From IMG/VR virus record IMGVR_UViG_3300006139_000001: 64,000 bases of DNA. One strand, given 5' to 3'. Each line of letters opens with the position of its first letter. Position 1 is the first letter of the stretch. This document shows, piece by piece, positions 1 through 64,000 of this stretch. The position numbers and the translations under genes were made by a program. The stretch comes from a virus. The notes under the pieces are model-generated. The model did no database searches. It had not been told where the DNA came from and was given only the letters and a program-made list of their open reading frames with translations.

Positions 1-597
1 TCCGACATAATTTGTATCTCCACGACCTGCGGCTACCTTGTTTGCATATGCGACAGCCTGTTCTCCCTGCAATGCAGAGAAGTAACTATCCTTGCAGATA
101 TTCGGGTTGTAGTGGTAGGAGCAGAACATTCCAGTGCCGCCGTGATTATGACCCAAGCCGAAAGTAACGATTTCATATCTCGGCTCATTGGTAGTCTTAT
201 AAAGTTCACCATCGACTAACAAGAAGTTTCTATTTTCCTTTCTTGCCATAGCAACCATATGTTTCTTGTCGGGATGTACGCCATCTCTCCACTCACGAGG
301 GAAGAAACAAGAAGAACGTTCTCTCCAATAAATCAGTGCTGCAAGAGGACTTTCATATTTATCTTCATTACCGGCACAAATATCTCTGACATTTGCCTTT
401 GTCCACAACTTATTGCGGAAGAAATAAATCTTACCTTTTCCGCCATAAGAGTTATCCTCGAAAGCCAGCTTCATATTTTCCATCGTGGTTTCTGCGAGAT
501 TGATATTTACATACTCTTCACACTCATGGTAACGCACCTTGCGACATCTCGGTGGGAGATAACTTTCTTCATATTTAATCCATGTTCTGATTTTCAT
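1..597 (-). CDS. Phage early hypothetical protein (partial, runs off window start)
   Basis: GGAGGT RBS then ATG at 597 (MKIRTWIKYEESYLPPRCRK...); absent from the ORF track, consistent with no stop inside the window. Confidence 0.7.
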   Translation of the reverse strand, partial: MKIRTWIKYEESYLPPRCRKVRYHECEEYVNINLAETTMENMKLAFEDNSYGGKGKIYFFRNKLWTKANVRDICAGNEDKYESPLAALIYWRERSSCFFPREWRDGVHPDKKHMVAMARKENRNFLLVDGELYKTTNEPRYEIVTFGLGHNHGGTGMFCSYHYNPNICKDSYFSALQGEQAVAYANKVAAGRGDTNYVG

Positions 598-949
598 TTG
601 ATACCTCCATCAAACAATTAATATAGTCAACAAGCCAGTTAAAAAGCTACTCAAAATCATTGCTATAGTTATTGTTTTTCACTATATTTATTGAAATAAT
701 CTCTGCGTCTAATTCGTTCTGGTACTGTGTAAGGATTTTCAATTCTTGTGTATAACCACTGAACAGACTTTTTCGCTTTAAATTCTTCTATTGCAATTCT
801 TAATTTCCGCATGGCGTTTCAATATAAAACGCATATCCATCGGAAGTATAGTCATACTGTTCGGGTAGTTCTTTTATTTTTGATACAAAAGTCATATAGT
901 CTTTTTGGTGTATATACATTGTATCATTCCTTTTACTGATTTAATATAT

Positions 950-1449
950 TCATGCAAGACTTAAATTACCCCCGCAACACCCACAACGATAGCACTCTGG
1001 ATGCTGGATAATCTTGCTCATTCTCATTCTTGTGTATGTATGTCCGCATTTGTTACACTTGATAATGTAGTTCGGTGTGCGTACGCTAACTGGTCTTGTT
1101 TCTTCCTGTACACCTTTATCTTCGGCAGAAGAACATCTCTTGACATTATATCCATATGTTCTATTGACTTTTGCAGCAAGTCGTTTCCAATTCTCACCAT
1201 GATTCTACAACCTTTGCAGCTATGTAAAAGTTCATGAATAATAGTTTCCTTCAGACCTTGCTCATCGTTCCGCTCATCCAGAAGAACAACACTGATATTG
1301 ATTGAGTATCCGCCTGGAACAGCTCGGCACTGTCCCCATCTTTTCTTTGCTCTGGTGTTTACCTTGACTTCAATAATGTTACCATATTCAATACCGATTG
1401 CATCAAGTTCTTCCATACACTGAATTGCATACTCATCAAGGTTTCTCAT
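950..1449 (-). pseudogene. SprT-like zinc metalloprotease with 1-nt frameshift near 1206
   Basis: HELLH motif; adding one base (TGT A[T]G AAT CAT GGT = CMNHG) restores the third Zn ligand and a C-terminal CxxC...CxxC knuckle ending at TGA 950-952. Confidence 0.8.
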
Positions 1450-1487
1450 ATTGCTATCTCCTTTTCAGTAACTCATTTACTATAATC

Positions 1488-1516
1488 ATTATAGCACACC
1501 TCACTCTGTTTGTCAA
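1488..1516 (-). promoter_or_regulatory. sigma70/sigmaA early promoter
   Basis: TTGACA-17-TATAAT with extended -10 TG. Confidence 0.9.
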
Positions 1517-1534
1517 TGCTTTTTCTGATTTAAT

Positions 1535-1753
1535 TTAAGAAAATATTTGAAAGTGTGGATTGTATAAGCTGCCTATATTGCTGATGTAGTACCTTTTGCG
1601 CTTGAAAATAAAATACCACCGCCCTCTATCCTCTTTTATATCAACAATCTTTTTGTCTATTCCATCAGAAACGACCAGGCTGCCATAAGGTAAAACTCTT
1701 TTGTTTCCATAAAGTGGAATTATATAGCCAATTAATTTTTCAATTTTTACCAT
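1535..1753 (-). CDS. Hypothetical protein
   Basis: ORF with GGAG RBS in the minus-strand operon. Confidence 0.7.
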   Translation of the reverse strand: MVKIEKLIGYIIPLYGNKRVLPYGSLVVSDGIDKKIVDIKEDRGRWYFIFKRKRYYISNIGSLYNPHFQIFS

Positions 1754-1764
1754 CTTTATCTCCC

Positions 1765-2076
1765 TTATAAATGATGATTGTATTTGAATCTGCTGTTATT
1801 GCCTTTAAGTGTGATTTCCGTAACCTCAAAGCATCCGCCATCTCGGTCACAATGCTCTGTCCAGGCGCTTCCGCCATATTTTTTGAGTAGCTGCTTTGCG
1901 TGTGTCACGGAGATACCGCCCAATGTATCATCTACATGGTCAATCAGATGCCGCTTATCATCTGGTATATTCTCTGGATAGATTTCTCCGCCACTCTTTA
2001 AGATAACGGCGCAACCTTCTATCACCTTTGTATTATCATCTACAGTCCAAGGAAAACGATAGTAATTAAGCCTCAT
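1765..2076 (-). CDS. Hypothetical protein
   Basis: ORF coupled to the upstream gene. Confidence 0.75.
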   Translation of the reverse strand: MRLNYYRFPWTVDDNTKVIEGCAVILKSGGEIYPENIPDDKRHLIDHVDDTLGGISVTHAKQLLKKYGGSAWTEHCDRDGGCFEVTEITLKGNNSRFKYNHHL

Positions 2077-2485
2077 GGATTTTTCCTCTCTTTCTTCCGT
2101 TTAGATATTTGTCACTCGTGTGCGTTGATTTCGCAGCTTGCATCTTAACCCCAAGAATATCAATCTCAAATGTTTTATCTTCGATTGAATAGTATGCTGA
2201 AAATTCTAATGGAATGTAAGTATCATCTACTGAAAACGAAGTAATAAATACACTGCCCCAGGCATATCCAAGTTTTTCAAAATATCCGATAAGTTCCTCA
2301 CAATAGGTATCTATGCCGTTTTCACAATCAATCTCATCTTCTGGCAGTTCCTTGATATACATATCAATATCGGAAAGAGCGGTTTGTTCTCCATAAGCAT
2401 AAGAGCCGGTTACAATCACCTTGTCTTTGATATGTTCCAGAATTTCAATTAGCTGTTCCTTGCTGCCAAGTTCTTTGTCTGCCAT
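2066..2485 (-). CDS. Minimal nucleotidyltransferase (Pol beta superfamily)
   Basis: VTGSYAYG...SDID motif (GS...DxD); GGAGG RBS. Confidence 0.75.
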   Translation of the reverse strand: MADKELGSKEQLIEILEHIKDKVIVTGSYAYGEQTALSDIDMYIKELPEDEIDCENGIDTYCEELIGYFEKLGYAWGSVFITSFSVDDTYIPLEFSAYYSIEDKTFEIDILGVKMQAAKSTHTSDKYLNGRKRGKIHEA

Positions 2486-2527
2486 CTCATAACCTCCATA
2501 AAATAGTAACTCATTTACTGTACTTAT

Positions 2528-2556
2528 AGTATATCACACTTTTGAGTTTTTGTCAA
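2528..2556 (-). promoter_or_regulatory. sigma70/sigmaA early promoter
   Basis: TTGACA-17-TATACT, extended -10 TG, AT-rich UP element. Confidence 0.9.
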
Positions 2557-2613
2557 GTGCTTTTTGAAATATTTCTCAAATGCTTTTACATTTTTTGTAT
2601 AGAGAAACGGCGC

Positions 2614-3138
2614 TCAGATATGAGTACCATCCTCTAGTTCAAAGTAATTTGAATATGTGCAACCGATTTTGTTTGCGACCTCGGCAAGCTCAGAATCCGT
2701 GAAACGTCCGTTGTTTAGCTTGCTATTGAATGTCTGCCTTGATTTACCTAGGCGCTCACTTAGTTCCATCAGAGTCATTTCTGCATGTGCGCAAGAGTCC
2801 ACAATAAGCTGACGCGCTGTTTTTGCGATATACTCTGCTCCATCATCAAATGTAAATTTGACAATGATTTTACAGCCTAAAGCCTCGGCAATTCGGCGCT
2901 GCTCGTCAAAAGTTAGTTTTCCATTTCTACACCTGGTTAAGAAATTGCTTTGCAACATACCCAGTTCCTTGCAAACTTCATATTGTGATTTATTATTAAG
3001 AAGCAAAACGACTTTTACACGTTGCTCAAAATCAGAGCTGTCAATCACAATTTTCTCTGTAATGGTTATATGTGTAACACCATCAATCACTTCGATGTCG
3101 CAGCTCGTTTGTTCTTTGTTTGCAATATTCGCCTTCAT
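2614..3138 (-). CDS. Tandem XRE-like HTH protein (candidate repressor)
   Basis: Two repeated HTH units (SQYEVCKELGMLQSNF...IAEALGC; TLMELSERLGKSRQTF...VANKIGC); GAGGT RBS favours ATG 3138. Confidence 0.75.
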   Translation of the reverse strand: MKANIANKEQTSCDIEVIDGVTHITITEKIVIDSSDFEQRVKVVLLLNNKSQYEVCKELGMLQSNFLTRCRNGKLTFDEQRRIAEALGCKIIVKFTFDDGAEYIAKTARQLIVDSCAHAEMTLMELSERLGKSRQTFNSKLNNGRFTDSELAEVANKIGCTYSNYFELEDGTHI

Positions 3139-3157
3139 TGATTTACCTCTGCTTTCC

Positions 3158-3340
3158 TTAATTTTCTTTCTCAACTTCGATATAAAGTTCTCCATCCTCG
3201 CAATAGATATACTTCATATCATAATCCATCGCTTCTTCCGCTGAGATTTCAATGCGGCGCTCGTTCTCATGGTCATAGTAGCAGTAGTGGCATTCGCCCT
3301 GAATTTCCACACAATTCAAAATTAAATCTCTGATAGTCAT
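3158..3340 (-). CDS. Small acidic hypothetical protein
   Basis: AAGGAG RBS, MTIRDLI start. Confidence 0.65.
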   Translation of the reverse strand: MTIRDLILNCVEIQGECHYCYYDHENERRIEISAEEAMDYDMKYIYCEDGELYIEVEKEN

Positions 3341-3353
3341 TTCTCTTTCTCCT

Positions 3354-3680
3354 TTACTGTGCAATGTATTTTTCAATGTGTTTCATAATCGGGTCAAAGA
3401 TTGTTACCGTGCCATACTGCATATATTTATGCTTTGTTTCTTTTGGCATCTGAAGGATGTATGCAACTTCTCCAAATTCTCCATCGCCGCCCAGCTTCTT
3501 ATATTCACGTTTTGCCCAGGCGATGAGCTTTTCAATTTCTTCTTTGAATGTGTCTACATTCTGGTAATGTGTCCGCTTTGCAATATCAATAGTGTAGCCG
3601 ACTGCGTAGTTCTCGTTGTTGCTGCTGTAATTATACTTTGCTCTTTCCATCAAATCAACTACATACTTTGGGATGTTCAT
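3354..3680 (-). CDS. Hypothetical protein
   Basis: AAGGAG RBS, first gene after a promoter. Confidence 0.75.
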   Translation of the reverse strand: MNIPKYVVDLMERAKYNYSSNNENYAVGYTIDIAKRTHYQNVDTFKEEIEKLIAWAKREYKKLGGDGEFGEVAYILQMPKETKHKYMQYGTVTIFDPIMKHIEKYIAQ

Positions 3681-3713
3681 ATCTAAACTCCTTTCTCCCT
3701 TGTTTCTGATATT

Positions 3714-3742
3714 ATTATATCACAAAGCGAACTGTTTGTCAA
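3714..3742 (-). promoter_or_regulatory. sigma70/sigmaA early promoter
   Basis: TTGACA-17-TATAAT with TG. Confidence 0.9.
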
Positions 3743-3777
3743 GTGTTTTCTGAAATATTTTTTAAATTATTTTACCG

Positions 3778-3954
3778 TTATTTCCGGTACATACGGGCAA
3801 TTTTCCTTGCCTCTCGTTTTGACTTGCCAACCATCTGACCAAGCATATTGTCCATCTCGCTTTTGTCATGTACCGGTGCTTTCTTACTGCAAGTGTTGAA
3901 TAAGTCAATCGCTCCGCTGATTCCAAAAATTCCAAGTAAAATAATTACTGGCAT
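3778..3954 (-). CDS. Small membrane-anchored protein (58 aa, below track cutoff)
   Basis: GAGGAGG RBS; MPVIILLGIFGISGAIDLF... hydrophobic N-terminus. Confidence 0.65.
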   Translation of the reverse strand: MPVIILLGIFGISGAIDLFNTCSKKAPVHDKSEMDNMLGQMVGKSKREARKIARMYRK

Positions 3955-3991
3955 AACCGTTCCTCCTCGTGTTTTCTTTGTTATGTAAAAA

Positions 3992-4345
3992 TCAGTACTC
4001 GTTATACTTGTCCTGGCGTTCCAGATAGTACTTGTTGACTAAAACCATCTGGCGGGTGAGAATGGTATAAAGACCAACTAGACCGACAAAGATACCGAAG
4101 TATTCCAGGATGCTTGCAACGATAACGCAACCAGTAATAAGGCAAGCGATGCCGACAAGCATAATTGCTACACCCATAAGGCGTTGCTGGCGGTAATAAA
4201 TCGCCCTACGCTCTCTGTCCTTGCCGATGCGCTGTTGACGGCGCTCGTTAAGCTGTTCCCTCATGTTCTCATACTCATTGAAAGACATGAATGTTTCTGG
4301 CTCGGCATATCTGCCACCATAGTTCGCTGAATAGTTGTTACTCAT
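3992..4345 (-). CDS. Membrane protein, 2 TM helices
   Basis: GGAGG RBS before MSNNY; two hydrophobic segments. Confidence 0.75.
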   Translation of the reverse strand: MSNNYSANYGGRYAEPETFMSFNEYENMREQLNERRQQRIGKDRERRAIYYRQQRLMGVAIMLVGIACLITGCVIVASILEYFGIFVGLVGLYTILTRQMVLVNKYYLERQDKYNEY

Positions 4346-4374
4346 TATAAGTTCCTCCATTAAAATTTTCCCTT

Positions 4375-5052
4375 TCATGCAACTACATTTACGCAAATAT
4401 CCATAGGTGTAATTCTGTAGGCATATTTCTTTGCGTTCTTTTTTTTGAAGATATAACCGCCCTCATAGCGCTCCAATCTTCCGGTTAAGTGACCGTAGTT
4501 GATAAACTTTCCTTCGCAAGCCTTGAAAATCCGTTCCGCTTCTTCTTTTACAGTGTCAGTGGCTTCAACCTGGCTATACTGAAAAATTGCTTGAATGTTC
4601 TTTGCCGGATAGTCCGCAAGTAATTCTTTGAGTTTTGCAAAGATACGCTCGTTTTCTTCTATATCTCCTTCCTTTTCAAGACTTAGTGTAATATAGCTAT
4701 AGTCTCTGCCGGACATTCTGCCATTTGTTGTATTATAAAGGTCATTGCACCAAAACCAGAATGTGTAATCTTTTCGGTCTTTGTAATTATAAGGTTCTTT
4801 GTACTGACCGAAGGTGAAATGCTTTTCCAGAAATTCCATGAGTTCCAGATTCTCATCTGCAATTCGCTGGCGTGTCTCATCACACCGCATAGACCATTCA
4901 ACATTGCTGTGGCTCTCTGCATATGCCCTGTTTGCAGCCTTTTCTTCCTCAGTAAAGAAACGGTCAAGTCGAATCTGATAAGGTACAACTCGCACCAAAC
5001 CTCTGTCTGCAAGCTCCTTTTTAATATAGGTCATATCGTCATGGAATTTCAT
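4375..5052 (-). CDS. Hypothetical protein
   Basis: 225-aa ORF, GGAGGT RBS. Confidence 0.8.
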   Translation of the reverse strand: MKFHDDMTYIKKELADRGLVRVVPYQIRLDRFFTEEEKAANRAYAESHSNVEWSMRCDETRQRIADENLELMEFLEKHFTFGQYKEPYNYKDRKDYTFWFWCNDLYNTTNGRMSGRDYSYITLSLEKEGDIEENERIFAKLKELLADYPAKNIQAIFQYSQVEATDTVKEEAERIFKACEGKFINYGHLTGRLERYEGGYIFKKKNAKKYAYRITPMDICVNVVA

Positions 5053-5079
5053 ATCGTTTACCTCCGTTATATTTTCGAT

Positions 5080-5391
5080 TTAAGCATCTTTTGCCATATC
5101 CTTTTCAATCGCTGCAATACAATCTTCTTTTGTTTTGTAATATCCACCGCACTTTATTTCCTTTATGGTATCTTCTGGTGTAAGCAAATAATCGCAAATT
5201 TCGTAGTGACTGAATTCTCCATCGTATTTGATTTTGCACGGTTTTACAATGTGATAATAGCCTTTGCGGTTAATGTAGAAGTAAAAGTTTCCTTCAGCCG
5301 ATTTGTAGTATTTGTTTTCGTAGTAGCTGCGTCTTTCTCCCATAATTCGATTTCTGGTATTTTCCGTGCGCATGTCATACGGTGAATTCAT
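5080..5391 (-). CDS. Hypothetical protein
   Basis: AAGGGGG RBS before MNSPY. Confidence 0.7.
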   Translation of the reverse strand: MNSPYDMRTENTRNRIMGERRSYYENKYYKSAEGNFYFYINRKGYYHIVKPCKIKYDGEFSHYEICDYLLTPEDTIKEIKCGGYYKTKEDCIAAIEKDMAKDA

Positions 5392-5433
5392 TTTGTGTTG
5401 CCCCCTTAGTAGTAACTCATTTACTGTACTTAT

Positions 5434-5462
5434 AGTATAGCACAATTTGTGCCGTTTGTCAA
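5434..5462 (-). promoter_or_regulatory. sigma70/sigmaA early promoter
   Basis: TTGACA-17-TATACT with TG. Confidence 0.9.
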
Positions 5463-5501
5463 TACTTTTTCTGATTTAATTTTAGATTTTTTTGAAAAAG
5501 T

Positions 5502-6020
5502 TTAATCCTCATATTCATGGCTCAAAACAAAATCGTAACGCTCCATAATGTCATCGGTGTAATCAGTACCAGGATTATAGATAAAGTAGCTTAGAATGAT
5601 TGTACCGTCGTGCGTCTCAAAATCCACGCCGGAATAGCTAATATAGTTATAATAGTCATCGTTGGTGTTAAGAATTTTACCATCTCCGGCACGGTCAGTA
5701 TTTGTTACAATGCCGATACAGCGCTCAATAATAATCTCGTCACCTTCTGTGCGGTGTTCCAGGATTTCCGCCGTTAGCTCATCAGTGCCATATACTGCAA
5801 AGCGTGTGCCATCGCCGTATTGCTCGGAAAGCTCTAGGATAAAAGCATCCTCAATACCGTAGATTTCAAGCTCCACACGCTGCCCGTTTACCTCATAGAC
5901 AGCATCAGGAAATGATGTTGTGCTGATAGTGTCCGATGGTGTCTCATTATTTCCAGCGCCACAAGCCGCAAGAGATGTAACTATAACAAGAGTAACAATA
6001 AAGCTAATAACCTTTTTCAT
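5502..6020 (-). CDS. Acidic lipoprotein
   Basis: MKK + hydrophobic stretch + LAAC lipobox. Confidence 0.8.
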   Translation of the reverse strand: MKKVISFIVTLVIVTSLAACGAGNNETPSDTISTTSFPDAVYEVNGQRVELEIYGIEDAFILELSEQYGDGTRFAVYGTDELTAEILEHRTEGDEIIIERCIGIVTNTDRAGDGKILNTNDDYYNYISYSGVDFETHDGTIILSYFIYNPGTDYTDDIMERYDFVLSHEYED

Positions 6021-6038
6021 TTCAAATTTTCCTTTCTA

Positions 6039-6200
6039 TTATACTAATTCAAAACCGCAATGGCAAAAACCTGTTTCATCTGAAATGTAATCGCTGATTT
6101 CATCCTCATCAGTCATTCCTTTAGGAATTTCAATTTCTGTTGGCAAAAATTCCAAGTCTTTATCGTTGTCAACATCCCAAATAATATTGATAGCTTTCAT
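6039..6200 (-). CDS. Small acidic phage protein (53 aa)
   Basis: GGAGG RBS; MKAINIIWDVD...DETGFCHCGFELV. Confidence 0.7.
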   Translation of the reverse strand: MKAINIIWDVDNDKDLEFLPTEIEIPKGMTDEDEISDYISDETGFCHCGFELV

Positions 6201-6209
6201 TGCTTCCTC

Positions 6210-6419
6210 CTATATTATTACTTCTATACATCCATCTTCATTTCGTTCAAATTGACAAGTCATAACATATTCCCAATCAATAGGGTATGGATACTCTGAT
6301 GTTATCTCATTTCTTTCTCTTTCTTCTTCACACTCTCGAATGCAAAGGTATGTTTCTTTTGCTTGTTCTTTTTCTTCTGGTGTTAAATCTTCCCATTTTA
6401 AATCTTTTGTGATGCTCAT
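6210..6419 (-). CDS. Small acidic hypothetical protein
   Basis: GGGAG RBS after a promoter. Confidence 0.7.
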   Translation of the reverse strand: MSITKDLKWEDLTPEEKEQAKETYLCIRECEEERERNEITSEYPYPIDWEYVMTCQFERNEDGCIEVII

Positions 6420-6452
6420 GTTTTCTGCTTCTCCCTTCGTTTTTCTGATTTA

Positions 6453-6480
6453 ATTATACCACAAAACTTCCGATTGTCAA
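6453..6480 (-). promoter_or_regulatory. sigma70/sigmaA early promoter
   Basis: TTGACA-16-TATAAT with TG. Confidence 0.85.
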
Positions 6481-6542
6481 GTGCTTTTTGAAATATTTTT
6501 TAAATCATTTTACATAGTAAACATAAAAAACTCATTTTATTG

Positions 6543-7013
6543 TTAGTTGAAATATTCCTTTGCTTTGATAAGCGCCATATCAAAATCAAGAAGATTTTCC
6601 GCCTGGTATTCCTCTTTGATAAGAGTATAAAGCCGGTCAACAAATTTTCCGAAAGCTGCAATCATCTTTTCCGCATTGCCGCTCGTTTTGCGGTAGCTGG
6701 CTTTCTTATAATCACAATACAGATAATCCGTTGTAGACTTTACCTTGATACCGTTTTTCCAGGCTTCCATAGTCAGATTTTCCGGCAGCTCGTCAGTGTC
6801 GTTCCATCCGTCTGGCAAGTTGATATTCAGGCAAACCATCATCATATCATTACCGGAAATATTGTTAGGGCATTCGCTGGTATTTTCCGCCATGTGGCAG
6901 TCAATAGTAATGCTTTTACCCATACACTTATAAATGCGACATCCGCAATAGCTCTTTCCGAATTTTTCCGCATACAGCTTTTCAATTTCGGTTTTGAATT
7001 TTGCAAACTTCAT
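6543..7013 (-). CDS. Hypothetical protein
   Basis: GGAGGG RBS before MKFAK. Confidence 0.75.
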   Translation of the reverse strand: MKFAKFKTEIEKLYAEKFGKSYCGCRIYKCMGKSITIDCHMAENTSECPNNISGNDMMMVCLNINLPDGWNDTDELPENLTMEAWKNGIKVKSTTDYLYCDYKKASYRKTSGNAEKMIAAFGKFVDRLYTLIKEEYQAENLLDFDMALIKAKEYFN

Positions 7014-7031
7014 GAGATTTCCCTCCATATT

Positions 7032-7226
7032 TCAAACTGCAATTGTGATTGCCCCATCAATGGTATTTACACGGATAATATCACAATTCATATAGTTTTC
7101 AACTTTTTCGTTCCATTCGGTTTTAGATACTTCGCACATTTTTCCGTTAAAAACTTCCATGCATCCATCATAAATGATAATGTGAGTACCGCCACTAATC
7201 ACGGAAAGGATATTCCACAATTTCAT
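7032..7226 (-). CDS. Hypothetical protein
   Basis: GGAGG RBS, overlaps upstream stop. Confidence 0.7.
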   Translation of the reverse strand: MKLWNILSVISGGTHIIIYDGCMEVFNGKMCEVSKTEWNEKVENYMNCDIIRVNTIDGAITIAV

Positions 7227-7741
7227 TTTTTCCTCCTAATCAGTCGCAGCGCTTCTTCTAAATCGCTGATTTTTTCGTCTTGCTTTTTCGTCGTGTTCTT
7301 GTTGTGGTACTTGAAATAATCAACCAAATTTTCCGCAGCTCTGATAACCTCATCCATATAAAGCGCTTTCAGGTCAACATCCGTTTCGTGAATTTCCGGC
7401 TTTTCGCCAACATCCAGAAGATAGCGCACGGTTTCAAAATTTCCATTTCGGTATGCTCCGGCGATAAGGCTATGACAGATTCCAAACTTTTCATATGTGC
7501 GCCCGATTTTTCCGCCGTTCATATAGTACGCCTTCAGCGTTTCAATTTCTCCGCTGCAAGCAGCGCCCCACAAAATTTCCGTTATTTCGTCCTGTTCTCT
7601 CTGAATTTCCACAAGCGCCCATTTGTAAAGGTCAGCACCGTATCTGTCTCTGATTTCGTCTAGTTTTTCCACGTCATAGGGGTCATGTGCTGCCTTGACA
7701 AGATTATAAACTGTTTCATGTGCTGCTGTTCGTATCATCAA
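7223..7741 (-). CDS. Ankyrin-like repeat protein
   Basis: LWGAACSGEIETLKAY and LIAGAYRNGNFETVRYLLDVG resemble two ankyrin repeats. Confidence 0.55.
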   Translation of the reverse strand: MMIRTAAHETVYNLVKAAHDPYDVEKLDEIRDRYGADLYKWALVEIQREQDEITEILWGAACSGEIETLKAYYMNGGKIGRTYEKFGICHSLIAGAYRNGNFETVRYLLDVGEKPEIHETDVDLKALYMDEVIRAAENLVDYFKYHNKNTTKKQDEKISDLEEALRLIRRKK

Positions 7742-7750
7742 ATTTTCCTC

Positions 7751-7915
7751 CTATTCCATATTACGCTCTAGCTCAAACGCCGCTATTTTATATGCTTCTG
7801 ATTTTCCATTATATTGGCTTTTTTCCTCCGGATTTTCCGCTCGATGCGCTTTTACTTCAAAGTGATAGGCAAGCTCTTTGAAATAGGCGATAGTTTTCGC
7901 CTTCGTCCTTTTCAT
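7751..7915 (-). CDS. Small hypothetical protein (54 aa)
   Basis: TGATG coupling to the upstream gene; MKRTKAKTIAYFKEL... Confidence 0.65.
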   Translation of the reverse strand: MKRTKAKTIAYFKELAYHFEVKAHRAENPEEKSQYNGKSEAYKIAAFELERNME

Positions 7916-8457
7916 CACGCCACTTCCTCGTAAAGTTTTCTATTGATTATTTCCGCTTCCTTTTCGCTGCACTTGATTTCCAGGTGATAACCTTCAGAAT
8001 TTCCGCTTGCTTCGTAGTAATAGCTATTTGCTTTTAACCACCGGCAAAGGTTTTCCTTTTCGGCTTTGTCGTTTAACTCCACGCCTCGAAAGGTACGTTC
8101 TGCATCCGCTTCGGCTTCGATAATTGCATAAACGATATAATCCAAACAATCCATATTATCAAAATCATCATGGCGGCTTGTTCTCTGCAAAACAAATTTT
8201 ACACCGCATTCGTTTTGATAGCTGAAATATTCCTTTTTTCCTTCCTGGTCAAAGTCCAGGCGGCTTCCATTGCTAAAAACGATGAAGTTTGCATGATTTT
8301 CCGTTACCGTCCGCCGCTCGTCGTTTTCGTCAATTTTTCCGATGCTTTCCATGCCTCTTTCGCACTTTTCATCATTCCAACGGAAAACGCTTCCGCAAAA
8401 AACGCTTGTATGACTGGTCAGAATTTCCACAAACTGTTTTTTCGTGATTTTTTCCAT
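7915..8457 (-). CDS. Hypothetical protein
   Basis: 180-aa ORF with RBS. Confidence 0.75.
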   Translation of the reverse strand: MEKITKKQFVEILTSHTSVFCGSVFRWNDEKCERGMESIGKIDENDERRTVTENHANFIVFSNGSRLDFDQEGKKEYFSYQNECGVKFVLQRTSRHDDFDNMDCLDYIVYAIIEAEADAERTFRGVELNDKAEKENLCRWLKANSYYYEASGNSEGYHLEIKCSEKEAEIINRKLYEEVA

Positions 8458-8460
8458 TTC

Positions 8461-8844
8461 TCATTTCTCCCTTGAATACTTATTGATATACATATGACTT
8501 CTGATTTCTTCCGCATTGTCACCTGCTACCGCCCAGATGTCGGTCAAATATGCGCCGATTTCAAAAAATCCTGCGTAGTTGTCAAAAGCATAGACATTCA
8601 ACCAGATGTCAAGTTTTCCGCTGCCTTCTCCGTATGCGTCATTCACCCTTCCGTTCCTGGAAATTTCCGCCTCGGCTTTCAAAATCTCAAAGTTTCCATT
8701 GTAGCCGCTGGCTACCCTTGCCGCTATTTCGGAATAGCCTTTGATTTCTCCATCCTCTTTCATTTCGGCTATGATTCTTTTCACCGCTGGCAATTCAGAA
8801 ACGGTTATAAACTTTTTCGCATCCTCTGTAAATTTAACTTTCAT
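8461..8844 (-). CDS. Hypothetical protein
   Basis: GGAGGT RBS before MKVKF. Confidence 0.75.
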   Translation of the reverse strand: MKVKFTEDAKKFITVSELPAVKRIIAEMKEDGEIKGYSEIAARVASGYNGNFEILKAEAEISRNGRVNDAYGEGSGKLDIWLNVYAFDNYAGFFEIGAYLTDIWAVAGDNAEEIRSHMYINKYSREK

Positions 8845-8857
8845 TTTCAAACCTCCG

Positions 8858-9157
8858 TTAAAAAGCATTCATTTTTTCCATCTGATGCTGATATGCCAAA
8901 TTCAAAATATCCACCGGCGCTCCCCCGTCTGGATAGTACCTTTTAATTTGTCCAGGACGGGCAATCAGCTTTGTTACAAGCCTATTCGTAATGGCATTGT
9001 ATACAACAATAATTCCGGTAGTAGTCAATACATGACGTTCCGCACCGTTTTTGTGTCCACGGTCAACGAAAAATTCCGCATACATTTTTCCTTCGCCTAT
9101 GTTGCGAATTTTCTGTTCCCGTATGTAACGATAGTTTTTGTAATGCGTACTTGTCAT
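8858..9157 (-). CDS. Hypothetical protein
   Basis: GAGGAGG RBS directly downstream of a twister ribozyme. Confidence 0.75.
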   Translation of the reverse strand: MTSTHYKNYRYIREQKIRNIGEGKMYAEFFVDRGHKNGAERHVLTTTGIIVVYNAITNRLVTKLIARPGQIKRYYPDGGAPVDILNLAYQHQMEKMNAF

Positions 9158-9178
9158 GACTTTTTCCTCCTCTCTGGA

Positions 9179-9265
9179 CTATGCGGCTTTGGACGCTCTG
9201 CCCTGGCTGCATTACATCCCGCTTTCGTTCATTCCCCCTTCGTGCGGGATGCCATCTGCATTTAG
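9179..9265 (-). ncRNA. Twister self-cleaving ribozyme (P5-type permutation)
   Basis: UGCA-GA-UGG-[P1 CAUCCCGC/GCGGGAUG]-U^AA-UGCA-GC...P4 GCG-UCCAAAGC-CGC; pseudoknots T1 UGG/CCA and T2 GC/GC; predicted cut 9214/9213. Confidence 0.8.
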
Positions 9266-9444
9266 ATATTGACAACGATTTCGCCGTTTTCGACCTCGAA
9301 GGACTGTACCTCGTCCTCCGCAAATTCGCTATACATTGCCTCGTCGAACGTTCCGGAAAATACCTCCGTTTCATCGTCCACGCTGTAGAGCTTCATTTCC
9401 TCGTATTCGCTGATGCAAAGGCTGCAAAATTCGTAAACCGTCAT
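9262..9444 (-). CDS. Small very acidic protein (possible DNA mimic or inhibitor)
   Basis: GGAGG RBS; strongly E/D-rich 60-aa sequence. Confidence 0.7.
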   Translation of the reverse strand: MTVYEFCSLCISEYEEMKLYSVDDETEVFSGTFDEAMYSEFAEDEVQSFEVENGEIVVNI

Positions 9445-9482
9445 ATTATGTATTCCTCCGTTTCTTTTTCTGATTTAATACT

Positions 9483-9743
9483 TTAGCATTCAACAAAACC
9501 CTTGCCGATGATTTTCTTCATATCCGCAAGCGTCAAGTCTGGCGCATATTCACGGAGAAAGTAGGTAATCTGTCTGGCGGTTGTCGGGCTGTATGTTCCG
9601 GTGCATTCAACCATACGCTTACCCCCGTCGATGACGATGGAAATAACACGGGTAACATAGCTGATGAAGTCGATGCGGTTGTTTTCGTGGATGTTGATTT
9701 TGCACTGGCAGCTTGCGTGATTTCTCAATTTCATAGTTTTCAT
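9483..9743 (-). CDS. Hypothetical protein
   Basis: GGAGGT RBS downstream of the hammerhead. Confidence 0.75.
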   Translation of the reverse strand: MKTMKLRNHASCQCKINIHENNRIDFISYVTRVISIVIDGGKRMVECTGTYSPTTARQITYFLREYAPDLTLADMKKIIGKGFVEC

Positions 9744-9783
9744 AGGTTATACCTCCAAAAATTTGTTGTTGTTTCGGCTTTTT

Positions 9784-9840
9784 AAGCCGGACGCCCCTTT
9801 GGGCGTTTCGTCGTAATTTTCAACGACTCATCAGCGGCTT
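9784..9840 (-). ncRNA. Hammerhead ribozyme, type I
   Basis: AAGCCG-CUGAUGA-GUCGU(UGAAAAUU)ACGAC-GAAA-CGCCC(AAAG)GGGCG-UC^CGGCUU: complete core, three perfect stems, GUC site; predicted cut 9790/9789. Confidence 0.95.
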
Positions 9841-9867
9841 TTGTGGTAACTTGTTTACTACTCTTTA

Positions 9868-9896
9868 AGTATATCACCTTCTTTTCGCTTTGTCAA
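9868..9896 (-). promoter_or_regulatory. sigma70/sigmaA early promoter
   Basis: TTGACA-17-TATACT with TG. Confidence 0.9.
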
Positions 9897-9922
9897 TACT
9901 TTTTCGGATTTAATTTTTAATT

Positions 9923-10174
9923 TTATGCGATAGCGCCTCTTTTCTTCATATCGTAGTAGCACCAGCGTTCAACTTGTTTTTCTTCCATCGCCTTGAATGC
10001 GTCAACCTGGCTGTCAAATTCCGCCTTGTATTCGTCAATCGCTTTCCGCTGTCCCTTGATGCTATTTCCGAAATAATTATAACCGGCATCCAAATCAGCT
10101 TGCATGTTCTTTATCATCGTTTCAAGCAAGCTCTGCTTGTCATTAAACCACATTTCAAACCATTTACCACCCAT
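9923..10174 (-). CDS. Hypothetical protein
   Basis: GAGGT RBS before MGGKWF; the longer track ORF reads through the ribozyme. Confidence 0.75.
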   Translation of the reverse strand: MGGKWFEMWFNDKQSLLETMIKNMQADLDAGYNYFGNSIKGQRKAIDEYKAEFDSQVDAFKAMEEKQVERWCYYDMKKRGAIA

Positions 10175-10202
10175 TGCAAAATACCTCTTTTCTTGATATA
10201 GC

Positions 10203-10267
10203 AGCGGGCTTGTAACCGCCTTCGGCTGCATTACCGGCAGCGGATTTTCGCCGCCGTTACTCTGCAT
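10203..10267 (-). ncRNA. Twister self-cleaving ribozyme (P5-type permutation)
   Basis: UGCA-GA-GUA-A-[P1 CGGCGGCG/CGCUGCCG]-G-U^AA-UGCA-GC...P4 GCGG-UUACAAGC-CCGC; T1 GUA/UAC; predicted cut 10233/10232. Confidence 0.88.
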
Positions 10268-10280
10268 TCCTCCTTGTTTC

Positions 10281-10613
10281 TTATGCAAAATCAATTTCGG
10301 ATTCTACCATCTTATACATGATGGATTCTTGATTCAGTCCCTCCTTCAGTTCTTTAATGATTCTGTATACTGTTTCCCTGGTCAAGTCCGCCTCCGCTGC
10401 AATTTCGATGCGGATGGAAGGCTCTTTGACTATTGCGCCGGTACTCTGCATTTTGTAAACGCCGCTGCAATCAATCATTGTAAAGGCGTACACGCCGAAT
10501 TTATCAATCAAAGTTTCGGCTATAAAATCCTTCGCCGTTTCCGTTTCGACTTCCTGCTTTTCGCTGTCTTTGTCGAACAGCCCAACGGTCAAAAAGTGTT
10601 CAAACATTTTCAT
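10281..10613 (-). CDS. Hypothetical protein, first gene of the early region
   Basis: GGAGGT RBS, downstream of two tandem promoters. Confidence 0.8.
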   Translation of the reverse strand: MKMFEHFLTVGLFDKDSEKQEVETETAKDFIAETLIDKFGVYAFTMIDCSGVYKMQSTGAIVKEPSIRIEIAAEADLTRETVYRIIKELKEGLNQESIMYKMVESEIDFA

Positions 10614-10666
10614 ATAGTCAACCTCCTGTTTTGTGCTTTGGTTCTGTCTTTCGTTTTTCTGATTTA

Positions 10667-10695
10667 ATTATATCACATGGTTTTCAGTTTGTCAA
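10667..10695 (-). promoter_or_regulatory. sigma70/sigmaA early promoter
   Basis: TTGACA-17-TATAAT with TG. Confidence 0.9.
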
Positions 10696-10777
10696 GTACT
10701 TTTTGAAATATTTTTCAAATTTTTTTACGACTCTTTTTGTTGCGGTTTTGCGTGCCGTGTTCCTCTTGACATTTACA

Positions 10778-10806
10778 AGTATAGCACATCATTTTTTCTT
10801 TGTCAA
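10778..10806 (-). promoter_or_regulatory. sigma70/sigmaA early promoter
   Basis: TTGACA-17-TATACT with TG and A-tract UP element. Confidence 0.9.
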
Positions 10807-11177
10807 GTGTTTTTTGAAATATTTTTTTATTTTTTTTACAGCGGATTTTTTGCGCCTGGTATCGCCTTATATAATAGGAAGGAACGCCGCCGCAAGCGGT
10901 CAGCATATCGCCGGCGCAGCCGTGCGCACCGTGCCGGACTTGCTTATATATAATAAATGGATGACAGACAGCACAGCCCACAGGACAGCGGAACGGACAG
11001 CCGGACAGAAACGGACAGACAAGCCGCCTATATTGCTATTATGCGGTTATTGTGTGCGCCTGGTATGGTATGCGCTGCCGGTCAAGTGTGCGCCGCTCAG
11101 ACGTGCGGACAGCCTCAAACGGTCAGCCGGTCAGCATATGCGGAAACGCCGCAATATAAAAAACGGAATGCAAAGCG

Positions 11178-11516
11178 CTTTAATGCGATAAAGTGTTAAA
11201 ATGCGTTTAGCTCTTGCGATGGTAAAAGGGAAACGGCAAAGCGATTTAATGCTTTAATAGTGTAAAGTGGTAAATTTGATTTTTTGTATTTTTGTTTCGG
11301 TCAGCCGATGCACACCGAAAAAGCAAAACCGATAATAATTTAATACTTTACCTTGCTAAAGTGTATGCAAATTCTGGTAAATCCGTAAAGCCTGGAAGCG
11401 TCATTTTGATTTACTGCTTTACTGTGCTAAAGTCCGAAAAATGCACTAAAACGGAATTACCCCGTTTTTGAGGCTTTGCCGGTGGTAAAGTATGGGGCTA
11501 CTTTAACATTCTAAAG
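11178..11516. repeat. Array of CTTTA-N6-TAAAG palindromes
   Basis: Perfect copies starting at 11178, 11252, 11346, 11417 and 11501; degenerate copy at 11474. Confidence 0.85.
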
Positions 11517-11592
11517 CGTTAAAGCGTTTGTCCCCAGACGGTAATGTGATACATTTCACTCTCAACAAAAAATTTCGTACCTATCGTAACAT

Positions 11593-11792
11593 CCCCTACT
11601 TTGAACACTTACCGAAACGATTCTTATTAAAATGTAAACTCTCCTACTTTGAGGTTTTGTATCTTATCACCGAAAAAATTTAGAATTCATAAATTGCCCT
11701 AAATTGAGAACTTTTTCGGCATTTGTTTCGGAATGATTAATTCGATACTAAATTGCGGAAAAATCAGATATTCAAAACTCTCCTACTTTGAG
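11593..11792 (+). repeat. CTCTCCTACTTTGAG direct repeats
   Basis: Exact at 11639 and 11778, variant at 11593, another exact copy at 17047. Confidence 0.85.
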
Positions 11793-11919
11793 TATTTGGA
11801 TATTTGCGAAATAGCCGATTTTTGAAATCTGAACAAATATATCTGCATTTTGCGGAAGTTTCGGAATGGTTTTTAGGTATGTTTTTGGCTTTAAGAATTG
11901 TCCTTAATGCTCTACAGTA

Positions 11920-12034
11920 CAATATCTTATATATATAAATACAAATCTTATTATAAGTAAGACTCTTATATAAGATATTGTGTATATAAAATAAGACTCT
12001 TATTTATAGTTCGTATTTAATATAAGACTATTAT
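11920..12034. repeat. AT-rich iteron-like repeats plus 14-bp inverted repeat
   Basis: TAAGACT(C/A)TTAT x3 (11958, 11992, 12023); CAATATCTTATATA 11920-11933 / TATATAAGATATTG 11967-11980. Confidence 0.75.
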
Positions 12035-12163
12035 ATTAATATGATTAAGGAGATGCAGTTACTTAACATACGACCAGGAATTGCGGCGATGGGTATTTGC
12101 GATGAGCTGCCAGTGTATCGGAAGTACTTTCATAAATTTCTCTAAATTAAATCAGAAAAACTA

Positions 12164-12192
12164 TTGACAAGCAAGATGTGATGTGGTATAAT
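12164..12192 (+). promoter_or_regulatory. sigma70/sigmaA promoter for the RNA polymerase operon
   Basis: TTGACA-17-TATAAT with TG; preceded by AATTAAATCAGAAAAA motif shared with early promoters. Confidence 0.9.
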
Positions 12193-12225
12193 TAGTCCAG
12201 AAGTTGAACCAAAGGAGGTCGCAAG

Positions 12226-12903
12226 GTGACAGACGATAAGATTATCAAAGTACCACGAAGCCTTATCCATAATCTATCTCTTAATGAGAAAAGAGTTGTT
12301 GCCTTTGCTTCTATCATTGCTTCTAACTGGTCTGGGACGGACTATGAAAGTCTCGTCAAGTATTCCCTCTACTCTGGTTTCAGAGGGAAAGACGGTGTGA
12401 TAAACCAATACAAAGAGCTGGTGCGGAGTTTCTTTGACGCTGGTTACTTCACAGAGTCAGACGGGGGTATAATTTACATCGACCAGAACGAACAGTTTGG
12501 TATTATCTATTATAGCGAGTTCCAAAAGATATTACAACTGCGAACTCAGTGTAAGACAAATGGGCGTAGGTTGAACCACGCTCATGTTCTACTACTCCTT
12601 TCATATATCAGGTTATATATGAACTATCAAAAAGGAAAGCCAGTATACTACTCTAATCTTTTGATTCGTATTTCTGAAAACATCGGTCTATCTGTCCGCA
12701 GTATATCTTCTTGTTTGAAGATATTAGAAGAACTCGGTATAATTCATAATGAAGAACTTCCAAGATATAAAGATAAGGACGGTGGTTGGCACTCAAATGT
12801 GCGAATCTTCGTGAATATGAAACTATATGGGATTATATCGTATGACTGGCATCGTGAGGCTCTAAGAAGTGCAAGACTACTTAGAGCTAACCAGGTAGAT
12901 TAA
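12226..12903 (+). CDS. Winged-HTH DNA-binding protein (initiator/regulator-like)
   Basis: AAGGAGGT RBS, GTG start; ISENIGLSVRSISSCLKILEELGII HTH. Confidence 0.65.
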   Translation: MTDDKIIKVPRSLIHNLSLNEKRVVAFASIIASNWSGTDYESLVKYSLYSGFRGKDGVINQYKELVRSFFDAGYFTESDGGIIYIDQNEQFGIIYYSEFQKILQLRTQCKTNGRRLNHAHVLLLLSYIRLYMNYQKGKPVYYSNLLIRISENIGLSVRSISSCLKILEELGIIHNEELPRYKDKDGGWHSNVRIFVNMKLYGIISYDWHREALRSARLLRANQVD

Positions 12904-12921
12904 CAGGAGGACGTAAAATGA

Positions 12922-13308
12922 GTGAGCAAAGTCAGAGAATTAGATAATATTAGTTCGTTAAAAAAGAGAACGCCTGTCAAGATGACAGACGAAGAATGGC
13001 AAGAATATTTTAATGGATTACGTGACAAAATTAAGCCATGCTCAGAACGCAAGATGAAAACTACATATTCCATCTGGGTCAATGGCTATCAAGGTATTAC
13101 ATACTTTGCGTATTGTGGCGATACGGAATGGCAATATTACTGCAAGTTTATCAATAGCGTTTTAAGTGCGATTCGCAGCGGCGAAAGTGACTACTGCTAT
13201 CACATTTATCAAATATCAGATTTGTTGAGATTTGAGCATGATAGATTAAAAGCTGTATGGCTTCCTGAACATCAGTGTTTTGAGGTTTCATTAGAATTAA
13301 ATCAGTAA
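12922..13308 (+). CDS. Hypothetical protein
   Basis: 128-aa ORF with upstream AGGAGG. Confidence 0.65.
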   Translation: MSKVRELDNISSLKKRTPVKMTDEEWQEYFNGLRDKIKPCSERKMKTTYSIWVNGYQGITYFAYCGDTEWQYYCKFINSVLSAIRSGESDYCYHIYQISDLLRFEHDRLKAVWLPEHQCFEVSLELNQ

Positions 13309-13370
13309 AACATATATTTTAACTCTATTCGAGTATGCCACACCCAAAACAGAAAAAGGAAGGTTAGTGA

Positions 13371-16148
13371 ATGGAGCAAAAGAGTTGCTTAAAACTCATC
13401 TATAAGATACATAGCCGACAGTTGAAAAAAGCAAACTGGAAACTTACACTTCCGCTCGATGTCGCAATGACTGATTTTCCTGAAACCGTTGTTTCATTAA
13501 ATGACAGTCAGCTACTTCGATTTATAGATGAGATAAATGGTGTTGTTGATGTGGATAACAAGGTTAAGAGCATCCAGCACAAAATCAAGATGGAAAAGAA
13601 AAAACCTAAGAGTAGAGAAACGAGAACAATCATTAAGAATCTGTATGATGCTCTATATTCGTTGCAGTTCCAAAAGGATTATGTATGTGTGATTATGGAC
13701 AGCAACAAAGATTATGATAGAGCGAACTTAGGTTTCAGTATAAATGGTATCGAGTACAAGCGATTCCTCGGTACGAATGGCGGAATTAAAAATTCTACAA
13801 TCGTATATGTAAATGCAAAACTCTATCCAGAGTTGAAGAAACGTTTGGACAATGGGCGCAATAAAGAAGTGCCACTCGTACCCGCAAAATTAGAAGCGTA
13901 TCAAGCGCTTATCTGTTCTGGTTCTATTCCTATTCCAGAACCAAAAGGAATTATTGTCGTAAAAGACTGTATCACCCATTTCAAAGATAATGTCATTATG
14001 ATTAACGACGAAGCAGATGGTGAGCCGGTCATGACAAAAATTGATGACTACGAAATTGAGCATAACGATTCGGATGGTTATGGTCTTATGTTACCCTCTT
14101 ATTCTCGCAATGTGAATAAGTATCTGACTGGCGATGGAGAAAATGCTATATCAGGTATGAATACACGATATGCCTGGACAAAAGGCATGGTATATACTTT
14201 TGACTTTATCGAGTTTGCGGAAAAGGTTGCTGGAACTTACGAGGTCACAGATGTATGGGGCGACAAGCGAGATATTAGAGATGCGGAAGTAATTCTAACG
14301 GAGTCAATGCTAAAACTTTGGGATAGTTATGATAGCTGGGAAGATTTCTATAAGAACTGTCAGGAGAACCACTATCAATTTTCTACTCCAAAGGTTACTC
14401 CTAAAACTTTAGAGAATGTCCGTAACACAAACTATCAGTTCTTACAGAGTTATCAATTCACCGATGAAGAACTACAAGAGTTGTGCCAACCCACTATTGA
14501 TGAAATTACCGGAGTCCTCGGAATGGACTATAGAAAGAGCTTGGTTTTTCTTGCTGGGTTTGGTCTGAATGATGATAATGCTTTTAATGATGATTTTGAC
14601 TATTGTGTTCGTTCTTTGATGATAGATGAGCGAATGATTAATGACCCATTCATCCGTCGCAAGATTTGGAATATGATAGCCAAGCGCATCGAAATGGCAA
14701 AGCGTGGCGCAATTAAAGTGAACGCAAACTTTGCAATGATTTCTGGCGACCCCTATGCCCTATGCCAAAGCATTTTTGGATTAGAGATAACCGGCTTACT
14801 GAAGGCGGGAGAAATTTATCATAAGTATTGGATTGATAAAGGTTCAGATGAGTTAGCCTGTTTCCGTGCGCCGATGACGTGCCACAATAACATTCGTAGA
14901 ATGAAGCTAAACAAAAGTGATGATGTTAAACATTGGTATCAGTATATTAGAACAGCAGCGATTCTAAATTGCTGGGACACAGCTTGCGATGCGATGAATG
15001 GCGCTGACAAGGATGGTGACACCAATATGGACACCGACAATCCGATTATTGTAAGAAATACACTCAACTCTCCTACTATTGTTTGTGTACAGAGAAAGGC
15101 TGAAAAAAGAGTTGCCGATGAGAGTGATATTGTTCAGGCGAATAAACTTGCTTTCAATGATGATATCGGCATTGTAACAAATCATGTTACGAGTATGATT
15201 GAAGTTCAAGCTGGATTTGAACCTGGGACACCGGAATACGAAACTCTTGCATATCGAATTATGTGTGGTCAGCTTTATCAGCAAAATACTATCGACAGAG
15301 CAAAGGGCATTATTGCAAAACCAATGCCTGAGTATTGGTACAACGTCAGAGATAATATTGTTAAGGATGACGATGATGAAGAAACGGCAGCTCGTAAGAA
15401 TTTTAATAGAAAGATAACCGCTGCCAACAAGCCATATTTCATGACATATGTTTATCCTGCGCTGAGAACTCAGAACAATACATATAACACGAACAGTGAT
15501 AATGGCGCACTTATGAGGTTTGGTTCGTATGGAATCCGTAGTATAGAAGATTTGTATAATTACGAGCCAAAGACTAAAGAAATGATTGAATGCCTACGAC
15601 TGCACGAAGAAATGGTTGGTCGTAATCCATGTGTTGTTAATAAAATCTGTTGGATTTTTGAAGATGTTTTTAATGGCTATCTTTCAAAAAAGTATAAGCA
15701 GCCGGAATTCGATTATAGCATCTTGAAGTGCAATGTTGAGTATAGCAGAAAGAGTTATGAATCTGTTCTCGCATTATATAAAGAATATCAAAAACGAGCA
15801 GAGGTTTTTCAAAAAAAGAAGCGAACAGAAAAACTCAGTTCCCTTGAAAGCTGGGAGAAAAGAAAAATTTTTGTAGACTGGTTCAAGAAAGAGTGTGAAG
15901 TAGTTTGCAGTAACGAAAAAGAACTTTGCGATATTGTTCTTGATATTTGTTATAAGACAGAAAAATCAAAACAGTTCGCTTGGGATATTTGTGGAGATGT
16001 AATTCTGGATAACCTATTGAGAAACAAGAGCGGTGTAATTCACTTTCCTCAGTTGGTAGACGGTGATGGAGAGTTTGAGTATTGTGGAGAAAGTTTTGTG
16101 ATGTGTGAAAAAGTGATTGGTGGTGATAGCAATGATTGTATTGAATGA
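13371..16148 (+). CDS. YonO-like single-subunit RNA polymerase (cellular RdRP-related fold)
   Basis: SDGYG, KGM, FRAP and catalytic MNGADKDGD (DxDGD) motifs; position upstream of late genes as for SPbeta yonO. Confidence 0.88.
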   Translation: MEQKSCLKLIYKIHSRQLKKANWKLTLPLDVAMTDFPETVVSLNDSQLLRFIDEINGVVDVDNKVKSIQHKIKMEKKKPKSRETRTIIKNLYDALYSLQFQKDYVCVIMDSNKDYDRANLGFSINGIEYKRFLGTNGGIKNSTIVYVNAKLYPELKKRLDNGRNKEVPLVPAKLEAYQALICSGSIPIPEPKGIIVVKDCITHFKDNVIMINDEADGEPVMTKIDDYEIEHNDSDGYGLMLPSYSRNVNKYLTGDGENAISGMNTRYAWTKGMVYTFDFIEFAEKVAGTYEVTDVWGDKRDIRDAEVILTESMLKLWDSYDSWEDFYKNCQENHYQFSTPKVTPKTLENVRNTNYQFLQSYQFTDEELQELCQPTIDEITGVLGMDYRKSLVFLAGFGLNDDNAFNDDFDYCVRSLMIDERMINDPFIRRKIWNMIAKRIEMAKRGAIKVNANFAMISGDPYALCQSIFGLEITGLLKAGEIYHKYWIDKGSDELACFRAPMTCHNNIRRMKLNKSDDVKHWYQYIRTAAILNCWDTACDAMNGADKDGDTNMDTDNPIIVRNTLNSPTIVCVQRKAEKRVADESDIVQANKLAFNDDIGIVTNHVTSMIEVQAGFEPGTPEYETLAYRIMCGQLYQQNTIDRAKGIIAKPMPEYWYNVRDNIVKDDDDEETAARKNFNRKITAANKPYFMTYVYPALRTQNNTYNTNSDNGALMRFGSYGIRSIEDLYNYEPKTKEMIECLRLHEEMVGRNPCVVNKICWIFEDVFNGYLSKKYKQPEFDYSILKCNVEYSRKSYESVLALYKEYQKRAEVFQKKKRTEKLSSLESWEKRKIFVDWFKKECEVVCSNEKELCDIVLDICYKTEKSKQFAWDICGDVILDNLLRNKSGVIHFPQLVDGDGEFEYCGESFVMCEKVIGGDSNDCIE

Positions 16149-16998
16149 AAAAGCGTATGCGGAAGAATGCTTGCAAAAGAAGTCTATTAGCAACAAGCCA
16201 TTTTACACACTCTCAATTCTAGCAAAGTACTATTACCATTGCTTTGGATATAGAAAGGCGAAAATCACGGAACTACTGATAGATTTCATGGATAAGTATT
16301 ATCCAAGGTACGATTGCAATAAAGCAATGTGGAATGAGAGTGTTGAGAAAATCGCTAAGAATGCCGGTAAGTATACTCTGTTTGAGATAGACGGTGTGTG
16401 GATTACAGAAGCAGAACTTGAAACGATAGCCAATATCCATAATAAGGTTTTGGAAAGGCTTGCATTTACTCTACTATGCCTTGCCAAGCTTGGCAATACA
16501 AAGAACCCAAAGAATAGCGGATGGGTAAATAATGATGCAAAAGAGGTTTTCTCTCTTGCAAGGATTTCATGTAGCGTAGCTAATAGGTATGAAAGGCTTG
16601 GTGAGCTTCATAGCTTATCACTTCTAGAATTCCCTCGGCGCATTGATAATTTGAGTTGCAGAGTTACATATATCAATGACGATAGCGAAAAGAAACTGTT
16701 TATCTCTGACTTTAGAGAACTTGGTTATGAGTATCTAAAATATAAAGGCGAAAACTTTATCAGGTGTAGAGAATGCGGAGTTTTGATTCGCAATAACAAA
16801 GCTGGCACAAAGAAATATTGTACACAATGTTCTGGTTATATTCCGCAAGAGTATAAAACAGTGATATGTGTTGATTGTGGGAAAGAGTTTGAAGTGGATT
16901 CAAAAAACAACCAGTCGTGTCGTTGCAGCGAGTGTTACACAATATATAGAAGAAACTATTATCGAGAAAATAAGCGCAAACAGCGTGAGAATTCGTGA
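16132..16998 (+). CDS. Zn-finger protein coupled to the RNA polymerase gene
   Basis: Four C-terminal CxxC pairs; overlaps the RNAP stop; GGTGGTG RBS. Confidence 0.75.
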   Translation: MIVLNEKAYAEECLQKKSISNKPFYTLSILAKYYYHCFGYRKAKITELLIDFMDKYYPRYDCNKAMWNESVEKIAKNAGKYTLFEIDGVWITEAELETIANIHNKVLERLAFTLLCLAKLGNTKNPKNSGWVNNDAKEVFSLARISCSVANRYERLGELHSLSLLEFPRRIDNLSCRVTYINDDSEKKLFISDFRELGYEYLKYKGENFIRCRECGVLIRNNKAGTKKYCTQCSGYIPQEYKTVICVDCGKEFEVDSKNNQSCRCSECYTIYRRNYYRENKRKQRENS

Positions 16999-17235
16999 TT
17001 TGTCCACAGTACAATTTTGAGATGAATTTTATTATGTGCCAAATTCCTCTCCTACTTTGAGGGTTTATTGGTGCTGAAATAAAACACCAAAATTCCTTTA
17101 TGAAGGGAATATAGAATAAAGTCCCTTTGTTCTCATTTCTTTATCTTTCTCTTTTCTTTGTGTAATGCACTGGCGTGGCAATAGCTACGCCAGATGCAAC
17201 TCTTATTAAACATTACTTAATTTTGAAATATCTAT

Positions 17236-17356
17236 ATTGCGGCTGTGAAAAATCATCCTTCTATAATAAATATTTGAAGAAAACAGCAATCATTATCACC
17301 ATTTGAGCAAATGGTGGTAGTGATTATACAAGAGCTGATTTTCAAATTCCCGCAAT
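17236..17356 (+). ncRNA. Candidate structured RNA / tRNA-array leader
   Basis: Closing helix ATTGCGG/CCGCAAT, TGAAAAATCA/TGATTTTCA, 17-bp G-U-containing hairpin at about 17288-17326. Confidence 0.4.
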
Positions 17357-17360
17357 TTAT

Positions 17361-17448
17361 GGGTAGGTAGAGCGTAACTGGTATCGCACCGGACTGTAAA
17401 TCCGGCTCTTAATTGACACTGTTGGTTCAAGTCCAACCCTGCCCACCA
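17361..17448 (+). tRNA. tRNA-Tyr(GTA)
   Basis: Cloverleaf, CCGGA-CTGTAAA-TCCGG, long variable arm, encoded CCA. Confidence 0.95.
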
Positions 17449-17455
17449 ACTGAAC

Positions 17456-17530
17456 GGCTCGTTGGTATAATGGCTATTATATCGGACTGTCTCTCCGAAA
17501 ATGAGGGTTCAATTCCCTCACGGGTCGCCA
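17456..17530 (+). tRNA. tRNA-Asp(GTC)
   Basis: TCGGA-CTGTCTC-TCCGA, TTC loop, CCA. Confidence 0.92.
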
Positions 17531-17539
17531 TTTATATAT

Positions 17540-17615
17540 TCTCACATAGTTCAGCCGGTAGAACACCTGACTGTTAATCAGGGAGTCGTAGGTTCGAGTC
17601 CTACTGTGAGAGCCA
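17540..17615 (+). tRNA. tRNA-Asn(GTT)
   Basis: CCTGA-CTGTTAA-TCAGG, CCA. Confidence 0.95.
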
Positions 17616-17618
17616 TAT

Positions 17619-17695
17619 GAGGGCATCGTCTAACAGGTATAGGACATAACCCTTTCAAGGTTATAATGCGAGTTCGAGTCTCGCTGCCCTTACCA
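17619..17695 (+). tRNA. tRNA-Glu(TTC)
   Basis: TAACC-CTTTCAA-GGTTA, CCA. Confidence 0.93.
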
Positions 17696-17699
17696 ATAT

Positions 17700-17775
17700 G
17701 CTGGTGTGGCGCAACTGGTAGCGCAACTGACTTGTAATCAGTAGGTTGCAGGTTCAATTCCTGTCGCCAGCTCCA
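17700..17775 (+). tRNA. tRNA-Thr(TGT)
   Basis: ACTGA-CTTGTAA-TCAGT, CCA. Confidence 0.95.
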
Positions 17776-17807
17776 TCAAATTTTTAAGAAAAGGCGGGTA
17801 TAACCCA

Positions 17808-17978
17808 TTGAAACAGATTAGTAACGAAGAAATGAAGAAATTGATTGATAATAAGTATCTGCGTAACGGCAGCAAAGGTTTTGTTGATAAGCGTGGCGAT
17901 ACTGTTGGCTTTTATCGCACAAGGAATAAACGATATATTGAGGATAGGTATGTAGATATTGCAAAGAAACTGCCATGA
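17808..17978 (+). CDS. Small basic protein (56 aa)
   Basis: AAGGCGG RBS, TTG start, open frame filling the tRNA-nuclease gap. Confidence 0.55.
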   Translation: MKQISNEEMKKLIDNKYLRNGSKGFVDKRGDTVGFYRTRNKRYIEDRYVDIAKKLP

Positions 17979-17994
17979 GAAAGGAATATGCCAT

Positions 17995-19437
17995 ATGAGC
18001 AAAAAGAAGTTAAAAACAGATGGCATTTATTTTACTGGCATGGCTTCTGACGAAGTGACTGGTTCACAATATCTTGTACGCTTCGGAAAATATCAATGCT
18101 TATTAGAATGTGGTTTGCACCAATCCTCTAGCAATAGCTACTTGGATTCATATAAGATAAACTCTGAAAAGTTTAAGTTCAAGCCATCTGAGATTGATTT
18201 TGTTTTTGTTGCGCATCCGCATATTGACCATTGTGGTTTAATTCCAAGATTAGTCAAACAAGGTTTTCGTGGAAAGATTATCGCAACTAAAAATACTGAT
18301 ACTATTATGAAGCCGCTGTTACTGAACTCTTGTTACATTGTCGGTGATGAAGCAAGAATCCTATCAAAGCGATATAAAAGAGATTATGAACCTCTGTATG
18401 AGGAATCAGACGTTTATACCGCACTAAGCCTTGTTCAAGAGTATAGTGAGTATAACACAGTATATCGTCTTAATGATACAATTAGCTTTCAGTGGTTAAG
18501 AAACTCTCATTGTGTTGGAGCGGCGCAATTGCAATTGATTCTACATAATGATGAGAAAACAAGAAAAATTTTATATACTTCTGATATTGGTTCGCTAAAA
18601 ACTAACAACCACTATCTTACTGATACTGAGATTCCAGATATGTTTAACGATGTTGTTATTATGGAATCTACATATGGAAGCTCCAAGCGTGAAACCAAGA
18701 AATCAAGAAATTTTGATGTGCAGCATCTAAAGATTGCCATCAATACCGTTTTGGAGCGTAAAGGCTCTGTTATTATGCCATGTTTTAGTTTTAGCAGAAC
18801 ACAAGAGCTTTTATCTACTCTGTATGATATTTATGGAAATGATAAGGATTTTGACACCCAAATTGTTGTTGACTCTAAGTTAAGCTGTGATATTAGTAAG
18901 CTGTATTCATCTGTTTTGGATGGAGAAAATTTAGAAGCATGGGTGTCTGTATATAATTGGGAGAATGTGAAGTTTATCTCCGATAAAGATGATTCACAGC
19001 GCTCTCTGATGGACTCAACACCGAAGATTATTATTTCATCTTCTGGTTTTTGCACAAATGGTAGAGTTATCAATTATCTCAAAAAGTACATTAAAGATAG
19101 AAATAGTATGATTATCTTCTCTGGGTACATCGGAGATAACCCATCATATCTATCATATCGAATTAAGAATTACAGAGAACACAAATTTATTAGCATAAAC
19201 AAAGAGAAAATTTTAAATCTCGCAGATTGTATTACTCTTTCAACTTTTAGTAGCCATGCAAGTTATAGTGATTTGATTAAGTATGGAAGTTCGTTAAAAA
19301 CGAACAAACTATTCTTAGTCCACGGTTCTGCTGAAGGTAAAAAATGTCTGTCTGATGGGCTACAAAAGGCAATCTGCAAAAATGATAAGTCATATAGAGC
19401 AATTTCAGCCTTTAGAGGCATGATTGTTCATTTATAG
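17995..19437 (+). CDS. MBL-fold beta-CASP ribonuclease
   Basis: HPHIDH, SHCVG, YTSDIG, MESTYG, FSSHA and LVHG motifs. Confidence 0.9.
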   Translation: MSKKKLKTDGIYFTGMASDEVTGSQYLVRFGKYQCLLECGLHQSSSNSYLDSYKINSEKFKFKPSEIDFVFVAHPHIDHCGLIPRLVKQGFRGKIIATKNTDTIMKPLLLNSCYIVGDEARILSKRYKRDYEPLYEESDVYTALSLVQEYSEYNTVYRLNDTISFQWLRNSHCVGAAQLQLILHNDEKTRKILYTSDIGSLKTNNHYLTDTEIPDMFNDVVIMESTYGSSKRETKKSRNFDVQHLKIAINTVLERKGSVIMPCFSFSRTQELLSTLYDIYGNDKDFDTQIVVDSKLSCDISKLYSSVLDGENLEAWVSVYNWENVKFISDKDDSQRSLMDSTPKIIISSSGFCTNGRVINYLKKYIKDRNSMIIFSGYIGDNPSYLSYRIKNYREHKFISINKEKILNLADCITLSTFSSHASYSDLIKYGSSLKTNKLFLVHGSAEGKKCLSDGLQKAICKNDKSYRAISAFRGMIVHL

Positions 19438-19447
19438 GAGGACACAT

Positions 19448-20060
19448 ATGGAGAAAGATAATATTAGTCAAGTTTATAACTATTGTTATGAAGATAGATT
19501 TCAGGCGGAAGATTTAGAAGGCAGACGGTTGTATCTTAATGGTGAAATTGATGAGAATGTAATTGATAATGTTGTATATCACATTATGAGATATAATCGC
19601 ATTGACAAGGGAATTCCAGTTAGCGAAAGAAAGCCAATTATCCTATATATTAACTCTCCTGGCGGTAGCGTTGTTGATGGCTATGGCGTGATTGATACTA
19701 TCCTTTTGAGTGAGACTCCTGTTTATACTGTCAATGTTGCTTTGTGTGCGTCTATGGGATTTTTAATTTATCTTGCGGGGGGTAAGACGATATTCTATGC
19801 CTCATAGTGAATTCCTAATGCACGATGGTTCTACTATGGGTTATGATTCCATGGCGAAGATGAAGGATAGAATGGAATTTGAAACTGTCCAGCTTGAAAA
19901 GATGACAAAAGAATATATTATGAGCAGAACTGAAATTAACGAAAAACTATATGATGAGAAATATAGAGTTGAGTGGTATTTCCTACCAAATGAAGGTAAG
20001 AGTATTGGAGCGATTGATTATATTGTTGGCAAGGACTGCTCTATAAACGATATTCTATAA
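19448..20060 (+). CDS. clpP: ClpP-like protease split by a frameshift in a G6 run (19777-19782)
   Basis: YINSPGGSV and CASMG in ORF 1, RYSMPHSEFLMH in ORF 2; deleting one G fuses them. Confidence 0.85.
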
Positions 20061-20090
20061 AATCTCATCATTTGAGAAAGGTACATGTAA

Positions 20091-21308
20091 ATGATTGGAG
20101 ATTTAATAGAGAAGATTCAAGAGTATGGTTTAACGCCGGAACAATATGAACTATGTCTAGCAGATGCTTATCAAAAGGCTAACCATACGATTGATATGGA
20201 TTGGCAAGAAATTATTGATAAGTACGGTTTGGACATTCATTATGATACACTTCGTAAGGCGACTCAAACTATTTTTGGTGGTGCTTTTGTATCTGAATAT
20301 TATAAATCCAAGCAAGCAGAAAGTAATGATGATGATTCTTATTTAGCAGAAATTCGAGCTGAAAAACAAGAAATACGAAAAGAAAAACAAAGACTGTTTG
20401 ATGAACGAACCGCTTTGAATAAGACGCTAAGAGAGAATGCAAGGGTTGAAGAAGATTTATCTAAGTTGGAACTTCTTATTAGAAATAATGGTGTGACCAC
20501 TATGCCCCAAGTTCAAAATGTTTACGATGAATCAGACAACGATTTATTTATTGCGTTGTCTGATTTTCATTTAGGTATAAAAACAAACAACTATTTCGGT
20601 ACTTATGATTCCGATGTTGCTGCTGAAAGATTAGGTCAATATTTTGAAAGAATTGTAAAAATCAAAGAATTACATAATTCAGAGAATGCCTATATCCTAC
20701 TGCTTGGTGATTTATTAAATGGAGAGATTCATTTTACAACGCAGCTTGAAAATAGAGAGAATGTTACCGAACAAGTGCAAAAAACAGCAGAATTAATTTC
20801 TGCGTTTGTATATGAATTGAGCAAGCATTTTAAGTGTGTGTATGTAAACGGAGTTGCTGGAAACCACTCACGCACTTCATTCAAAGACCAAGTTCTAAGA
20901 GGAAATAGATTAGATAACCTTATTCCTTGGTACATGAAAGCAAAGCTATCACATCTTGATAATGTTGTATTTATTGATGACAATAATTATGACGCAACTA
21001 TTGGGCGTTGCACGGTTAGGGGCAAAGAGTATTTATTAGTTCACGGAGATTTTGATAGCTTTAGTGAAAAAGGCGTTTCAAAACTTGTGATGATGCTTGG
21101 TTTTAAGCCTACTGCTATTTTTTATGGGCATCTGCATCGTTGTTCTTACGATGATATTGCCGGAGTGAAGATTGTTAGAAGTGGCAGTTTTAGTGGAACA
21201 TCTGATGATTATACAATTTCAAAAAGACTGAGCGGGAATCCGTCTCAGATGGTTTGTGTTGTTGATGATGATGGGATTAGTGCTTGCTACCCTATTGAAT
21301 TAAAATAA
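20091..21308 (+). CDS. Calcineurin-like metallophosphoesterase with N-terminal coiled coil
   Basis: SDFH, GDLL, GNH, VHGD and GHLH motifs. Confidence 0.85.
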   Translation: MIGDLIEKIQEYGLTPEQYELCLADAYQKANHTIDMDWQEIIDKYGLDIHYDTLRKATQTIFGGAFVSEYYKSKQAESNDDDSYLAEIRAEKQEIRKEKQRLFDERTALNKTLRENARVEEDLSKLELLIRNNGVTTMPQVQNVYDESDNDLFIALSDFHLGIKTNNYFGTYDSDVAAERLGQYFERIVKIKELHNSENAYILLLGDLLNGEIHFTTQLENRENVTEQVQKTAELISAFVYELSKHFKCVYVNGVAGNHSRTSFKDQVLRGNRLDNLIPWYMKAKLSHLDNVVFIDDNNYDATIGRCTVRGKEYLLVHGDFDSFSEKGVSKLVMMLGFKPTAIFYGHLHRCSYDDIAGVKIVRSGSFSGTSDDYTISKRLSGNPSQMVCVVDDDGISACYPIELK

Positions 21309-21329
21309 GTATAGTGAGGAAGTAAAGAA

Positions 21330-21608
21330 ATGACTAAAAGTGATATTATTAACAAAATTGCTGACAGAACCGGTCTATCAAAGACCGCTTGTGAGTCAGT
21401 TATTGATATTTTTGCGGACGAAGTTAAAAATTGTCTTGTTGATGGTGATAAGTTAATCATCAAAGGGTTTATTGGATTTGAAGTAAGTGAACGACCAGAA
21501 CGTGAGGGTAGAAATCCTAAGACTGGTGAGGTTAGCACATTTCCAGCCGTAAAGTCCGTGAAGTGCAAAATTAGCAAGGCAATTAAAGATGCGGTTAATG
21601 GAAAGTGA
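21330..21608 (+). CDS. hup: HU family DNA-binding protein
   Basis: MTKSDII...GF...REGRNPKTGE signature. Confidence 0.92.
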   Translation: MTKSDIINKIADRTGLSKTACESVIDIFADEVKNCLVDGDKLIIKGFIGFEVSERPEREGRNPKTGEVSTFPAVKSVKCKISKAIKDAVNGK

Positions 21609-22155
21609 GAATAGTAAAATGAGAAGAAACTTTTTTGAAGATTATGAAGAACTAAGTGATTATATGATTGATAAGGCACAGGATGGTTTATATACCGTTG
21701 CTGTGCTTTTTTATGATGATGCGTTAGGTCTATTGCGTGAGTTGATGCGCTATGACGATGTAGAAGTTGAAGCTCTGGATATTAAGCCAGAGGAATATGA
21801 CGGATATGACAAGGAATACTATGTATCTCTTGCAGACGATATGGTTGCTTCCGTTGAGCCAGCATATGTTGGTGGTAGATATTTGAATGCGGAGGCAGAC
21901 TTAACTTTGATTGATGGTGGTGCGAATTCCGCCATTATTAAGAATCTTCCTGAGAATAAGTGCCACGAGATTTATGTTGGAATTACTGAGGATGAAATGG
22001 AAGATTATGATTTTAAGCTAGATTGTGACGATGATGAAAAAGATGACACACTTGATGATATTTTTGAAAGTGCTGAACTCTTGAAAGATAAAAATGATAA
22101 TGTTATTGGAATCAAAATCGACGCAGAATCTCTTTTTAAATACCTATTTGGTTAA
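21589..22155 (+). CDS. Acidic hypothetical protein
   Basis: 188-aa ORF; start uncertain. Confidence 0.7.
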   Translation: MRLMESENSKMRRNFFEDYEELSDYMIDKAQDGLYTVAVLFYDDALGLLRELMRYDDVEVEALDIKPEEYDGYDKEYYVSLADDMVASVEPAYVGGRYLNAEADLTLIDGGANSAIIKNLPENKCHEIYVGITEDEMEDYDFKLDCDDDEKDDTLDDIFESAELLKDKNDNVIGIKIDAESLFKYLFG

Positions 22156-22189
22156 AATGCCCTCTCCCACTCAATAGAGAGGGAAATAT

Positions 22190-22266
22190 TGCGGAGTAGA
22201 GCAGTTGGTCAGCTCGTTTGCCTCATAAGCAAAAGGTCTGCGGTTCAAATCCGCACTCCGCAACCA
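22190..22266 (+). tRNA. tRNA-Met(CAT), initiator-like body with altered anticodon stem
   Basis: TGCGGAG/CTCCGCA acceptor, GAGC/GCTC D-stem, TTTGC-CTCATAA-GCAAA, CCA. Confidence 0.92.
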
Positions 22267-22312
22267 TAGTTGAAATTATAGTTAATAGTTGTTATGAACT
22301 GGAGGTGGCGAT

Positions 22313-23236
22313 GTGCCGAAAAAAGAGACGGGTCAAGCGGCATACGTTTGTTGCCAGTGTAATGAACACTTTACTTCATTGACCCATTTTTATAAGTCAT
22401 ACAGTGGATTGTATGCAAGAACAGGATATTTACCAATTTGCAAGAATTGCCTTGGTAAATTGTTTGATTCTTATATAGAAAAATACGGAGATGTTCGTAA
22501 AGCTATGCAAAGGATTTGCATGGCTTTTGATTTATATTATAACGATTCCATATTTGATACATGTAACGACGGTACAAGTGCGATGCTTGGTAATTATGTC
22601 AAAAGATTAAATATGGTTCAGTATAAAGGACGAACATTTGATACAACTCTTGATGAAGGATTTGAGTTTAATAAGACCTCTATATCTAAAAAGAAGAATG
22701 TCACAGAATCACAAGAACAGGATGAGCCGGAAGTCGATGAGATTAACCCAGAAGATATTGAAAAATGGGGTATTGGATTTGAGAATGTTGACTATGGTAT
22801 TCTTAATTCTCATTATAGATTGTTAAAGACTGCAAATCCAAACTGCGATAGCAACCAAGAGATTTTTATTACTGACCTATGTTATACGAAGATGCAACAG
22901 ATGAAAGCGGTTCGTGAAGGTCGAGTTGATGATTATAACAAACTTACAGACTCATATAGAAAGTCATTTACACAGGCTGGTTTGAAAACAGTAAGAGATT
23001 CCAGTATTAATGAAGAATTTACAATCGGTGTGAATGCTGAAACTATTGAAAAATATACTCCTGCCGAATATTACAAAAGCAAAGAACTTTATCGTGATTT
23101 CGATAATATTGGCAATTATATCAATAGATTTTTACTCCGTCCTTTAAGAAATCTGATGCACGGTACTAAGGATAGAGATTATGAGTACTTTGTAAAAGAC
23201 GAGGAAAATGAAGATGTCTACCAAGAGGAAGAATGA
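22313..23236 (+). CDS. Putative terminase small subunit (Zn-finger)
   Basis: N-terminal CxxC...CxxC; immediately upstream of terL as in SPbeta-like phages. Confidence 0.6.
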   Translation: MPKKETGQAAYVCCQCNEHFTSLTHFYKSYSGLYARTGYLPICKNCLGKLFDSYIEKYGDVRKAMQRICMAFDLYYNDSIFDTCNDGTSAMLGNYVKRLNMVQYKGRTFDTTLDEGFEFNKTSISKKKNVTESQEQDEPEVDEINPEDIEKWGIGFENVDYGILNSHYRLLKTANPNCDSNQEIFITDLCYTKMQQMKAVREGRVDDYNKLTDSYRKSFTQAGLKTVRDSSINEEFTIGVNAETIEKYTPAEYYKSKELYRDFDNIGNYINRFLLRPLRNLMHGTKDRDYEYFVKDEENEDVYQEEE

Positions 23237-25070
23237 CATCATTCATGAACCCAAGAAGCATTATAAAAATAGAAATGCAGACGAGAGACAAAGTGAATTA
23301 TATAAGAAATTTCCGTCTGATAGTTTTTTAGGTAGCGAAGTTAATGTTGACCATTTTATGCAATGGGTAACGTTTTTTAGACGAAATTTACATAGATTTG
23401 CAATGGACTACCTTGGACTAAAACTTCATTTATATCAGATTATAATGTTGTATCTAATGGGTGTGAATCAGTTTATAGTGGTTATTGCGTCTCGTGCATC
23501 CGCAAAATCATTTATTATTGCACTCTATGCTTGTTGTAGATGTATTTTATATCCAGGTTCATGGATTGTGTTATCTTCTGCCACGAAAGGTCAATCAAAA
23601 CTTCTTGTTTCTGAAAAGATACAAAAGGAATTAATGAACCTCTCTCCCGCTCTTAGAAAAGAAATTCTAAAAATTAAAGATAATCAAAATGAGGTTATTG
23701 TATATTTCAGAAATCATAGCACAATTACTGTTGTTCCAGCCAGCGAAAACGGACGTGGTTATCGTTCTAATGTTATTGTAAGAGAAGAATTCAGACAGAT
23801 TAAAAAGTATGTTGATGATAGTATTCTTTCTCCTTTCCAAGTAATTAGACAAGTACCATATCTGAAAGATGATTACTATGCAAATGTTTCGGAACTTCAA
23901 GAAGAACCTGTTGACATTTATATTAGTTCAAGCTGGTTTGATAATGGGCAAAACTGGATGTGGGGTATTGTTGACCAGGCATATGATGAAATGCTAAAAG
24001 GAAAAGCATCGTGTTTACTTGCATTTGATGAATCTATTGCTTTAATGCACAAGATTAAGACAATGCGATATTTCCAAACAGAAAAGAAGAAACAAGACCC
24101 TATCACTTGGCAGTTGGAGTTCTTAAATACAAGATTAAAAGAAAATCGCTTTGCGTTTTTTACATACAGTATGTTGCAGCAAAATCAAAGAGCGAAAAGA
24201 CCATTCTATCCAAGAACATTGCTTGATTTCAAGGCTGGTAGGAAGAATCCTTATGATATTCCAAAGCAAAATGGCGAAATCAGAATTGTTGCTTGTGACA
24301 TGGCTTTTGTTGAAAACAAAAAGAACGATAACTCTATTTTCTCATGTATGCGTTTGCTACCAGAGTATACGACATACAGTAGAGAATCTTCAAGTGATAT
24401 TGAGATTGATAATGGTTACAGAAGAATAGTTTCATATCTTGAATCCGTTCAAGGCGGAGATGTTACAAGACAAGCTATTCGTATTAGACAGTTATTTGAG
24501 GATTTTGGCGCTGATTATATTGTTTTGGATATGCGTAATGCTGGTATTGCAATTTATGATTTGCTTGCTAAGGTTATGTATGATGAAGAAAGAGGCGTTG
24601 AATATTCTCCCCTTTCTTGTATGAATGATGATGCTGTAGCCAATAGAATTAAAATTGAGGGCGCATTGCCATGTATCTTTGTTGTTAATGCAACTCAGAA
24701 ATTAAATAGTGATATTGCTCTCGACTTTAGACGTGTTCTTGATAGTAATAAAATTGACCTTTTAATTACGTTTGAGCAAGCAAGCGAAGAATTCTTGCCA
24801 AATGTAAAAGAGTATGTTGGCGCACTGGATGCTACTACACAGGTGTTCTACGAATCACCGTTCTTAGAAACTCAGGCTCTTATTAGTGAAACAACCGACC
24901 TGGTTTATGAGAAAAAGGAGCAGACCGGCGCTATTGTTATTCATGAGCAAGGTTCAAATAGAAAAGACCGTTACACAAGTTGTAGTTACGGCTCTTACTT
25001 TGCTTCTCTGTTGGAAAAGGATTTAATATCAAGAAACGACGATTATGAATTTGTCGTGTTTATTAACTGA
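23208..25070 (+). CDS. terL: Terminase large subunit
   Basis: ASRASAKS Walker A, RGYRSNVIVREE Walker B, YISS motif III, nuclease ACDMA...LD...KDRY. Confidence 0.88.
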   Translation: MKMSTKRKNDIIHEPKKHYKNRNADERQSELYKKFPSDSFLGSEVNVDHFMQWVTFFRRNLHRFAMDYLGLKLHLYQIIMLYLMGVNQFIVVIASRASAKSFIIALYACCRCILYPGSWIVLSSATKGQSKLLVSEKIQKELMNLSPALRKEILKIKDNQNEVIVYFRNHSTITVVPASENGRGYRSNVIVREEFRQIKKYVDDSILSPFQVIRQVPYLKDDYYANVSELQEEPVDIYISSSWFDNGQNWMWGIVDQAYDEMLKGKASCLLAFDESIALMHKIKTMRYFQTEKKKQDPITWQLEFLNTRLKENRFAFFTYSMLQQNQRAKRPFYPRTLLDFKAGRKNPYDIPKQNGEIRIVACDMAFVENKKNDNSIFSCMRLLPEYTTYSRESSSDIEIDNGYRRIVSYLESVQGGDVTRQAIRIRQLFEDFGADYIVLDMRNAGIAIYDLLAKVMYDEERGVEYSPLSCMNDDAVANRIKIEGALPCIFVVNATQKLNSDIALDFRRVLDSNKIDLLITFEQASEEFLPNVKEYVGALDATTQVFYESPFLETQALISETTDLVYEKKEQTGAIVIHEQGSNRKDRYTSCSYGSYFASLLEKDLISRNDDYEFVVFIN

Positions 25071-25087
25071 GAAAGGAGGATGGACAT

Positions 25088-26755
25088 ATGGCAGATAATC
25101 AGCAAAACTATGTTGTCGGTAATTCAAAAAAGAAAAAGAATTACTATCGTCCTCCGCAGAATAGAGGTTCTGAACAGAACAGTCAGCAAGGACAGACAGC
25201 AAATATTATAAATGAATTTAATTCATATAAAAGTTCTATGGAATATTCAAACTACTATTTCGGTTTGAATATTTTTGATTTATATTCGCCAGAACAGTTG
25301 GCAGCTCTTGTCAAAGACCCTATGGGCAACAACAAAATTCTGCGTGAAATCTCTCTTATCCTATATGGCACAAATGGTGTGTACACAAATACTGTTGACT
25401 ATATGGTGGCTATGCCTACTCTTGATAGAGTTATTGTTCCTCATGGGAAAACTGCATCTAAGAAAAAACAGAATAAGGAACTTATGGAGTCAACTTTGAG
25501 GACTATTAAGGATAAAGAAATTGTAAGAGATGCGTTGTTTAGAGCGATGATTGAGGGTGTTGCTTTTTATTACTTTGAAACAACTTCTCGTCCTCAATCA
25601 AATAGAAAAACACTTACAGATTATGATGTTGAAAGTATTGTTGAGATTAACGAGCTTGGGATTAACGCAAGTGTAATTTCATTACCGGTTGACTATACAA
25701 GAATTGTTGGTATTAAGAATTCATCATATGTACTAGCTTTTAATCTTGACTATTTCGATATTGCTGAAGGTGAGCCAACTGAAAAGCGACTTAAAAAGTA
25801 CCCAAAAGAAATTAGAGATGCTTATATTGCAAGGAAAAACCAGACCACATCCGATACTGGTAATTGGATTATTTTAGATAATACAAAAACGATTGTTCAT
25901 AAAGTTCGTTCTAAACGAGATGAAAAATATGGCAGACCATTGGTATTAGCTGCTATCAGCGATATTTTATATGGTGATTATTTTACTCAGACAAAAAGAA
26001 ATGTTCTTGATGAAATCAATAACAGAATTATTTATCAGACATTTCCAGAGGGCAAAGACAAAGGTACTTCTGCACTAACTAAACAACAGCAACAACACCA
26101 GCATGAATCTGTTAAAGGTGCTGTTATGAACAAGAACAATCGTGGTGGTATTTCTTTCTTCTCTGTCGCTGCTGGAACAAAAATCAATTCTATCGACGCA
26201 TCTAATACGGATATTTTTGATGATAAGTATGAGTCAAATTTGAACGATAAGATTTCGCTCGATATGGGTATTGCTGCCGCTCTACTTAATGGTGTTGGTA
26301 GTGGTAGCTATGCTGCACAGGAGCAAAACCTTGAATTGATTACAGCACAGTTATTCCAATGGATTGAGCAAATTGCAGAAGAATTAAATAAGTGTATTTC
26401 TGCTAATATTATTAAAGACTATAAGAATTGGGTTGAATGTAGATATTTACCTATTACCCATGTTAATAAGGGTAAAATGGTTGGCTACGCAAAAGATTTG
26501 TATTTGCAAGGTAAAGGTAGTTTGTCATTGTGGGCAAGTGCGTGTGGTATTTCACCAGATGTATTTTTTGCATTACTTGACCAAGAACTTGAAGAAGATA
26601 TTGAGAATAAATATCCTGTGCATAAGACTTCCTACACTCTGTCTGGCAATGATGAATCTCCTGGTAGACCAGTGACGGATAGCCCAACTGAAAACACGGT
26701 TGCTTCCCGTGCTAATAATGGAAATGCTTTGCCATCTCCAAGCGATAATAAGTAA
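25088..26755 (+). CDS. Portal protein
   Basis: 555 aa directly after terL; YGRP motif. Confidence 0.75.
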   Translation: MADNQQNYVVGNSKKKKNYYRPPQNRGSEQNSQQGQTANIINEFNSYKSSMEYSNYYFGLNIFDLYSPEQLAALVKDPMGNNKILREISLILYGTNGVYTNTVDYMVAMPTLDRVIVPHGKTASKKKQNKELMESTLRTIKDKEIVRDALFRAMIEGVAFYYFETTSRPQSNRKTLTDYDVESIVEINELGINASVISLPVDYTRIVGIKNSSYVLAFNLDYFDIAEGEPTEKRLKKYPKEIRDAYIARKNQTTSDTGNWIILDNTKTIVHKVRSKRDEKYGRPLVLAAISDILYGDYFTQTKRNVLDEINNRIIYQTFPEGKDKGTSALTKQQQQHQHESVKGAVMNKNNRGGISFFSVAAGTKINSIDASNTDIFDDKYESNLNDKISLDMGIAAALLNGVGSGSYAAQEQNLELITAQLFQWIEQIAEELNKCISANIIKDYKNWVECRYLPITHVNKGKMVGYAKDLYLQGKGSLSLWASACGISPDVFFALLDQELEEDIENKYPVHKTSYTLSGNDESPGRPVTDSPTENTVASRANNGNALPSPSDNK

Positions 26756-26770
26756 GCATCTATGTTAATC

Positions 26771-26800
26771 AGAGAACCATCAAACGGTGGTTCTCTTTTT
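26771..26800 (+). terminator. Rho-independent terminator
   Basis: AGAGAACCATC/GGTGGTTCTCT + T-tract. Confidence 0.8.
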
Positions 26801-26836
26801 ATATATATAAACACACACGAAAGGCGGTGAAATAGT

Positions 26837-28027
26837 ATGAAAATGTTTGAAATTTCGAGTAAAAAGAATAAAAACGGCAGACGAAAATTCAAAGCGGTTT
26901 TATACAAAATCTTTCCTGATTCTTGTGTGGATGAAGTTAATCAAGTAGGTACTGATTATAACAAAAATGGTATTACATGGATTAGAGAATATTGCGAAAA
27001 AGCCCTACCAAGTATTAGCGGAATGAGCCTACGTTGTGAGTTTACTGATGAAGAACGTACTCAATTATTAGGTCATGGTGACACAGATATTATTGATAAT
27101 GAACCAGTATTTGAAGATGCAGTTGTTATTGGTACGTTCACTAAAGGTTATATCGAAGATATTGAAACAGACGAAGGTATTATTACTGTTTGTATCGGAG
27201 AGGGTGAAATTGACGCTCAGTGTTACCACAATTTTGTGACTAAACTGGACGAAGATATTGCTAATGGCATTTATCCAAGTGGTAGTGTTGAGATTATGCA
27301 CACTGAAAATAATGAAGAAATCATTTACAAATACGGATATAAGGACACCGGCAGAATTCCAATGGAGTTTATTCATTCTGGATATGCCTTACTTGGTGTT
27401 CTTCCGGCAGATGATAGTGCCAAACTGATTGAACTTAACAAAAAACATAAGGAGGATTTGAATAAAATGAATGATTTAGAGATTAAGGCTCTTGTTTCTC
27501 AGGTTGTCGAAGAACTCTCTGCTCATACTTCCGAAATCAATAAGTGCAAGGAAGAATGTGCCGCTAAGATTGCCGAGGCGAATGCTGCACTCGAAACTGC
27601 AATCTCTGAGAAGAATGAAATTGAAGCAAGCTCTCAGAAGATTCAGGAAGCACTTGATGCTTTACAGGCTGAGTGGGATGAACTGAATAAGAAATGGGAT
27701 GCTCTTTGGGAAGAAAAGGTTGCTCTTGAAAAGGCTCTTGGTGAAGCCAAGGCTCGTGAGCGTGTCGGTGAGATGAATGCTGCTATCGCTAACTTTACCG
27801 ACGAGGAAAAGGCTTATGCAAAGGCTGAGATTGATGCTTTTAATGCTGACCCTGTTGCTTCTGAAATTAATTCCGTTGTGAACAAGATTTGGGAAGGTAT
27901 TGGCAAGGCTGCAAAGGCTAATGACCAGGCTGCTGCCGAACAGAATGCTGCTAATGTGACAGTTGAAGATATTTTTAGTGAAGTTGAACCTGCCGTCGCT
28001 TCCGAAGAAGATGTCAATATTTTTTAA
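26837..28027 (+). CDS. Prohead protease-scaffold fusion
   Basis: Globular N-half, Ala/Glu coiled-coil C-half, internal RBS/ATG at 27467; lies between portal and capsid genes. Confidence 0.65.
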   Translation: MKMFEISSKKNKNGRRKFKAVLYKIFPDSCVDEVNQVGTDYNKNGITWIREYCEKALPSISGMSLRCEFTDEERTQLLGHGDTDIIDNEPVFEDAVVIGTFTKGYIEDIETDEGIITVCIGEGEIDAQCYHNFVTKLDEDIANGIYPSGSVEIMHTENNEEIIYKYGYKDTGRIPMEFIHSGYALLGVLPADDSAKLIELNKKHKEDLNKMNDLEIKALVSQVVEELSAHTSEINKCKEECAAKIAEANAALETAISEKNEIEASSQKIQEALDALQAEWDELNKKWDALWEEKVALEKALGEAKARERVGEMNAAIANFTDEEKAYAKAEIDAFNADPVASEINSVVNKIWEGIGKAAKANDQAAAEQNAANVTVEDIFSEVEPAVASEEDVNIF

Positions 28028-28052
28028 TTTATAGAAAGGATGGAAATAAACA

Positions 28053-28469
28053 ATGATTAAGGTTGAGACTCTTGGAATGCTGGATGTCGCAAAGGTTAAT
28101 CCAGTGTTAAAGCATACAAAAGATGTTAAGAATTATAGTTTTTTAACCGCTGATAATGAGCTGTATTTGATTTCTAATACAATTACCGGAGATAATTCTT
28201 ATAGAGAGGATGTTACTATTCCCGCTGGCGAATATCTAAATGGTTTCCTTGTGAAAGCATGGGATGGTCAGAAACTTGTTATTGATGGTAAGCACATTCA
28301 GGATGAGCTTTCTGCACTGAATGTTGGCGATATTCTGGAAGCACAGGATGATGGTACTTTAAAGAAGGTTTCTACTTCTGCTGGTGTTCATCTTGTTATC
28401 ACTGATAAGGGCGTTACATTGACTGAGGCTGCTGTTAAAGCCAAGGTTGTTGTCGCTGCTACGGCATAA
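28053..28469 (+). CDS. Putative capsid decoration protein
   Basis: Size and position immediately before the MCP. Confidence 0.5.
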   Translation: MIKVETLGMLDVAKVNPVLKHTKDVKNYSFLTADNELYLISNTITGDNSYREDVTIPAGEYLNGFLVKAWDGQKLVIDGKHIQDELSALNVGDILEAQDDGTLKKVSTSAGVHLVITDKGVTLTEAAVKAKVVVAATA

Positions 28470-28496
28470 TTTTAGGAAAGGAAGGTTCAATAGATT

Positions 28497-29597
28497 ATGA
28501 ATACTTTTGAGATGAACAATGTTCGTAGAGATTCCGATAATTACAACGGCAAGATTACTAAGCACTCTCCCGTTGTTGAAGTGTTTGCTGCTATGGTGAA
28601 CGGCGAGTCTCTTGAAAGATTTGGTAAGAAAGCGGACGTTGCTGTAAATTATATTAAGGATTTAGGTAATAAGGCTGACAATGGCGATATGAGTGCTGTT
28701 GCCGAACTGAATACTATTAGACGTTTTGTGATTGAAGCTCCTGTTATGGAGGAAATTAAGCTGCTTGGTATCTTTGGTACATATCAGCACGTGGGTTACG
28801 ATGAGACTATCGAGCGTGAGGTTTACACTCATTCTGGTGAGCGTTCTCGTGAACAGGCTGCTAACGGAGATGTTGTGTTCCCTATGACCACAAAGACCGT
28901 TTACCCTGTTCCTACATTTACGATTTCTGGCGGTTACGCTGTTGATTATCGTAGAGTTGCCCTAGGTGACATGAGCAAGGAGAATGAGGGTCTTGCACAG
29001 GTTAGAACTGACATTCTGAATAATGCTAAGTTAGCTATTGTTCAGAGAGTGTATGATGCTATTAAGAACGCTACTGGCGTTAAGTATATGCTGGAGGTTG
29101 CTGGTCTGACTAAAGCTGGTGTTGATGATGTTCTGACTAAGGTTCGTAGAAATGGTCGCCCCACCGTTATTGGTGACTATGCTCTGATTTCTCAGTTTAC
29201 TCCTTGGGCTGGTTATGTCGGCACTATTAACAGCAATACTATTACTGGTATTTCTGAGAAGGCTATGAACGAAATTGCTCAGAATGGCACTCTGTCTATG
29301 TACAACGGTGCTGTTCTTGCTGAGATGGAGAATCCTTACAACGAGTACAAGCTAAATGCGGCTGGTGACAATTTTGAGACTCTGCTTCCTGCTGGTCTTG
29401 GATTTGTGATTCCTACTGGCGCTAAGTCTCCTATCGCTACTTACTCTCGTGGCGGTCTGACTTCCTTCACCGGTAACGATGTTAAGACTGGTCAGATTCT
29501 TACCAGATTCGACATCGAAGTTGGTTGTGACGTTGCCAAGGGTCGTGAGCATCAGATTGGTGTTATCTATGACACTAATGTTGGTGGTCTTGACTAA
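28497..29597 (+). CDS. Major capsid protein
   Basis: 366 aa, strong high-expression codon bias, synteny, followed by a terminator. Confidence 0.75.
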   Translation: MNTFEMNNVRRDSDNYNGKITKHSPVVEVFAAMVNGESLERFGKKADVAVNYIKDLGNKADNGDMSAVAELNTIRRFVIEAPVMEEIKLLGIFGTYQHVGYDETIEREVYTHSGERSREQAANGDVVFPMTTKTVYPVPTFTISGGYAVDYRRVALGDMSKENEGLAQVRTDILNNAKLAIVQRVYDAIKNATGVKYMLEVAGLTKAGVDDVLTKVRRNGRPTVIGDYALISQFTPWAGYVGTINSNTITGISEKAMNEIAQNGTLSMYNGAVLAEMENPYNEYKLNAAGDNFETLLPAGLGFVIPTGAKSPIATYSRGGLTSFTGNDVKTGQILTRFDIEVGCDVAKGREHQIGVIYDTNVGGLD

Positions 29598-29612
29598 TAT
29601 ATAAAAACCTAG

Positions 29613-29650
29613 ATGAGTAGGGTGTAGATTGTCTATGCCCTACTCATTTT
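29613..29650 (+). terminator. Rho-independent terminator
   Basis: ATGAGTAGGGTGTAGA/TCTATGCCCTACTCAT + TTT. Confidence 0.8.
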
Positions 29651-29670
29651 ATATATAAGGAGAGAGCCAT

Positions 29671-29859
29671 ATGGGGAATAAAGAAAATTTCTACTGCTAT
29701 TCTTTGAGGCTTTTTCATTATATCTCCGCATTTGGTGAGAAGTGTTATGCTTCTAAGATAAACACATTAAGCGGTAAACGCTATTGGGTTTTTAAGAAGT
29801 CCGATAGATTAGATAGGATTATTGATTCTTATAATAATGTAAAACACAAATTTAGTTGA
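29671..29859 (+). CDS. Small phage protein (DUF5659-like)
   Basis: FYCYS..L...YWVF pattern; AAGGAG RBS. Confidence 0.6.
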   Translation: MGNKENFYCYSLRLFHYISAFGEKCYASKINTLSGKRYWVFKKSDRLDRIIDSYNNVKHKFS

Positions 29860-29894
29860 CATCTATTAAAAATAGTTGAAATGAGGTATTGAAA

Positions 29895-30386
29895 ATGGCA
29901 GAAACAAAAAATAATGAACAGGTTGAATTAAATCTTGAACAGAAAGTCACCGTGAAGAATATTGCCGGATGGACTGTTGGTTTTGCAAGAATTGATAGTA
30001 ATGGTGATGTTACTATTACTGCCGATGGTAGCACTAAGCTAACCAGAAACGAAATTATTGCACAGGTTCAGAACGGAAATAGATTGTTTACCGGTGTTAA
30101 TGGTGATGGTAGCCATGCTACCCTATTCATTGATGATGAGCCAACTCGTAAAGAAGTAGGATTTGATAGCGAAGATGGAAAGACTAAGCAGATAGTCTTT
30201 AGTGATGCTACTGTAAAACAGATGTTTGCCACAAAGGGTCAACCAGCTTTTGAGAAAGCTCTACATGAAACCATTAGGACAAGGGCTGAGAAGTACGCTG
30301 TAATACAGGCTATCAAGAGATTGAAGATTAATGATTACAGTAAGATTCGACTTGTTGAGGATTATACTGGATTTAAAGTACAGTAA
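29895..30386 (+). CDS. Head-associated hypothetical protein
   Basis: ORF after the MCP, GAGGT RBS. Confidence 0.7.
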   Translation: MAETKNNEQVELNLEQKVTVKNIAGWTVGFARIDSNGDVTITADGSTKLTRNEIIAQVQNGNRLFTGVNGDGSHATLFIDDEPTRKEVGFDSEDGKTKQIVFSDATVKQMFATKGQPAFEKALHETIRTRAEKYAVIQAIKRLKINDYSKIRLVEDYTGFKVQ

Positions 30387-30403
30387 ATGAAATGGAGGTA
30401 ATT

Positions 30404-30802
30404 ATGGCTAATACACCAACAAAAGCGCAAGAAGTGTATGATAGCTTTGAAGCCTCATTCCAAGATAAAAGTATTATCCCAATTACATTAGAGTATGAAT
30501 GGTTGCTTAAAGCGGTAGCAAGATACTCAATAGAACTCGACCCTATCTCTTTTGATGAAGATATTCTTGAATTTGATACGAAACTTGATAGATATGTTAT
30601 AGATACACTTGCTGCATTTATGAAACAGAGTTATCAAGAGCGTGAAGTTTCAAAAGTAAATAAGCGAGTTTCTATTGTCGGCAAAGATATTAGCATTGAT
30701 GGTAATAACGGTTCTAAAACTGCTGCAAAAAATGAGTTGCTATACGATGAGAGTAAATCCAATCAAATGATTGACAATCAAAAGCCAACCGCTTATGTGT
30801 AA
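30404..30802 (+). CDS. Putative head-tail adaptor
   Basis: Synteny; GGAGGT RBS. Confidence 0.55.
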   Translation: MANTPTKAQEVYDSFEASFQDKSIIPITLEYEWLLKAVARYSIELDPISFDEDILEFDTKLDRYVIDTLAAFMKQSYQEREVSKVNKRVSIVGKDISIDGNNGSKTAAKNELLYDESKSNQMIDNQKPTAYV

Positions 30803-30814
30803 GGTGGTGGGTTT

Positions 30815-31882
30815 ATGGCAAAGGAATGGTACTTACTTAAATCTCCACATGCCCAACTTAGTGGTTTTGAAGATGATGCCTTATCTGACTTTGCACAAGA
30901 AGGGTTTGAAGAAGCGCTAGATTCAAATATCGCTATAGATGTTGAGTTGTGCAATTATGATTTATCTGTGTGTAGACAAATAAGAGCAATTGTTCAGAAT
31001 AATGTACAAGATACAAAATTAAAGACTTTATCACGAGAACTATTAGTTCCTATTGGAACTTGTAAAGCAGGAATGTATGTTAAATATAAAGGTCGTTATT
31101 GGATTATTGTTGGACTAGTTGATGATAATACGATGTATGAAAAAGCTGTAATGACAATATGTAATTATTTACTTACATGGTTAAATGCTGACAAAAAAGT
31201 AGTTCAACGATGGGTTAGTGCTACTTCTGCATCTCAGTACAATAATGGTGAAACCAGCGTTACTTATTATACTGTTAGAAGCGACCAATTGCTTGTTATT
31301 ACACCAGATGATGATGAGTGTCTGCTATTAGATACCGGAACTAGGTTTATAATGGATAGGCGTTGTAAGATATATGAGAAGAATTTTAATACTGATGTAG
31401 TTTGTGATACAAGTAAGCCAGTTGCTACATATAAACTAACTCGTTCTGATTCAGTCTTATACGATTATCAAGATAGTGGTCATTATGAGTTCATGGCATA
31501 TCAAGATGAAAAACATGATGAAGATGGTTATTATGTAATTAATGAAAAAGGATATTGGTTATGTGGAAAACCAGATGCAGAGGATAAAACTGTTCTTTTA
31601 TCATCGAAAATTGATTATGATTCATTGGAAATCTCTAATGGTCTTGAACCTGGTGTATATACTGCACTATTCTATGACACCAAAGGTAATGAGGTCAATG
31701 TTACTCCACAATGGAGTATAAATTGTGATTTTGCAGACCTATTAGAAGTTGAATATGTCAATCACTCTATATATATTTCTGCCAATAATAAGAAGTTAAT
31801 CAATAAATCATTTGAACTATCTTTAAGTGCAGAAGGATATGAAACTGTTAATGTAACTATTGTGATAAGAGCATTTATTTAA
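30815..31882 (+). CDS. Putative head closure/neck protein with Ig-like C-terminus
   Basis: Synteny; GMYVKYKGRYWII motif. Confidence 0.55.
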   Translation: MAKEWYLLKSPHAQLSGFEDDALSDFAQEGFEEALDSNIAIDVELCNYDLSVCRQIRAIVQNNVQDTKLKTLSRELLVPIGTCKAGMYVKYKGRYWIIVGLVDDNTMYEKAVMTICNYLLTWLNADKKVVQRWVSATSASQYNNGETSVTYYTVRSDQLLVITPDDDECLLLDTGTRFIMDRRCKIYEKNFNTDVVCDTSKPVATYKLTRSDSVLYDYQDSGHYEFMAYQDEKHDEDGYYVINEKGYWLCGKPDAEDKTVLLSSKIDYDSLEISNGLEPGVYTALFYDTKGNEVNVTPQWSINCDFADLLEVEYVNHSIYISANNKKLINKSFELSLSAEGYETVNVTIVIRAFI

Positions 31883-31894
31883 GGTGGTGATTGT

Positions 31895-32383
31895 ATGGCT
31901 AGATTAAAGACAACTTCTGAGCGTGGAAAATTTAAAGAGGAAATACATGCTGCCTTATATAAAAGCAATGATATTAAAGAGTTACTAATTGGTGATACAA
32001 AAGGAATGAGCGCCTCAAAGATTCAAGGCGAGTTTAAAAATCATGTTAAGTCTCACTTGTTTATTGATGATACTATTACCGAAACAGAGTCATTTATTTA
32101 TTATGATGTAGAATTTCCTATTCTTAAACCAAATATTAAACAATGTAAGGTTGTAATGTATTTGATTTGCCATAGAGACATTTTAGATAATTACTATAAA
32201 GAAGGTTATTACGGCAATAGGGCTGATATTCTTTCTCAGATGGTAGAAAACGCTTTAATAAATGACAAGGAAGTTGCTAATAGTTTTGGAATTGGAGAAA
32301 TATCACTTGACAGCGTGAATATCTACAATTCAACAAATTTTTATGGGTGCATTTTAACGCTTGATGTACCTGCATTCCGTTAA
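31895..32383 (+). CDS. Putative tail terminator
   Basis: Synteny and size. Confidence 0.5.
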   Translation: MARLKTTSERGKFKEEIHAALYKSNDIKELLIGDTKGMSASKIQGEFKNHVKSHLFIDDTITETESFIYYDVEFPILKPNIKQCKVVMYLICHRDILDNYYKEGYYGNRADILSQMVENALINDKEVANSFGIGEISLDSVNIYNSTNFYGCILTLDVPAFR

Positions 32384-33190
32384 ATGATATTTGATTACGG
32401 AACACAACTTAGTCCAGACCCCATTTTGCTGTCTATTGGAACATTAAAAAAACCAAAGCTCAAAGATATATCAAACACTACAACACATATGTCGTTTGAT
32501 AAGTTTAATTATTATGAAGTTTTGATTAAGATGAATCCTGAAATCTTTTATACAAAAATAAAAGGTGATGATGGGAAAGAATACTGGAATTCATTAACCG
32601 AAAAAGAACGAGAAGGTCTAACATTATATAATGTTGTTGTTAATGATGACAATTTAAGAAACACCTTTGTTGAAATATTTAATTTCTTTTTCGATGAAAC
32701 TGTTATTTTTATGGACGGTTATTTTGTGTTGCTCTGTAAGGGCGTTGATAAAGATACTGATATTAAATCACAAGAAGATATTCGTGGTGTAATATCTGAA
32801 AATATATTTTTGCAAGTTCTAAATGCTATTCAGCAAGTCTGTTGTATTGATGATAAAGACGAAAATGTTGAAGAAAAGAAGTTTAAAAATAGCCTTGCAA
32901 AAAAGCTGTATGAAAAAATGCTGAAGGCAGAAAAGGCAAAAAAAGAAGAAAAGAAATTCGATGTAAATTTTACATTGCCCAATATTATATCTTCTGTTTC
33001 AAATAGACATCCAACTGTTAGTCCTATTAATGTATGGGAGTTGACAATATTTCAATTATATGATTCATTTAATCGTATGCAGGTCAATTCAATGTTTGAT
33101 ATTGATTCTACCAGGGTGTCTGTTTGGGGCGATGAAAAGAAAACTTTTGATGCTGCTCTTTGGTATAAAAATGAATATGACAAAAAATAG
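32384..33190 (+). CDS. Tail morphogenesis protein
   Basis: Synteny; VWELTIFQLYD motif. Confidence 0.55.
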   Translation: MIFDYGTQLSPDPILLSIGTLKKPKLKDISNTTTHMSFDKFNYYEVLIKMNPEIFYTKIKGDDGKEYWNSLTEKEREGLTLYNVVVNDDNLRNTFVEIFNFFFDETVIFMDGYFVLLCKGVDKDTDIKSQEDIRGVISENIFLQVLNAIQQVCCIDDKDENVEEKKFKNSLAKKLYEKMLKAEKAKKEEKKFDVNFTLPNIISSVSNRHPTVSPINVWELTIFQLYDSFNRMQVNSMFDIDSTRVSVWGDEKKTFDAALWYKNEYDKK

Positions 33191-33236
33191 TCAGCTACAA
33201 GGCTGGCTTATTTTATTATTAAGGAGGAAATAAATT

Positions 33237-33995
33237 ATGCCAGAATTAAATAAGGCTAATCGTCAGGTTTGCGATGTCGATATTCGTGTCTTAAAGACAA
33301 TGGCTCCTTTCCTGAAATTTGATACTGCTAATACTACTACTGCTGGTCTAAGTGGCGATAGTGTTTATGCTATGGCTAAAGGTTCTCGTAAGATTGCTTT
33401 TGCTAACCCACTTGAAGGTACTATGACTATTGAGGCACAGGTTTATCCGTTCAAGTTCTTTGCGTTGCTTTCTGATGGCACTATTGAAACAAATGCAGCT
33501 TATGCAGATTCTCAGGTTGTGACTTGTTCTGAGGATGGTAAGTTGACTCTTACTGCTACCAAGGGTGAAATCAAAACTGGTACTGTGTTTGTCTATCCCG
33601 AAGGACAGTTTGGCGATGAGTCTGCTGCTATTGTTGGTACATTTGCCAGTGGTGCATTTACTGAAACCGACACGACTAATCAGAAGATTAAGAACGGAAG
33701 CAAGTATGAAGTTGGTTATATTGTAGCTCGTACTGAAGGTGTTAAGAAGATTTCATTTAACAATAAGAAACTTCCGAAAGATTACTACATTACTCAGAAA
33801 ACCGTTGATAAGGATGAAGAAGGATTACTTACTCCGTTTGTTATGACTGCTTACAAGGCTTCTATTCAGCGTAATTTTGAGATGTCTTTCAGCTCTGAAG
33901 GCGACCCAGCAAGTGTTACCTTAACATTTGACCTTATGGAAGATAAAGATGGCAACATCTTTGATATGGTCGAATTAACAGAAGATGCTGAGTAA
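33237..33995 (+). CDS. Major tail tube protein
   Basis: AAGGAGG RBS, high-expression codons, C-terminal FSSEGDPASVTLTFD. Confidence 0.75.
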   Translation: MPELNKANRQVCDVDIRVLKTMAPFLKFDTANTTTAGLSGDSVYAMAKGSRKIAFANPLEGTMTIEAQVYPFKFFALLSDGTIETNAAYADSQVVTCSEDGKLTLTATKGEIKTGTVFVYPEGQFGDESAAIVGTFASGAFTETDTTNQKIKNGSKYEVGYIVARTEGVKKISFNNKKLPKDYYITQKTVDKDEEGLLTPFVMTAYKASIQRNFEMSFSSEGDPASVTLTFDLMEDKDGNIFDMVELTEDAE

Positions 33996-34018
33996 ATTGT
34001 ACTTATAACAAAAAAAGT

Positions 34019-34052
34019 TGTAGGGCGGATTTATAATTTGCCCTACACTTTT
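34019..34052 (+). terminator. Rho-independent terminator
   Basis: TGTAGGGCGGAT/ATTTGCCCTACA + TTTT. Confidence 0.75.
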
Positions 34053-34115
34053 ATATGATTGCAAGTTACTGCAAATTGTTGTTAGTAGCTTAACATTCAA
34101 GATTAGGAGAAATTT

Positions 34116-34394
34116 ATGGTTAAGAATTGTCGTGTACTAATTAACAACGAAGCTGTAACTGTTATTGAATATGATGGTGTTTTGGTTCAGATTCCGGCCA
34201 TTCATAGAGAAGCGAAAAATGTTAATGTAATTTTACAAAATGGCAGATACATCGTTGTTGATGATGATTATAAAGAGCCTGTGGCATCTGTCACAGAGAA
34301 GCCAAAGAAAAAGGCTAATAAGAAAACAACTATTGATGAAAGCGCAAATGAGACTCCTAATGTTGCAGATGAGTCTCTAGTAGATACTGAGTAA
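34116..34394 (+). CDS. Hypothetical protein
   Basis: AGGAG RBS. Confidence 0.7.
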   Translation: MVKNCRVLINNEAVTVIEYDGVLVQIPAIHREAKNVNVILQNGRYIVVDDDYKEPVASVTEKPKKKANKKTTIDESANETPNVADESLVDTE

Positions 34395-34416
34395 CATTAG
34401 GTTGTATTGGATTTTT

Positions 34417-34473
34417 ATAGGGAAGTAAATACCAAAACCAAAAATGTTACGGTATGTACTTCCCTATTTTTTT
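34417..34473 (+). terminator. Rho-independent terminator (long loop)
   Basis: ATAGGGAAGTA..ATACC/GGTAT..TACTTCCCTAT + T-tract. Confidence 0.7.
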
Positions 34474-34506
34474 GCGCCTTAAATACAATTAAGGAGAAAG
34501 AAACAT

Positions 34507-34734
34507 ATGAAAAGTATTAGGTTTGATTCACTTAATGATGCCATTGAGTGTTATGGGCGTGAAAATCTAATTGCAATTGATTGTATTAAGCAAATTATTT
34601 TTTATACAGCTCACGGTTGTCAGCCAAAGTTTATTTTTGAAAATGAAACTAAACCTGGGAAGATTGCCGCATGGTTTTTAAAGAATGAAACGAGCTATGT
34701 GTATAAAAAGTGGTTAGATAATGCGCCATCGTAA
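34507..34734 (+). CDS. Hypothetical protein
   Basis: AAGGAG RBS. Confidence 0.7.
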   Translation: MKSIRFDSLNDAIECYGRENLIAIDCIKQIIFYTAHGCQPKFIFENETKPGKIAAWFLKNETSYVYKKWLDNAPS

Positions 34735-34745
34735 TGGTGAAATAA

Positions 34746-35261
34746 ATGAGCAATATAGGAAAGGTTTTTGAGGAACAGATAAAAAAATCCGTACCAGATT
34801 ACGCATTGCTATATCGCTTACCAGATGCCGCACAATCATTTGGCGGAAGTAATATTTTACGATTTAGTAGAAAAAATCCATTTGATTTTCTATTGTGGGA
34901 TTCTAAAAGACATATTTTGTACGCATTAGAAATGAAAACGGTTAATGGGAAATCTATATCTTTTGAGAGAAGCAAAGATGAAAATAAAGAGATACACTAC
35001 CATCAAATACATGGATTAAACGAATGGAATAGATACGATGGCATCATTTGTGGTTTTATAATTGAGTTTCGTCAAATAGAAACTACGGTGTTTATTGATA
35101 TAGATAGTTTTAACTCTTTAATAGATAAAGTGGATAAAAAAAGTTTTAATATAGATGACATTGTTAATAGCGGTCTACCTTACTTTATCATACCACAAAA
35201 GAAACAGCGTACAAGATACGTATATGATATAGATAGCCTTTTATCACAAATAAAAGATTAG
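34746..35261 (+). CDS. RecU-like PD-(D/E)xK nuclease / Holliday junction resolvase
   Basis: GKVFEEQ...NPFDF...ALEMK...HQI motifs. Confidence 0.75.
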   Translation: MSNIGKVFEEQIKKSVPDYALLYRLPDAAQSFGGSNILRFSRKNPFDFLLWDSKRHILYALEMKTVNGKSISFERSKDENKEIHYHQIHGLNEWNRYDGIICGFIIEFRQIETTVFIDIDSFNSLIDKVDKKSFNIDDIVNSGLPYFIIPQKKQRTRYVYDIDSLLSQIKD

Positions 35262-35292
35262 TTTTATTGTAAAAAGTAATTGGAGGAAAATT

Positions 35293-35859
35293 ATGAATAG
35301 TATTTTAGAAATCAACACCAAACTTGAATTGTTTGATTATTTGGTAATGGTAAACGAGATTGCGTTAGAATTCTTTAATGAGGATGGTACATATCAGCCG
35401 CACATTGGCAAAATTAATGCTATGCGATTATTTTATAATCAGTGTGTGACAAAGAGCAAGTATGATGAAAAATATCCTCATGACATCGTTGATGCTATGG
35501 ATATGGTTGAAATTGTTGCCGATGATGGTTTTATCGCAGAATATAATGAAGCACTTGCTGCCGGTTCATATAAAAATCTTGATTTTGGAAACGCTTATAA
35601 AGATGCCATGGAAATCGTTGATGTTAGAAAATCATCTTTTGGGAATGCAGTTGAAATTGTAGGTTCTATATTGAATCGAATTGTTGGTAGTATTTCTACT
35701 GTTTTAACAGATGAAAATATTGAGAAAGTGTCTCAAATTGCAAAAGATATTTCTAATGGAAGCATAAGTGCAGAATCTATTGTCGATGCATATGCGGAAC
35801 ATATAAAATCCCAGGAAGTAAGCGATTCAAAAGTAGTACCATTTACTTCAAATAAGTAA
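35293..35859 (+). CDS. Hypothetical protein (possible tail chaperone)
   Basis: GGAGG RBS; position in the tail region. Confidence 0.65.
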   Translation: MNSILEINTKLELFDYLVMVNEIALEFFNEDGTYQPHIGKINAMRLFYNQCVTKSKYDEKYPHDIVDAMDMVEIVADDGFIAEYNEALAAGSYKNLDFGNAYKDAMEIVDVRKSSFGNAVEIVGSILNRIVGSISTVLTDENIEKVSQIAKDISNGSISAESIVDAYAEHIKSQEVSDSKVVPFTSNK

Positions 35860-35870
35860 GGAGTAAAAAT

Positions 35871-36296
35871 ATGACTGCCACGAATATGAGACAACTTGAA
35901 CAGATGTTACTTAAAGAAATGAAAAAGGCTATGGTAGTTGCTTCTGATAAGGTTCTGGCAGATATGTATGATGAAACCGAAAAATTTTACACAAAAGGAA
36001 AGCCAAAAAAATACCAAAGGACTGGTGCATTGGGTGATACACCAAATACCACTGCTATTACTACATTGGGGAATGAGGTTTCATTTGATGCATATTTAGA
36101 CACATCATATAAGTATACAACCGGTTCGACTCCATCAATGACACAGGTTTTAGACCTTGCGAACTATGGGGTTCCATTCACTACAAAAAATGGCTATCCA
36201 GCAAAGCCTACACTTGGTAAAAAAGGATTTTGGGAAAGAGCCGAAAAGAAAATGCAAAAAACTTTAGATAGGACTATGAAAAAGTTCTTTAAATAA
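35871..36296 (+). CDS. Putative tail completion protein
   Basis: PKKYQRTGAL motif, basic protein. Confidence 0.5.
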   Translation: MTATNMRQLEQMLLKEMKKAMVVASDKVLADMYDETEKFYTKGKPKKYQRTGALGDTPNTTAITTLGNEVSFDAYLDTSYKYTTGSTPSMTQVLDLANYGVPFTTKNGYPAKPTLGKKGFWERAEKKMQKTLDRTMKKFFK

Positions 36297-36317
36297 AACT
36301 TGAAAGGAAGTGATTGT

Positions 36318-37364
36318 ATGCCACGAGAAGGTAGAACCACTGTTTATAATAAGATTACTTCCGAAGAAAAGTTGAAAGAGGTTAATCCAGAGAATTTAGA
36401 ATTAGAGAACGACTTTATTGAATACTTAGAATCTATTGATAGGTCTAAAGGAACTATTAAGCAATATCGCGCAAATCTTCATGTGTTTTGGTGTTGGAAT
36501 TTAGAATTTAATAAAAACAAGTTTTTTGTTGATTTAACAAAGAGAGAGATTGCAAAATTCCAAAGCCATGCCATGAATCAGTGGCAATGGTCGCCTAAGA
36601 GAATTAGAACTGTTAAGGCAGCAATCAGCAGTTTGTCAAACTACATAGAAAACATTTTAGATGATGAATACGATGGGTATAAACCGATTGTTAGAAAGAT
36701 TGAATCTCCTGCTGATACTGCTGTTCGTACAAAGACAGTTTTTCAGGATGATGATTTAGAGGTATTGCTTTCAAAACTTGTTGAGCGTAAGCAATATATG
36801 AAAGCCTGTATGCTTTCTCTTGCTATGAATAGCGGAAGAAGGAAGGCAGAACTGCCAAGATTTAAGGTTTCATATTTTACTGATAAAAATTTGATTTGTG
36901 ATGGCGCACTTTATAAAACGCCAGAAAAAGTCACAACAAAAGGTAGAGGTTCAAGAGGTAAGCCACTTGACCTATATACTCTATCGAAACCATTTAAACC
37001 ATATCTTGATATGTGGTTACAAGAACGTGAAAGACTTGGAATTGAATGCGATTGGTTATTTCCTAAGTACAAAAATGGAAAATGGCTAAATGAACAGGTT
37101 GATTCCTCTCTACTTGATTCTTGGGCTAGAACATTTTCAAATATGCTTGGTAAGTCATTCTATTGGCATAGCCTAAGACACTATTTTACAACTAAGCTAA
37201 AATCTTCTGGTATTCCAGACAGCGTTGTACAGGATGTTATCGGATGGGACTCTGCTGATATGGTTAAGATTTATGACGATACTCCAAGCGAAGAACAGTT
37301 TGAAAAGTATTTCGGTGCCACCGGAATTAAAGAAGTCAAACAAACATCATTAGAAGATTTATAA
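36318..37364 (+). CDS. Tyrosine recombinase
   Basis: SGRRKAE (R), HSLRH (HxxR), IGW and YD catalytic motifs. Confidence 0.9.
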   Translation: MPREGRTTVYNKITSEEKLKEVNPENLELENDFIEYLESIDRSKGTIKQYRANLHVFWCWNLEFNKNKFFVDLTKREIAKFQSHAMNQWQWSPKRIRTVKAAISSLSNYIENILDDEYDGYKPIVRKIESPADTAVRTKTVFQDDDLEVLLSKLVERKQYMKACMLSLAMNSGRRKAELPRFKVSYFTDKNLICDGALYKTPEKVTTKGRGSRGKPLDLYTLSKPFKPYLDMWLQERERLGIECDWLFPKYKNGKWLNEQVDSSLLDSWARTFSNMLGKSFYWHSLRHYFTTKLKSSGIPDSVVQDVIGWDSADMVKIYDDTPSEEQFEKYFGATGIKEVKQTSLEDL

Positions 37365-37374
37365 TTAATGTTTT

Positions 37375-37399
37375 ATCCACCTATATAGGTGGATTTTTT
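37375..37399 (+). terminator. Rho-independent terminator
   Basis: ATCCACCTA/TAGGTGGAT + T-tract. Confidence 0.8.
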
Positions 37400-37434
37400 A
37401 TTTTTATATAAACATGGGAGGAGGTTAATATATA

Positions 37435-39360
37435 ATGTCTGATTTTAGTGCGAAGATTAGAGCCATATTAGATACTAAGGATGTTCCACGTCAACTGAAA
37501 AGTATAGAGAAAAATGTTATTACATTAAAGCATTTTAAATTAGATACATCTGGTTTACCTTCAGAAATTCAGGCTTCATTAGATAAACATAAATTTAAGA
37601 TAAGTCTTGATGGCATCAAGATGAGTAATGTTGATAGCCAAATGAAGAATGCTGGCAACAAAGCTGGTCAAGCATTTTCTCAGTCTTTAGTAAATCGTAT
37701 TAATTCACAAATATCTAATGGCAATATTGAAGCATCTGTTGCTAAAGTAACCGCACAATATGAGAAACTTGGTGCAACGGGTCACTCTAAACTTTCTGAA
37801 ATCAAAAAGGATATTCAGGAATTAACTACTTTGCAAAGCGCTATGAGTAGTGCAAAAGATAGCACAACTCTTGTTACAAATTATGAGCGGTTTAATAACA
37901 CGTTATCTAGGGTTAAAAATAACCTTACAACTGTTTCCGCTGAAAGTAAAACATTTGTAAGTACTTTGCAAATATCAACGCTTGATAACAAAATTGCAGC
38001 ATGGATGGAAAACAACTCTAAGGCATCTCGTGATTTTGGTGCAAGCATTGATAATCTTCGCAGCAGATTAGCCTCTTTAGATGCTTCTGGAACAGCAACT
38101 ACATCCCAATTAAACGCAATCGAGCAAGAGTTTAATGAGGTTAGACAGGCTGCGATTGCAACAGGACAAGTTGGTTCGTCAGTTGGTTCTCAGTTACAGG
38201 GTGCTTTCCAAAGTATTTTAAGATATGTTTCTGTATCAACGGTCATCTATCAATCAATTAGCGCATTTAAACAAATGTATCAGAATGTGTACGATATTGA
38301 TGTAGAAATGACGGAGCTAAAGAAGGTTACTAATGAAACTGCTGAATCATATAGTAGATTTTTAAAGAATGCTGGTTCTGCTTCAAAAGAAATTGGAACT
38401 ACAATTAAAGACCTTGTTAGCTCAACTGCTGACTTTGCAAGACTTGGATATTCCTTTGCTGATTCACAGGAGCTTGCCAAGGTAGCAAATATATACTCCG
38501 TTGTCGGTGATGAAATTGATAGCATTGATACTGCTACAAAAAGTCTAATTTCAACCATGACAGCATTTAATTCGCAAATGGGTTCTATGAGTCAAGGCGA
38601 ATTTGCAATGTCAATCATTGATAAATTCAATGAAATCGGTAACAACTTTGCTATTTCCTCTGGTGGTATTGGTGATGCTTTAGAGCGTTCCGCATCTTCT
38701 CTTGCCGCTGCTAATAACACCTTAGACCAGTCTATTGCTCTTATTACTGCTGCTAATACAGTTGTTCAAGACCCAGACCAGGTTGGTACTGCATTTAAAA
38801 CAATTTCAATGCGTATTCGTGGAGCAAAGACTGAACTTGAAGAAGCCGGACTTGAAACCGAAGGAATGGCTGAATCAACAGCAAAACTCCGTGAAGAAAT
38901 TATGGCTCTATCTGGTGTCGATATTATGCTTGATGAAAATACATTCAAAAGCACATATGACATTATGGATGAGCTTTCAGCAAAATGGCAAGACCTTACA
39001 GACATTCAACAGGCTTCAATTACGGAGCTTATTGCAGGTAAGCGTCAAGGCAATATTGTTTCTTCACTTATGGAGAATTTTGATATTGCACGAGAAGCAT
39101 TAAAAGATTCTGAAAACGCTGCCGGTTCGGCTATGGCTGAACATGGAAAATGGATGGAATCTCTTGAAGCAAAGGTCAAGCAGTTTACCGCAGCTTGGGA
39201 GGAACTGTCTCAGGTGTTTATGGATGACTCTTTCTTAAAGGGTCTTGTAGATACTGGAACAGGAGTTCTAAGTACCTTAACTAAAATAATTGATAAATTT
39301 GGAACATTGCCAACATTGCTTACCGTTGTAGCAGGTGCAATGTCATTTAAAAACGTGGGT
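37435..39360 (+). CDS. Tape measure protein, exon 1 (642 codons)
   Basis: TP901-type core (ELKKVT...FARLGYS...GTAFKTISMRI...IAGKRQ); ends at predicted 5' splice site GTGGGT|. Confidence 0.88.
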
Positions 39361-39769
39361 GAACTAATTAATCAGTTCCAATTTCTAATTATACTAAGAA
39401 TTGAATATGCTCACGAAACCTTAACTAATGGTAACATGAACGAGGTTATGCGTATGCTCGTAGCATAGCTAAGAGGGGTTTTAGAAAAATAGGATAAACT
39501 GATATAAGTTACGATTCTTATATCAATAGACTGGGACGATAGATGTGTAAAACCGTATATAACAACACGTCTTATCTATCAGCAGCCATTACCTAAATTG
39601 CGAGATTAGGTAGGTTCAGAGGACATAAACCTACATGGTGAAAATCATGAATGTATGTTGCAAACTGTACTCGGCAACGGTATAAGCCGAGGTAAAAATC
39701 AAACTGGTGGCTAACCAGTGTATAGAAAATAGTAGGTCTACTAACCTTTATTGCTTGAATAAAAAAGTA

Positions 39770-40234
39770 TTATTCCCCATCACATATATACTCATAATTA
39801 TTCACAATATCTGTGTATAATTTTTGAACGGATTCTTTTTGTACATCTAAGTTAATTGTAGTTAATAAATAATTTGTAGATGCGATATTTACTTGCATTT
39901 TTATAGCAAGTTCTTTACTATCATCAGATTCCATATTATCTATCAATGACTGCATTTCATTGGAAATATTTAAAGATAGTTTGTATTCATTATAATAATC
40001 CAATGAATGAGAAAAATTATCCGTAATCTCATGATTATATAGTGATATGATGTTTCTATAAAATTCACAGTAATAGTCTGTATAATTTTTTATTTCATCA
40101 TTGAATTGAAATGTTTCATTTATATCATACTTTGAGAATGTTAGTTTAATAGTTTTTTCTGACTCACTACATCCAGAAATGATAATAACGATTGCGAATA
40201 TAAAGATAAATATTGCTATTGTTTTCTTTTTCAT
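39770..40234 (-). CDS. Intron-nested antisense lipoprotein
   Basis: MKKK + hydrophobic stretch + ISGC lipobox; GGAG RBS; very AT-rich. Confidence 0.85.
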   Translation of the reverse strand: MKKKTIAIFIFIFAIVIIISGCSESEKTIKLTFSKYDINETFQFNDEIKNYTDYYCEFYRNIISLYNHEITDNFSHSLDYYNEYKLSLNISNEMQSLIDNMESDDSKELAIKMQVNIASTNYLLTTINLDVQKESVQKLYTDIVNNYEYICDGE

Positions 40235-40259
40235 ATAGAAACATCTCCATTTTTCTTTT

Positions 40260-40288
40260 ATTATATCATATTAATGATGTTTTGTCAA
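40260..40288 (-). promoter_or_regulatory. sigma70/sigmaA promoter for the nested lipoprotein
   Basis: TTGACA-17-TATAAT with extended -10 TG. Confidence 0.9.
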
Positions 40289-40342
40289 TAGTTTTTCTGT
40301 TTTACTACTTGATGATTTTCAAGCAATCATCATTTCAGTTTG

Positions 40343-43300
40343 ATATTCACGAAAATTGAAACAGAAGGAAATACATTTGTTCAAAACCTAAGAAATACAT
40401 TATTATCTGGTTTTAATGGCATTTTTGCATCTTTGAAGTCACAAAACTTTTCTTTTACATCTACATTTTCAACCATATTAGAAAATGACAGAGCGGCATT
40501 ATTGGCATACAGAGAAGCAATTAATAACAATGTTCCGGCGGCGGAAGCATTTAACCAAACAATGATGGGGGCATCTGTTGCTGCACAAGAATTCGCAAAA
40601 AATAATACTGTTAATATTTTAGGGATTCAAAACTTTACAAAAGCGCAAAAAGAAGCCGCTGTTGCTGCAATGGCACAGAACAAGTCGTTTTCATCTTGTA
40701 AAACACTTATCCAGGAATATAGTACTGGTTGTAAGAACTGCGGATTGTCACAAGAACAATTTGTTGCTGCAATAGACAGGTCTAATCCTGCGCTTGCAAG
40801 ATATTTAGCCGGTCTAAATGGTGCAAAAGGTTCATTAGGTGGATATATTCTTTCGTTAGCTAAATCAAAAATTGCTACTATTGCTTTACAAGCAGCAACA
40901 ATAGCATTAAATATGGCTTTAACGATGGGAATTTCGTTGGCTATACAAGCTGTTGTTACTGGATTAAACAATCTAATACATTCTGCAAAGAACGCTTCTG
41001 AGGCGGCAGACGATTTGAAATCTAAGTCGTTAGAAGAAGCAAAGGCAATGCAGGACGAAGTTGCACAATTAGATGAACTGATTGAAAAATATAAAGAATT
41101 AGCAAACAAGGATGTTCAAGATAGTTCTACACGAAATGAAATAAGAGATGTGCAAAGTCAGATTGTTGATTTGGTTGGTCAACAAGCGAACAATCTTGAT
41201 TTGGTCAATGGTAAACTTGATGATGAACTTGATAAGTTATTACAAATCCAAAAGCAAGAAGCTGATAAAGCTGTAGAAAGTGCCACAAATTCATATCACA
41301 CTGCACAAGATTCACAAAATAAAGCTATAGGACAAGATTCTGCTTTATGGATTGATGGCTATGCTTATGTAAGTGATAGCTGGTGGGACAATGAAGATGA
41401 TGTAATTAAAATTCTTCAAGATAATGGTTTTTCAAGTAATGTCCAAAAAGGCGGAGTATTTAACTCTCATACCTTCGTAATGGACAATATGGATGAAGAT
41501 ATGCAATTGCTTGAAGGCGCTGCTGAAAAAGCCGAACTTCTCCAAAGAATGATTGATACCATTAAAGATAATTACACTGATTATGCATCAAGTGATATTT
41601 ATAATGCGCTTATTGACCAAAGAGATGTTTATTTAGAATATGTTGATGATGTTAATGCGGCTGCAAAAGCTCTTGCCAATGCTGTAATTGTATCATCTTC
41701 TTATGATAGTGACCTTTCAAAGATTGGTGTTGACTCTGCGGAAACATTTGGTCAATATAGAGATAAACTTATTGAGATTGTAAAGAATAGTCCGGATTTG
41801 TCCGAAGCATTAGCTGATGGAAGTTTATCTAATGAAGATATCGAACAGCAAGTAACTGATTATTTATCTACATTAGATAATTTCTCTGATTATTATACTG
41901 AATGGTACAATACTGTTGTAAAAAAGCAAAAAGTATTAGAATCATTTGACCCATTAGAGGGTGCTGCCGGTGCGTTATCGCCAGAACAATCCGATGCTTA
42001 TGATAAAGTTAAAGAACAATTAGATTCATTATCAGAAGAAGAATTAGAAATAGCATATAAGCTCATAGGAACTACAGACTTTAGTACTTTTGAAGAATTA
42101 GAAGAAGCCATTCGTACATATCAACCTGAAAACACTATTAGTTTTTCTCAGTTGATAAACAATGAAAGTTTTTCTACTACTGTTGATGATTATATAAACA
42201 AAGTTACCACATTACAAGATGCGCTTGCTAAGTTTAATGATGGCACATTGGAAAATTCAGATATTGTGGAACTTATTAGAAGTTTCCCAGAATTAGCAGG
42301 TGAAACAGATAATCTTGGTGAAGCAATCCAGAATATTATTATTGATTTAACTGGCGGAGAAGATGAGCTTGGCGACTTTACTGGAATATATAAAGTATTT
42401 CAAAGTCAATTCAATAAGTTAGATACTGACGAAGATAGAGCGCAATTACAAGCGTTTATGGACACAGTTCTTAAACTTGGCAAAGTTGTTGGCAGTACTG
42501 AGTTTGCGATAGATATTGAAACAGAAACAAACGGTATGGAGAACTTGTGGACTGCGATGAAGGAGTCTGTATCTTCTACTGGTTTAACTGCCGAATCTAT
42601 CAAAAATCTGAAGGCTCGTTATCAAGACCTTGAAAATTATGATGCTGCTCGTTTGTTTGAGAAAACGGCAAATGGTATTCATCTTAACACTAAAGCTCTA
42701 CGTGAACTTGAATCTGAATACGAAAAGCAGACGAAAACTGATATTGATGAAACTTTAGATTCTTTAATTGAACAGTATAATGACTTAACCGAACAAATCA
42801 ATAATGCAAGTGATACTGCTTCTACAGCAGAATTATATGCAAAGAGAAATGATATTCTTAACCAAATCAATGATACCGCAGAACTTGCTTCGATGTATGA
42901 TGGTCTTACTTCTGCTTTCAAACGATGGGAACAAGCTCAGTCTATTGGCGAAGAAGGAGATATGTATGATAGCCTTACTGGTGGTCTTGAACATATCAAG
43001 GAACTTTACGATGAAGGCTTAATAGGGACTAATGAATTCAGAGCGGCTGTTCAGTTGATGAGCAATGAAGATTTATCAACTGCAAACATTGATGAACTTA
43101 TCGCAGCATATGAAAATGGCTACGGAGTAATGACAAGATACTTCCAAGATAGTTCAGATGGATGCATAAATTTCTTGCGTGATGTTCAAAGTTTAAATTC
43201 TGAATGGGCGCACATGAACGAAGATGGGTCTTGGGAGATTAATTTTGGAGTTGGCAGTGACCAAGAAGTTGCAGATGCTTTAGGAATCAATGTTGAGTCC

Positions 43301-46300
43301 GTACAAGCTATCATGCGGAAATTGTCTGATTATGGTTTTGATATTAACCTGGATTCTATTTTTAGCCAGTTAGACAATTTACAGAGTCGTGCCGAGCAAG
43401 CTAACCAAGCACTTATTGAAATTGGTGCTACAGATATTACATTTAATTTTGGAACAGATGATATTGATTATTTAAACGAACAGATTGAGCAATCAAAAAC
43501 CTTGATTAATAGTTTATATAACAATGATGGAGAATTAAATGTAAAATACAATGAAGATGATGTTGAAAATGCTATTGCTGTTATTGAAAGATTAATCTAT
43601 CGCAAGCAGTCTCTTGATGATGCTGCTATTTTGAAGGTTGATACTTCTACAGCAGATAGTGATGTTAGTAATATTATCTCAAAATTACAAGAATTTAAAT
43701 CATCCTATAATAATCTCGAAGTCCAAACAGCTATTGGTGCTGATACAACCGAAGCGAAAACAGCTTGTGATGGATTACTTACTGAGATTTCTGGTATGGA
43801 TGCTGAAATTCTTGCAACACTTGGCATTGATACAACCTCATTAGACACATTAAATTCAACGGTTAATGCTATTGAGCCAGAGGTTATGGTCAAAGCGGGA
43901 CTTGATGCATCTCTTATTGAGGGTTATCAAGCAGCCGAGCATAATGCTGAAGGTACAGTTATTTGGGATAATAATATTGACAAAGTTACTTCGTGGATTA
44001 ACCAATCTCATACTGCTAAAGCTGTAGTAAATTGGGAGAATAATACACGAAATGTTAAAACTTATTTCTCTGCAACAGGAGTAATTAACTGGGCTAACAA
44101 TGGTGTTAGGGGCAGGGCACAAGGAACTGCTTATTCTAGTGGTAATTGGGGTACAAAAGACAGCGGTGTTGCTTTAGGTGGAGAAATCGGTCAAGAACTC
44201 GTTGTAAGAAATGGCAAATTCTTCACTATTGGAGATGATGGAGCTGAATTCTTTAACTATAAGAAAGGCGACATTGTTTTTAATGCTGAACAAACACGAC
44301 AAATACTTCAAAATGGTAAAATTACCAATGGTAAAAAACGTGGTGTTTCTTATGCTGAAGGCACTGCATTTTCATCTGGTTCTGGTAAAATCACAGGAAG
44401 TGGGAAAGTAATAACCACTCCATCTGGAAATGGAAAGAGTAATGGAAGTTCTGGTAGTGATAGTTCTTCTCAAAAGGAAAATGAGCCAGAAGTAATTGAT
44501 TGGATTGAAGTTGCTATTGACCGTATTGAACGTGCAATTAATAGGTTAAAAACTACAGCAGAAAGCACATATAAATCTCTGAAAACCAAATTAGGTGCTA
44601 CGGCAGATGAAATTACAAAGGTTAATAATGAACTTAGTTTGCAGAGCAAAGCATATGACCGCTATATTCAACAAGCCAATTCTGTTGGTTTATCATCTGA
44701 TTTAGCTGCGAAAGTTCAAGATGGTACGATTGATATTTCAGAATATGATAAAGACACTGCTGCCTTAATTAAAGATTATCAAGAATGGTATGAGAAAGCA
44801 CTTGATTGTTCTGATGCCATTCAGCAACTACATGAAAGTCTTGCTTCTTTGTATGAGGATAATTTTGATAATATTCAAACTGATTTTGATAATCAATTAT
44901 CATTGTTGGAGCATCTAACAAATACTTATGAATCCGGCATAGATATGTTGGAGGCTCGTGGTTATCTTGAAAGTACAAAGTACTACTCTGCCCTATCAGA
45001 TGTTGAAAAACAAAACGTATCTATACTTAATCAAGAACTTGCAAACTTACAACGTGCATTTTCTGAGGCGATGAACTCTGGCGAAATTGAAGAATATTCA
45101 GAAGCATGGTATTCGATGCAAACTGAGATTAATGGCGTTAAAGAAGCTATTGCTGATGCTAATGTCCAAATGGCTGAATATGCAAAAACTATGCGTGAAA
45201 TTGAGTGGAGTTATTTTGACTACACACAAGACCGTATTTCTCAGATAACGCAAGAAGCTGATTTCTTAATTGACCTTATGAGCAATTCAGACCTTTATGA
45301 TGATAGAGGTCAATTCAATAATGCCGGAACAGCTACAATGGGGCTTCACGCTCAAAACTATAACACACATATGGCACAAGCAGACCAATATGCACAAGAG
45401 ATTCTTGAACTTGATAAGCAAATTGCTGATGACCCATATAATACAGATTTGATTGAGCGCAGAGAAGAATTACTTGGTTTACAGCAAGATTCTATTTTAG
45501 CCGCAGAAGATGAAAAACAAGCCATTGTTGATATGGTGCGTGATGGTATTGAAATTGAACTTGAAGCACTAAAAGAACTAATAGATGCTTACACAGATGC
45601 TTTAGATAGTGCTAAAGACCTATACGACTACCAAAAGAAAGTTAAAGACCAAACATCTGAAATATCTTCTTTGCAAAAACAATTGGCTGCGTATGAAAAC
45701 GATACTTCCGAGGAAACACGGGCAACCGTGCAAAAGCTGAAGGTTAAGTTAGAAAATGCGCAGGAAGATTTGCAAGAGACTGAGTATGAGAAATATATTT
45801 CAGACCAAAAGGCTTTGCTTGACGAATTATATCTTGAATATGAAGAAATTCTAAACCAAAGACTTGACAATGTTGAGGCTCTTATTAGTGACATGATTGA
45901 TGTTGTTAATGAGAAAACAGATTCTATTAATCAAACTTTAGTAGAGACTGCGGACAGTGTTGGATATACAATGACTGATAATATGCAGCGTATTTGGGAT
46001 GGTTCGACTGGTGCGCTTGATGGAACTATTTCAAAATATGGGGATAGGTTTACAGAGCAATTTACAGCTATTCAAAGTGTATTGAGTTCAATTCAAGCTA
46101 ATACAGCAGCAATGATTTCAGAGAGCGATTCCGCAGCTAAATCAACTACTGATAACACATCTTCCACAACAACACCTGACGCAAGTGTAAAGACACCCGT
46201 ATCAACTCCTACCCCACCCGCTTCCACGCCAACACCAACAAAGACAATATCTATTGGTGGCAAAATTAATGCTGGAGGTGCGCCAATTTATGATTACGCT

Positions 46301-46867
46301 GGCGACAATACTGGTGAACATCAGTATTTTTCAAAAGACCCAATTTATACTGTTTTAAAAGAGCAAAAAGGGTATCTACAGGTTCGCTGGCATAAATTAA
46401 ATAGTGGAATTACTGGTTGGTTTAAGAAGTCTGATGTTAAGGCATATAAGACAGGTGGACTTGTTGATTATACTGGTTTAGCAAAGGTTGACGGTACGCC
46501 AGGTAAACCGGAGCTTATGCTCAATGCGGAAGATACGGCAAATTTCTTAGAATTAAGAGATGCTTTAAGAACAATGTCACAGCAACAATTGAGTATAGAT
46601 AATGCAACATATAGCATAAAACCTCCACAAGTCACAAATATTGCTGACATTGGAAAACTGTTGTCTAGATTTGATGCTCGTAGTATTGATACAGGAACAA
46701 CTATTACATTTGGTGATATAAAAATAGACCACGTTGAGGACTATAATGATTTCGTAACGCAATTGCGCAATGACCCCAAATTTGAAAAAATGGTTAAAGC
46801 AATGACTATAGATAGATTTTTTGGAAAAAGTTCATTAGCAAAATATAATTACGAATGGAAGAAGTAA
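40343..46867 (+). CDS. Tape measure protein, exon 2 (spliced product 2816 aa)
   Basis: Long helical/coiled-coil sequence, ALGGEIGQELVV and GGLVDYTG...PELML motifs; no RBS at the apparent TTG start. Confidence 0.88.
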   Translation: MFTKIETEGNTFVQNLRNTLLSGFNGIFASLKSQNFSFTSTFSTILENDRAALLAYREAINNNVPAAEAFNQTMMGASVAAQEFAKNNTVNILGIQNFTKAQKEAAVAAMAQNKSFSSCKTLIQEYSTGCKNCGLSQEQFVAAIDRSNPALARYLAGLNGAKGSLGGYILSLAKSKIATIALQAATIALNMALTMGISLAIQAVVTGLNNLIHSAKNASEAADDLKSKSLEEAKAMQDEVAQLDELIEKYKELANKDVQDSSTRNEIRDVQSQIVDLVGQQANNLDLVNGKLDDELDKLLQIQKQEADKAVESATNSYHTAQDSQNKAIGQDSALWIDGYAYVSDSWWDNEDDVIKILQDNGFSSNVQKGGVFNSHTFVMDNMDEDMQLLEGAAEKAELLQRMIDTIKDNYTDYASSDIYNALIDQRDVYLEYVDDVNAAAKALANAVIVSSSYDSDLSKIGVDSAETFGQYRDKLIEIVKNSPDLSEALADGSLSNEDIEQQVTDYLSTLDNFSDYYTEWYNTVVKKQKVLESFDPLEGAAGALSPEQSDAYDKVKEQLDSLSEEELEIAYKLIGTTDFSTFEELEEAIRTYQPENTISFSQLINNESFSTTVDDYINKVTTLQDALAKFNDGTLENSDIVELIRSFPELAGETDNLGEAIQNIIIDLTGGEDELGDFTGIYKVFQSQFNKLDTDEDRAQLQAFMDTVLKLGKVVGSTEFAIDIETETNGMENLWTAMKESVSSTGLTAESIKNLKARYQDLENYDAARLFEKTANGIHLNTKALRELESEYEKQTKTDIDETLDSLIEQYNDLTEQINNASDTASTAELYAKRNDILNQINDTAELASMYDGLTSAFKRWEQAQSIGEEGDMYDSLTGGLEHIKELYDEGLIGTNEFRAAVQLMSNEDLSTANIDELIAAYENGYGVMTRYFQDSSDGCINFLRDVQSLNSEWAHMNEDGSWEINFGVGSDQEVADALGINVESVQAIMRKLSDYGFDINLDSIFSQLDNLQSRAEQANQALIEIGATDITFNFGTDDIDYLNEQIEQSKTLINSLYNNDGELNVKYNEDDVENAIAVIERLIYRKQSLDDAAILKVDTSTADSDVSNIISKLQEFKSSYNNLEVQTAIGADTTEAKTACDGLLTEISGMDAEILATLGIDTTSLDTLNSTVNAIEPEVMVKAGLDASLIEGYQAAEHNAEGTVIWDNNIDKVTSWINQSHTAKAVVNWENNTRNVKTYFSATGVINWANNGVRGRAQGTAYSSGNWGTKDSGVALGGEIGQELVVRNGKFFTIGDDGAEFFNYKKGDIVFNAEQTRQILQNGKITNGKKRGVSYAEGTAFSSGSGKITGSGKVITTPSGNGKSNGSSGSDSSSQKENEPEVIDWIEVAIDRIERAINRLKTTAESTYKSLKTKLGATADEITKVNNELSLQSKAYDRYIQQANSVGLSSDLAAKVQDGTIDISEYDKDTAALIKDYQEWYEKALDCSDAIQQLHESLASLYEDNFDNIQTDFDNQLSLLEHLTNTYESGIDMLEARGYLESTKYYSALSDVEKQNVSILNQELANLQRAFSEAMNSGEIEEYSEAWYSMQTEINGVKEAIADANVQMAEYAKTMREIEWSYFDYTQDRISQITQEADFLIDLMSNSDLYDDRGQFNNAGTATMGLHAQNYNTHMAQADQYAQEILELDKQIADDPYNTDLIERREELLGLQQDSILAAEDEKQAIVDMVRDGIEIELEALKELIDAYTDALDSAKDLYDYQKKVKDQTSEISSLQKQLAAYENDTSEETRATVQKLKVKLENAQEDLQETEYEKYISDQKALLDELYLEYEEILNQRLDNVEALISDMIDVVNEKTDSINQTLVETADSVGYTMTDNMQRIWDGSTGALDGTISKYGDRFTEQFTAIQSVLSSIQANTAAMISESDSAAKSTTDNTSSTTTPDASVKTPVSTPTPPASTPTPTKTISIGGKINAGGAPIYDYAGDNTGEHQYFSKDPIYTVLKEQKGYLQVRWHKLNSGITGWFKKSDVKAYKTGGLVDYTGLAKVDGTPGKPELMLNAEDTANFLELRDALRTMSQQQLSIDNATYSIKPPQVTNIADIGKLLSRFDARSIDTGTTITFGDIKIDHVEDYNDFVTQLRNDPKFEKMVKAMTIDRFFGKSSLAKYNYEWKK

Positions 46868-46876
46868 TTATTGAAT

Positions 46877-46904
46877 GGAGAGATAGTTTCGGCTATCTCT
46901 CCTT
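46877..46904 (+). terminator. Hairpin / terminator
   Basis: GGAGAGATAGT-TTCG-GCTATCTCTCC. Confidence 0.65.
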
Positions 46905-46925
46905 CTATATTAATGGAGGTAGTAT

Positions 46926-47243
46926 ATGTGGAATGAGAAAAAAATTGCATTTCAGCAACGAAAAATTGAGGAATTAACGAAAGAGATTGAAAGTCTAAGA
47001 CAAGAAAATCTAACTCTAAGTACGCAATTAAATGAAAATAAAAATGAAGTTTTATTAAGAAAAAAAGCGTTAGATGATAAAGAAGCTCAATTAGATGAAA
47101 CAAGGAAAGTATATGAGTCAACAATTGCCGAACTTAGAATGTTGCAAAGCAAATATAACCAATGTATTAAAGACGCAAAAAAAGCAAAAGAAAAATACAT
47201 TGCTGAGATACAGAAACAATTAAAAAAAATTAGAAATCAATAA
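46926..47243 (+). CDS. Coiled-coil protein
   Basis: GGAGGT RBS, heptad pattern. Confidence 0.7.
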   Translation: MWNEKKIAFQQRKIEELTKEIESLRQENLTLSTQLNENKNEVLLRKKALDDKEAQLDETRKVYESTIAELRMLQSKYNQCIKDAKKAKEKYIAEIQKQLKKIRNQ

Positions 47244-47268
47244 TAAGGGAAGGAGGTTTCTGTTATAA

Positions 47269-48090
47269 ATGTATGCCATTGATTTTGAATATGATGGTCA
47301 ATATTTATCTGACTATGGATTCATTATTTGTGATTTTGATTATTCGTCTGGCGTAGTGTCTGCTAGTGCTGGTTCAAGAGTAATATTTAATAAAGTTTCA
47401 AGAAATAGCGGGAAACAATATAGTTTAACAAGCGCAAGATATGATGAATGTATTCAGACAACATTTGATATATGTAAAAATCCAGACTTATTTGAAAGCT
47501 ATGATGATAGAGAAATTACGAATGATGAATATAGGGATTTAATGAGATGGCTTAATCGCAGAGAGTTCCTTAAATTTCAGGTTTTTGATGACGATGAGGG
47601 TATGCGTGATACATGCTATTTTAATGTGAGTTTTAATGTTGAGAAACTAAAAATTGCAGAAAAATTATTCGGTTTAAGATTGACAATGGAAAGTGATAAG
47701 CCATTTGGGTATGGTCAAGAACAATCTGTATCATGGAATTTTGCAGATTCATCCGTTTCAAAAATTTTAAGTGATATATCTGATGAAATAGGATATATCT
47801 ATCCCAATATAACTATTACATGTGCTTCCAATGGAGATTTATCTTTATATAACGAGCTATTAAATTGTACGACAACAATTAGGAATTGTTTAGTTGGAGA
47901 AGTTATTACCATTGATGGCGATGCGCAGATTATATCAACTACATATAGCAATCATGATGTTGCAAATGATTTTAATTACGAATTTTTTAGAATTGGGAAC
48001 ACGATTGATAATAGAAATAATCGTATTTCCGTTTCAAAACCGTGTAGTTTGGTTATTAAATATACTCCAATTATAAAAGATACACCATAG
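47269..48090 (+). CDS. Distal tail protein (Dit-like)
   Basis: Position after TMP; DFEYDG..LSDYG start and DKPFGY motif. Confidence 0.7.
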   Translation: MYAIDFEYDGQYLSDYGFIICDFDYSSGVVSASAGSRVIFNKVSRNSGKQYSLTSARYDECIQTTFDICKNPDLFESYDDREITNDEYRDLMRWLNRREFLKFQVFDDDEGMRDTCYFNVSFNVEKLKIAEKLFGLRLTMESDKPFGYGQEQSVSWNFADSSVSKILSDISDEIGYIYPNITITCASNGDLSLYNELLNCTTTIRNCLVGEVITIDGDAQIISTTYSNHDVANDFNYEFFRIGNTIDNRNNRISVSKPCSLVIKYTPIIKDTP

Positions 48091-48108
48091 TAGAAAGGAG
48101 GGTTTGTT

Positions 48109-51100
48109 TTGGCTGTTAAAATAAGGTTTGATTCTACTCATAATGCAGAACAACCGACATTAGTTTTAGCTACAAAAAATGGTAGGCTGATTGGTAAGCT
48201 TCCAGCAAATAATATACAGTTCAAAGATTGTATGAATGCACAATCTGAATTAAGATTCTCAGTTAATAAAGTAGATTGTTTTGCTGAAGGAGCTGAAAAT
48301 AAAAAAGCGCATATTATAGCGATTAATGTATATGGAATTATAAGTACACCAAGTGGTTATACACGTATTGGTCAAATTGAAAAAAATAAGGTAATTGAAC
48401 TTACACAATATTATAGAGTGAAAGAAAAAATTTCAAAGTCAAATTTGAAATTTTCACATAATGAATTAAAAATGAATTTTAGTAATTTGAAATTCATAAG
48501 TGAAGATGATTATTCTACATTATATGTGTCCGATGAAGAAGGTAATATTCTTATTAAAGTGGATTCAGATGGGTATGTCTATCTTAATAACGCAACAAAT
48601 TTGGGATTAGAAACAGAACAAGCGTATCTAGTAGAATTATCTTTTGATGTGCCGGTTAGTATGATTGAAAATAGGTTTTGGGAACAGATAAAAGACTTTA
48701 AATTGGTTTGGGTAAGAGAATGGAATATTTGGTTTGAAATGTATGTTGAAACAAATGAGTCTGATAGTATTTCTAAAGCAATACAAGCATATTCCCTTGG
48801 CGAAGTAGAACTTTCTCAAATTAATTTATACAATATTGAAATTAATACAGAAACAGACATTGAACGAGATGATTATAAGCCAACTGTTTTGTTTGATGAA
48901 GCAAATCCTTCTATTTCGTTATTACACAAAATAACCGAAAAAGCTCCACATTACATATTTCGTCATATTGATTTTAGTATAGCTAAAATACAAAGAACAT
49001 TTACATTTAATAACACAACGATTTATGATGCATTCCAAGAAATTTCGCAAGAGATAAATTGTTTATTTGAAATTAATTGTTATTCAAATGCAGAAGGTAA
49101 AATTATCCGAGAAATTAATGTGTATGATTTAGAATCGTATTGCTTAAATTGTAGTACTCGTGGAAATTACACAAATGTTTGTACAGAATGTGGTAGTAAA
49201 AACATTCAGCATGGATATGGAAATGATACATCTATTTTTATTTCAACAGATAATTTAGCAGACAATATCACATTTGATACAGATGAGGGTTCTGTGAAGA
49301 ATTGTTTCCGCCTTGAAGCTGGAGATGATTTAATGACTGCTACTTTAATCAACTGCAACCCTAATGGAAGTGGATATATATGGTACATTTCTGATGAAAC
49401 TAAAGAAGATATGTCATTCGACCTTGTTGCAAAATTAAACGAATACGATAAGTTATATAATTACTATCAAAAAGAATATGAAACGGTAATTAATGAAGAA
49501 TTATTGGGGAAATACAATGATTTGATTGATAAATATAGCAAATTTACATCCGATTATTCTAAAATCACTTCCCCAATTGTAGGCTATCCAGATTTAATGA
49601 AAGAATACTACAATACTATAGACTTCTATTTATATCTCAATGATAGCTTAATGCCAAGTGTCGAAACTTCAAGAACAACAGCAGGGTTAGAAGGTGCAAA
49701 ACTTAATAATATGAATCTATCTCCCGTTGCTGTCCAAAATATTGATACTTGTACTGTTTCGACTGCAACAAGTGCGGTTCTTGCAATGGCAAAAACTATT
49801 ATTAAGTCTACATATCAAGTCAAAGTAAAAGACAGTATACTCGATGAGCATATGTGGGCAGGTGTTTTTACTATTACCAATCATTCAGACGAAGAAGATA
49901 CATACACAACACCATTGGTATATGTAGCGATAACTGGCGATTATGAGAAGTTCGTAAAACAAAAGATTGACAAAGTATTAAGTAAACAAACAGATGATGT
50001 AACAGACATTGTTGGTTTGTTTGACCTCGAAGAAGATGCTTTTAAAACTGAATTGAAAAGATACAGTCTATCTAGATTAACATCTTTCCATGATTGCTGC
50101 CAAAGCTGTATTGACATATTAATTGAACAAGGAATAGCGGACAGAGAAACTTGGGCAAACCAAAATCCAGATATGTATAGAGAATTGTATGTACCATATT
50201 ACAACAAACTATCTTTTATTCAAGATGAAATTTCTGTTAGAGAAGGAGAAATATCTGTAATTATGGGTACTTACGATAAAGATGGTGACTTATCTGAACA
50301 TGGATTACAAACATATTTAGAAAATGAAAGAGATAGGATTCAAGATATATTAAATTTTGAAAAACATCTCGGAGAGAAATTATGGCTCGAATTCGTAGCT
50401 TATCGTAGAGAAGATACGTACAGCAATACAAATTATATTTCCGATGGACTTAATAATGCAGAATTATTTCAAAATGCGCTTGAATTTATTGAAGTAGCTA
50501 AAAAAGAAATTTATAAATCTGCAACTATGCAGCATTCTATTTCTGCATCATTAAAAAACCTTCTTGTAATGAAAGAGTTTGAAGCGATTCTAGATTATTT
50601 TGAGGTTGGTAATTGGTTGAGAATTAGAATTGATGATAATATTTATATTCTCCGACTTATTGAGTATGGGGTTAATTTTGATAGTTTAGAAAGTATTTCT
50701 GTTGTATTTTCTGATGTAAAAAAATTCAACAATGATTATGGAGTTAATGGAGAAGATGTATTAAACCAGGTAAAATCAATGGCTTCTTCTTATGGTTCGG
50801 TTTCTAGGCAAGCAAATAAAGGTAAAAAAAGTAATGAACGTTTAGATGCATGGGTCAACAAAGGTCTTGCACTTACAAAAATGAAGATTATTGATAATGC
50901 AGATAATCAGAATATTACTTGGGATTCTCATGGGTTGTTATGTACTGAATACCTACCAATTACAGATACATATGATGATAAACAACTAAAAATCATTAAT
51001 AAGGGTTTGTATCTTACCGATGACAATTGGCTCACTTCAAGGGCTGGCATCGGTAATTTTTCTTTTTACAATCCAGAAACAGGATTGATGGAAGAATCAT

Positions 51101-51786
51101 ATGGAGTTATTGCTGACACATTGGTAGGTAATCTTGTTCTTTCTGAAAAGGTTGGAGTTTATAATACAAAAAATAGCATTGTTCTTGGAGAAAATGGTGC
51201 AATTATAACTGCTGATAATACTGCTTCTGGCAACAACCAAATGACCTTTACTATTCAACGAAAAGAATTGGATGTAAACGGAAATGAGTATATCACTCCA
51301 CTTATGTATATAGATAACTACGGCAATCTTGTGTTAAATGGCTCTATTAGGATAAATTCTACCTCCGATGATTCTATTTCGTCATTGGATGAGCTTGCGG
51401 ATATTGGAAGATTTACAAAAGAAATACAAGACAATATTTATGAACAGCTTCATGGTGAAGATGGTGTGTATTCGACATTAGATGCAAAAATCCAAGAGCA
51501 AATGAAATATACTGAGAAGATGTTGTCAGATTATAAAGCAGAAGTCGGTCAGTATTTAAACTATGATGAAAACGGATTAACCCTTGGAGCATCAACTAGC
51601 GCATTTAAAACTGTTATAGACAACCAGAGACTTGCTTTTTATGATGGAAATAATGTTGTTGCTTATATCAGTAACAACCAACTTTATATTCCAAATGCTG
51701 TAATTCAAAATATGTTTTCTTTAGGTAAATATGCTTTTGTTCCAAGAGAAACTGGCGGACTTTCATTAATGTGGCAAGGTGATTAA
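48109..51786 (+). CDS. Baseplate hub / tail spike (Tal-like)
   Basis: Follows Dit; FEVGNWLRI..RLIEY motif; 1225 aa. Confidence 0.65.
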   Translation: MAVKIRFDSTHNAEQPTLVLATKNGRLIGKLPANNIQFKDCMNAQSELRFSVNKVDCFAEGAENKKAHIIAINVYGIISTPSGYTRIGQIEKNKVIELTQYYRVKEKISKSNLKFSHNELKMNFSNLKFISEDDYSTLYVSDEEGNILIKVDSDGYVYLNNATNLGLETEQAYLVELSFDVPVSMIENRFWEQIKDFKLVWVREWNIWFEMYVETNESDSISKAIQAYSLGEVELSQINLYNIEINTETDIERDDYKPTVLFDEANPSISLLHKITEKAPHYIFRHIDFSIAKIQRTFTFNNTTIYDAFQEISQEINCLFEINCYSNAEGKIIREINVYDLESYCLNCSTRGNYTNVCTECGSKNIQHGYGNDTSIFISTDNLADNITFDTDEGSVKNCFRLEAGDDLMTATLINCNPNGSGYIWYISDETKEDMSFDLVAKLNEYDKLYNYYQKEYETVINEELLGKYNDLIDKYSKFTSDYSKITSPIVGYPDLMKEYYNTIDFYLYLNDSLMPSVETSRTTAGLEGAKLNNMNLSPVAVQNIDTCTVSTATSAVLAMAKTIIKSTYQVKVKDSILDEHMWAGVFTITNHSDEEDTYTTPLVYVAITGDYEKFVKQKIDKVLSKQTDDVTDIVGLFDLEEDAFKTELKRYSLSRLTSFHDCCQSCIDILIEQGIADRETWANQNPDMYRELYVPYYNKLSFIQDEISVREGEISVIMGTYDKDGDLSEHGLQTYLENERDRIQDILNFEKHLGEKLWLEFVAYRREDTYSNTNYISDGLNNAELFQNALEFIEVAKKEIYKSATMQHSISASLKNLLVMKEFEAILDYFEVGNWLRIRIDDNIYILRLIEYGVNFDSLESISVVFSDVKKFNNDYGVNGEDVLNQVKSMASSYGSVSRQANKGKKSNERLDAWVNKGLALTKMKIIDNADNQNITWDSHGLLCTEYLPITDTYDDKQLKIINKGLYLTDDNWLTSRAGIGNFSFYNPETGLMEESYGVIADTLVGNLVLSEKVGVYNTKNSIVLGENGAIITADNTASGNNQMTFTIQRKELDVNGNEYITPLMYIDNYGNLVLNGSIRINSTSDDSISSLDELADIGRFTKEIQDNIYEQLHGEDGVYSTLDAKIQEQMKYTEKMLSDYKAEVGQYLNYDENGLTLGASTSAFKTVIDNQRLAFYDGNNVVAYISNNQLYIPNAVIQNMFSLGKYAFVPRETGGLSLMWQGD

Positions 51787-51808
51787 TCAGAAAGGAGGAA
51801 AATAATAT

Positions 51809-53302
51809 ATGGCTTTAAGTGGTAGTTTTTATAATTATCCAGTAAATAATTTTGGATTGTATTGCGAATGGTCGGGTTCTCAAAGTGTAAGTGGAAACTA
51901 TACTGATATAACTTTAAATGTATATCTAAAGTATTGGTCATTAAATGTAGGAGCGAGAAGTGATAGTACTGTTTCTATAAACGGAGAAACAGAAACATAT
52001 ACAGTACCAGCAATTAACCATTACCCTAATACAAATTATACAAGGCTTATAAAAACAAAGACTACTAGAGTTTATCATAACAATGATGGTACAAAATCAT
52101 GTACCTTGTCTGCATCTTGGCGAATGAGTGGTACATATAGTGGTGTGAGTGTTGGGACAATTACGGCTTCAACAACAGTCACATTAAACACTATTGCTCG
52201 TGCCTCTAGCATCACATCTGCATCAAATATAACTCTTGGAAATGCCTGTAGTGTAACATGGACACCAGCATCAAGCGGGTTTAGATACAAATTAAAATTT
52301 GCAATAGGTAACTGGACTCATACAACTGATTATATAAGTCCAAATAGGACAAGTTCTTATACATATACAGGATATACAATCCCCACTTCTGTTTCGAGTC
52401 AATTACCTAACACAGCATCCGGAACAATGACAGTATATTTATATTCATATTCTGGTTCAACTCAAATAGGTTCAACGGCAAGTAAGAACTTTATTATTTA
52501 TGTGCCTAGTAATATAATCCCGACGCTTGGAACGGTTTCGGCAACAATTGTTAATTCTAATTCTGTTATTAATAAATGGGGAATTGCTGTTGCTGGTTAT
52601 ACAAAAGTTAAAATATCTGCAACAGCAAGCGGTTCTAATGGTTCGACAATTAAAAGTTTTACAATTTCTGGTGGATATTCTACAACACAAAATGGAGCTT
52701 CTCTTTCTTATACTGGAGGTATAATTTCTTCATCTGGTAGTAAAACATTTACTGTTGTTGCAAAGGATAGTCGTGGACGAAACTCTGCTTCAAAATCTAC
52801 TTCTGCTATAACCTTTTATCAGTATTCTAGCCCATCAGTTACTACCTTTACCGCCACTAGGTCAGAGACAAATGCCAAAAAAATAGTTGTAAAAGCAAAT
52901 TGGAATTATGCGAGTGTAAATGGTAAAAACTCTACAACTGCAACATTGTATTACAAGAGGTCAAATACATATACTTGGTCAACATATGGAACAATTTCTA
53001 GAAATACATCTATTACTTTGACAAATGATTTTGAAGAAATATATTCGTATGACTTTAGAATTAATGTAGTAGATTCTATAGGTTCTTCTGCACAAATGGA
53101 TGCATTCGTCTCTACAATCGAAGTTTTAATGGACTTTAAAGAGGGCGGGAAAGGTCTTGGCATCGGGAAAATTGCAGAAACCGATAAAATGGAGGTTGCT
53201 CTTGATTCAATATTTATAGGGGATGTATTTATTAGAAGGGGTAGTATAGATATACCATTACAAACATACATCAAAAATGTAGCAAATGGACTTTATGATT
53301 AG
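51809..53302 (+). CDS. Siphovirus minor tail protein (DUF859-like)
   Basis: Ser/Thr-rich beta protein; TIARASS and GLGIGKIAE motifs. Confidence 0.6.
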   Translation: MALSGSFYNYPVNNFGLYCEWSGSQSVSGNYTDITLNVYLKYWSLNVGARSDSTVSINGETETYTVPAINHYPNTNYTRLIKTKTTRVYHNNDGTKSCTLSASWRMSGTYSGVSVGTITASTTVTLNTIARASSITSASNITLGNACSVTWTPASSGFRYKLKFAIGNWTHTTDYISPNRTSSYTYTGYTIPTSVSSQLPNTASGTMTVYLYSYSGSTQIGSTASKNFIIYVPSNIIPTLGTVSATIVNSNSVINKWGIAVAGYTKVKISATASGSNGSTIKSFTISGGYSTTQNGASLSYTGGIISSSGSKTFTVVAKDSRGRNSASKSTSAITFYQYSSPSVTTFTATRSETNAKKIVVKANWNYASVNGKNSTTATLYYKRSNTYTWSTYGTISRNTSITLTNDFEEIYSYDFRINVVDSIGSSAQMDAFVSTIEVLMDFKEGGKGLGIGKIAETDKMEVALDSIFIGDVFIRRGSIDIPLQTYIKNVANGLYD

Positions 53303-53323
53303 TTGAAAAAGAGGAAATAATAT

Positions 53324-53536
53324 ATGAATAATGAGATTTTAAAACCAATGTCTATAGCAAGAATAGAGTTTATTAATGCTCTTACGGATTTGATTAATAA
53401 TTGTAAATTGCCACCGTTTGTAATTGAAGCAGTATTAAAGGACATGTATAATGATGTTCGTTTGTTATCTCAGCGGCAGTTAGAGATTGACACGAAAAAA
53501 TATAATGAGCAATTAGATTGCAATGGTGAACAGTAA
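53324..53536 (+). CDS. Small phage protein
   Basis: GAGG RBS; INNCKLPPFVIE. Confidence 0.7.
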   Translation: MNNEILKPMSIARIEFINALTDLINNCKLPPFVIEAVLKDMYNDVRLLSQRQLEIDTKKYNEQLDCNGEQ

Positions 53537-53538
53537 GG

Positions 53539-54006
53539 TTGGTGATATTTTTGAAGCATTTATCCGATAAACAATATCAGAAGGAATTGCAAGAAATAAG
53601 AGAGATAAATAAGCAAAAGGAATATCGGCTAAAACTAAAATTTGAAAAGGATAAGTATAAGAAACATTTCAAAATTGAAACAAGTAAAATACTTGCCATA
53701 TATCTTTTTGCTATGCTTAATGTTATTGTAATTTATGCTATGGTTGCTATGTGGAAGTTTGTTGATTTTACATACTTAGGAGTCCTTATAACTGATATTG
53801 CTGCGCAAATAATGATTTACGCCATCTATTGTATGAAAGCATACAAAGCAAAGAAATCAGAAGAAGATTTGAAATTTGAGCGTGAAAAGTTATCTGGTTC
53901 ACTTAGAGATGTTTTGAGTGCTGGTGCAGAGAGTGGAGAATATGTCCCTACAACAACTGGAAATGTAGAGGTATTTACAACCAACAGTGAAGATGCTGTT
54001 GGTTAA
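53539..54006 (+). CDS. Membrane protein (2 TM), lysis region
   Basis: Two hydrophobic helices; start uncertain. Confidence 0.65.
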   Translation: MVIFLKHLSDKQYQKELQEIREINKQKEYRLKLKFEKDKYKKHFKIETSKILAIYLFAMLNVIVIYAMVAMWKFVDFTYLGVLITDIAAQIMIYAIYCMKAYKAKKSEEDLKFEREKLSGSLRDVLSAGAESGEYVPTTTGNVEVFTTNSEDAVG

Positions 54007-54041
54007 TTTTATATGTGTGATTAAAGAAAGGAATAGATATT

Positions 54042-54440
54042 ATGTTAGATGGAATTAAGAATTTCTTGCAGTTTGTTAATGACAACTGGACTACTATCAT
54101 TATTATCATTTCTCTTGGCATTGCCCTTTATCAGAAGATTAAGAACTATGTTTCAAAATCCAATGCAGAGAAAATTGAAGTGGCAAAGAAACAGATTCAA
54201 GAAGTTATTTTGAAACTTATTTCTGATGCAGAGTATGACTATGAAGAATTTGTTAAGGCTGGCTCTATCAAGAGAGCGCAGGTTATCCAGAAGATTTTCG
54301 AGGACTACCCCATTCTTGCCAAAGTTACTGACCAGACCGCACTTGTTGAGTGGATTGATGAAACTATCGACAACGCTTTAAAAACTCTCCGTGAAATCGT
54401 TGCTATGAACAAGGAAGAAACGGTAGATGTCGAAAGTTGA
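54042..54440 (+). CDS. Putative holin
   Basis: One N-terminal TM plus charged helical tail; upstream of the endolysin. Confidence 0.6.
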   Translation: MLDGIKNFLQFVNDNWTTIIIIISLGIALYQKIKNYVSKSNAEKIEVAKKQIQEVILKLISDAEYDYEEFVKAGSIKRAQVIQKIFEDYPILAKVTDQTALVEWIDETIDNALKTLREIVAMNKEETVDVES

Positions 54441-54474
54441 GAGCGCTGGTTAAAATTTAATAATACGATACGAT

Positions 54475-54503
54475 AGACCGCCTTTCCATAGGCGGTCTTT
54501 TTT
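54475..54503 (+). terminator. Rho-independent terminator
   Basis: AGACCGCCT/AGGCGGTCT + T-tract. Confidence 0.8.
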
Positions 54504-54528
54504 GTATATAGAAAGGAAAACTTTGAAA

Positions 54529-56634
54529 ATGAGTTTGAAAGGTTTAAATAACGCAGAAAAGATTTGGAACTACCTGAAAGATAAAGGATTGAATGATTAT
54601 GGTTGTGCGGGTTTGCTCGGAAATTTGAATGCGGAAAGTGCGTTAAGACCTAACAACTTGCAAAACACATATGAAAAGAAACTCGGTTATACCGATGATG
54701 CTTATGTTGCTGCGGTTGATAGTGGAGCGTATACAAACTTCGTTAAAGATTCAGCAGGTTTCGGATTAGCACAGTGGACTTATTGGAGTAGAAAACAAAG
54801 CCTTTTAAATTTTGCAAAGTCTGTTGGTAAGTCGATTGGAGATTTAGAAATGCAACTCGATTTCTTATGGAAAGAGTTGAGTGAGAGTTATAAGTCTGTA
54901 CTTACAACACTGAAAACCGCAACTACTGTTCTTGAAGCATCAAATGCGGTTCTCTTGAAGTTTGAAAGACCTGCTGACCAGGGCGAAGCAGTTCAGAAAA
55001 AGAGGGCAAGTTATGGTCAGACATATTATGACAAGTATGCTACCAAAACAACAATTCCAGTAAGTTCTGATTTGAAGTATGACGAAAATGACATCGTTGA
55101 TTTCATAGGAACAGTGCATTATACAAATGCAAATGCCGTTTCTGGCTTTGCCTGTAAAGCCGGTGTTGCGAAAGTATCAAATACAGCTAAGGGTTCAAAA
55201 CACCCTTACCATTTAATCAAAGTCTCTGGTGGTGGCTCTACCGTTTATGGTTGGGTGGATGAAGTCAATATCAAGGGATTACACGAAGATAAAATAACCG
55301 AAGAAGCAGATAAACAGACTGGAGGTACAATTATGGGATATACAAATAGCAGTTTAGTTTCATACACAAAAATTAGTCCTAACAGAACTAAAAATCGTAA
55401 CCACGCAATCGACACAATTACGATTCACTGTGTTGTAGGTCAGTGTTCAGTTGAAACACTTGGTAATGTTTTTGCACCTACTTCAAGACAGGCTTCCTCA
55501 AATTATGGTGTTGGTTATGATGGTAGAATTGGTATGTATGTTGAAGAAAAAGACCGTTCTTGGTGTTCTTCAAATGCAGCAAATGACCACAGAGCAATTA
55601 CTATTGAAGTTGCTAGTGATACAACTCATCCTTATGCTGTTACAGATAAGGCTCTTGCCGCAACTATCGAGTTAGTTGCTGATATTTGTAAAAGAAATGG
55701 TATTAAAAAACTTGTTTGGTCTACTAACAAGGATGATAGAGTGAACCATAGAAATGGTTGTAATATGACGGTACACCGTGACTATGCAAACAAGTCTTGC
55801 CCTGGCGATTACTTATACAACAAACATGGTTATATTGCCGAACAAGTTAATAAGAGACTTGGGGTTACTGAACCAATAACTCCTGCTCCATCAACTTCAA
55901 AATTGCAGTTCATAGAGGGTGATATTGTAAACTTCTCTGGTGGTAAGCATTATAGTTCTGCAAGTGCCACAAATGGTACAAACGTTAAAGCAAGCAAAGC
56001 CAAAGTTACAAGTACATATGAGAATGGCAAGCATCCATATCATCTCCGTGCAGTGAATGATAAGGGTGCTTTTATTAGTGGTGTTTATGGTTGGGTAGAT
56101 GCATCCACTGTGTCTGCCATTAAAACGGAAACTCCGAATCCTACAACTCCTACGAACCCAACTCCCGTTCCTGCTACCCTTTCTGCTGGTACGAAATTAA
56201 CTCTTAAAAATGTTGCTTTGTATGTTTCTTCTGGTGCTGCAACAAAAGCCGCAACAAGAAGTGGTACTTATTATGTATGGAGTAAAGATGTTATCAACAA
56301 CAGAATTCGTATTACAAATAACACTGCAAATGTTGGTAAATCAGGACAGGTTACAGGCTGGATTTCTTATGCCGATGCAAAGAATGCCGCTGGTATCTCA
56401 TCTTCTACCCCTACAACCTTTACTTCTTATAGAGTTAAGGTTACTGCGGATGTTCTGAACATTCGTAAAGGAGCAGGAACAAATTATACTGTAGCTGGTT
56501 CAATTAAAGATAAAGGTGTTTATACAATTGTTGACGAATCCTCCGGAATTGGTGCGACAAAATGGGGATTATTGAAATCATATCAAAAGAACAAAGATGG
56601 ATGGATTTCTCTTGATTATGTTAGAAAAGTATAA
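54529..56634 (+). CDS. Modular endolysin: phage-tail-lysozyme-like + amidase_2 + SH3-like domains
   Basis: GNLNAES/GLAQWT/FERP lysozyme motifs; ITIHC...SSNY...TIEV...HR...KSCPG amidase motifs; LNIRKGAGT...GWI. Confidence 0.85.
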   Translation: MSLKGLNNAEKIWNYLKDKGLNDYGCAGLLGNLNAESALRPNNLQNTYEKKLGYTDDAYVAAVDSGAYTNFVKDSAGFGLAQWTYWSRKQSLLNFAKSVGKSIGDLEMQLDFLWKELSESYKSVLTTLKTATTVLEASNAVLLKFERPADQGEAVQKKRASYGQTYYDKYATKTTIPVSSDLKYDENDIVDFIGTVHYTNANAVSGFACKAGVAKVSNTAKGSKHPYHLIKVSGGGSTVYGWVDEVNIKGLHEDKITEEADKQTGGTIMGYTNSSLVSYTKISPNRTKNRNHAIDTITIHCVVGQCSVETLGNVFAPTSRQASSNYGVGYDGRIGMYVEEKDRSWCSSNAANDHRAITIEVASDTTHPYAVTDKALAATIELVADICKRNGIKKLVWSTNKDDRVNHRNGCNMTVHRDYANKSCPGDYLYNKHGYIAEQVNKRLGVTEPITPAPSTSKLQFIEGDIVNFSGGKHYSSASATNGTNVKASKAKVTSTYENGKHPYHLRAVNDKGAFISGVYGWVDASTVSAIKTETPNPTTPTNPTPVPATLSAGTKLTLKNVALYVSSGAATKAATRSGTYYVWSKDVINNRIRITNNTANVGKSGQVTGWISYADAKNAAGISSSTPTTFTSYRVKVTADVLNIRKGAGTNYTVAGSIKDKGVYTIVDESSGIGATKWGLLKSYQKNKDGWISLDYVRKV

Positions 56635-56657
56635 TTACGAAAGGAAATAGTTGAAAT

Positions 56658-57116
56658 ATGGACACACAATCAATATGGGATTTGTTGTCCGGTATTCCTA
56701 TCGGAACTTTGGTAGCGTGGATAATTGTTATCTTCGCTATCATTTCCGTACTTTGTACTGTGACAATAAGGCTTTATAAGATATTTGAAAAGTACAAAGA
56801 AGTTAAAGATAAGAATGAAAAACAAGAAAAAATAATTGAGGGGCATGAAAAAACTCTTGAAGAAATTGAAAAATCATTAGTTAGCATAAAAAAGTCCCTA
56901 GATGAACAAAAGGAAGTTAATTTAAAACAAATTCGACACACAATAGTACATACTTGTGAAGATGCTATCGACAAAGGGGAAATTTCAATTAATAAATTGC
57001 AGTCTTTAGAAGAAATGTTTGATGAGTATACTGAAATATTTCATGGTAATGGCTATGTTAAGACATTAGTTAAAAAAGTTAGAGAACTTCCTGTTGTTGG
57101 AAACTTTGATGAATAA
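56658..57116 (+). CDS. Holin-like membrane protein
   Basis: One TM plus coiled coil, HGNGY C-terminal motif. Confidence 0.55.
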   Translation: MDTQSIWDLLSGIPIGTLVAWIIVIFAIISVLCTVTIRLYKIFEKYKEVKDKNEKQEKIIEGHEKTLEEIEKSLVSIKKSLDEQKEVNLKQIRHTIVHTCEDAIDKGEISINKLQSLEEMFDEYTEIFHGNGYVKTLVKKVRELPVVGNFDE

Positions 57117-57143
57117 TAAAATGAAGGTTTTATTATCAAATAA

Positions 57144-57191
57144 AACCAATATATAGTGTCTATGTTTTGAAATATAGTCTATATATGGTAC
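57144..57191. promoter_or_regulatory. Tandem NrdR-box-like sites
   Basis: Cores CAATATATAG (57147) and CTATATATGG (57179), 32 bp apart. Confidence 0.45.
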
Positions 57192-57198
57192 TAAATCG

Positions 57199-57228
57199 AC
57201 GGTACGGATTTATATATCCGTACCGTTT
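57199..57228 (+). terminator. Rho-independent terminator
   Basis: ACGGTACGGAT/ATCCGTACCGT + TT. Confidence 0.7.
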
Positions 57229-57257
57229 ATTATATTGTATTTGAAAGGGAGGACTAT

Positions 57258-60200
57258 ATGGATATATTAGTTAATGTTGCAAATCAAAAACTGAAAATTG
57301 CAACTAATCTAAAGAGCCTTGTTGCTGGTACACAAGAGTTTGTGCGTTTTGTGTTTAATCTTACCGGTGATTGGGACGGGTTATTAACTTTCGCACAGTT
57401 TACTCAAAATGGTGTATCTTATAATCAATACTTAGATGATGATAATAGTGCTTACTTACCATCTGAAATTGGTGTTGGCACTTGTACATTAATGTTATAT
57501 GGTAGTAACGATAAAACCATTGCAACTACAAATTATCTCACATTATTTATTGATGAGAATATCCTTGTTGGAGATGCGCAAAGCACTGAAATTTCAGAAT
57601 CACTATATAATCAGCTTGTTACTAAAGTTAATACATTATTAACTTGGAATGAGCAGAATGCATCCGAGTTAATTGCTGTTGATAAGGAATTACAAAGGCA
57701 AATCAATGAAAAAGCAAATGCTACTGATTTAGAAACTGAAACAAAACGTGCTAAACAAGCTGAACAAGCAAACGCAAACGCTATTGCGACAAAAGCAAGC
57801 CAGGCGGAAGTAGATGATTTAACAATTAAGGTCACGCAGCTTGAAAATAATGAAGTTGTATCTGCTCTTATTGAGGATGCTGTTACAAAAGAAATGGCAG
57901 AGTTTTTAAATAGCGGTCAGTTAGCAAATATGACAATTCAGGACAACAGTATTTCGAGGTCAAAAGTTGATTCTGGTTTTAATGATGTCTTAAACAAAGC
58001 CGATACAGCTATGCAACCATCTATGTATGACCCACAAAATTTAAAAGTAGATGTGTTTGCTTATGCGCAATCACGCGCTGATACTGTGCAAAATAATTTA
58101 AATACTCTTAAAAACGAAATTGTGGAAGCGTATGCACTAACTGATAATTTGAAATATACCAATCTTGGTGAAACCATTCGTGGCGCTGTAACTCTTTCAC
58201 GTTCTTATGCACAAGCACTTTTAGCAGATTATAAAGCGTTTACAATTAAAGTTGTAGAACAACTTCCTAATGTTGGCGACCAAATGACGTTTTATCTTGT
58301 CCCCAATAAATCAAACACTGGTTATGATAAATATTGGTGGATTGTGGATGATGATGGCGAAGCAAAATGGGATGTATTCGGTAGTTCCTCAACATTAGTA
58401 GTTACAGAACTTCCTATAATGGGCGAAGAAGATGTTGACTACATTTTGAAATCATCTGCTGGTTGCTTGTATTATAAGTGGATTGATAAAGAGTGGCATG
58501 TCATTGCAGGTTCTATTGCAGAAATTGTATCTCAATTACCTGACAATGGTAATGAGTTTACGGATTATTATTTATTAAATGAAAGTGGTTCATATGTCCA
58601 TTATCGTTATATTAATGGTCATTTCCAAGAAATCGGCGGTAATTCTTATACTAAAGATGAAATAAATGTAATGATTTCTGACTTAGAAAGCAACATTTCA
58701 GTTTTGGAAAGTACAACAAATGATAATAATGGACGAATTAATGTTGTTGAAGCCAAGGTAGATGCATTGGGTAATCTTGTATCTGATGTGACGGAGGCAG
58801 ACAATGGTATCAAAGTCCATTATAAAGACGGAACTTCTAAAACTGTTGATACGAAAGATACCACTGTTAAGGTAGAAGATGTTAATAAAAACGAATCTGG
58901 TATTGCGATTGTATACACAGATGGTAGTACAAAAGACATTGAAATTTCTGGTGGCGGCGGTGGAACAAGCTCTGGCTCTGCTTCAATTACTCGTGTGACA
59001 GATTCTTCAACACAATGTGTATATGGTGACTCCTGCCCTATCACCTTCGTGTTTAATGCGATTGACTCTGCTGGCGATATGGTCGGAGATGGTACTGCAA
59101 CTTGGTATGTAGGTAATATTAAAAAAGCAACCAGTATTGTACATCAAGGAGAGAACACTTTTGATATTGGACAATATTTGAATGTGGGTTCTAACAATGT
59201 CAAGGTGTCTATTAGTGTTGATACTGGTGGTGAATCTCCTACTGTGACTACAAAATCTTGGACGGTAAATGCTATTAATATGTATGCTGTTTGGGATTAT
59301 GACGATACAACTATTAACGAATCCGATACTGTTGCTATTCGATGGACTCCATATGGTGACTTGTCAAAAACTACACACATTTTGATTGATGGCGTTGAGG
59401 TGGCAACAAGTGAAACTACTCGTTCTGGTGTTATGCAGTATGCAACTATCGACAAATATCCACATGGAAGTCATATGGTAGAACTTTATTTGACTGCTAC
59501 TGTGAATAGAAAAGAGATTCGTTCCGAGTCTATTTTCCACGATATGATTTTTGCTGAAAGCGGAAATACGACTCCAATTATTGCAAGTTCTGTAGCTTCA
59601 ACTACAATGACCCAATATAATACATTGAGAATTCCTATTGTTATTTATCATCCAGGGAAGCTAACAACTAATGTAACGTTAGCTGTTGATGATGTTAATG
59701 TGGCTGAATGGAATGATGTAGATAGAACGATTCATTATTGGAACTATACACCAAGTGAGTTTGGCAAAAAGACGCTTACAATTACTTGCGGTGAGATTGT
59801 AAAAACAATAACACTTACTGTAAATAAGCTAAACATTGCAAATGAGGAAATTTCCGGTTACGCATTTCGTTTGAAAGCAAGCGATATTGCAACAAATGAA
59901 GCACTTAGAGTATGGAATAGCAATGGTGTTAATATTAGTTTCTCTGACAATTTTGATTGGAATAATGGTGGTATTCAAACAGAAGAAGATGAAAACGGGA
60001 ATACTCGACAATTTATTTGTATAAAAGCTGGAACAACAGCTACGATTAATTATGAATTGTTCGGCAATGACCCAAGAACAACTGGTAAGAATTTTAAGGT
60101 TATTTTTAAACCAGTCAATTCTCGTGACTATGATGCTGTATTCCTTGATTGTATGGATAATGGTATTGGTATTCAACTTGGAGCAAATGGTGGTACAGCA

Positions 60201-63200
60201 AGTTCTGAACAGAATACTTTATCTGTGCAATATGCAGAAGATTCTTATACGGAATTTGAATTTGATATAAGACCAGACAGTACATTCCGTTATATTCAAA
60301 CTTATCTAGATGGCGTGTTAACAAGTACGAACGTTTATGCTACAGATGACAACTTTACACAAGCAAATAAGAAGAAAATCGTTATTGGTTCTGCTGATTG
60401 CGATGTATATATTTATATGGTTAAGGCATATGAGACATATCTAACAGCAGATAATCATATTGAAAACTTTATAGCCGATGCGCCTAATGCACAGGAAATG
60501 GTTTTACGATATGAGCGAAATGACATTCTTGCTGACAATGGTGAAATTTCATATGAAAAACTTGCCACAAAGAATCCAAACTGTCGTGTCCACCTTTGGA
60601 ATATTCCAAGAATGACTGAAGGTAAAAAGGATTATGTAGATGGATGTAGCTATCAGCAGATTTATACTGCTGGCGATGCTAGACATCAGCTCACCGCAGA
60701 AAATGTGCGAATTAGCATCCAAGGTACTTCGTCTGTCAACTATAAAGATTCTGGTGCAAACACAGACGGTAAATTTAATGATGGATTTACCGATGGTAAT
60801 GGGCAGCATATTGATGGTTACAGCATGGAAGATGATTCTATTCCAGTGAATTACTTTAATACCAAAGTTAATATTGCAAGCTGTGAAAATATCAATAATA
60901 TGTGTCTTGCTGAGTGGTATAATCGCTATCAGCCATATAAAACTTTGTGGAGACAGAAAAATCCAAAGGCAAGAGATTGTATGGAACATCATATGGGTGT
61001 TCAGTTTATTCGTGACCAATCTCATGGACTGTTTAGTGATGACAACTATCATATGTACGCTATTTGTAATATGGGCAATTCTAAGAAAAATCTAAATGTG
61101 TTTCATGATGCAGATAATCCTCTAGAATGTTGCATAGAAACATTGGATAATAACTCAACTCACTGCTTAATGCTTGACCCATCATTTAGCATTGCTGATT
61201 TAGATAGTGAAGATTTCTTTGAGTTCAGATACCCAGATAGTCCCACAAATGAGATGAAACAAGCTTTTGTTAGTTTTGTTCAGTGGATGGCGAACAGCAA
61301 TCCAAGTGGTGCAACTAATGCAGAACTCCCCTCTCCTGTTACATATGGTGCTTATACATTTAAAGGTACAGGTCAGGATGACGAAGTACTAGCTGGACTT
61401 ACTATTAGTGACTATGTTGGTACTTATACGCATGATACCTATGAGTATCGTATGGCTAAAATGTTACACGAATGTGAAGAACATCTTATCATGGATGCTA
61501 TGGTATATCATTATGTTTTTGTTGAACAGCATACATTAGTCGATAATGTATGTAAGAATACCTTCTGGGGCACTGAGGACTTAATTCACTGGCATCTTGC
61601 AAAGAACTATGATAATGATACTGGTGATGGTAATAACAATACTGGTAAACTCGTTATTCCTTATGGTTGTGAAGGCATGGACACTCTTGGCGATGGCGAT
61701 GTTTTTAATGGTAAGACTGCCGTATGGTGGGGATTTATTTACGGATTATATGAGGCAAGGCGTACTATGTGGATTAATCGAGAATCTGCTGGTGCATGGA
61801 ATTCTAAAGCCTATCTTGCATTTGCAAAAGAAAGACAAGATATACTTCCTGAACGTGTTTACAATCAAGATTACTGGTATAAATATCTTCGGCTTTATGA
61901 GACAAAAGGAGTAACAACATATATTCCAATGCTTGAAGGCGGTAAGAAAACGCACCAGAGAGAAAGTTTTGTTACAAACAACGAATATTACATGGCTGGT
62001 CAGTACATGGGCATTGCTTGTACAAGCCGTTCTATCACTCTGCGTGGTTATACACCAAGTACCTGGGCTGGCGTTGAACCTAAGTCTGAGGTATCTATCC
62101 AGCTTTATACCAAAGGTTATATCGTTGTTCAGATTGGTAACATTTTCAAACGTGTAAAAGCCGAAAAGGGTAAATTCTACACAGTTACATTCACCGATTC
62201 TGGTGATATGAACGACACAGTTATTAACCTTCATGGTGCGAATCTGATTCAGGCAGTTGGTGACATTTCTTGTCTGTATGTTGGACGTTCTGACTTCTCA
62301 GCTGCAACTAGACTGCGCTCACTGCAAATTGGCTCTATGGCAGAAGGATACCAGAATAACAACTTAACGGAAATTGGTTTTGGTACAAATACGATGTTGG
62401 AACATCTGTTCATTCAGAATTGCCCGAATGTAAAATCCACATTGGATTTGTCCGGATGTCAAGCTCTACTTGAACTAGATGTACGTGGTAGTGGATTTAC
62501 TGGTATTACATTTGCTATCGGTGGATTGATTCGCAAAGCATTACTCTGCTCTCCTGCGTCTTTGAGCATGAGAAGTTTGTATGACCTAACAGACGCAAAT
62601 CTTTCTCTTGAAAGTTATGCTAACCTATCTACAATCCGATTAGAGAATTGTCCGAATATTGACTCTCTTGCTCTTGTAAATCTCGCAACAAATCTAAGTC
62701 GTGTTCGTATTTTAGGGATTGACTGGACACTTGCAACTACAGATTTACTGAATAAAATGCTTATTTTAATTGGTCTTGATGAAAATGACCATAACGTAGA
62801 TGTTTCTGTTTTAACAGGTGATGTATATATTAGTGGTCAGATTCGCAATCAAGAACTTGAACGATATGCTACTGCATGGGAAAATCTTTCTGTCACATAT
62901 AATTCTGCAAACTTGATTGACCAGTATCTTGCAACATATGTTAATCAGGATGGGACTGTTTTATACACAACTTATGTAGATAGAGGTTCTACACCTCCAG
63001 ACCCTGTTGCTGAAGGATTAATTTCTACACCTACTATAGCAAGTACAGCACAGTTCAACTTTAAATATAATGGGTGGGATGACATAGAAAGTGTCATGTT
63101 GTCACCTCGTACTATTACCGCTCTTTATACTGAAATTACAAGAGAATATACTGTAACTTGGTATTCAAGAGCAGGATTATCTCTTGGTTCTAAGAAAGCT

Positions 63201-64000
63201 CTTTATGGTACGGAAGTTGTATATGATGGTGAAATTCCTACTAATACAGCAGAAGAAGGCACTTATATTTATAATGTGTTTGCAGGATGGGATAAGAGTA
63301 CAGGTTATATTCGAGAGGATATGGATGTTTATGCTGTATGGGATAGAGCAGAACTTCCATCAACAACAAAAGAATTAAGGAATATGTCTTGCGCAGAAGT
63401 TTATGGTATTTGCTCTGCTGGATTGGCAGATAATTATTTTCAAGATAAAGACCACATTGATATTAGACTTGGTTCTGATTTTACATTTAGTAATGTAACA
63501 GAAAAAACAATTCTTGAAAATAAATTCTTTGATGGAACAGAACATTATGATACCGATATTAAATTGTTTGATGCTGATTCTCCATCATTCACTTTAGCGA
63601 TTGACTACGAATTTCTAAGCTCTAACCCAGCTAATGCAACTCTCGTTTCTTGTTTTGAAGAAGATGGAAATGAAGGTTTTAGGTTAAGATATAGTGCATC
63701 TCCAAATATTCAATGGGGAGATAAAGAAATAACTGTTGGTTATGGTGCTAATAGAAATATTGTAGTATTGCGACACATTAAAGGGTCTAATACATTATTT
63801 GTATATGGGTTTAATTCAGAAAATCAAACCTATGCGTTAAGTGCAATTTCTGCTGAAATGGTTCGTGCAAGAAATACTGAGACACAACAAGTTCTTAGTT
63901 TCGGTGCTATACGTTTTGTTGGCGATGGTGAGCACGATTATTATGGAGCTGGATGGATTCACTGGTGTAAAATTTGGTATGATGACCTTGGAGTAACTAA
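57258..64000 (+). CDS. Giant tail fibre / adhesin (>2247 aa, partial)
   Basis: GGGAGG RBS, ATG 57258; same frame still open at window end (...WIHWCKIWYDDLGVT); BppU-like start, Ig/LamG-like, YDNDT CotH-like, LRR-like and FxGW repeat segments. Confidence 0.8.
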   Translation, partial: MDILVNVANQKLKIATNLKSLVAGTQEFVRFVFNLTGDWDGLLTFAQFTQNGVSYNQYLDDDNSAYLPSEIGVGTCTLMLYGSNDKTIATTNYLTLFIDENILVGDAQSTEISESLYNQLVTKVNTLLTWNEQNASELIAVDKELQRQINEKANATDLETETKRAKQAEQANANAIATKASQAEVDDLTIKVTQLENNEVVSALIEDAVTKEMAEFLNSGQLANMTIQDNSISRSKVDSGFNDVLNKADTAMQPSMYDPQNLKVDVFAYAQSRADTVQNNLNTLKNEIVEAYALTDNLKYTNLGETIRGAVTLSRSYAQALLADYKAFTIKVVEQLPNVGDQMTFYLVPNKSNTGYDKYWWIVDDDGEAKWDVFGSSSTLVVTELPIMGEEDVDYILKSSAGCLYYKWIDKEWHVIAGSIAEIVSQLPDNGNEFTDYYLLNESGSYVHYRYINGHFQEIGGNSYTKDEINVMISDLESNISVLESTTNDNNGRINVVEAKVDALGNLVSDVTEADNGIKVHYKDGTSKTVDTKDTTVKVEDVNKNESGIAIVYTDGSTKDIEISGGGGGTSSGSASITRVTDSSTQCVYGDSCPITFVFNAIDSAGDMVGDGTATWYVGNIKKATSIVHQGENTFDIGQYLNVGSNNVKVSISVDTGGESPTVTTKSWTVNAINMYAVWDYDDTTINESDTVAIRWTPYGDLSKTTHILIDGVEVATSETTRSGVMQYATIDKYPHGSHMVELYLTATVNRKEIRSESIFHDMIFAESGNTTPIIASSVASTTMTQYNTLRIPIVIYHPGKLTTNVTLAVDDVNVAEWNDVDRTIHYWNYTPSEFGKKTLTITCGEIVKTITLTVNKLNIANEEISGYAFRLKASDIATNEALRVWNSNGVNISFSDNFDWNNGGIQTEEDENGNTRQFICIKAGTTATINYELFGNDPRTTGKNFKVIFKPVNSRDYDAVFLDCMDNGIGIQLGANGGTASSEQNTLSVQYAEDSYTEFEFDIRPDSTFRYIQTYLDGVLTSTNVYATDDNFTQANKKKIVIGSADCDVYIYMVKAYETYLTADNHIENFIADAPNAQEMVLRYERNDILADNGEISYEKLATKNPNCRVHLWNIPRMTEGKKDYVDGCSYQQIYTAGDARHQLTAENVRISIQGTSSVNYKDSGANTDGKFNDGFTDGNGQHIDGYSMEDDSIPVNYFNTKVNIASCENINNMCLAEWYNRYQPYKTLWRQKNPKARDCMEHHMGVQFIRDQSHGLFSDDNYHMYAICNMGNSKKNLNVFHDADNPLECCIETLDNNSTHCLMLDPSFSIADLDSEDFFEFRYPDSPTNEMKQAFVSFVQWMANSNPSGATNAELPSPVTYGAYTFKGTGQDDEVLAGLTISDYVGTYTHDTYEYRMAKMLHECEEHLIMDAMVYHYVFVEQHTLVDNVCKNTFWGTEDLIHWHLAKNYDNDTGDGNNNTGKLVIPYGCEGMDTLGDGDVFNGKTAVWWGFIYGLYEARRTMWINRESAGAWNSKAYLAFAKERQDILPERVYNQDYWYKYLRLYETKGVTTYIPMLEGGKKTHQRESFVTNNEYYMAGQYMGIACTSRSITLRGYTPSTWAGVEPKSEVSIQLYTKGYIVVQIGNIFKRVKAEKGKFYTVTFTDSGDMNDTVINLHGANLIQAVGDISCLYVGRSDFSAATRLRSLQIGSMAEGYQNNNLTEIGFGTNTMLEHLFIQNCPNVKSTLDLSGCQALLELDVRGSGFTGITFAIGGLIRKALLCSPASLSMRSLYDLTDANLSLESYANLSTIRLENCPNIDSLALVNLATNLSRVRILGIDWTLATTDLLNKMLILIGLDENDHNVDVSVLTGDVYISGQIRNQELERYATAWENLSVTYNSANLIDQYLATYVNQDGTVLYTTYVDRGSTPPDPVAEGLISTPTIASTAQFNFKYNGWDDIESVMLSPRTITALYTEITREYTVTWYSRAGLSLGSKKALYGTEVVYDGEIPTNTAEEGTYIYNVFAGWDKSTGYIREDMDVYAVWDRAELPSTTKELRNMSCAEVYGICSAGLADNYFQDKDHIDIRLGSDFTFSNVTEKTILENKFFDGTEHYDTDIKLFDADSPSFTLAIDYEFLSSNPANATLVSCFEEDGNEGFRLRYSASPNIQWGDKEITVGYGANRNIVVLRHIKGSNTLFVYGFNSENQTYALSAISAEMVRARNTETQQVLSFGAIRFVGDGEHDYYGAGWIHWCKIWYDDLGVT

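Follow-up and report, generated by a model that had tools for sequence, protein, structure and literature searches.

Self-cleaving ribozymes of two classes punctuate the start of a putative early operon in an SPbeta-like phage

Introduction

Thousands of small self-cleaving ribozymes occur in bacteria and phages, and their role is still open (PMC6765202). An SPbeta-like phage of the mouse gut, which encodes a YonO-type RNA polymerase, brings the question down to a 1.6-kb stretch in which small genes are interspersed with consensus sigma-A promoters and with three ribozymes that belong to two classes. What would ribozymes at the start of an operon do for the RNA made from it? The locus provides a compact test case, and because relatives carry a different ribozyme class, or none, in the same slot, it comes with a natural swap design. 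We analysed the locus within a window of 64,000 nucleotides, the whole stretch of DNA under study, and for some searches in the 160,718-bp phage genome. The reading that we favour, processing of mRNA by self-cleavage, is not new and is found both in Perreault et al. 2011 (PMC3088659) and in a 2019 review (PMC6765202).

Organisation of the operon

All features of the locus are on the minus strand (Table 1), and the operon runs divergently from the YonO-type RNA polymerase gene. The two promoters that a first-pass annotation had placed at 10.7-10.8 kb are real consensus matches. A third sigma-A promoter, P3, was absent from that annotation; some 20 nt separate it from the hammerhead downstream, so transcripts from P3 carry this ribozyme in the 5' leader and not between cistrons. 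P3 transcripts have no upstream cistron before the hammerhead, which speaks against cistron separation.

No terminator-like sites were found on the minus strand from P1/P2 to 8.8 kb. With the gene calls of this analysis, minus-strand gaps longer than 80 nt all contain either a ribozyme or a promoter-like site. A structured RNA was considered for the gap of 97 nt at 3778-3680 and rejected, since what it holds is another promoter-like site. A longer reading frame containing twister 1 (123 aa from TTG 10294, or 114 aa from ATG 10267) was also rejected, because GGAGG is just 1 nt before ATG 10267 and a properly spaced Shine-Dalgarno site is present at ATG 10174.

A profile built from 25 homologues of the first gene product, g1, matches the phage SAM lyase Svi3-3 (6zm9) with an E value of 1e-4, and g1 homologues adjoin the YonO-type polymerase gene in relatives, a conserved position. 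The tandem sigma-A promoters, the divergent polymerase gene and the SAM-lyase-like first gene together make the label of an early, host-takeover operon plausible. The phage is present in rodent-gut samples with a few strain variants (contigs of four runs), and its SPbeta-like, Clostridioides and Thomasclavelia phage relatives suggest that the host belongs to the Bacillota.

Table 1. Promoters, genes and RNA elements at the start of the operon, in the order of transcription.
Feature	Coordinates	Strand	Description
Promoter P1	10778..10806	(-)	TTGACA-17-TATACT with TG; consensus match 11/12
Promoter P2	10667..10695	(-)	TTGACA-17-TATAAT with TG; consensus match 12/12
g1, first gene of the operon, 110 aa	10281..10613	(-)	DUF3574 / SAM-lyase-like; Pfam PF12098, 31.9 bits
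Twister 1 (type P5)	10204..10266	(-)	RF02684, 56.4 bits, E 4.6e-9 (whole window); predicted cut 10233/10232
g2, 83 aa	9923..10174	(-)	No family match; Shine-Dalgarno AGAGG 9 nt before ATG
Promoter P3	9868..9896	(-)	TTGACA-17-TATACT with TG; consensus match 11/12
Type I hammerhead	9784..9840	(-)	RF00163 full-model match, 23.7 bits; predicted cut 9790/9789
Hairpin CGGCUU-AAA-AAGCCG	9775..9789	(-)	5' terminus of hammerhead 3' product; fold -7.3 kcal/mol
g3, 86 aa	9483..9743	(-)	phrog_4264 (function unknown)
g4, 60 aa	9262..9444	(-)	No family match
Twister 2 (type P5)	9182..9260	(-)	RF02684, 43.7 bits, E 8.2e-6; predicted cut 9214/9213
g5, 99 aa	8858..9157	(-)	No family match

Identity of the three ribozymes

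The type-P5 twister ribozyme (Rfam RF02684) was reportedly described by Roth et al. in 2014. In the comparison with the Rfam covariance model both twisters score above the RF02684 gathering score of 37.6 bits. Both contain the conserved core, with the U-A cleavage dinucleotide in UAAUGC and the AAGCC loop, and their departures from the consensus are confined to positions that covary with T2 partners. Helices P1, P2 and P4 are present in both, and P1 is capped by a loop, as in the P5 permutation; no P5 helix was seen between the flanks. Twister 2 begins 1 nt past the g4 stop codon and has an insertion of about 20 nt in its P1 loop, where the strain variants differ only in the length of a G run; its P4 is weak, consisting of two standard pairs and one flagged mismatch.

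P2, T1, T2 and P4 covary among the six twister copies of the clade, in which T2 is formed by five different complementary triplets: GUA/UAC in twister 1 (with T1 GC/GC and P2 UGCA/UGCA), UGG/CCA in twister 2, and GGA/UCC, GCA/UGC and UAG/CUA in relatives, one of which has T1 AC/GU.

The hammerhead falls below the RF00163 gathering score of 34 bits, which is an operational cut-off and not a biochemical criterion; it was found with E = 7e-4 in a 161-nt search and was absent at E<=1 from a search of the 64-kb window. Its identity nevertheless stands, since the core is complete (CUGAUGA ... GAAA C ... GUC), the A15.1-U16.1 pair is present, and stems of 6/5/6 bp surround it, stem I being open and the other two closed. 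A type-I descriptor matches this site alone on both strands of the phage genome, and in 500 random genomes the same descriptor gave 79 matches at 3/3/3 bp, one at 5/4/5 and none at 6/5/6. Assignment to the RAGATH-1 hammerhead (RF03152) was rejected (23.3 bits against a gathering score of 56.3).

This hammerhead belongs to a phage type-I subfamily of 21 distinct members, in which every position of stems I, II and III is paired in 21/21, with two to five pair types per position, and loop II (UGARAAUU) is conserved. For fast cleavage a hammerhead needs loop II to make a tertiary contact with stem I; no partner of loop II was found here. The homologous hammerhead of the relative G005 is likewise below the RF00163 cut-off, at 29.6 bits. 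The Rfam type-I threshold misses a subfamily that is widespread in uncultured-virus (IMG/VR) contigs.

No other ribozyme at or above its Rfam cut-off was found elsewhere in the genome. All three sit in intergenic gaps on the coding strand, as first annotated, each gap running from a stop codon to a Shine-Dalgarno site, and at least two coding-strand ribozymes flank single genes or short blocks, which places the locus among ribozyme-punctuated phage operons. On these sequence grounds we confirm that three genuine small self-cleaving ribozymes of two classes punctuate the start of the putative early operon.

Predicted cleavage products

Cut sites were read from the conserved motif U/AA (twister) and from GUC/ (hammerhead), the slash marking the cut. 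These motifs give the same three positions that had been proposed before (Table 1), at 58, 46 and 56 nt from the start codons at 10174, 9743 and 9157, and the fragments are 443 nt and 576 nt long, as predicted earlier. A stable hairpin forms the very 3' end of each predicted 5' product.

We consider protein-free processing of early mRNA by self-cleavage to be the most likely role of the ribozymes, and a probable one. A polycistronic RNA would be made from the tandem sigma-A promoters, the ribozymes would fold during synthesis, and each would self-cleave at a site 46-58 nt upstream of the start codon that follows. The upstream piece would then end with the closed hairpin of the ribozyme, which is P1 in a twister and stem III in a hammerhead, and with a 2',3'-cyclic phosphate; the downstream piece would begin with a 5'-OH and a short leader running into a strong Shine-Dalgarno site. 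The outcome would be gene-sized mRNAs with defined ends, produced without any host or phage protein. We infer that cleavage takes place in vivo and that mRNA segmentation, or the definition of mRNA ends, is the selected effect. Clustered prophage hammerheads all cleave in vitro on native transcripts of about 2 kb, for which processing into gene-length mRNAs was proposed and circles were raised as a possibility (PMC3088659).

Circular mRNAs had also been suggested for this locus; the 443-nt and 576-nt fragments would be joined end to end by host RtcB or by healing enzymes and a ligase. The 5'-OH and 2',3'-cyclic phosphate chemistry suits RtcB, and the phage encodes a protein of an RNA-ligase family elsewhere in its genome, but the suggestion found no support. 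The fragment ends are not complementary beyond the level of shuffles (197/300 and 267/300 shuffles pair at least as well), RtcB was not found in the phage, and the phage ligase belongs to a family that seals 5'-phosphate to 3'-OH ends; its gene has a tRNA nucleotidyltransferase-like neighbour, a hint of a role in tRNA repair. Circular or spliced products were moreover sought in similar arrangements and none were found (PMC3088659), and we regard circles as highly improbable.

The twister and hammerhead 3' products differ at their new 5' ends. Those of the twisters have one to three unpaired nucleotides there and are no more structured than shuffled sequences. The new 5' end pairs with the 3' flank over 4-5 bp in 6/6 clade twister copies, and self-capping of the twister products was rejected despite these pairings because the folds are no better than those of shuffled sequences. 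The hammerhead 3' product has no unpaired 5' nucleotide and begins flush with a hairpin (Table 1) that competes with hammerhead stem I. A 4-bp version of this hairpin is present in the closest relative, L248; G005 and roughly half of the subfamily members lack the hairpin, which was rejected as a conserved feature. One DNA run has a contig that breaks at 9789/9791, and this was rejected as evidence of cleavage.

These ends bear on whether cleavage could act as a built-in timer. In a host that is probably of the Bacillota, 5'-OH ends would be substrates of RNase J1-type 5' exonucleases, early mRNAs would be short-lived, and early expression would shut off without a phage factor. The unpaired 5' nucleotides of the twister products are consistent with this, but the fully paired end of the hammerhead product is not, and a strong Shine-Dalgarno site near the 5' end usually stabilises Bacillus mRNAs. 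A precedent is the glmS ribozyme of Gram-positive bacteria, whose product is degraded after cleavage, the 5'-OH end marking the RNA for decay in Bacillota (Collins 2007, cited in PMC6765202); by this example, cleavage could shorten rather than lengthen the life of an mRNA. We judge a timer to be improbable overall.

Ribozymes in related phages

The early regions of relatives share little DNA beyond promoter cassettes, and their ribozymes vary in class and number. G014 carries two twisters followed by a hammerhead II, and encodes a g3 homologue that is 70% identical over 40 aa; G005 has a hammerhead I directly after its g1 homologue, then a hammerhead II and a twister. L250 has five ribozymes of three classes, L249 two pistols, L252 a twister directly after g1, and L248 and L251 one hammerhead I each. 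The slot after g1 is thus occupied by a twister here and in one relative and by a hammerhead in another, and is empty in others. From these comparisons the ribozyme class appears interchangeable.

Ribozymes of the searched families are present in only 7/25 terminase-related records, and the two closest relatives by terminase (80-84% identity) have none of them; judged by this distribution, ribozymes are dispensable in the clade. Pistol and twister-sister were absent from these 25 records, though both occur in g1-anchored loci. The GenBank phages MT835469, TR-TP1, LC76P1, LIBA2945 and MT835816 contained no twister-P5 and no type-I hammerhead, and searching viral contigs with g1 and g3, two small early proteins, as queries yielded no relatives.

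Such patchiness, together with the scarcity of common DNA, would also be seen if the ribozymes were mainly boundaries of exchangeable cassettes or decaying passengers, with the DNA serving recombination between phages and cleavage having little effect. In this respect it is relevant that L248 lacks the whole block of twister 1, g2 and P3 between g1 and the hammerhead, and that in G000 and G005 the genes that follow homologous hammerhead modules, 3' flank AAACAACAAC included, are unrelated. However, all core nucleotides are intact, and as the sequences diverge compensatory changes preserve all helices and both pseudoknots of the twisters, a sign that selection acts on the fold of the RNA and not on the identity of the DNA. 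We think it quite improbable, more so than a timer, that the ribozymes are mainly such boundaries or passengers.

In 19/21 cases the distance from the ribozyme end to the start codon is 20-43 nt, and the distance from the upstream stop codon is equally tight, at 0-37 nt. In 82 twister cores from viral contigs, a Shine-Dalgarno site and start codon lie no more than 60 nt away in 52%, compared with 16% of random same-strand positions and 11% on the antisense strand.

This spacing is compatible with two further readings. Ribozymes of interchangeable classes (twister, hammerhead I/II, pistol and twister-sister) may serve the host-transcribed early operons of SPbeta-like gut phages with a YonO-type polymerase as a standard signal, set 20-43 nt ahead of ribosome-binding sites, with non-canonical mRNA ends as the selected product; we hold this as a tentative possibility, short of an even chance. 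The 5'-OH downstream and the hairpin with cyclic phosphate upstream would evade host decay enzymes that require a 5'-phosphate or 3'-OH, or would engage them on purpose. If so, ribozymes in leaders directly after promoters would mean that cistron separation is not the point.

The second reading, which we consider rather unlikely, is that the new 5' end, and not cistron separation, is selected, cleavage stripping variable upstream RNA, 5'-triphosphate leader included, so that a short standard leader stays beside the ribosome-binding site. Downstream translation would thereby be insulated or activated, in the manner of the synthetic insulator RiboJ and of 5'-UTR ribozymes in some RNA viruses. 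The tight spacing to the start codon is in keeping with this, as are the hammerhead close behind P3, the hairpin flush with its cut, and the twister-sister of L250, which lies in a leader about 230 nt after the promoter with no called gene between. In halovirus HF2 the 5' end of an early transcript is within 3 nt of the hammerhead cut (PMC3088659), and RNA viruses need ribozyme self-cleavage for translation initiation (PMC13725137), although the latter result concerns cap-independent translation in eukaryotes. The flush hairpin is not general in the subfamily, however, and the twister products lack structure above shuffles. The spacing to the upstream stop codon is just as tight as that to the start, and the upstream mRNA's 3' end could thus be of equal importance. 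Processing of the early mRNA, which would define both ends, remains the reading that we prefer.

Comparison with known systems

Early mRNA of phages T7 and T3 is processed by RNase III, and SP82 early RNA by Bs-RNase III. T7 and T3 have tandem strong host promoters, a first gene of anti-restriction type (the T3 SAMase) and cuts that leave hairpins at 3' ends. The operon described here likewise has tandem promoters, a SAM-lyase-like g1 and predicted cuts with 3'-end hairpins, whereas its RNA would cut itself and yield 5'-OH and 2',3'-cyclic phosphate ends in place of 5'-phosphate and 3'-OH. By this analogy the T7 RNase III parallel is a functional resemblance, and not membership of that system.

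At the level of the single ribozyme, the twisters show no family-level difference from the type-P5 family, their helices and pseudoknots being alike. In the engineered RiboJ, as in the present element, a hairpin comes after the hammerhead and shortly before a ribosome-binding site; in the hammerhead subfamily of this phage the hairpin is not conserved. The hammerhead of haloviruses HF1/HF2 is also positioned just upstream of the first early ORF, but the host is archaeal, the hammerhead core is a variant and the ribozyme is single (PMC3088659). With the 5'-UTR ribozymes of RNA viruses (PMC13725137) the locus would share removal of the upstream context by cleavage, the viral cases being cap-independent and eukaryotic.

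Twister, hammerhead, pistol, twister-sister and hatchet ribozymes cluster together, an association that was used to discover classes (Weinberg et al. 2015, as summarised in PMC6765202); likewise, the relatives of this phage carry the other classes in the same slots. The closest counterpart is that of the prophage hammerheads of Perreault et al. 2011 (PMC3088659), in which several coding-strand ribozymes flank variable genes or short blocks in phage DNA, as they do here. The present locus differs in combining two classes, in belonging to the first early operon of an SPbeta-like phage that encodes a YonO-type polymerase, and in having one ribozyme in a promoter-proximal leader. The arrangement is of a known type, described since 2011, and this operon is a clean further example of it.

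Two twisters and a subfamily hammerhead in the early operon

The first-pass annotation had placed three self-cleaving ribozymes, a twister, a hammerhead and a second twister, at the start of the early operon. Scanned in full against Rfam, the window yielded both twisters as type P5 with scores (56.4 and 43.7 bits for twisters 1 and 2 respectively) above the family gathering score of 37.6, but the hammerhead fell below the cut-off and was unlisted even at E<=1 in the 64 kb; with the search restricted to 9740-9900, it scored 23.7 bits against the full type-I model, for which the gathering score is 34. Its elements run AAGCCG, CUGAUGA, stem II hairpin, GAAA, stem III hairpin, GUC and CGGCUU, a textbook type-I order, and the minimum-energy structure of the site is the type-I fold (z = -3.4). 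A descriptor of our own, demanding the core and three helices, had a single match across both strands of the genome (160,718 bp), at this site. Run on 500 first-order random genomes of equal size, it gave 79 matches reaching helices of 3/3/3 bp, one reaching 5/4/5 and none reaching the observed 6/5/6. No further ribozymes were found at Rfam cut-offs in the whole genome beyond those of the window.

Features of the early operon and of related loci
Feature	Position	Strand	Remarks
Twister 1, type P5	10266-10204	minus	
Hammerhead	9840-9784	minus	
Twister 2, type P5	9260-9182	minus	
Predicted cut, twister 1	10233/10232	minus	58 nt before start codon at 10174
Predicted cut, hammerhead	9790/9789	minus	46 nt before start codon at 9743
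Predicted cut, twister 2	9214/9213	minus	56 nt before start codon at 9157
Variable G-run	9233-9238	minus	one or two extra G in mouse-gut strains
Tandem consensus sigma-A promoters	10806-10778 and 10695-10667	minus	
Promoter P3	9896-9868	minus	TTGACA-17-TATACT with TG
g1, first gene after tandem promoters	10281-10613	minus	DUF3574 match
YonO-type single-subunit RNA polymerase, 925 aa	13371-16148	plus	RdRP Pfam family match; RdRP-like fold of YonO
RNA-ligase-family protein, 436 aa	G000:C1:24491-26679 (L247:71-2259)		outside window; PF09414 and PHA02142 OB-fold domain
L250, 161-kb ENA contig, early operon	2129-5069	plus	twister-sister, twister-P5, pistol, twister-sister, twister-sister within 3 kb
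G014			twister, twister, hammerhead II within 1 kb
G005			hammerhead I eight nucleotides 3' of g1 homologue, then hammerhead II and twister
L249			two pistols
L252			twister directly after g1
L248, L251			one hammerhead I each

Comparison of six twister-P5 copies, of which the window contributes two and related phages four, shows five different complementary triplets in the T2 pseudoknot (GUA/UAC, UGG/CCA, GGA/UCC, GCA/UGC and UAG/CUA), a change from GC/GC to AC/GU in the T1 pseudoknot of one copy, and covariation also in P2 and P4. For the hammerhead, a pattern of the stem II region gathered 22 viral contigs (L225-L246) with 21 distinct copies; stems I (5 bp), II and III (6 bp) are fully paired in all of these, and any given position shows two to five pair types. 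Because every stem is paired while the pair types vary, we conclude from sequence comparison that the hammerhead is genuine and belongs to a phage subfamily missed by the Rfam type-I cut-off; both copies that we scored, including that of related phage G005 (29.6 bits), lie under the gathering score. Loop II (UGARAAUU) is constant across the subfamily, in which we found no partner for it. A short open stem I is typical of this subfamily, which recurs in viral contigs, and one contig (L227) has three copies within 1.5 kb. In metagenomes, mouse-gut strain variants leave all three ribozyme cores unchanged, and the sole ribozyme difference is a G-run of variable length in the twister 2 P1 apical loop. 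The Rfam scores of the twisters, the uniqueness of the hammerhead descriptor match and the covarying folds together confirm the twister, hammerhead, twister arrangement.

Ribozyme classes interchange in related phages

Seven of 25 terminase-related records have at least one ribozyme: five have a twister, three hammerhead II and two the hammerhead-I subfamily, and none has pistol or twister-sister; the two nearest by terminase identity (84% and 80%) are without any of these classes. Relatives with ribozymes have them in the early region, as in the window. Five of six loci anchored on homologues of g1 also contain ribozymes, and in L250, with three classes, every ribozyme ends 25-33 nt upstream of a called gene. 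The slot following g1 holds a twister in the window and L252, a hammerhead in G005 (g1 homologue 56% identical) and nothing in L254. L248, with a g1 85% identical, is without the entire block of twister 1, g2 and P3. A ribozyme often adjoins the g1 homologue in relatives.

The spacing is tight: the next start codon lies 20-43 nt from the ribozyme 3' end in 19 of 21 cases, and 0-37 nt separate the ribozyme from the upstream stop codon. A broader survey covered 82 viral-contig twister cores; within 60 nt downstream, a Shine-Dalgarno site and start codon follow 52% of them, compared with 16% of random same-strand positions and 11% on the antisense strand.

Promoters and genes of the operon

The IMG/VR record, 160.7 kb and rated complete by CheckV, is represented in the window by its minus strand. 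The record begins within a tRNA gene (G000:C1:1-52, equivalent to L004:1-52) and has a tRNA array at its opposite end, and the 'linear' genome is probably an arbitrary break in a circular or permuted assembly. The phage has many tRNA genes, and its terminase is nearest to those of SPbeta-like, Clostridioides and Thomasclavelia phages. The ribozyme operon and the polymerase gene are divergent, a layout conserved in relatives. All three ribozymes are within 1.6 kb of the tandem promoters, with no terminator-like site on the minus strand from these to 8.8 kb. A third promoter, P3, had been overlooked in the first-pass annotation; its transcript is predicted to begin roughly 20 nt upstream of the hammerhead, which would therefore be a leader element in P3 transcripts. 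The promoter cassettes (10659-10730 and 9868-9931, minus strand) are the sole early-region DNA matching other phages, namely MT835816.1 (85% identity) and, in several places, G002-G004 and G014, and metagenome contigs of other genomes pile up precisely on them.

A 25-sequence g1 profile finds Svi3-3, a phage SAM lyase (PDB 6zm9; E 1e-4), and the invariant GVY, E and QE positions of the family align with it; several g1 homologues have a precomputed Pfam match to PF23780. By this similarity, g1 may be an early gene for anti-restriction or metabolic takeover, resembling the T3 SAMase. Because a SAM-lyase-like gene in first early position is reminiscent of T3 gene 0.3, we infer that 'early, host-takeover' is a reasonable label for the operon. 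The remaining small operon genes have no informative family match. In G014, the homologue of the third gene (L093:6811-7064, plus strand) is broken by a stop after about 36 codons and reading resumes in another frame, which could be a frameshift, sequencing error or pseudogene. Just downstream of a tRNA cluster (17365-17772) is a gene for a 492-aa metallo-beta-lactamase / beta-CASP ribonuclease (17959-19437, plus strand), which may be a phage RNA-processing enzyme; its best NCBIfam matches, the Cas14 MBL-CASP model and aCPSF1, are both far under cut-offs.

Predicted processing of the early transcript

Placing the twister cuts after U in the conserved UAA and the hammerhead cut after GUC predicts internal fragments of 443 nt and 576 nt; the cut positions, start-codon distances and fragment lengths proposed previously are correct in coordinates and arithmetic. 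The simplest reading is that the early polycistronic RNA would be processed without protein. Given these circular permutations, the upstream product would end exactly at a closed hairpin (P1 of 8-9 bp in the twisters, stem III of 6 bp in the hammerhead) with a cyclic phosphate, and the downstream product would carry a 5'-OH at its start, with a strong Shine-Dalgarno site following a few dozen nucleotides later. Ribozymes located in leaders (the hammerhead downstream of P3 and, in L250, the first twister-sister) argue that the 5' end matters, and the equally tight stop-codon spacing argues that the 3' end does. In the hammerhead product, a hairpin flush with the new predicted 5' end (CGGCUU-AAA-AAGCCG, -7.3 kcal/mol) competes with stem I; it is retained in the closest relative only (L248), and both G005 and roughly half of the subfamily lack it.

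The further suggestion that processing might yield circular mRNAs is unsupported, since no head-tail complementarity was found between the predicted fragment ends and the phage encodes no RtcB. Its sole RNA-ligase-family gene adjoins a tRNA nucleotidyltransferase-like gene, which also counts against circles; the pair looks like a tRNA repair module.

Comparison with known systems

RNase III processes T7 early RNA, and ribozyme cleavage here would work similarly, although the end chemistry differs. In prophages, multiple hammerheads flank single genes or short gene blocks, and in three such arrays all ribozymes cleave on native transcripts of roughly 2 kb; circular or spliced products were sought and none found (Perreault et al. 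2011, PMC3088659). Bacterial ribozymes cluster together and near phage genes, and processing of polycistronic transcripts has been suggested, the purpose of the ribozymes being undefined (2019 review, PMC6765202). The mRNA-processing interpretation of this ribozyme-punctuated operon is thus plausible but not new, gene-length mRNA processing having been proposed for the prophage arrays (Perreault et al. 2011, PMC3088659). To this we add three points: the setting is defined, being the early operon, with a SAM-lyase-like gene first, of SPbeta-like phages that have a YonO-type polymerase; ribozyme classes interchange in equivalent slots that are tightly spaced from the ribosome-binding site; and a hammerhead subfamily lies under the Rfam cut-off.

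Follow-up and report, generated by a model that had tools for sequence, protein, structure and literature searches.

Structure of the split tape measure locus

The window, a 64,000-nt stretch of DNA, comes from a 160.7-kb SPbeta-like gut phage whose genes for serine and tyrosine recombinases mark it as temperate; HNH and GIY-YIG genes are absent from the phage genome. Its tape measure gene is interrupted by a 982-nt insert at 39361–40342 (Table 1). An earlier, sequence-only reading had proposed that excision of these 982 nt restores the gene, and the joined sequence is indeed a single uninterrupted frame of 2,816 aa (junction …FKNVG/IFTKIE…), alignable across the junction with intron-less relatives. 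Intron-less alleles run continuously through the insertion codon, and in two cultured relatives the gene is unsplit at this site.

Table 1. Features of the tape measure locus, in window coordinates
Feature	Position	Strand	Observations
Tape measure protein exon 1, 642 codons	37435..39360	+	PF10145 (E 4e-19), PHROG 4211; open joined frame
Group I intron (probable), 982 nt	39361..40342	+	Open joined frame, homologue comparison, structure
P1, U·G at 5′ splice site, and P10 guide	39354..39415	+	P1 39354-60/39409-15, P10 39403-08/40343-48; compensatory changes in both
Two extra hairpins in P1 loop	39361-78, 39379-402	+	Second: 6/7 pairs compensatory
P2 hairpin, GNRA tetraloop (usual L2 partner of P8)	39428..39437	+	GNRA in 16/16
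P2.1 hairpin	39445..39469	+	Compensatory change in 7/7 pairs
P3	39490-95/39628-33	+	Co-variation
Extra 8-bp hairpin within J3/4	39501-24	+	Co-variation
P4, one bulged A	39529-34/39579-83	+	Co-variation
P5	39538-76	+	Co-variation
P6/P6a	39585-39615	+	P6a (39590-96/39606-12) co-varies
P7	39619-25 with 39656-61	+	P8 (39634-49) between strands; G39621 opposite G39660
P9.0 5′ strand (39662-67), P9 (39670-91), P9.1 (39703-19), further hairpin (39734-47)	39662..39747	+	
Left bracket of cargo loop	39747..39763	+	Pairs with 40318-26 or kisses hairpin 40310-32
Lipoprotein gene, 154 aa	39770..40234	−	Signal peptide, Cys22, acidic four-helix bundle (model)
Sigma-A-type promoter (40288-40260) and ribosome-binding site (40248-45) of cargo gene	40245..40288	−	
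Right bracket hairpin (40310-32), P9.0 3′ strand (40336-41), omega-G (40342)	40310..40342	+	Omega-G in 17/17 loci
Tape measure protein exon 2, 2,174 codons	40343..46867	+	TTG chosen by gene callers without Shine-Dalgarno

A group I fold in the insert

P1 with its U·G wobble, P6a, P8, P9, P9.0, P10 and omega-G all lie where the sequence-only reading had placed them. Its claim of a full group I architecture stands for every element that it listed, a list from which P3, P4 and P7 were missing; P3 and P4 exist and co-vary, and P7 lacks the canonical G–C guanosine-binding pair, a feature that had been overlooked. The P3–P7 pseudoknot, P4–P5–P6 and P8 occur in order, with covariation in P3, P4, P5, P6a and P8. 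P1 presents U·G at the 5′ splice site in 18/18 sequences, with one compensatory column, and five of the six P7 pairs form and are invariant in all homologues. Only 2–3 nt separate P7 from P3, and the P7.1/P7.2 extension of subgroup IA phage introns is absent. Two other candidate pairings were discarded: an 8-bp helix from RNAalifold between 39431-38 and the P7 3′ strand, where the segment's own GNRA-hairpin stem explains all variation, and an alternative P4 register via 39499-39504, at odds with the co-variation seen in both the J3/4 hairpin and the P4 adopted here.

Applied to 16 distinct homologues, the fold pairs 96.4% of cells, with compensatory changes in 45 of 90 pairs and 144 cells. None of 500 shuffles scored as high and slid controls reached 31–38%, with the caveat that covariation counts from related sequences tend to favour a structure derived from those sequences. 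Where the P10 guide differs, exon 2 has a matching substitution roughly 1 kb distant, and an exon 1 difference likewise finds its counterpart in the P1 guide (L215, L219). The 3′ splice site is identical in 17/17 loci, and the insert lengths, 927–2,992 nt, cover all three phases. The ribozyme core is 82–95% identical while synonymous sites are far diverged (pS 0.38–0.81 in the exons, up to 0.78 in the cargo), close to saturation in the flanks, and thus the intron RNA is under purifying selection rather than recently copied.

The covariance-model check proposed for the intron came out negative: Rfam RF00028 gave no match, neither at the gathering threshold nor even at E 10. Rfam-positive group I introns do occupy the same tape measure codon in relatives L029, L060, L019 and L015. 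A blastn search with the ribozyme found no match among 50,697 deposited phages, and a sequence-only model of the intron family found no further lineage. With the G264–C311 pair absent, the intron counts as a variant of group I, not a plain member. It encodes no homing endonuclease, which separates it from homing group I introns, and its 3′ part holds no IS605-type tnpA/tnpB of the kind that defines an IStron, the sole gene being that of the 154-aa lipoprotein. Judged from the sequence comparisons, the insert is probably a functional, divergent group I intron kept as a cargo bay in an SPbeta-like gut phage lineage, and structure and conservation suggest that its splicing joins the exons. Among RNA runs on record none contains the stretch, and the best read data set, contigs from rat gut that are probably the source sample, has no joints and carries no information on splicing.

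The guanosine-binding site

G39621 faces G39660 at the site expected for G264–C311, and G lies opposite G in all 16 distinct members; a G–C pair could form there only with G311 bulged out. Thirteen other introns at the same insertion site have G–C at this position of P7, and pattern scans found no G–C version of the present ribozyme. The other components of the Tetrahymena-type canonical site (PMC9943679, PMC5192423, PMC3511172) are all present, namely J6/7, bulged A263, G264, the 262–312 pair, J8/7 and omega-G, whereas C at 311 in the canonical site is replaced by G in every member. Because P7 never varies, its register rests on homology with L007/L017 and on the positions of P9.0 and J8/7, not on covariation; a register shifted by one base, with G·U at the site, fits the J6/7 and J8/7 of the relatives less well.

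The P7 G–C pair has been described as the completely conserved guanosine site, at which the natural variants reported concern only the bulged base and the 262–312 pair (PMC5192423, PMC3511172, PMC2860135), so that G·G could cripple self-splicing. Our literature search, which covered few subscription journals, found no paper on a natural G·G guanosine site and none on cargo introns in tape measure genes. In the model that we prefer, to which we give about an even chance, the G·G pair would leave the Hoogsteen edge of G264 free and guanosine would be bound as a G·G·G triad. A second model, clearly less probable, has G311 bulged out and G264 paired with C312, and the remaining probability falls to protein-assisted or altered chemistry.

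The cargo gene

The nested minus-strand ORF carries the signal peptide and lipobox Cys22 originally ascribed to it. Gly21–Cys22 is invariant (9/9) and follows a basic N-terminus and a hydrophobic stretch, as predicted for a lipoprotein. The gene has 24% G+C compared with 36–37% in the exons, and the mature protein has 24 acidic and 10 basic residues. With dN/dS of the mature part mostly 0.06–0.15, the gene is evidently under purifying selection. Its proposed promoter matches at 12/12 positions, and the −35 hexamer and ribosome-binding site are kept in six homologues; the total count of promoter-like sites in the region equals chance. P9.1 may also serve the minus-strand transcript as a terminator-like element. 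Own promoter, ribosome-binding site, terminator-like element, low G+C and variable presence between conserved flanks together fit a moron.

The bracket pairing described in the sequence-only reading (39751/40318) is real: its 10 bp were matched in 0/300 shuffles and vary in step in relatives, although of 14 members 2 lack the pairing and 4 show it only weakly. A reason for such a helix is offered by IStrons, in which splicing drops as the cargo grows (10.1101/2023.11.20.567912).

Fold searches with the lipoprotein returned only generic helical bundles (best Z 9.9), and the lack of a specific match is uninformative on function. The likeliest role, held at roughly even confidence and by analogy, is that of a surface-anchored superinfection-exclusion or receptor-masking factor. 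Ltp of Streptococcus thermophilus phage TP-J34, likewise a small acidic prophage lipoprotein, targets the incoming phage's tape measure protein (PMC3952083). The likeness is an analogy only, as Ltp is absent from the Pfam, PHROG and fold matches of the cargo, whose model is a generic four-helix bundle, and no sequence or fold match links the two.

A variable cargo site across phages

In other phages the same ribozyme carries DarT, DarG and a zinc ribbon, or zinc ribbons, or a membrane protein; DarT–DarG is an anti-phage toxin–antitoxin pair. The comparison of relatives for other or no cargo thus yielded both different, non-endonuclease cargo and intron-less alleles, and the locus belongs to a cargo site shared across the phage family, which the reading of the single sequence had missed. 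The idea of a splice-out safe harbour for a moron gains support from these comparisons: intron-less alleles, same-site group I introns, varied cargo and a selected lipoprotein are all consistent with it.

Late in infection, the tail operon would be transcribed, probably by the phage's YonO-like polymerase. The ribozyme would then fold, with a short long-range helix or kissing pair closing off the cargo loop and bringing P9.0, omega-G and P10 to the core, and two transesterifications would join the exons into an mRNA for the 2,816-aa tape measure protein, as structure and conservation suggest. In the prophage, the cargo would be transcribed in the opposite direction from its own sigma-A promoter, with transcription ending in the P9 hairpins, short of the catalytic core. 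That cargos have been exchanged follows from their differing between phages; the swap may proceed through recombination at the conserved flanks.

Alternative explanations

Splicing in vivo might require a phage or host protein or another nucleophile, with the G·G pocket rendering the splice weak or conditional and thereby a tail-assembly control point. Besides the loss of the G–C pair in 16/16, the additional hairpins of J3/4 and the P1 loop, together with the repeated short CUAA motifs of the intron, offer possible protein sites; a second same-site clade likewise has G at 311, and in a third P7 contains a bulged U; and coral ND5-717, a cargo intron with a non-G end, splices in vivo (PMC6545197). 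Against this, omega-G and G264 are invariant in the family, which argues for retained guanosine recognition, and the intron holds no candidate maturase. We regard such dependence on a helper as possible, if unlikely.

It is far less probable that the ribozyme is dead or merely cleaves, the tape measure protein being two polypeptides and the gap an ordinary moron site. The non-canonical P7 and the two ORFs predicted by gene callers would suit this explanation, but the apparent start of exon 2 has no ribosome-binding site in 14/14 cases, the exon 1 read-through tail can be as short as 8 aa or as long as 35 aa, the core is far more conserved than neutral sites, and P10, P9.0 and omega-G, useless without exon ligation, are nevertheless kept or co-varying. 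Excision of the insert from DNA by a tyrosine recombinase whose gene (36300-37364) lies immediately upstream, acting on the inverted repeats around the cargo, seems very improbable. A recombinase gene adjoins the tape measure gene in many relatives, but these include the intron-less L014, L051 and L061; the bracket repeats lie inside the insert rather than at its ends, the insert junctions have no direct repeat, and conservation obeys RNA rules (G·U pairs, GNRA loop). Finally, endonuclease remnants are frequent in group I introns of phage tape measure genes (PMC2504315), so the nested ORF might be a homing endonuclease in decay, or simply a neutral ORF. This is effectively refuted by its opposite strand, its signal peptide with invariant Gly–Cys, its low dN/dS and its all-alpha bundle; a nuclease remnant, which the sequence-only reading had named as an outcome that would refute it, gains no support, as Pfam, PHROGs, PADLOC, NCBIfam and the fold libraries gave no nuclease match.

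Relation to known introns and significance

Among the closest parallels to the divergent intron described here are TMP-IVS1/2/3 of Bacillus cereus-group prophages (Tourasse and Kolsto 2008, PMC2504315), likewise in-frame group I introns in a prophage tape measure gene and mostly without a complete endonuclease. Those are IA1/IA2 introns with HNH or GIY-YIG genes, whole or as remnants, whereas the present intron has no P7.1, extra L1 and J3/4 hairpins, a G·G pocket and self-promoted accessory genes. IStrons (CdISt1, Clostridioides difficile; PMC3984707, 10.1101/2023.11.20.567912) share a 5′ group I ribozyme and protein genes placed in an extended 3′ part ahead of omega-G, but carry tnpA/tnpB for their own mobility at many insertion sites, in contrast to the fixed site and variable, often antisense, non-mobility cargo seen here. 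The hexacoral mitochondrial group I intron ND5-717 (PMC6545197) likewise interrupts an essential gene, holds unrelated genes and is altered in a 'universal' catalytic feature. That intron is mitochondrial and obligatory, has fixed housekeeping genes in P8 and ends in A; the present one is optional and of phage origin, carries its variable genes in P9, has a terminal G and is changed in P7.

Phage group I introns are usually treated as selfish, with endonuclease cargo or none. The evidence is evenly poised for the broader proposal that this is a naturally active group I lineage without G264–C311, using a G·G pocket or helper-controlled splicing, domesticated by temperate gut phages to house exchangeable defence and surface genes within an essential virion gene. 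A G·G guanosine site that is natural and under selection contradicts a supposedly universal rule. It also accounts for the failure of Rfam to find these introns, whose number is thus probably underestimated. The intron is an accessory-gene hotspot, with the DarT–DarG defence pair among its cargo, inside a core gene that annotation pipelines report as two, and its conserved flanks make such cargo bays a guide to new defence and exclusion genes.

A tape measure gene split in a temperate phage

The viral record is complete at 160.7 kb, and the window is one part of it. The window encodes terminase, portal and tail genes and a DxDGD-motif protein (925 aa), which we take to be like SPbeta YonO; because of these genes, and of one large serine and two tyrosine recombinases, the phage is classed as temperate and SPbeta-like. 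Related tape measure genes occur in gut viral contigs and Clostridia bins, and a rat gut run contains the identical sequence. A tyrosine recombinase gene lies immediately 5′ of the tape measure gene, and intron-less relatives have one too. Elsewhere, intergenic gaps of the early region contain two Twister-P5 ribozymes that pass the Rfam cut-off, tRNA genes form a cluster of five plus one, and a motif scan of the whole genome (G000 C1) finds four more small lipobox ORFs (3672–4133, 30172–30456, 120000–120518 and 150584–150856).

Features of the window and their coordinates
Feature	Position	Remark
Twister-P5 ribozymes	9182–9260, 10204–10266	minus strand
tRNA genes, cluster of five	17365–17772	
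tRNA gene, single	22190–22263	
Tyrosine recombinase gene	36300–37364	
Tape measure ORF, 5′ part	37435–39468	matches tape measure families
Insert	39361–40342	982 nt
Intron read-through of exon 1	39361–39468	35 codons
P7	39619–25 with 39656–61	structure alignment
Bracket pairing	~39750–59 with 40318–27	10 bp
Cargo ORF	39770–40234	minus strand, 154 aa
Tape measure ORF, 3′ part	40340–46867	matches tape measure families

Removal of the insert joins the two parts in frame, as the sequence-only reading had proposed; the resulting single open frame of 2,816 aa aligns over the junction with uninterrupted alleles (for example, L002, L014, L036, L061 and L063); in about half of 72 related loci, the gene is interrupted no more than 70 nt from the same codon. 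Exon 2 lacks a ribosome-binding site at its apparent start, and among relatives exon 1 reads through into a tail of anywhere from 8 to 35 aa; production of the tape measure as two separate proteins is therefore unlikely. On unspliced RNA, ribosomes would translate the intron codons at the end of the 5′ ORF, crossing the P1 and P10 guides. Relatives read through 8–35 codons, in most cases further than the 27 nt usual for Bacillus introns (PMC2504315); such read-through could couple translation with splicing.

A group I RNA under selection

The insert is a group I RNA with selection acting on its fold and on both splice sites. Each helix listed from sequence alone was recovered in its place. A search with group I models had been proposed as a check. 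Rfam model RF00028 does not detect the insert; it does match same-codon introns of relatives, above the cut-off for L029 and L060 and under it for L019 and L015. Homologue searches entered through the tape measure protein, the lipoprotein and core motifs found the ribozyme at 19 further loci, giving 16 distinct sequences including the window. In their alignment, 96.4% of cells are paired in the group I structure and 45 of 90 pairs show changes on both sides, counts that are inflated by the kinship of the sequences; none of 500 shuffles scored as high, and slid controls were 31–38% paired. Because of this inflation, we put weight on individual helices. Compensatory changes occur in each of P1, P3, P4, P5, P6a, P8, P9 and P9.1. 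In L215 and L219, an exon 1 base co-changes with its P1 guide partner, and a P10 guide base co-changes with an exon 2 base about 1 kb away; no other single observation speaks as strongly for splicing as this P10 change.

The 3′ end (P9.0 strand, omega-G, then an Ile codon) is identical in 17 of 17 loci, whose inserts span 927–2,992 nt and all three phases. Core identity is 82–95% between phages that differ at 38–81% of exon synonymous sites. For the window and L209, the core is 91% identical versus a pS of 0.73 in the cargo of the same intron, a pattern of divergence that rules out recent copying and reveals the RNA to be under purifying selection. Peripheral oddities are two P1-loop hairpins, a P2 with a GNRA cap and an 8-bp J3/4 hairpin; the structure has no P7.1.

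An unusual guanosine-binding site

The claim of a full group I architecture stands for the listed helices and has to be qualified at P7, which the list omitted: at 264–311 (Tetrahymena ribozyme numbering; G39621 and G39660), G faces G in all 16 distinct sequences, and G311 was absent from every search pattern. In the remainder of P7, 262–312 is G–C, 263 is a bulged A, 265–310 is G·U and the next three pairs are Watson–Crick. Thirteen other same-site introns have G–C at 264–311 and co-varying 262–312 pairs, one of them sharing the G·U at 265–310, and the P7 3′ strand of L007 differs from the window family solely at 311. The register is fixed by this same-site comparison together with J8/7 and P9.0.

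The 264–311 pair has been called universal or completely conserved, in a site that binds both guanosines (PMC3511172, PMC5192423, PMC2860135, PMC9943679). Guanosine recognition is probably retained, since G264 and omega-G are invariant. By base-pair geometry, if 264–311 formed a G(anti)·G(syn) pair, the Hoogsteen edge of G264 would stay accessible, and an incoming guanosine could complete a G·G·G triad; in an alternative pocket, G311 would be bulged out and G264 would pair with C312. The pocket seems unusually plastic among these introns, because a second same-site clade likewise has G at 311. This clade (L003–L006, L062 and L221–L242) interrupts the same tape measure codon, with a stop codon exactly at the 5′ splice site. 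In three diverged groups of it (L003, L232 and L239), G311 is followed by a co-varying hairpin and then two C; its P7 may be split by the inserted hairpin.

A cargo gene under selection, with signals of its own

The lipoprotein ORF within the intron has eight close homologues (61–95% identity) with an invariant Gly-Cys, and all four whose context was looked up sit at the equivalent position in split tape measure genes. It is under selection (dN/dS of 0.06–0.15 for the mature part in diverged pairs), and its G+C content is 24% versus 36–37% in the exons. Homologues conserve the −35 hexamer of the promoter ascribed to it by the sequence-only reading, as well as the ribosome-binding site. P9.1 read on the minus strand is the region's sole terminator-like element and lies where it would end the cargo transcript ahead of the core. 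The protein is predicted to form a signal helix and a four-helix bundle (pLDDT 71). Sequence and fold searches gave no specific family or fold match for it; nor did they give any nuclease match, as a nuclease remnant might have, and the intron carries no homing endonuclease, as had been claimed. By analogy with Ltp, which acts on the tape measure protein of an incoming phage (PMC3952083), we infer an exclusion function.

The pairing said to bracket the cargo also held up: its duplex is predicted at −12.1 kcal/mol versus −7.9 for the two local hairpins, and the strands vary in step among relatives. Closing the cargo loop in this way would be useful to splicing, because IStron splicing declines as cargo lengthens (10.1101/2023.11.20.567912).

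Cargo exchange

Cargo is exchanged. Comparison with relatives, suggested by the sequence-only reading, found the same ribozyme with DarT–DarG, membrane and zinc-ribbon genes. L064 carries a zinc-ribbon gene beside DarT and DarG; in L197 a membrane protein gene is accompanied by two more; and the genes of L213–L219 are small and either zinc-ribbon or unknown. L001 (2475–3670) and L243 (reverse strand, ~1070–1190) have a ribozyme of a third type, in which position 263 is a bulged U and P7 contains one additional U. Only its 3′ half is left in L243, flanked by unrelated phage genes and outside any tape measure gene, and a more distant homologue of the window lipoprotein gene adjoins it; cargo thus moves from one ribozyme lineage to another.

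Members of the second clade mostly carry a zinc-ribbon gene in antisense orientation. Further upstream in the tape measure gene, L210 and L212 have a second, canonical group I intron (~6430–7780, minus strand) holding a broken zinc-finger/endonuclease-like ORF, and near-identical L211 is without it. L060 has three group I introns within or near the gene.

Proposed mechanism and known systems

We propose that the phage polymerase would transcribe the tape measure gene late and the intron would splice out of that transcript, that the cargo would be expressed from the prophage, and that cargo would be exchanged through homologous recombination. Tape measure group I introns of Bacillus cereus-group prophages carry endonucleases or their remnants (PMC2504315), unlike the window intron. 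IStrons (PMC3984707) and coral ND5-717 (PMC6545197) are, like it, group I introns bearing genes. Our literature search found no paper describing a phage intron with variable accessory cargo, nor one on a natural G·G guanosine site.

Same-site inserts of at least 3 kb, each with several genes, occur in L017, L018, L020–L027, L046, L055, L056, L066 and L067. Judged by eye, these genes are NYN-like, ATPase-like, transposase-like or unknown, and the inserts are candidates for defence-gene mining.

Follow-up and report, generated by a model that had tools for sequence, protein, structure and literature searches.

The question raised by this locus is why a gene for a small lipoprotein should lie inside the tape measure protein (TMP) gene of a phage, on the opposite strand, and what the lipoprotein does for the phage that carries it. 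The window (the whole stretch of 64,000 nucleotides analysed here) belongs to a phage genome, a 160,718-bp viral record that was judged complete. This genome encodes a large serine recombinase, which makes lysogeny plausible, and the phage, an SPbeta-like gut phage of roughly 160 kb, is probably temperate. An earlier note had proposed that the lipoprotein may be an exclusion factor comparable to Ltp, whose nesting within the TMP gene keeps it co-inherited with its cognate TMP allele.

The TMP gene is found in two parts, separated by 982 nt:

37435..39360, plus strand: TMP exon 1, 642 aa with a PhageMin_Tail domain (from ORF 37435-39468 and homology to the Sundance TMP)
40343..46867, plus strand: TMP exon 2, 2174 aa (from the ORF and the in-frame join)

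The TMP of Brevibacillus phage Sundance (2528 aa) is uninterrupted, and homology to it breaks off exactly after ...SFKNVG (39360). The TMP frame reopens shortly before 40343 and resumes as TMP at 40343, placing the lipoprotein gene within the TMP gene, as the earlier note had it. The last 100 residues of TMP are mildly basic. The exon 1 frame continues for 35 codons past the break (39361-39468) to a TAG stop, so that an unspliced RNA would give a truncated TMP of 677 aa; this 677-aa form is what gene callers annotate in relatives. One relative of the interrupted TMP lies on a 329-kb Eubacteriales MAG contig. Directly upstream of TMP in the structural block is a tyrosine recombinase-like gene (Phage_integrase domain; window 36300-37364), separate from the large serine recombinase gene elsewhere in the genome; an integrase-like gene is likewise present upstream of TMP in Sundance and in all related loci.

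The sequence between the two parts is a group I intron by its helices and its relatives, and is predicted to be self-splicing. Its elements are as follows (related loci are given below by L numbers):

39361..40342, plus strand: group I intron of 982 nt in the TMP gene (P1, P10, terminal G, in-frame join, covariation)
39354..39415, plus strand: P1, formed by exon CGUGGGU (39354-39360) and guide GCUCACG (39409-39415); helices 1-3 are 100% paired
39402..39408, plus strand: guide part of P10, UGAAUAU, whose partner AUAUUCA (40343-40349) opens exon 2
39490..39659, plus strand: catalytic core P3-P8, with Q-like AUCAGCAGCC, R-like GUUCAGAGGACAUAAACC and P7 formed by GACAUA/UAUGUU
40310..40332, plus strand: terminal intron hairpin with stem UGAUGA/UCAUCA and CAAGCA in the loop; the stem covaries among relatives

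P1 has a U.G pair at the 5' splice site that is invariant in 18 sequences, and its loop contains two small hairpins. The P10 guide is the seven bases 5' of the P1 guide, and the terminal G of the intron is 40342, with the terminal hairpin just before it. Excision of the 982 nt joins ...SFKNVG to IFTK... in frame. In 13 of 18 related loci, P1 with its U.G, P10 and a terminal G together leave only one possible join, which is in frame. Both guides change with their exons: P10 covaries with exon 2 (CGAAUAU/AUAUUCG in L068, L070 and L072), and P1 and the exon change together in L011 (CAUCGGU/GCCGAUG). An intron-less allele, L028, reads ...GVG/IFG... across the junction.

A search with an invariant 22-nt core motif retrieved 14 more members of the intron family from viral, metagenome and MAG contigs. 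Covariation was tested on an alignment of 18 sequences with a hand-drawn structure of 15 helices, using slid-partner controls and 500 shuffles. Paired cells made up 94% (37-42% in the slid controls), 41 pairs were changed on both sides (3-10 in the slid controls), and none of the 500 shuffles reached the observed covariation score. Compensatory changes occur in P4, P5, P6 and P8, and P3 and P7 are invariant in the 18 sequences. Among L003-L005, DNA identity is 88% in the intron core, as against 73-75% in the flanking exons.

Rfam left the intron unscored in this region even at E <= 10, and a search of the whole window was also without a match; the intron call therefore rests on P1 and P10, covariation and relatives. 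The silence of Rfam is probably due to three features: a hairpin between P3 and P4 (39501-39524), which is supported by covariation with a full compensatory change in L075; a G.U pair in P7, invariant in the 18 sequences, where a G-C guanosine-binding pair is usual; and the pair of hairpins in the loop of P1. Three relatives whose introns interrupt the same codon do score with RF00028, L025 at 60.7 bits, L047 at 44.4 and L021 at 38. DNA and protein searches of an annotated phage collection gave no match to the intron, the start of exon 2 or the lipoprotein.

Two other assignments were considered and dropped. The first P4, CUGAUA/UAUCAG, gave way to CUGG/UCAG with the local hairpin at 39501-39524, which covariation favours, and a group II intron was discarded as the sequence has neither GUGYG...AY nor a domain V. 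A long-range pairing of AGAGG with CCUUU (39472-39476 with 39745-39749) is possible (87% paired, with one-sided changes only) and, if formed, would enclose the whole intron core. Further TMP insertions at other codons are common in this phage group. L055 (2800-5467) has three introns scored by Rfam; TMP gaps follow residue about 451-456 in L024, L026, L027, L029-L032 and L047, and L049-L056 have a 314-nt gap (gap sizes after residue about 451-456 are 1.3-1.9 kb or 314 nt at several loci). Inserts bearing ORFs are present in exon 1 of L003 (7492-8738) and L005 (7492-8738), the ORFs being 172/152 aa and 133 aa.

The lipoprotein gene occupies the 3' part of the intron in antisense orientation, with its own expression signals:

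39770..40234, minus strand: lipoprotein gene (154-aa ORF; homologues, invariant columns, dN/dS, AlphaFold2 model)
40169..40234, minus strand: signal peptide and lipobox (MKKK, hydrophobic core, I-S-G-C22; from the translation)
40245..40248, minus strand: Shine-Dalgarno sequence GGAG, 10 nt ahead of the ATG; relatives have GGAGG
40260..40288, minus strand: sigma-A-type promoter TTGACA-17-TATAAT with a TG extended -10 (12/12 to consensus)
39693..39719, minus strand: terminator-like hairpin and T-run of the lipoprotein transcript; on the plus strand the same hairpin is intron helix P9.1

MKKK is followed by a hydrophobic stretch of 15 residues and the lipobox I-S-G-C, whose cysteine is Cys22. The mature protein would have about 133 aa, a pI of 4.3 and a net charge of about -14. 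A search of 5.8 billion proteins returned eight homologues with 61-95% identity from independent metagenome assemblies, and an exhaustive profile search added a few more distant ones. All homologues whose flanks were read are antisense in the same TMP gap. In the nine aligned sequences the signal peptide is variable, the lipobox residues Gly21 and Cys22 are invariant, and the mature part contains long invariant blocks; pairwise dN/dS, with the window copy as reference, is 0.10-0.25. Homologues, invariant columns and dN/dS together indicate that the gene is real: it is evidently under purifying selection and not a chance ORF. An AlphaFold2 model built with the homologue alignment as input (mean pLDDT 88.6) predicts a flexible anchor followed by a single up-down four-helix bundle (helices 46-71, 82-99, 104-129 and 133-152). 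GC content of the gene is 23.9%, compared with 36.1% in the window and the TMP exons.

Perfect TTGACA-N17-TATAAT sites number five in the 64-kb window, against a chance expectation of 0.04. Apart from the lipoprotein promoter, all lie in the early region (1488-1516, 3714-3742, 10667-10695 on the minus strand and 12164-12192 on the plus strand). All five have the TG extended -10, and the early four all begin TTGACAA. The lipoprotein promoter belongs to the same class as these four, but is alone in the late structural block; its -35 element is conserved in relatives. Downstream, minus-strand hairpins with T-runs lie at 39722-39735 and 39703-39719, past the lipoprotein stop codon but ahead of the catalytic core. 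Many lipoprotein transcripts would end there before reaching the core, and the damping of leaky TMP expression or splicing by antisense RNA, which the earlier note suggested, is not supported. The P9.1 stem, which covaries in relatives (helix 15), is followed on the minus strand by UUUGAUUUUUA and resembles an intrinsic terminator of moderate strength for the transcript of the cargo. The small, acidic, AT-rich lipoprotein with a consensus promoter that the earlier note described is thus confirmed in each of these respects (154 aa, lipobox, pI 4.3 and 23.9% GC; 12/12 promoter match).

The cassette sits in a position that other genes occupy in relatives. It lies between the terminal hairpin (40310-40332) and a conserved hexamer:

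39752..39757, plus strand: hexamer UGCUUG, the 5' bracket of the cargo bay; its complement CAAGCA (40320-40325) is in the loop of the last hairpin

The UGCUUG bracket is conserved with different cargo, and the two hexamers change jointly to CUUGAC/GUCAAG in L068 and L070. When about 60 TMP loci were classified by their insert, about half were found to be uninterrupted at this codon; the remainder have the intron core and then ORFs, always antisense to TMP. The lipoprotein is present in the window, L003-L012 and L071. The same intron core (72-88% identity) is found in 14 further loci, only one of which has the window's lipoprotein. L067 carries a different, unrelated lipoprotein of 214 aa, and L076 a three-gene set. 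In L025 (5324-5776) and L047 (5168-5620) the antisense cargo is a 150-aa protein that resembles ToxN (Pfam E = 6e-4) and AbiQ (PADLOC E = 3.5e-4), both matches being weak, concordant and below curated cut-offs; Tandem Repeats Finder detected no antitoxin-like repeats beside the gene in L025. Other cargos too have good antisense promoters, which lie within the intron close to its 3' end, TTGACA-17-TATACT in L076 being an example. Taking these loci together, the cargo position is a swap site that holds other genes in relatives.

The commonest cargo is small zinc-ribbon proteins. These are encoded antisense to TMP in L019 (3157-3585), L020 (5193-5513), L021 (5205-5741), L070 (3418-3795), L074 (9103-9447) and L076 (3106-3708). 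They have two to six CxxC pairs, with one zinc ribbon at the N-terminus and another ribbon at the C-terminus, the latter preceded by a hydrophobic stretch, and match PHROG 2546 and 3845, both annotated "unknown". We know of no defence role for such proteins.

In our best reading, to which we give an even chance, the lipoprotein gene is an accessory gene (a moron) lying antisense in the 3' cargo bay of the intron, whose product acts at the cell surface and is a candidate for phage exclusion. Like a moron, the gene differs from its flanks in base composition, is present in some relatives and absent from others, and has its own promoter and a terminator, the latter only moderate in strength as judged from its sequence. 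The cargo bay would be the P9 extension of the self-splicing group I intron. As the intron is predicted to remove itself in frame, the insert would leave TMP undamaged. Host RNA polymerase would transcribe the lipoprotein gene apart from the late TMP message, during early infection, in the lysogen or in both. The antisense orientation would serve as insulation, keeping the cargo out of the late transcript and stopping a constitutive cargo promoter from driving exon 2 and the downstream tail genes. The lipoprotein would be exported, lipid-modified at Cys22 and anchored to the outside of the membrane in a Gram-positive host, where its acidic four-helix bundle would most likely alter the cell surface to the benefit of the phage. 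The leading candidate for this surface effect would be the exclusion of other phages, a function to which we allow close to an even chance. The presence of the ToxN/AbiQ-like gene in the same slot of L025 and L047 would place the lipoprotein in defence-type company, as would the surroundings of a distant homologue, P0012 (hhalign probability 96%), whose neighbours are an HTH gene of the Cro/CI type and a gene for a large serine recombinase.

The exclusion reading is weakened by the lack of a homology or fold match to a known exclusion protein. Searches of the lipoprotein against Pfam, PADLOC and PHROGs gave only noise at the level of the signal peptide and no defence-family match, and no relative of solved structure emerged when the PDB was searched with a sequence profile. 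Fold searches (Foldseek against PDB and BFVD; VIA-align, wide; ESM Atlas by fold and by features) returned generic helical bundles only, the look-alikes being PcaY/Tar-type sensor domains, PsbQ and DUF3829 with scores within the noise range for helical proteins. The structure prediction and Foldseek comparison that the earlier note had suggested thus yielded a confident four-helix bundle, but only generic look-alikes and no known exclusion protein. The lone chromosomal homologues, the zinc-ribbon cargo and the sub-threshold standing of the ToxN and AbiQ matches weaken the reading further.

The alternative that survives best is a possible, though on balance unlikely, one: that the lipoprotein is a lysogenic-conversion or host-physiology factor (concerned, for example, with adhesion, envelope stress or nutrient handling) that was captured from a Clostridia host and parked in the intron, with no anti-phage role. 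Proteins 40-42% identical to the lipoprotein are encoded by lone chromosomal genes in Ca. Heritagella-type Clostridia (L077:155-640 and L081:3036-3521). These homologues favour a host factor, suggest an ordinary cellular role and hint at the source of the gene or the host range of the phage. Their neighbours are ordinary metabolic genes, on contigs of roughly 50% GC (Ca. Heritagella sp. MAG). The generic bundle, weakly like periplasmic sensor or binding domains, and the absence of a defence-family match fit this alternative as well. Against it, the lipoprotein is retained over many phage contigs under purifying selection, relatives hold a ToxN/AbiQ-like gene in the same slot, and a promoter of the early class suits a function during infection. 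A non-defence host function is given a minor, though real, share of our expectation.

Much less probable is the original proposal that an Ltp-like exclusion lipoprotein binds the TMP of incoming phages and is nested so that the factor and its target allele are co-inherited. It could draw on the location of the gene inside the TMP gene and the mildly basic end of TMP, on the acidic mature domain, which Ltp also has (PMC3952083), and on the precedent of T5 Llp, an exclusion lipoprotein encoded beside its cognate structural gene, pb5 (PMC9586334). The lipoprotein also has a signal peptide with lipobox (MKKK, ISGC), as Ltp proteins do. In Ltp, the active domain is acidic and a Ser-rich spacer follows the anchor (PMC3952083). 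PF07553 (Lipoprotein_Ltp) gave no match on the lipoprotein (E <= 0.1) or in the whole genome (E <= 1); the Ser-rich spacer is absent, with only SESE between Cys22 and the conserved KTIKL block; and there is no internal repeat, as the two halves do not align. Ltp was not among the Foldseek or VIA-align matches listed for the model, although absence from the list does not exclude the fold. With no family match, spacer or repeats and a single four-helix bundle, the lipoprotein does not belong to the Ltp family (PMC3952083), and the kinship with Ltp in the original proposal is not supported.

The link to a TMP allele is contradicted by the relatives. The lipoprotein of L011 is 61% identical to that of the window (dN 0.24), the same distance as for L006 and L071, but the TMP exons of L011 and the window are only 35-37% identical (dN about 0.7), and the intron core of L011 is of a diverged sub-family common to L013 and L019. 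In a TMP tree made from the last 185 residues of exon 1, carriers of the lipoprotein appear in two places, with the zinc-ribbon carrier L019 nested among them. Forcing the carriers into one clade cost 66 log-likelihood units (AU p = 4e-8). Carriers of like cargo tend to group on this tree, as relatives would, yet the cargo has changed repeatedly, and the slot holds unrelated genes. A single origin on the TMP tree is thus rejected, and on these comparisons the lipoprotein is not tied to one TMP allele. The claim that nesting keeps an exclusion factor and its cognate TMP together must be given up: cargo varies independently of TMP, the outcome that the earlier note had named as counting against it, and the same core is found with other antisense cargo. 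A predicted complex of the mature lipoprotein with the last 400 TMP residues scored 0.00, which counts neither for nor against binding. Specific targeting of TMP by the lipoprotein is possible but unsupported, and we consider it improbable.

It is more doubtful still that there is no spliced intron, TMP being made as two polypeptides and the lipoprotein gene being an ordinary intergenic moron. The missing Rfam group I match, the lack of the usual G-C in P7 and the annotation of two TMP ORFs by gene callers in relatives would agree with this. Exon 2, however, starts without a ribosome site or a good start codon, P1 and P10 covary with the exons within a strongly covarying structure, intron-less alleles read through the junction, and relatives have introns at this codon that Rfam does score. 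Finally, that the lipoprotein serves the intron, as a splicing helper or a mobility factor replacing a homing endonuclease, is least credible of all: it occupies the usual place of intron ORFs and no homing endonuclease is present, but Pfam and PHROG detected no LAGLIDADG, GIY-YIG, HNH or His-Cys box nuclease domain, and a protein predicted to be secreted and lipid-anchored, without a nuclease or RNA-binding motif, is encoded antisense from its own promoter in a slot that holds unrelated proteins in relatives.

The reading of the lipoprotein gene as a moron in an intron cargo bay would make the intron a safe harbour, in which accessory genes are expressed separately amid an essential tail gene and are tolerated there because splicing takes them out of the message. 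Phage group I introns are usually viewed as selfish, with homing endonucleases as their only cargo. Should the cargo genes turn out to serve exclusion or defence, introns of this type would form a novel sort of hotspot at which phages of gut Clostridia carry immunity genes, and a practical hunting ground for new surface-acting anti-phage proteins. A bolder and rather unlikely version is that the 3' end of the intron is a standard expression slot, with an RNA-pairing bracket, an antisense host-type promoter and hairpins that double as terminators, through which gut Clostridia phages swap envelope-acting and abortive-infection genes, the lipoprotein representing a novel type of phage-entry blocker with no kinship to Ltp, Llp or Cor. 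With the TMP-allele lock removed for the lipoprotein, the question narrows to whether it blocks the entry of related phages.

Several known systems share parts of this arrangement. Lambdoid morons, in work by Juhala and colleagues (2000) and Hendrix and colleagues, are reportedly independent transcription units inserted in late operons. Morons have their own promoter and terminator, a deviant base composition and a variable presence, and often encode surface or exclusion proteins. They lie between genes, whereas the lipoprotein cargo is inside a gene and is made harmless by the surrounding intron. IStrons, such as CdISt1 of Clostridioides difficile, combine a group I ribozyme with a 3' part encoding an IS200/605-type transposase that moves the element. 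They are likewise Clostridia group I ribozymes with a non-endonuclease cargo at the 3' end, but the cargo here consists of interchangeable accessory genes on the opposite strand with their own promoters.

Group I introns have already been described in the prophage TMP genes of the Bacillus cereus group (TMP-IVS1/2/3; Tourasse and Kolsto 2008, PMC2504315), and these are self-splicing, as is predicted here, and likewise in frame in TMP genes, those of Firmicute prophages. At one homing site, different TMP-IVS introns with adapted P1 and P10 are found, many without a homing endonuclease (PMC2504315). The TMP-IVS introns contain GIY-YIG or HNH endonuclease genes or none, whereas the intron described here has an antisense, separately promoted lipoprotein gene; its core is also unusual in comparison (P3-P4 hairpin, G.U in P7) and unscored by Rfam. 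Literature searches on antisense or non-endonuclease cargo in phage group I introns gave no description of this layout. TMP introns are therefore already known, and an antisense, separately promoted lipoprotein gene in an exchangeable bay was not found in the literature searched.

Two exclusion lipoproteins offer comparisons for the product. Ltp of Streptococcus thermophilus phage TP-J34 (PF07553; PMC3952083) is likewise a phage lipoprotein of a Gram-positive host with an acidic domain and the character of a prophage accessory gene. Ltp-type lipoproteins are encoded in the lysogeny module, are expressed from the prophage and block DNA injection. The lipoprotein described here differs in that its gene is in a TMP intron and not in the lysogeny module, and in having no sequence match to Ltp, no spacer and no tandem repeats. 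Llp of phage T5 (PMC9586334) is likewise a small phage lipoprotein with an early-type promoter and a gene in close contact with a tail gene, beside it for Llp and inside it here. Llp blocks FhuA, a receptor in the outer membrane of a Gram-negative host, and its gene is beside that for the receptor-binding protein, pb5 (PMC9586334). The lipoprotein of the window is unrelated to Llp in sequence, and its gene, as cargo, reassorts relative to the tail gene. By analogy of function and gene position, Llp would be the nearest functional precedent for an exclusion lipoprotein encoded beside a tail gene.
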